Assembly: GCA_965662175.1 (NCBI GenBank)
Contig: CBFIGT010000056.1
Coordinates: 1 to 15,255 of the forward strand
Reading direction: 5' to 3'
Length of the DNA stretch: 15,255 bases
Source of the DNA: Arcobacter sp.
GTDB taxonomy: Bacteria; Campylobacterota; Campylobacteria; Campylobacterales; Arcobacteraceae
A program made the position numbers and the translations under genes. The stretch's first letter is position 1. Every line of letters starts with the position of its first letter. Below, piece after piece: positions 1-15,255 of the stretch. Below the pieces are notes generated by a model. The model was not told the DNA's origin and did no database searches. It saw only the letters and a list, made by a program, of their open reading frames with translations.

Positions 1-677
1 TAAGAGCAGATAGTGCAACATATCAAGCTGAAGTTTTTAACTACTGCGATAAAAATAATATTAATTTTGTTATTGGTGCCAATTTAGATAGACCAACAAT
101 GAAACTTATTAATAAAATTGATAATTGGGAGAGATTATCCGCTTATGAAGATATTTCAGAAATAATTCATACTATGCAACATACAAATAAGGCTTTTAGA
201 GTTATTGTTATTAAAAGAAATATAACACCAATGCTTCCAAATCTTGAAGAAATTTTAACAGATGAAGAGAAAGAACAATATCATAAAGAGAGATATTATG
301 TAATTGCTACAAATAATAATGAACTTTCACGACAAGAGATTGTAAAACTTTATAGACAAAGAGGTGAAACTAGCGAGAATAAAATTAAAGAGTTAAAAAA
401 TGGTTTCAATATGGACTATCTTCCCTCATCAGATTTTATATCTAATGCACTTTACTTTCAAATAGGTACTTTAGCATACAATCTATTTATATTATTCAAG
501 CAAATATTAGATGTAAACCTGCAAAAACATACTATAAAGACTATTAGATATAAACTTTATAATATTGCAGGGAAAGTGATTACACATGCCAGAAAAACAA
601 TTTTAAAAGTTAATGAAGAGTTTTTAGATTTACTGCAAAGACTCAGACAAAAGGCATATCAAGTTTCACTTGAATAA
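1..677 (+). CDS. IS1380-family transposase, C-terminal part (5' end outside window)
   Basis: The frame of ORF 99..677 is open back to the window edge (from nt 3: RADSATYQAEVFNYCDKNNINFVIGA...). It has the IS1380-type RADS motif and the YRQRGETSENKIKELK ... N ... LAYNL ... TIRYKL C-terminal signature. Confidence 0.9.
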   Translation, partial: RADSATYQAEVFNYCDKNNINFVIGANLDRPTMKLINKIDNWERLSAYEDISEIIHTMQHTNKAFRVIVIKRNITPMLPNLEEILTDEEKEQYHKERYYVIATNNNELSRQEIVKLYRQRGETSENKIKELKNGFNMDYLPSSDFISNALYFQIGTLAYNLFILFKQILDVNLQKHTIKTIRYKLYNIAGKVITHARKTILKVNEEFLDLLQRLRQKAYQVSLE

Positions 678-870
678 AAAATGCATCCAGTTTACATTAC
701 AATATATTTCAAATATACAATAATAAACTATTCTCTAAAAATACTATCTTTAGACTGTTTTTAACAAAATATAGTTCTAAAAGTTAAAATACCAAGAGAT
801 AGTACTTATTAAGAAAATAAGTTGAAAGAAAAAAGCTCTATTTTTTATAAAAAAAATATTTAAATATTTT

Positions 871-885
871 ATGTCAGGATTTGGG
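871..885 (-). repeat. Putative right terminal inverted repeat of the IS1380 element
   Basis: The reverse complement CCCAAATCCTGACAT begins with CC and resembles IS1380-family ends (ISEcp1-type CCTAGATTC...). It is locally GC-rich within the AT-rich tail. The partner repeat is not in the window. Confidence 0.55.
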
Positions 886-918
886 CTATATATTTAGATT
901 CATAATATTTTTAAAATA

Positions 919-937
919 TGTTATAATTTTAGAAAGG
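919..937 (+). promoter_or_regulatory. Extended -10 promoter and RBS of the TA operon
   Basis: TG-T-TATAAT at 919-927, AAAGG at 933-937, ATG at 945. Confidence 0.65.
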
Positions 938-944
938 TATTGCA

Positions 945-1154
945 ATGACTATGAAAATAGATATTAAAGAACAGTATATTGAACAGTTTGAATCTTTACT
1001 AAAAACTTTACCTGATGATGCAATAGAAATTAAGAAATCATTAGATGAAGAAATAAACAAAAGATCTCAAGATTGTAAAAATGGAAAAATGAAAACTGTA
1101 CCATTTGGAACTGGACTTAATAAAATCAGAGAGAAATTAACATCACAACTTTAA
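945..1154 (+). CDS. Putative antitoxin (addiction-module type), 69 aa
   Basis: Small charged ORF with its own promoter and RBS. It contains a 'LDEEINKR...KNGK' segment typical of addiction-module antidotes, and its stop overlaps the following RelE/ParE-like frame. Confidence 0.65.
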   Translation: MTMKIDIKEQYIEQFESLLKTLPDDAIEIKKSLDEEINKRSQDCKNGKMKTVPFGTGLNKIREKLTSQL

Positions 1155-1426
1155 TTTTAGAACAGTCAGAAAGATTTGAACATGAGCTTGAAACTATTAT
1201 TGATTTTATTGCTTTAGATAGTATAAAAAGGGCTTTAGATTTTTATGATGAATTGTATTATAAAATTAAAAATATTCCAAATAATCCATATGCATTTAGA
1301 AAAAAAGGGACTAATAAAAATATTCGAGAACTTATTTACAAAGGATATACTATTCCTTTTGAGATAGATGAAAAAAATTGTAAGATAATTATATTAGGAA
1401 TATTTAATCAAAATATTTGGTCATAA
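1151..1426 (+). pseudogene. RelE/ParE-family toxin frame lacking a canonical start codon (not in ORF track)
   Basis: Manual translation: LILEQSERFEHELETIIDFIALDSIKRALDFYDELYYKIKNIPNNPYAFRKKGTNKNIRELIYKGYTIPFEIDEKNCKIIILGIFNQNIWS* (91 aa), a typical ParE/RelE pattern. The first codon is TTA, there is an in-frame stop at 1121-1123, and there is no ATG/GTG/TTG until codon 35. Confidence 0.75.
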
Positions 1427-1447
1427 ATTTTGACCCTTTAAAATAAA

Positions 1448-2203
1448 CTATTGTTTCCCCAGAGAAAACTCATCTTTATTGATATTTTTTCTATAAAAAT
1501 TCCAAACTTTTAAGACTTTTTCTTTTAGTTTTGCCATATTTTCACAACTTATCACAGCTATTATGATTTTTTTGTTTTTACTATAAGAGAAGCTTTTAAA
1601 ATCTTCTGAAAATAAGCTATTTAAAAAAGCTTCATTATCCAAGGTTTTTATATAGATTTTTGCAAAAAGATTTGTTTTGGACTCTTTTCTTTTTATATAA
1701 TCTTTTAACTCATCACCTTTTATATCAAATCTCTCAATATACTCCAAAGAAGAGTTTTCATAAAATCTGTTTTTTATCTTCATATATGAAAAATCAAAGT
1801 TCTCATAACTTCTTCCATTACTTAGAATATCTGTATAAAAAAATGTTGAACTTTCATCAAATTTTAATCTAAAGGGCTGAGCAAATTTTGCCTCTTTGTA
1901 TAAAATAAGTTCATCATTTAAAAACTCAAGATTAGAGCTATTTTTTAGAGTGATATTTATATAGTTTTTTGAAGAGTATTTACTATTTGAGGGATATATT
2001 TTTGTAGCTGATTCTGTTGTCAAAATCAAATTTGAGTTATCAAGTTCAAAACTAGTTTTGATTTTATCTTTTGGAAAAATTCCCTCACCAATATTTAGTA
2101 GTTTTATATAATTTTCATCATCATTAAACAAATAATACCGTGATGGTAAATTTAACCTCTTTAAATAAAATTTATCATCTGTAAAACTAAACTTTAAACT
2201 CAT
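1448..2203 (-). CDS. ureD: Urease accessory protein UreD (UreH)
   Basis: LLNIGEGIFPKD...LILTTESATKIY and 'DILSNGR...E.F.F' motifs of the UreD family; lies downstream of the urt operon. Confidence 0.85.
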   Translation of the reverse strand: MSLKFSFTDDKFYLKRLNLPSRYYLFNDDENYIKLLNIGEGIFPKDKIKTSFELDNSNLILTTESATKIYPSNSKYSSKNYINITLKNSSNLEFLNDELILYKEAKFAQPFRLKFDESSTFFYTDILSNGRSYENFDFSYMKIKNRFYENSSLEYIERFDIKGDELKDYIKRKESKTNLFAKIYIKTLDNEAFLNSLFSEDFKSFSYSKNKKIIIAVISCENMAKLKEKVLKVWNFYRKNINKDEFSLGKQ

Positions 2204-2238
2204 AAATTCCCTAAATCTTTTTTTGATTGTTATATTTT

Positions 2239-2247
2239 ATTTTAACA
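2239..2247 (-). promoter_or_regulatory. Putative extended -10 promoter for ureD
   Basis: The minus strand reads TG-T-TAAAAT about 35 nt upstream of the ATG; AGGGA RBS just before the start. Confidence 0.45.
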
Positions 2248-2275
2248 AAAAAGAATAGCTTACTTTCTCTTTTTT

Positions 2276-2292
2276 TGTATATTTAATGTACA
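2276..2292. promoter_or_regulatory. 17-bp imperfect palindrome, candidate transcription-factor site
   Basis: TGTATA-TTTAA-TGTACA, with the same 6-5-6 geometry as the palindrome upstream of urtA (8210-8226). Confidence 0.45.
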
Positions 2293-2337
2293 TATATTTA
2301 TTCTTTAAAAATCATATTAAAATGAAAAATTGATTGA

Positions 2338-2366
2338 TTGACAAAAAAATATTTTTTGGATAGTAT
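2338..2366 (+). promoter_or_regulatory. Sigma70-type promoter pointing antisense to the urt operon
   Basis: TTGACA (2338-2343), 17-bp spacer, TAGTAT (2361-2366). No plus-strand CDS follows it. Confidence 0.6.
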
Positions 2367-2372
2367 ACGTCT

Positions 2373-2435
2373 ATAATTCGCTTTCGAGCAGCCCCGTCTA
2401 ATCACTAGACGGGATAAACAATTTACTTACTTTTT
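2373..2435 (+). ncRNA. Candidate small antisense RNA (possible RNA antitoxin); 3' end uncertain
   Basis: Begins about 7 nt after the -10 box. Contains a GCU-UUCG-AGC tetraloop hairpin (2380-2389) and a perfect 8-bp stem CCCGUCUA/UAGACGGG (2393-2413). Complementary to the 3' end of the PemK-like frame. Confidence 0.45.
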
Positions 2436-2568
2436 CACATATTAATTTATAATCATTTTTGTTTATCATTCCTATTCTTGTCATTAATCGTTTTTTATCA
2501 AATATTTTTAATTGAAGTATCATAGCTGAGTTTTGGATTTCACCTTTTAATAGAACCTTAAACTCATA
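2398..2568 (-). pseudogene. 5'-truncated PemK/MazF-like toxin remnant (C-terminal 56 codons)
   Basis: Manual translation: YEFKVLLKGEIQNSAMILQLKIFDKKRLMTRIGMINKNDYKLICEKVSKLFIPSSD*. This matches the PemK/MazF C-terminal pattern S-x3-4-Q-h-(R/K)-x-h-D-K-x-R-L-x2-(R/K)-I-G followed by an amphipathic helix. The N-terminal half is absent because urtE ends 7 nt upstream. Confidence 0.7.
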
Positions 2569-2575
2569 ATTTCTT

Positions 2576-3271
2576 CTATACCGACATATACTTCTTAACT
2601 ATCTCATCACTTAAGTGATTTATTTCTCCTGATGCTACTACACTTCCTCTATCTAGTACATAAAAATCATCTCCATGTCGTCTTGCAAATGGTAGTTTTT
2701 GTTCAACTAACATAACTGTCATCTCTTCTTCTTTTGTAAGATAATCTATAACCTCACCTATTTGTGCTACGATATTTGGCTGAATTCCCTCACTTGGTTC
2801 ATCCAAAATCAGAAACTTAGGCTCAATACACAAAGCTCTTCCAATAGCTAATTGCTGTTGTTGACCTCCACTTAAATCTCCACCTTTTCTATTTGCCATA
2901 TCTTTAAGTACTGGAAATAAATCATAAATCTTATCGGGTACTTTTTTGATTTTATTTCTATTTGCTAATACTCCAATCTCAAGATTTTCTTTAACTGTTA
3001 GTTGTGAAAATATCTCTCTTCCTTGGGGAACATATCCTATTGCAATACCTGCTCTTTTATCAGCACTAAGTTTTGAAATCTCATTTCCATCATAGATTAA
3101 TTCTCCACTTTCAATAGGAAGTAAACCCATAATTACTTTTGATAAAGTTGTTTTTCCAACTCCATTTCTTCCCATAATACAAGTACATCGGCCCTTTTTT
3201 ATCTCCAAAGTCAAATCCCAAAGGGTATGACTTTGTCCATAATATTGATTTAAATTGTTTATTTTTATCAT
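2576..3271 (-). CDS. urtE: Urea ABC transporter ATP-binding subunit UrtE
   Basis: Walker A GRNGVGKTT, YVPQGREIF, signature LSGGQQQQLAI, LDEPSEGIQP; last gene of the operon. Confidence 0.95.
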   Translation of the reverse strand: MIKINNLNQYYGQSHTLWDLTLEIKKGRCTCIMGRNGVGKTTLSKVIMGLLPIESGELIYDGNEISKLSADKRAGIAIGYVPQGREIFSQLTVKENLEIGVLANRNKIKKVPDKIYDLFPVLKDMANRKGGDLSGGQQQQLAIGRALCIEPKFLILDEPSEGIQPNIVAQIGEVIDYLTKEEEMTVMLVEQKLPFARRHGDDFYVLDRGSVVASGEINHLSDEIVKKYMSV

Positions 3272-3274
3272 ATT

Positions 3275-4063
3275 TTACTCACCTAAATATACTTTTCTAA
3301 CTTTTTCATTGTTTTGGATATTTTCCATAGTACCCTCAGCTAAAACAGAACCCTCATGTAAAACTGTAACCTTTGAAGCTATACTTCGTATAAACTCCAT
3401 ATCATGCTCAACTACAACAACCGCATGCTCTTTTGAAAGGTCTGTTAAAATCTCACCTGTTCTATCTACTTCTTGTGGAGTCATACCAGCAACTGGCTCA
3501 TCTACTAATAAAAGCTTTGGATTTTGCATAATCAACATCCCAATCTCAAGCCACTGTTTTTGACCATGGGATAAAATTCCGGCATCTCTATTATATAAAT
3601 CTTTTAAACCAATTAGTTCCATAGTTTTTTCTATTTTACTTTTTTGTTCACCGCTTATTTTTGAAAATAGTGTTTTAAAAAATCTTTTATCCTCTTTCAT
3701 AGCAAGCTCTAAGTTTTCAAAAACTGAATGGTTTTGAAAAACAGTTGGTTTTTGAAACTTTCTTCCAATCCCCAAGTTTGCAATAGCAGGCTCATCTAAA
3801 TCCAATAAGTTTACAGCTTCACCAAAAATAACTTCACCAGCATCAGGTCTTGTTTTTCCTGTTACTACATCCATCATTGTTGATTTTCCAGCCCCATTTG
3901 CTCCAATAATACATCTTAGCTCCCCATAATTAATTGAAAAACTAAGATTATTTAAGGCCTTAAATCCATCAAAACTAACAGTAACCCCATCCACTAGAAG
4001 TATTCTTTTTCCTATTTTTAATTCACCAATATTATCTTGGTTTTCATGCTTTTTTAAAATCAT
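3275..4063 (-). CDS. urtD: Urea ABC transporter ATP-binding subunit UrtD
   Basis: VSFDGFKALN, GANGAGKST, GIGRKFQKP, LSHGQKQWLEIGM, VDEPVAGMT. Confidence 0.95.
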   Translation of the reverse strand: MILKKHENQDNIGELKIGKRILLVDGVTVSFDGFKALNNLSFSINYGELRCIIGANGAGKSTMMDVVTGKTRPDAGEVIFGEAVNLLDLDEPAIANLGIGRKFQKPTVFQNHSVFENLELAMKEDKRFFKTLFSKISGEQKSKIEKTMELIGLKDLYNRDAGILSHGQKQWLEIGMLIMQNPKLLLVDEPVAGMTPQEVDRTGEILTDLSKEHAVVVVEHDMEFIRSIASKVTVLHEGSVLAEGTMENIQNNEKVRKVYLGE

Positions 4064-5187
4064 ACTAAAGCTACCTCTTTTTTCTTACTTAGTTTTTCTT
4101 TAATACTTGAAATCAATCCAACAACACCTTTTGGTAAATAAAGTGTCACTAAAACAAACAATCCACCAAGGGCATATAACCAAACTTCAGGAAGTGCTGA
4201 TGTAAAATATGATGAAGCAAAGTTTACAATTATTGCTCCAATAATTGCTCCATATAATGTTCCACGACCACCAACAGCCACCCAAATAACAAGCTCAATA
4301 GAAAATAAAGGAGTAAAAACACCTGGATTTATGATACCAACTTGAGGCACATATAAAGCCCCTGCAATTCCTGCTAATATAGCTGAAACAACAAAAATAA
4401 AAAGCTTATATTGCTCAACTTGATAACCTATAAATCTAACACGACTTTCACTATCTCGAATAGAGATAATAACCCGACCAAGTCTAGAGTTGATAATAAA
4501 TCTACATATTAAATATCCAATCAACAAAGCAAGATATGAGATAATCAAAAGTGATATTCTTGTATTATCACTTGATAAATCAAATCCTAAGATATCTTTA
4601 AAATCTGTAAGTCCATTATTTCCACCAAAACCCATATCATTTCTAAAAAATGCAAGCATAAGTGCATAAGTCATAGCTTGAGTAATAATTGATAAATAAA
4701 CTCCTGTAACCCTTGATTTAAAAGCAAACCAACCAAATATAAAAGCCAAAAGTGCAGGTATAAACATAATCATAAAAAATGTAATCAATGGATTATCAAA
4801 TCCATACCAAAACCAAGGCAACTCTTTTAAGTTCATAAATACCATAAAATCAGGTAATTCAGGATTTCCATAAACCCCTCTGTCACCTATTTGTCTCATC
4901 AAATACATACCCATAGCATATCCACCAAGGGCAAAAAACGCACCATGTCCAAGACTTAAAACTCCTAAATATCCCCAAACCAAATCAAGAGCCAAGGCTA
5001 AAAGAGCAAAAGCTAAATATTTCCCAAGAAGTGTCACAGTAAAAGTAGAGATATAAAAAATAGAGTCTTGTGGCACAAATAAATTACAAAATGCAACCAC
5101 TGCAACTACTACAAATAAAACTCCTAAAACTATCTTTCCACCCTTGTCATTTTTTAATATGTTTAAAATTATTGATTCTCGTTTCAT
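4060..5187 (-). CDS. urtC: Urea ABC transporter permease UrtC
   Basis: Hydrophobic LivM-like permease with the UrtC motifs LPDFM...LPWFW, GVYLSIITQA and GFGGNNGLTDFK. Confidence 0.95.
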   Translation of the reverse strand: MKRESIILNILKNDKGGKIVLGVLFVVVAVVAFCNLFVPQDSIFYISTFTVTLLGKYLAFALLALALDLVWGYLGVLSLGHGAFFALGGYAMGMYLMRQIGDRGVYGNPELPDFMVFMNLKELPWFWYGFDNPLITFFMIMFIPALLAFIFGWFAFKSRVTGVYLSIITQAMTYALMLAFFRNDMGFGGNNGLTDFKDILGFDLSSDNTRISLLIISYLALLIGYLICRFIINSRLGRVIISIRDSESRVRFIGYQVEQYKLFIFVVSAILAGIAGALYVPQVGIINPGVFTPLFSIELVIWVAVGGRGTLYGAIIGAIIVNFASSYFTSALPEVWLYALGGLFVLVTLYLPKGVVGLISSIKEKLSKKKEVALV

Positions 5188-5190
5188 AGT

Positions 5191-6786
5191 TTAATCCTGC
5201 GCATCTCGACCTTTTTGAGGAAATAATCCTCTAGGTCTTTTTTGTATAAATAAGATAATAAATACCAATATAATAACTTTGGCTAAAACAGCTCCTGCAA
5301 CTGGTTCTATAAATTTATTTATTTCACCCAATGTAAACGCTGCTATAAAAGTTCCCCATAAATTACCAACTCCACCAAATACAACAACCATAAAACTATC
5401 CACAATATATGCCTGTCCTAAGTTTGGTCCAACATTTGTAAGTTGAGATAAAGCAACTCCAGCAACTCCTGCGATTCCTGAACCAATACCAAAAGTAATG
5501 GCATCAATCCAAGAGGCTTTTATACCCATAGCTCGTGCTATTTCTCTATTTTGTGAAACAGCTCTTACTTTTAATCCTAATGATGTTTTTTTCAAAATAA
5601 ACAATACAAAAAGAAAAATCACAATAGCAAAGATTATGATATAAAGTCTGTTGTATGTTAAAGATAAAGCACTATTTATCTCCCAAGCTCCACTCATCCA
5701 AGATGGAGTTTTCACCTCTTGATTTAGTGGTGAATAGATAGTTCTTACTATTTGTTGTAAAATTAAACTTATCCCAAAAGTAGCTAATAGTGTCTCTAAT
5801 GGTCTTCCATAAAGATGTCGTATTACTAATCTCTCAATCAAAATACCAACAATGGCACTCACTATAAAAGCAGCTGGAATTGCAATAATTACAGAATACT
5901 CAATAAGCCCTGGCATAATTTGTTGTAAAGTATATGTAGTATAAGCTCCTATCATAATTAGCTCACCATGAGCCATATTAATTACTTTCATAACTCCAAA
6001 TGTAATAGCAAGTCCAATAGCAGCTAAAAGTAAAACAGAACCCATACTAAGCCCAAAAAATGCTGTTTCTAAAAAGCCATAAAATGATTTTTTCATCTCT
6101 ATTATGTCAAGAGAATCAGCAATAGCCTCTTTTAACTCTTTGTCTTCACTACTTTGTTCTAAACTTTTAAGTGTTTGAAAAGTAATAGGAGATAAAAATT
6201 CACCTAACTTTTTAACTGCTTCAAGCTTTTCAATACCATCTGAGTTTTTAGCGATTAAAACAGTATTTGCTTCATCTAAAATATCTCTGATTTTGCTACT
6301 TTTTTCACTTGCTAAAGCCTCTATTATTATCTCTTTATCATCTATACTTAGATTTTTGAGGAGATTTTTTGCAGATTTTAATCTTTTATCTTCATCTTTT
6401 GAAGAGAGATTAATCTTAGCTAAAGAAGATTTGATAACACTTCTTAATTTATTATTGATTTTTACTTTTTTAAAATCATATTTTGAAGCCTCTTTTAACT
6501 CTATATTTGTAAAAACATCTACAGTTATATAGTTTTTAGCTTTTTTTGATTTTAGAAAAACTATTTGTTTTGTTTTTTTCACATAATACAAATCACCTGA
6601 AAGAAGTTTTTGAAGCAAAAACTCTAACTTCTCTTCATCTTTATAGTTATTTGTTAGATTTGTGATAACTTTTTGTTTTTTTGAAAAACTGTTTGTAAGA
6701 ATCTCTTTTGCATCGCTTTGGAAGTCCTTTGCAAAAAGTGATGATAGAATTAATAAATTAAGTAATATTATTTTGAATATTTTCAT
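5191..6786 (-). CDS. urtB: Urea ABC transporter permease UrtB (long form with N-terminal periplasmic domain)
   Basis: Signal peptide, about 230-aa soluble region, then a LivH-like permease with GLAITFGVMKVINMAHGE, LYGRPLETLLAT and DSFMVVVFGGVG. Confidence 0.95.
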   Translation of the reverse strand: MKIFKIILLNLLILSSLFAKDFQSDAKEILTNSFSKKQKVITNLTNNYKDEEKLEFLLQKLLSGDLYYVKKTKQIVFLKSKKAKNYITVDVFTNIELKEASKYDFKKVKINNKLRSVIKSSLAKINLSSKDEDKRLKSAKNLLKNLSIDDKEIIIEALASEKSSKIRDILDEANTVLIAKNSDGIEKLEAVKKLGEFLSPITFQTLKSLEQSSEDKELKEAIADSLDIIEMKKSFYGFLETAFFGLSMGSVLLLAAIGLAITFGVMKVINMAHGELIMIGAYTTYTLQQIMPGLIEYSVIIAIPAAFIVSAIVGILIERLVIRHLYGRPLETLLATFGISLILQQIVRTIYSPLNQEVKTPSWMSGAWEINSALSLTYNRLYIIIFAIVIFLFVLFILKKTSLGLKVRAVSQNREIARAMGIKASWIDAITFGIGSGIAGVAGVALSQLTNVGPNLGQAYIVDSFMVVVFGGVGNLWGTFIAAFTLGEINKFIEPVAGAVLAKVIILVFIILFIQKRPRGLFPQKGRDAQD

Positions 6787-6799
6787 GTTGACCTTTCAT

Positions 6800-6832
6800 T
6801 TAAAATATGAGAGTTAAACTCTCATATTTTAA
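6800..6832 (-). terminator. Long stem-loop between urtA and urtB (partial terminator or mRNA stabiliser)
   Basis: TTAAAATATGAGAG-TTAAA-CTCTCATATTTTAA, 14-bp perfect arms starting right after the urtA stop. Confidence 0.65.
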
Positions 6833-6833
6833 T

Positions 6834-8111
6834 TTATTTAGCACCTACACACATATTTGTTTTAGTGTTATAGTTTCCACAATTAACAGGTTTAGTCCAA
6901 TCAGAGATTAAATCTTTAGATCCAGGTAAAAAGTCAGACCATGCATCTCCAGCAACTTCACCATCAGTTGACCATACAGTTTCAAATTGACCATCTTCTT
7001 GAATCTCACCGATTAATACAGGTTTTGTAATATGGTGATTTTTAAGCATTGTTGCTGTTCCACCTGTAAGGTTTGGAACAGATAATCCAATAATCGCATC
7101 ACTTACTTTAGAAACATCAGTAGTACCAGCTTTTTCAACAGCTTTTACCCATAAGTTAAATCCAATATATGTAGCTTCCATTGGGTCGTTTGTAACTCTT
7201 TTATCGTTTTTGATATATTTTTTCCAAGTTGAAATAAACTCATCATTAACTTCAGATTCAGCACTTTGGAAGTAGTTCCACGCAGCTAAATGTCCAACTA
7301 AAGGTTTAGTATCAAGACCTGATAACTCTTCTTCACCAACAGAGAAGGCAATAACAGGAATAGATGAAGATGAAATACCTTGGTTTCCTAACTCTTTATA
7401 AAAAGGAACATTTGCATCACCATTGATAGTTGATACAACAGCTGTTTTCTTACCAGCATTTCCGAATTTTTTGATATCAGATACAATTGATTGCCAATCA
7501 GAGTGTCCAAATGGAGTATAATTAATCATAATATCAGATGCAGCAACACCTTTTGCTTTTAAATATGCTTCTAAGATTTTGTTTGTTGTTCTTGGATATA
7601 CATAATCAGTTCCAGCTAAAACAAATCTTTTAACACCCATTTCATTCATTAGATAATCAACCGTAGGAATTGCTTGTTGGTTTGGCGCAGCACCTGTATA
7701 AAATACATTTTTACTTGACTCTTCACCCTCATATTGTACAGGGTAAAATAAAAGACCATTTAACTCTTCAACAACAGGAAGTACTGATTTTCTAGAAACT
7801 GATGTCCAACAACCAAATGTAACATCAACTTTATCTTTAGTTAAAAGACCTCTCATTTTTTCAGCAAATAAAGGCCAGTTTGATGCTGGGTCAACCACAA
7901 CAGGTTCAAGTTTTTTACCTAAAACCCCACCTTTTTTATTTTGCTCTTCAATTAACATTAATACTGTATCTTTTAGAGTTGTCTCACTAATCGCCATTGT
8001 TCCAGATAGTGAATGTAAAACTCCAACTTTGATTGTATCAGCAGCTTGAGCCATCATACTCATACCTACGATTGCTGATGCAGCTAAAACTTTCGTGAAT
8101 CTACTTTTCAT
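6834..8111 (-). CDS. urtA: Urea ABC transporter substrate-binding protein UrtA
   Basis: Signal peptide; IKVGVLHSLSGTMAISE, FGCWTSVSRKSVLP, YPVQYEG, GAAPNQQ, DYVYPRT; AAGGAG RBS. Confidence 0.97.
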   Translation of the reverse strand: MKSRFTKVLAASAIVGMSMMAQAADTIKVGVLHSLSGTMAISETTLKDTVLMLIEEQNKKGGVLGKKLEPVVVDPASNWPLFAEKMRGLLTKDKVDVTFGCWTSVSRKSVLPVVEELNGLLFYPVQYEGEESSKNVFYTGAAPNQQAIPTVDYLMNEMGVKRFVLAGTDYVYPRTTNKILEAYLKAKGVAASDIMINYTPFGHSDWQSIVSDIKKFGNAGKKTAVVSTINGDANVPFYKELGNQGISSSSIPVIAFSVGEEELSGLDTKPLVGHLAAWNYFQSAESEVNDEFISTWKKYIKNDKRVTNDPMEATYIGFNLWVKAVEKAGTTDVSKVSDAIIGLSVPNLTGGTATMLKNHHITKPVLIGEIQEDGQFETVWSTDGEVAGDAWSDFLPGSKDLISDWTKPVNCGNYNTKTNMCVGAK

Positions 8112-8152
8112 TTATTCTCCTTTAAATTTTAGTCTTTTTGACTACTGATGGA

Positions 8153-8197
8153 AGTATAAAATAGAAGTGTTGTTGAAGTGTTGTTTTTGAAACAACA
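8153..8197 (-). promoter_or_regulatory. urtA promoter: -10 TATACT plus an 11-bp tandem direct repeat (OmpR/PhoB-type box)
   Basis: TATACT on the minus strand at 8153-8158. GAAGTGTTGTT occurs twice at 8164-8174 and 8175-8185, with an inverted copy AAACAACA at 8190-8197. Confidence 0.6.
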
Positions 8198-8207
8198 TAA
8201 GAAAGCT

Positions 8208-8228
8208 ACTGTATATTTTTTATACAGT
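8208..8228. promoter_or_regulatory. Perfect palindrome, candidate transcription-factor site
   Basis: ACTGTATA-TTTTT-TATACAGT in the urtA/MNT divergent intergenic region. Confidence 0.6.
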
Positions 8229-8268
8229 GATTCAGAGTTTAATTCCTTTTAAAATCTACAAAAATTTA

Positions 8269-8277
8269 TGATATAAT
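8269..8277 (+). promoter_or_regulatory. Extended -10 promoter giving a probably leaderless MNT transcript
   Basis: TG-A-TATAAT ends 7 nt before the ATG at 8285; no Shine-Dalgarno sequence. Confidence 0.65.
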
Positions 8278-8284
8278 CATTCTT

Positions 8285-8593
8285 ATGAAAAAAGAAGAAA
8301 TATTAAATAAACTAAAAGAACTAAAACCTATTTATAGTAAAGAAGGTTTCATAATTAAAGGACTTTTTGGTTCATACTCAAGAGATGAAGCCACATCAAG
8401 CAGTGATATAGATATTTTAATTGAATCAACTCCTGATTTTGCTTCAAAATATGGATTTAAAGCAATTAATAGAGTAAATGAGATAAAAGAAGAAATAAGC
8501 TCTATTTTTGGTGTACCTGTTGATTTAGCTGATAGTTCAGGAATGGGGAAAACTGGAAAAAAATTTATTATTGATAGAGCCATTTATGTCTAA
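8285..8593 (+). CDS. Minimal nucleotidyltransferase (MNT/MntA-like antitoxin)
   Basis: LFGSYSR...SDIDIL (GS-x10-DxD) and VDL motifs; 102 aa; paired with a HEPN gene. Confidence 0.9.
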   Translation: MKKEEILNKLKELKPIYSKEGFIIKGLFGSYSRDEATSSSDIDILIESTPDFASKYGFKAINRVNEIKEEISSIFGVPVDLADSSGMGKTGKKFIIDRAIYV

Positions 8594-8942
8594 AGAATCT
8601 ATTTCTAAGATATATTTAATTATTGAAAAAATTGAATATATAGAAGAAATTGTAAAGAATTGTGGAAATATTTCTACTGCCCTAGAAGATTTAGTAACAT
8701 CAAGACCTGCAATACTTATGCATCTAACTGCAATAGCAGAACAATTTAATAAATTAAAACAATCCCATGCCGATGATATTTTAAGTGAATTTAATAAAGA
8801 TGATTTAAAAGGTCTTTATGTCGTAAGAACTTATATTGCACATGATTATGAGGGTGTTAATATTCCTATTATAGAGTGGATAATCAGATTTGGCTTACCT
8901 AAATTCAAAACTCAATGTCTAAAAGTAATTCAAAGATACTAA
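8586..8942 (+). CDS. HEPN/DUF86 ribonuclease (HepT-like toxin)
   Basis: Intact RxxxxHxY motif (RTYIAHDY). Start placed at ATG 8586 (MSKESISK, 8-bp overlap with MNT) rather than 8571. Confidence 0.85.
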   Translation: MSKESISKIYLIIEKIEYIEEIVKNCGNISTALEDLVTSRPAILMHLTAIAEQFNKLKQSHADDILSEFNKDDLKGLYVVRTYIAHDYEGVNIPIIEWIIRFGLPKFKTQCLKVIQRY

Positions 8943-8947
8943 ACAAT

Positions 8948-11233
8948 TTACAAACTCATTAGCTCTTGATATTTAAACTCATCTAACATACTTTTTATAT
9001 ATAATTTAGATTTTTCAGAGAGATTATACTCTTCAACTAATAGTAAAATTTCTTTATTATCCATTTGTAATGCTTTTTGATTTAATTTCTTAAAAAACTC
9101 TTTTGGTAAAGAATTAAAATCTTCAAACTCTTTAACTAATTCATTTTGAGACTCTTTCTTTGAATACTTTAACTCTAAACTAAGATTTTTAGACAAAATC
9201 AATAAAAGCTCTTTTTCATCTATTGGTTTTGCTAAAAAATCATTTGCTCCACTTTTTATGGCACTTTGTTTATCTTCATTAAAAACATTTGCAGAAACAG
9301 CGATTATTGGGATTGGATTTGTTTTTTCAATTTTTCTTATTTGTTTTATAGTCTCCAAACCATCTATTCCACTCATTTTTATATCCATAAAAATCAAATC
9401 TAGTTCTTTGCTTTTAAATATCTCTAAAGCCTCAAAACCACTGCTAGCTTCTATTATTGTAAAGCCATATAGAGTTAAAACTTGAGTTAAAAGAGTTCTA
9501 TTTATCTCTATATCATCTACTACTAAAATAGTTTTTTGATTTTTAAACTTTTCTAATCCCACTATATCTTTTGATTTAGACTCCAATACCATTTCATCTT
9601 TTTTTGCATAATCATACTCTAAACTAAAATAAAACTCTGTACCCTTTTCAACTTGACTTTTTACATAAATAGAACCATTCATTAGTGTTACTAACTCTTT
9701 TGTGATAGACAAACCTAAACCTGTTCCATTTTTGTTATAGTTATCATGTTTAATCTGTTCAAAAGGCAAAAATATTTTTTTGAGATCCTCTTTTTTTATC
9801 CCTATTCCACTATCTTTTATCTCAAAAAAAAGCTTTTTATTATTTTCATATATATATAAAGAAATAACTCCACTATTTGTAAATTTCACACTATTACTAA
9901 GCAAATTTATTAAAATTTGTCTTAATCTTAATTCATCCATTTTCACAAAATCAGGAAGATTGTTTTCAAACTCTATTTTAAACTCTAAACCTTTTTCTTT
10001 ACATCTAAAAGCAAAAATAGAGTTAATATCTTCGATTAACTCTTTTAGCTGAAATACTTTTGGAATAATCTCAATCTTTCCTGCCTCAATTTTTGATAAT
10101 TCAAGTATCTCATTTATAATATTTAAAAGATGTTCTCCACTTCTTTTTATAATATTTAGGTTATTTTTCTCTTCATTTGTAGCATTCATTGATTTTTTTA
10201 GTATATTTGAAAATCCCAAAATTGCATTTAGTGGAGTTCTTAATTCATGGCTCATTCTTGCTAAAAATATAGATTTTGCTTTGTTTGCACTTTTTGCTTC
10301 TTCCATAGCAAGTTTGATTTGATGTTCACTTTCGATTAGTTTTTGAGTATTCTCTTTGAAAATATTAACAGCTCCAATCATATCACCAATTTCATCATCA
10401 TATCTATTCTTTTCAAGCTCCACACTCATATCATTTGAAGAGAGTCTAAGCATAGCAACTCTTAGTAAATCAATAGGATAAACAATTCTAAATAAAATGA
10501 TAAAAAAAGACATTAGGAAAAATATTACAGAAAACAAAACTATAACATTTACATAAAACTCCTGCTCTTTTACCATAGCTCTAGCTTCGTTCACTTTTTC
10601 TTGTGTTCTATTTTCAAATGCCTTATAAAAATCATCTAAAGGTTTCATAATCCTAATTTTTGCTTCATGATACTCATTACTATGCATAATCTCTCTAGCT
10701 AGTTTAAAATCAGGTTTTCCTTTTATTGTATAATTTCCCTCATTATCTTGAAAAATCCCCTTTACAGCACTCATTGCTTTATGCTCTAAATTTGTTAAAT
10801 CATCTGATTCATTTTGAGAAATAAATAGTAAATTTAACTCAGACTCTGGGAAATTTGCTCTTTTCATAAGCTCTCTTAGGGCAACTTTTTCACCATCAAA
10901 CTCTGGTTTTTTATCCCCTAAAGTATAAAAATCCCAAAAAATACCATTGTATCTTTTAGGTCTAGGTTTCACCCCATTTCTTATATCAAGAACTCTTTTA
11001 AACTGCTCTTCAAACATTGAATTTCCTGTTATCACATAAGTTCTAGCCATTCTTGTCAAATCATCACTACTTTGTCTTAATTCTTGGGCTAACCTTAGGG
11101 ATTTATATTGCATTTGATATGCATCTTCTAGTTTAATTGTTGAGTTTTGATATTTATTTATTACTATTGCTACACTTATAAAGGAAAATGTATTTAGAAT
11201 AAAAAGTAACATAAAGAGTTTTTTTAAGTTCAA
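8948..11233 (-). CDS. Membrane-bound hybrid sensor histidine kinase (TM-periplasmic sensor-TM-HAMP-HisKA-HATPase-REC)
   Basis: Two TM segments, HAMP (DEIGDM), H-box MSHELRTPLNAILG, N-box NLLSNSVKFT, DSGIGI, GTGLGL, and a receiver (VVDD, FMDIKM, KP). TTG start with GAGGA RBS. Confidence 0.93.
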   Translation of the reverse strand: MNLKKLFMLLFILNTFSFISVAIVINKYQNSTIKLEDAYQMQYKSLRLAQELRQSSDDLTRMARTYVITGNSMFEEQFKRVLDIRNGVKPRPKRYNGIFWDFYTLGDKKPEFDGEKVALRELMKRANFPESELNLLFISQNESDDLTNLEHKAMSAVKGIFQDNEGNYTIKGKPDFKLAREIMHSNEYHEAKIRIMKPLDDFYKAFENRTQEKVNEARAMVKEQEFYVNVIVLFSVIFFLMSFFIILFRIVYPIDLLRVAMLRLSSNDMSVELEKNRYDDEIGDMIGAVNIFKENTQKLIESEHQIKLAMEEAKSANKAKSIFLARMSHELRTPLNAILGFSNILKKSMNATNEEKNNLNIIKRSGEHLLNIINEILELSKIEAGKIEIIPKVFQLKELIEDINSIFAFRCKEKGLEFKIEFENNLPDFVKMDELRLRQILINLLSNSVKFTNSGVISLYIYENNKKLFFEIKDSGIGIKKEDLKKIFLPFEQIKHDNYNKNGTGLGLSITKELVTLMNGSIYVKSQVEKGTEFYFSLEYDYAKKDEMVLESKSKDIVGLEKFKNQKTILVVDDIEINRTLLTQVLTLYGFTIIEASSGFEALEIFKSKELDLIFMDIKMSGIDGLETIKQIRKIEKTNPIPIIAVSANVFNEDKQSAIKSGANDFLAKPIDEKELLLILSKNLSLELKYSKKESQNELVKEFEDFNSLPKEFFKKLNQKALQMDNKEILLLVEEYNLSEKSKLYIKSMLDEFKYQELMSL

Positions 11234-11307
11234 GCTGTCCTCATTTTAATTTTATATCTTTTATCTTATAATCTTAACCAAGTAAACAATAAAAAATGAG
11301 CAAGTAA

Positions 11308-12366
11308 ATGGATAAAAAATATACAATACTTATTATAGATGATAAGAGTGAAAATCTTCATTATTTAAACACTATTTTAAAAACTCAAAACTACAATATA
11401 AGAGCAACTACTGACCCATCTTTTGCCCTAAGCTCATCAAAAACCTATCCGCCTGATTTGATATTATTAGATATTAAAATGCCAAATATAGATGGCTTTG
11501 AAGTTTGTAAACTTTTTAAAAAAGATAAAAACTTAAAAGAGATTCCAATTATATTTATAAGTGCATTAGATGATATAGAGATAAAAGTAAAAGCTTTTGA
11601 ACAAGGTGGTGTTGATTATATTACTAAGCCATTTAAAAAAGAGGAAGTAATTGCAAGGGTTAAAACCCAACTAAAAATTTTTGAAAATAATCAAATGATT
11701 TTAAGCCTTTTAGAACAACAAGACTTTTTTCTAAAAAAAATAGTCCATGAGATGAATACTCCACTTTCGGTTATATCTTTAAATGTGGATAATTTAGAGA
11801 GACAAATAGGTCCAAAAGAGCAGTTTGAAGCTATAAAAGCCTCATCAAAATCTTTATCTTCTATCTATAATGACTTATATTACCTAACAAAAAAAGAGAT
11901 GATAAAAAAAGAGATAAAAGCAATAAATTTAGTTAATTTTTTATCCTCAAGAATTATATTTTTTGATGAAATTGCTAAAACAAAAAATATAATTATTGAT
12001 TTGGAAATAGAGTATGAATTTGAAATTTTAATGGATAATTATGAACTTGAAAGAGTGATTGATAATACAATCTCAAATGCCATAAAATACTCTTTTGAAA
12101 ATACACTCATAACAATATATTTAGGGAAAGAAAAAGAGAACTATATTATAGAAATAATTAATGAGGGAATAAAAATCAAAGATACAAAATCAATATTTGA
12201 AAAATATTATCAAGAGAAAAAGAAAAATATAGGTTTAGGACTTGGACTAAACATTGTTAAGTCAATTTGTGACAACTACAATATAGAGGTAGTTATCACA
12301 TCAAAGGATACAACTTCATTTAAATATATCTTTCCCACTAATCTAATAAATAAAGAGCTTTTATGA
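11308..12366 (+). CDS. Cytoplasmic hybrid response regulator/histidine kinase (REC-HisKA-HATPase)
   Basis: N-terminal receiver (IIDD, LLDIKMP, KPF), H-box HEMNTPL, N-box NTISNAIKYS, GLGLGL. Confidence 0.92.
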   Translation: MDKKYTILIIDDKSENLHYLNTILKTQNYNIRATTDPSFALSSSKTYPPDLILLDIKMPNIDGFEVCKLFKKDKNLKEIPIIFISALDDIEIKVKAFEQGGVDYITKPFKKEEVIARVKTQLKIFENNQMILSLLEQQDFFLKKIVHEMNTPLSVISLNVDNLERQIGPKEQFEAIKASSKSLSSIYNDLYYLTKKEMIKKEIKAINLVNFLSSRIIFFDEIAKTKNIIIDLEIEYEFEILMDNYELERVIDNTISNAIKYSFENTLITIYLGKEKENYIIEIINEGIKIKDTKSIFEKYYQEKKKNIGLGLGLNIVKSICDNYNIEVVITSKDTTSFKYIFPTNLINKELL

Positions 12367-13031
12367 AAATATTTTTACTAGAAGATGATTTTTCTTTAAA
12401 TAAAATAATAAAACTCTCATTGGAAAATAGAGGTTTTTTTATACAAAGTTGTAAAGATGGATATGAAGCTGCTACAAATATCATAAATAACAAATATGAT
12501 TTGTATATTTTAGATTTAAATGTTCCTGGATTTAATGGACATGAGCTTTTACAAACAATAAGAAAAGATAATTCAAAAACTCCAATTATAATAATAAGTG
12601 CCCAAATTGATATAGAAAATATAAAAAAATCATATGATTTTGGCTGTAATGATTATATAAAAAAACCTTTTGATTTTGAAGAACTTTTTCTAAGAATAAA
12701 ATATCACCTAAATCATATGAGTCAAAATAACAACTGTGAATTCACTATAGATTTAGGTTATGAGTATAAATTTGATTTAATAAATCAAAGCTTATATAAA
12801 CATAATCATGAAATCGAACTTACTATAAAAGAGAAACTTCTACTTTCACTTTTAGTTAAAAATATAAATAAAACAGTAAGTTTAGAGATGATTCATGAAT
12901 ATGTATGGGATAGCAAAGAGATGGAGTCGGTTAGCATGAGAAGTGTGGTTCACAAAGTAAGAAGCAAACTAAAAAATGGAATGATTTTAAATCTTAGAGG
13001 CGTAGGATATAAACTAATCTTATTAGATTAG
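12363..13031 (+). CDS. OmpR/PhoB-family response regulator
   Basis: LLEDD, LDLNVPG, KPF; winged-helix C-terminus LT.KE..LL...VW...RGVGY; ATGA overlap with the upstream gene. Confidence 0.93.
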   Translation: MKIFLLEDDFSLNKIIKLSLENRGFFIQSCKDGYEAATNIINNKYDLYILDLNVPGFNGHELLQTIRKDNSKTPIIIISAQIDIENIKKSYDFGCNDYIKKPFDFEELFLRIKYHLNHMSQNNNCEFTIDLGYEYKFDLINQSLYKHNHEIELTIKEKLLLSLLVKNINKTVSLEMIHEYVWDSKEMESVSMRSVVHKVRSKLKNGMILNLRGVGYKLILLD

Positions 13032-15255
13032 TTTATTAAATACTCCTCCTCAAACTCTAAAGCTGTTAAAGGATAAGAAAAATAGAATCCTTGACCATAA
13101 TCGCAGCCCATTTGGGTTAAGATGTCTTTTTGTTCCACATTTTCAATTCCCTCAGCAATTACTTTTATATCAAGTTTATGGGCCATTACTATCATAGCTT
13201 CACATAAAGCAACATCCTTTGAACCCTCATGCAAACCTGTTACAAAGCTTTTATCAATTTTAATATAATCAACATTGAATTTTTTTAAATATGATAAAGA
13301 TGAATATCCTGTTCCAAAATCATCAATTGAGATTTCAATACCTTCTTCGCCATATTTTATAAGTTTATTTCTTACATTATTTCCTGATTCCATAAGAAGA
13401 TTTTCAGTTATTTCAATACTAATCTCTTTTCCTGATAGACCTAATGTTTTCATAAAATCAATCCAGTTTTCGATATCAACATCAACTTTGAATTGAACAG
13501 GTGATTTATTTATACTTATTTGTAAATCTTTTTTATATCTTTTTTTCCACTCATAATTTTGATTCATGGTTTCTTTATAAACCCATTCACCAATTTTTAT
13601 AATTAGTCCTGATTTTTCAGCTAATGAAATAAACTCATCGGGAAAAACTAAACCATGATTTGGTTTATTCCATCTAATAAGTGCCTCAGCTTTTTCTACT
13701 TTTTTACTTTTTAAATCAATAATTGGCTGATAATAGATTTCAAACTGTTGTAAATCTAATGCATCATGTAAAGAGTTTATAATCTCTCTATTTTTTCTAG
13801 CTTGAATTTGCATCTCATTTAAATAGTAGTGAAATTGATTTTTTCCTAGCTTTTTAGACTCATACATAGCTTGGTCAGAGTGTTTTAAAAGTTCAACTGA
13901 ACTCTTACCATCTGTTGGATAAATGGTAATTCCAATACTTGCTGAAATATTAATTTGCTCTTCACCTATAAAAAAAGGATCTGAAACAGATTTTAATATA
14001 TTTGCTGCAATCTTTTCAATGGAAGACTCTTCTTCTGTGTCAGGAAGTAAAAGAGTAAACTCATCTCCACCAAATCTACTTAAAATATCACTCTCTCTTA
14101 TATGACTTAATATTCTTTTTGATGTCTCAATTAAAACCTTATCACCAACTTCATGTCCCAAAATATCATTTACATCTTTGAAATGGTCTAAATCAATAAA
14201 AAAGAGTGTGAATCCTCTTTTTGTTCTATTTGATTTATGAATCTCTTCATCCAATTGAATTTGAAATATTCTTCTATTATATAAACCAGTTAAAGAGTCA
14301 TAATTTGCTTGTATTAATATCTTTTCATCAGCTCTTTTTTTATCATCAATATCTGTAAACAATCCAACATAATGGTCAACAATACCCTCATCATCTGTTA
14401 TAGCATTTACATTTAAAATAGAAGAAAAAGTTTCTCCATTTTTTCTTTTATTATCAACTTCCCCACAAAAGTGACCTTTTTCTCTAATATCATTCCACAT
14501 TTTTTTATAGAACTCTTTAGAGTGAGTTTTTGAAGATAATATTTTAGGGTCTTTCCCTACAACATCCCAAAAATCATATCCTGTAATTTGTGTAAAAGCT
14601 GGATTGATATTAATAATTGTGTTGTATCTATCTGTTATACACATGGCTTGTGAGCTATTTTTATAAATTAAAGAGGCAACTTCCCTTTCAGTAATATCTG
14701 AGTTAGTTCCAACAATTCTTACTTTAGTATCATCTTTACTTACAACTTTTCCTCTACTTAAAAGCCAAGTCCAACCATGATTATTCTCTAATAGTCTAAA
14801 TTTACTTGCAAAAAATGGGCTATTTCCATTTATATGGGTTAAAAAATCATTTATTAGTTTCTCTATATCAGCTGGATATATCTCATAATTTGAGTAGTTT
14901 TTAATTATATTTTCATTAAAAATTTTGATTATTTCATCTTTGTTTATACCATCATTTAATTCATGATAATTAATTGTAATATCCCAAACATTTTCTAATC
15001 CACCCTCTAAAATTAATCGCCATCTCTCTTCGTTTAATTGCAAAGACTCTTCAGCTTTAACTCTTAGTGCTTTTTCTCTCATCAAATCTAAAGTTCTAGT
15101 TGAAAGGCTTTCATACATGTTAAGTACAGTATTAACAAGTACTTCCATTAAGCCCTTCATCTCTAAATCTGCATTTTTTTTAGACTCCTCGATAGAAAAA
15201 TCTTTTTGTAAAAATAGCACTACTTTTGCCATTCTTTTATCTGTATCTAAAATAT
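13028..15255 (-). CDS. PAS-PAS-GGDEF-EAL c-di-GMP enzyme, probably with an N-terminal hemerythrin domain (5' end outside window)
   Basis: The frame is open to the window edge (xAT-ILDTDKRMAKVV). Two PAS/PAC units, DSLTGLYNR, RESD I-site, intact GGDEF, EAL and DDFGTGYSS. Confidence 0.9.
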   Translation of the reverse strand, partial: ILDTDKRMAKVVLFLQKDFSIEESKKNADLEMKGLMEVLVNTVLNMYESLSTRTLDLMREKALRVKAEESLQLNEERWRLILEGGLENVWDITINYHELNDGINKDEIIKIFNENIIKNYSNYEIYPADIEKLINDFLTHINGNSPFFASKFRLLENNHGWTWLLSRGKVVSKDDTKVRIVGTNSDITEREVASLIYKNSSQAMCITDRYNTIININPAFTQITGYDFWDVVGKDPKILSSKTHSKEFYKKMWNDIREKGHFCGEVDNKRKNGETFSSILNVNAITDDEGIVDHYVGLFTDIDDKKRADEKILIQANYDSLTGLYNRRIFQIQLDEEIHKSNRTKRGFTLFFIDLDHFKDVNDILGHEVGDKVLIETSKRILSHIRESDILSRFGGDEFTLLLPDTEEESSIEKIAANILKSVSDPFFIGEEQINISASIGITIYPTDGKSSVELLKHSDQAMYESKKLGKNQFHYYLNEMQIQARKNREIINSLHDALDLQQFEIYYQPIIDLKSKKVEKAEALIRWNKPNHGLVFPDEFISLAEKSGLIIKIGEWVYKETMNQNYEWKKRYKKDLQISINKSPVQFKVDVDIENWIDFMKTLGLSGKEISIEITENLLMESGNNVRNKLIKYGEEGIEISIDDFGTGYSSLSYLKKFNVDYIKIDKSFVTGLHEGSKDVALCEAMIVMAHKLDIKVIAEGIENVEQKDILTQMGCDYGQGFYFSYPLTALEFEEEYLIN

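Follow-up and report, generated by a model that had tools for sequence, protein, structure and literature searches.

Introduction

RNases of the MazF fold are known from two kinds of toxin-antitoxin systems. The first are type II modules of the MazEF/PemIK kind, which include B. subtilis EndoA and S. aureus MazF, and the second are the type III systems ToxIN, CptIN, AbiQ and TenpIN, in which an RNase with a Kid/MazF-type fold is accompanied by a small structured RNA. The antitoxin RNAs of the ToxIN kind adopt a pseudoknot fold. In the type I pairs TxpA/RatA and BsrG/SR4 the toxin and RNA genes are convergent, as they are at the loci described below, but the overlaps are longer and the toxins are small membrane proteins, whereas here a 135-aa RNase is faced by an almost fully paired 40-nt RNA. 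According to the accessible part of the type III literature, the antitoxins of these systems are repeats that lie upstream of the toxin gene, are co-transcribed with it and are cut by the toxin (PMC8167048); the RNA described below differs in being present in one copy, downstream, on the opposite strand, under its own promoter and in the form of two simple hairpins. A single structured non-coding RNA is also found in AbiF/AbiFr, a type III system in which, as far as the accessible text goes, this RNA adjoins the toxin gene and binds and inhibits the toxin (PMC12737573), which is a HEPN protein and not one of the MazF fold.

The closest counterpart of our locus comes from Campylobacter jejuni. 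Shen et al. 2016 reportedly paired cjpT with cjrA as a type I pair in pVir of strain 81-176. In the accessible passages of three other papers cjrA is cited as an RNA antitoxin of 81-176 (PMC7826846, PMC10470494, bioRxiv 10.1101/2020.01.02.893479); two of them call it type I and one places it on pVir. By these citations, one member of the family that we describe here, that of pVir, has a known RNA antitoxin.

A toxin remnant and a predicted convergent RNA gene in the window

The DNA analysed here, referred to as the window, is a stretch of 15,255 nt from Arcobacter sp. The initial annotation of this stretch held that the apparently empty spacer between urtE and ureD encodes 56 codons of a PemK/MazF-like C-terminus on the minus strand and that a promoter facing it drives a structured antisense RNA. 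The features that we now assign to this region are given in Table 1.

Table 1. Features of the urtE-ureD region (positions in the window)
Feature	Position	Strand	Basis
ureD	1448..2203	-	flank
-35 box TTGACA of RNA promoter	2338..2343	+	promoter scan; relatives
-10 box TAGTAT, 13 nt ahead of hairpin 1	2361..2366	+	promoter scan; relatives
Predicted 43-nt small RNA	2373..2415	+	ends inferred from mapped ends of pVir CJpv3
Hairpin 1 GCU-UUCG-AGC, 3 bp on UUCG loop	2380..2389	+	folding; covariation
Hairpin 2, 8-bp GC stem	2393..2413 (arms 2393-2400/2406-2413)	+	folding; covariation
3' remnant (~49 codons + stop) of solo-clade PemK/MazF gene	2398..2548	-	Pfam, homologue alignments, metagenome contigs
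20-nt copy of ureD start, left after urtE	2554..2573	-	matches 2190-2209
urtE-like ABC ATPase	2576..3271	-	flank

The spacer does contain a minus-strand open frame (2398-2598) that ends with the stop codon at 2398-2400, as proposed. The Pfam model PemK_toxin matches this frame with E=0.0024, which is under the curated cut-off, NCBIfam gives a weak MazF match only and PADLOC matched none of six proteins. Full-length PemK proteins are much more telling: 21 of them (134-150 aa) match the remnant with 55-90% identity (best E=5e-19) and PF02452 is present in all 21, so the search for PemK homologues that had been suggested as a check gave a positive answer. The homology is confined to about 2401-2548, i.e., to the 3' third of a toxin gene, and the number of codons has to be lowered from 56 to about 49, the initial YEFKVL of the frame coming from the copy of the ureD start. 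The remnant begins 3' of both the catalytic Arg and Thr motifs, which are conserved in full-length relatives; judged by its sequence, the toxin copy of the window is a dead relic.

The promoter facing the remnant (TTGACA-17-TAGTAT, 2338-2366) is the best among eight sigma70 sites, and shuffled sequences are expected to contain 8.3 of them; taken alone, it is not beyond chance. The start at 2373 is predicted because the mapped start of the pVir homologue lies 7 nt past its -10 box, and this offset agrees with the position given earlier. The predicted 43-nt RNA would consist of a 5' AAUU tail, a 3-bp UUCG hairpin and a GC stem; both hairpins were present in the initial annotation and both hold, including the perfect 8-bp pairing of the second one and the complement of the toxin stop codon inside it. 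The hairpin region is unusually stable (z=-3.6; 2 of 200 shuffles were equally stable). The 50-nt RNA unit has 46% GC against 27.8% for the genome, and in this sense the GC-rich patch reported for the spacer is real, but it is invisible at a window size of 200 nt. There is no U tract downstream of hairpin 2 in the window, nor, across relatives, on either strand, and the reading of the hairpins as a terminator was rejected on these grounds. Rfam 15 gave no family at the gathering threshold for the window (three sub-threshold chance matches) and a tRNA and nothing else for 18 related loci.

It is the combination of elements that stands out. A promoter followed after 12-14 nt by a UNCG hairpin occurs at five distinct sites in the 2.6-Mb genome, and since all five lie at the 3' ends of toxin-clade genes or remnants, the composite pattern is far beyond chance. 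The window RNA scores 34.6 bits against our covariance model R1 (the window copy belongs to its training set). Two extra model matches in the same genome (C81 and C121; 19-21 bits) lack the promoter and the UUCG hairpin, and a general genomic repeat was rejected as an explanation. The possibility that the whole arrangement consists of chance patterns in an AT-rich spacer could draw on the chance-level promoter and the low Pfam score, but it is refuted by conservation throughout the family (homologues, covariation, model matches and the genome-wide composite pattern), and we regard it, together with the related idea of a type II relic that lost its protein antitoxin, as having practically no chance of being correct.

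History of the copy

The break that probably deleted the 5' two-thirds of the toxin gene is located at about 2549-2553. In six loci from the same genus the gap between urtE and ureD is 13-15 nt, compared to 375 nt here (coordinates of protein matches), and the toxin is absent from all 29 other ureD loci examined. A metagenome contig matches 2318-2548 with one difference and then diverges, its loose end reading as the missing toxin sequence, and a contig of a second metagenome matches 2097-2548 with five differences, beyond which the likeness to the window ends. These diverging contigs imply that a longer toxin gene with the same promoter and RNA adjoins ureD elsewhere. It is likely, from these comparisons, that the 5' two-thirds of the toxin and both catalytic motifs were removed here via a join to a ureD start. 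None of the metagenome contigs compared spans 2548-2558, and the join may be a misassembly. An insertion with target duplication (the spacing of the repeat is 364 nt) is disfavoured, as a deletion from a ureD start into the toxin fits the metagenome contigs better.

The UreD protein of the window is 71-75% identical to that of another genus and 64-65% identical to those of its own genus, the ureD gene has no urease subunit genes behind it, and UreC is found on a tiny contig (C249); the urease region has likely been transferred or rearranged. Elsewhere on the plus strand, the window contains a transposase fragment (PF13701) at the contig end (99-677), an addiction-module antitoxin (weak Pfam match) followed by a ParE frame (E=1e-9) with no ATG, GTG or TTG at the expected start (945-1426), and a nucleotidyltransferase with a HepT-like partner, which is an ordinary MNT-HEPN module (8285-8942).

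A clade of PemK/MazF toxins without a protein antitoxin

To gather related loci, we searched at the level of the genus and of the phylum and scanned collections of genomes and metagenomes. According to their record titles nearly all of them come from Campylobacterota, with one from Rickettsiales and one from Halobeggiatoa; in the phylum of the Rickettsiales MAG, one of 101 genomes was positive, and it was the MAG itself. One locus (L027) is titled Paceibacteria, and since a sample of that class gave Campylobacterota genomes, the title is likely wrong. A scan of IMG/VR yielded 37 pattern matches and no confirmed one, and GenBank Campylobacter phages do carry the toxin gene. The taxonomic range of the toxin-RNA family found in this way is a lower bound.

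An ORF of 60-135 aa lies just upstream of the toxin in 7 of 83 solo loci (three of these ORFs encode other known proteins; four loci with short upstream DNA were excluded from the count) compared to 30 of 30 ordinary type II MazF controls, where the upstream ORFs have 67-124 aa and abut MazF and where 5 of 13 scanned match MazE or RHH. No antitoxin Pfam was found among 36 scanned upstream ORFs of solo loci. The initial suggestion that a protein antitoxin could have been lost together with the 5' half of the gene finds no support, since intact relatives lack one, and the same absence of a small upstream ORF speaks against a type II relic. The usual upstream neighbours of solo toxins are RadC, restriction-modification subunits, ATPases and housekeeping genes, and many solo toxins overlap or abut an upstream gene. 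A gene of 219-225 aa overlaps the toxin start in ten loci (L006, L007, L010, L024, L027, L038, L051, L063, L070 and L076), and the one product scanned is RadC. The frequent presence of HsdM, HsdR and AAA ATPases nearby suggests, as far as gene content can tell, that the toxin-RNA modules reside in defence islands.

In a tree of 74 proteins, 47 solo rows lie on one side of a 100/100 branch that separates them from type II MazF, with the pVir toxin nested inside; the tree has few columns and a midpoint root, its controls come from one family and three rows without genomic context were labelled by assumption. The window remnant was left out of the tree, and its 77-90% identical relatives were included. 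Eight members with long RNAs (pVir, CJIE4 and Helicobacter) form a 100/100 subgroup nested in the solo clade.

Databases label the solo-clade genes as 'type II PemK/MazF', and full-length members indeed resemble type II toxins in their MazF fold and in the catalytic motifs RP and PLT. A profile search of structures matches EndoA and S. aureus MazF, and MazF structures only. The fold predicted for a full-length toxin (pLDDT 75) is that of MazF (Z 13-14; Z 13.9 with an rmsd of 2.1 over 97 residues), the scores being 9.3 for CptN, 5.0-5.6 for ToxN and 5.1 for AbiQ. The solo toxins differ from type II MazEF/PemIK in the absence of an upstream antitoxin gene, in the convergent RNA, in about 20 more N-terminal residues, which are predicted to form a helix with low to middling confidence, and in a higher positive charge (+7.3 per 100 aa, n=86, compared to +2.4, n=30, the kin being not independent).

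A conserved two-hairpin RNA at the toxin 3' end

Opposite the toxin strand, nearly all loci have a -35 box, a -10 box and, after a gap of 12-14 nt in which the AAUU tail is included, a 3-bp hairpin that a short linker connects to a GC stem. A rule-based finder detected this unit in 83 of 103 non-duplicate loci (five mis-parsed rows were excluded from the counts). Of the 20 loci without a finder match, two are type II-like; the covariance model later matched 10 of the remaining 18 (E<0.05 or less; one spurious), and the loci still without a finder or model match mostly have long RNA forms. The alignment of 3' flanks that had been suggested earlier therefore did reveal a conserved promoter, a UUCG hairpin and a covarying second stem, and comparison of relatives supports the proposed combination of a PemK relic with an intact convergent RNA gene.

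Four to six of the six TTGACA positions are kept in 56 of 73 relatives, TATAAT is found in 50, and the distance from the -10 box to the hairpin is 12-14 nt in all 73, although the finder permitted 8-22 nt. The loops of 73 distinct copies are UNCG in 60, UMAC in 3, GNRA in 2 and other in 8, and a loop of one of the first three classes appears in 65 of 73 copies when the promoter strand is read, compared to 1 of 73 when the toxin strand is read. RNAalifold returned the identical two helices for a MAFFT alignment of 74 RNAs, in which 91% of cells are paired against 74.6% in shuffled alignments (0 of 500) and at most 62.5% in slid controls. Compensatory change was seen in 9 of 9 pairs, a count that kin inflate; hairpin 1 has 99% of cells paired with all three pairs compensatory, and hairpin 2 has 87% paired with 6 of 6 pairs compensatory. 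The family consensus is that of two nested hairpins, and besides the shape some sequence is kept, namely the AAUU tail, C-UUCG-G, the short linker and AAA behind stem 2.

With the RNA model, 79 of 80 metagenome loci give a match at the end of the toxin gene, on its antisense strand; part of this set repeats loci used for training. Among 30 ordinary type II MazF genes taken as controls there was no match at E<0.05. Across eight genomes of the genus, all 13 RNA matches above 30 bits are located at toxin ends. The predicted overlap with the toxin coding sequence varies among 77 short RNAs: 23 have none, 6 overlap by 1-2 nt, 39 by 11-18 nt and 9 by more than 30 nt. In 37 of 73 loci a co-directional gene lies directly behind the RNA promoter, for example in a terminase-toxin-portal operon.

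Several loci depart from the common layout. Three tandem toxins have their own RNA each at L088 (928-2440), and L231 has two such cassettes. L175 contains a second copy of the RNA (1499-1548), next to which no toxin ORF ends. In L021 (2390-2510) about 70 nt are inserted in the loop of stem 2, and the stem base and hairpin 1 are intact. In L250 (700-800) the toxin match covers residues 1-130 and hairpin 1 is short by about 12 nt, which is either a true deletion or an assembly collapse. A broken toxin and no convergent promoter are found in L124 and L108. Toxin frames read through the RNA gene, with 30-60 extra residues, in L059, L061, L062, L067, L098, L102, L103 and L113; the frame of L102 continues into the next gene, and those of L103 and L113 share the reading frame of a long gene upstream. 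The window's own genome (G000) has five clade loci, on C37, C4 (two), C56 and C82, of which two are full-length and three are remnants, with promoter and RNA in all five. The toxin would appear to decay first in this genome, and the orphan RNAs might act in trans.

Long RNAs with a 5' tail, two hairpins and a similar 3' GC stem are found in L122, L123, L125, L105-L107, L109, L114 and L117 (Campylobacter, Helicobacter-type). Model R1 has no match on the pVir, CJIE4 or Helicobacter RNAs (L122, L123, L125), and their kinship with the short RNAs is drawn from position, promoter, 3' stem and the toxin tree.

Relatives in Campylobacter jejuni

The gene pVir0047 on pVir of C. jejuni 81-176 is a member of the toxin clade. 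The small RNA CJpv3 was mapped on the minus strand of pVir (31119-31043, 77 nt) and is Northern-positive (Dugar 2013, PMC3656092), and in the accessible data of the same work its start-site step is 16164 compared to 28 for the toxin mRNA. By these coordinates CJpv3 starts 7 nt past its -10 box, and its end, 2 nt beyond the GC stem, leaves 5 nt to the stop codon. For CJE1470 of CJIE4 in RM1221 an antisense start is listed at the matching promoter, with a step of 74 compared to 221 for the toxin, so the accessible lists give mapped transcription starts at the RNA promoter for two C. jejuni members. The toxin and RNA of CJIE4 are located between terminase and portal genes (L123, 1486-1920), and the CJIE4-type module is also present in phages PC10 and CJLB-13.

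The pair cjpT/cjrA is probably pVir0047 and CJpv3, because pVir0047 is the only annotated toxin on 81-176 pVir and because the corresponding slot of IA3902 pVir is occupied by a type II pair of the YafQ kind. The pointer to cjpT/cjrA made in the initial annotation proved to be correct. The window locus shares with it a toxin of the solo clade (100/100), the absence of a protein antitoxin, a convergent promoter with a start 7 nt past the -10 box (transcription of the convergent small RNA from its own promoter being observed in the relatives and predicted in the window) and an RNA that ends, in the window by prediction, just beyond a CCCCGUC-type GC stem, this shared 3' stem and layout being judged by eye. 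The differences are that the window RNA has about 43 nt, with a single 3-bp UUCG hairpin preceding the GC stem, whereas CJpv3 has 77 nt and two longer hairpins, that the toxin of the window is a remnant, and that the lineages are chromosomal and environmental as opposed to a plasmid.

Toxin protein has been detected in C. jejuni. In the accessible text of Clark 2014 (PMC3995785) the CJIE4 toxin is present in all five isolates and no MazE was found, and that of Clark 2018 (PMC5749857) reports PJ16_09875, a protein of the plasmid that corresponds by its tag to the pVir toxin; a search in 12 of the 21 supplements of the latter paper gave no match.

How the RNA may act

We are highly confident that the convergent RNA of the toxin clade constitutes a family of RNA antitoxins. 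The alternative, which we consider unlikely, is that a weak or rare-cutting toxin needs no strict antitoxin and that the RNA is a decoy substrate or a regulator, or that the palindrome serves a mobile cassette as a signal in DNA or at transcript ends. Growing cells do tolerate the toxin protein in the proteomic reports accessible to us, the cassette is found in many unrelated contexts, and L250, a full-length locus, has a damaged hairpin 1. This alternative is, however, difficult to reconcile with the citations of the pVir RNA as an RNA antitoxin, with the strict coupling of toxin and RNA (the 13 strong matches and the tandem toxins of L088), with the confinement of RNA-type tetraloops to one strand and with the persistence of RNAs at the three loci of G000 where toxins decay.

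The fuller statement, that the window holds a relic of a solo PemK/MazF gene next to an intact RNA gene whose product is an antitoxin that binds to the toxin protein and blocks it, has in our judgement an even chance of being true as a whole. According to it, the RNA would be transcribed from its own strong promoter and trimmed at its 3' end to just beyond the GC stem, and it would dock close to the active site of the basic MazF dimer through its single-stranded AAUU tail or its 3' A-rich end. If the element were lost or transcription blocked, the RNase would become free, which would result in plasmid or prophage addiction and possibly in phage defence. The orphan RNA of the window has a candidate role here: it might, in trans, shield the cell from the two full-length clade toxins of its genome.

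The main competitor is a type I mechanism, a Campylobacterota-wide version of cjpT/cjrA, in which the RNA pairs with the 3' end of the toxin mRNA and leads to its decay (RNase III) or in which convergent transcription interferes; we consider it a serious possibility that nevertheless falls clearly short of an even chance. The layout is convergent and perfectly complementary at every locus, the free 5' tail could serve as a toehold, and there is no terminator ahead of the RNA gene, so that the toxin mRNA would read through it and be fully complementary. On pVir the RNA is in large excess in the accessible start-site data, and the accessible citing papers label it 'type I' or antisense. Coding overlap can be argued in both directions: 48 of the 77 predicted RNAs overlap coding sequence by at least 11 nt, whereas mature CJpv3 ends before the stop codon and the 23 RNAs without overlap include no coding sequence at all, which favours binding. 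The toxin protein reported from growing cells argues against tight shut-off and for binding over antisense, although its detection is also compatible with a weak or rare-cutting toxin. Further, an RNA of about 40 nt is nearly all in hairpins on both strands, and its motifs and spacing are nevertheless conserved, while a cis-antisense RNA would not need sequence conservation. Binding is also favoured by L021, which keeps the stem base around its insert, by the co-directional genes faced by 37 of 73 promoters, since duplex-triggered cleavage would cut inside operons, and by the more basic character and extra N-terminal helix of the toxins in comparison to type II MazF.

Protein binding has its own difficulties. 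The hallmarks of known type III loci, i.e., upstream, co-transcribed repeats, are absent, the toxin fold is nearer to MazF than to CptN or ToxN, and in the accessible RM1221 data the start-site step of the RNA is below that of the toxin. Most tentatively, and at somewhat less than an even chance, we propose that a MazF clade of canonical fold filed as type II is held by a convergent two-hairpin RNA of about 40 nt that binds the enzyme. This would be a new type III layout with the smallest stand-alone RNA antitoxin; it could link MazEF with ToxIN and would give grounds to reclassify cjpT/cjrA; orphan RNAs could then immunise against incoming addiction modules.

Concluding remarks

Beyond cjrA and CJE1470, neither the family nor its minimal RNA nor a binding mechanism is described in the literature covered by our search; subscription papers, Shen et al. 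2016 and the Weinberg 2017 supplement lay outside this search, and the latter two are perhaps relevant to novelty or mechanism. A covariance model is now available for an RNA family absent from Rfam. The 40-nt RNA and the 135-aa toxin are small enough for assay and crystallisation, so that the system lends itself to a sharp test. Binding of the RNA to the protein, if true, would mean that RNA can replace the protein antitoxin of an ordinary MazF fold, which bears on the origins of type III systems. The toxin-RNA family explains many 'orphan' PemK/MazF genes of Campylobacterota that have no MazE, and the modules carried by pVir and by the CJIE4 prophage of C. jejuni likely stabilise those elements.
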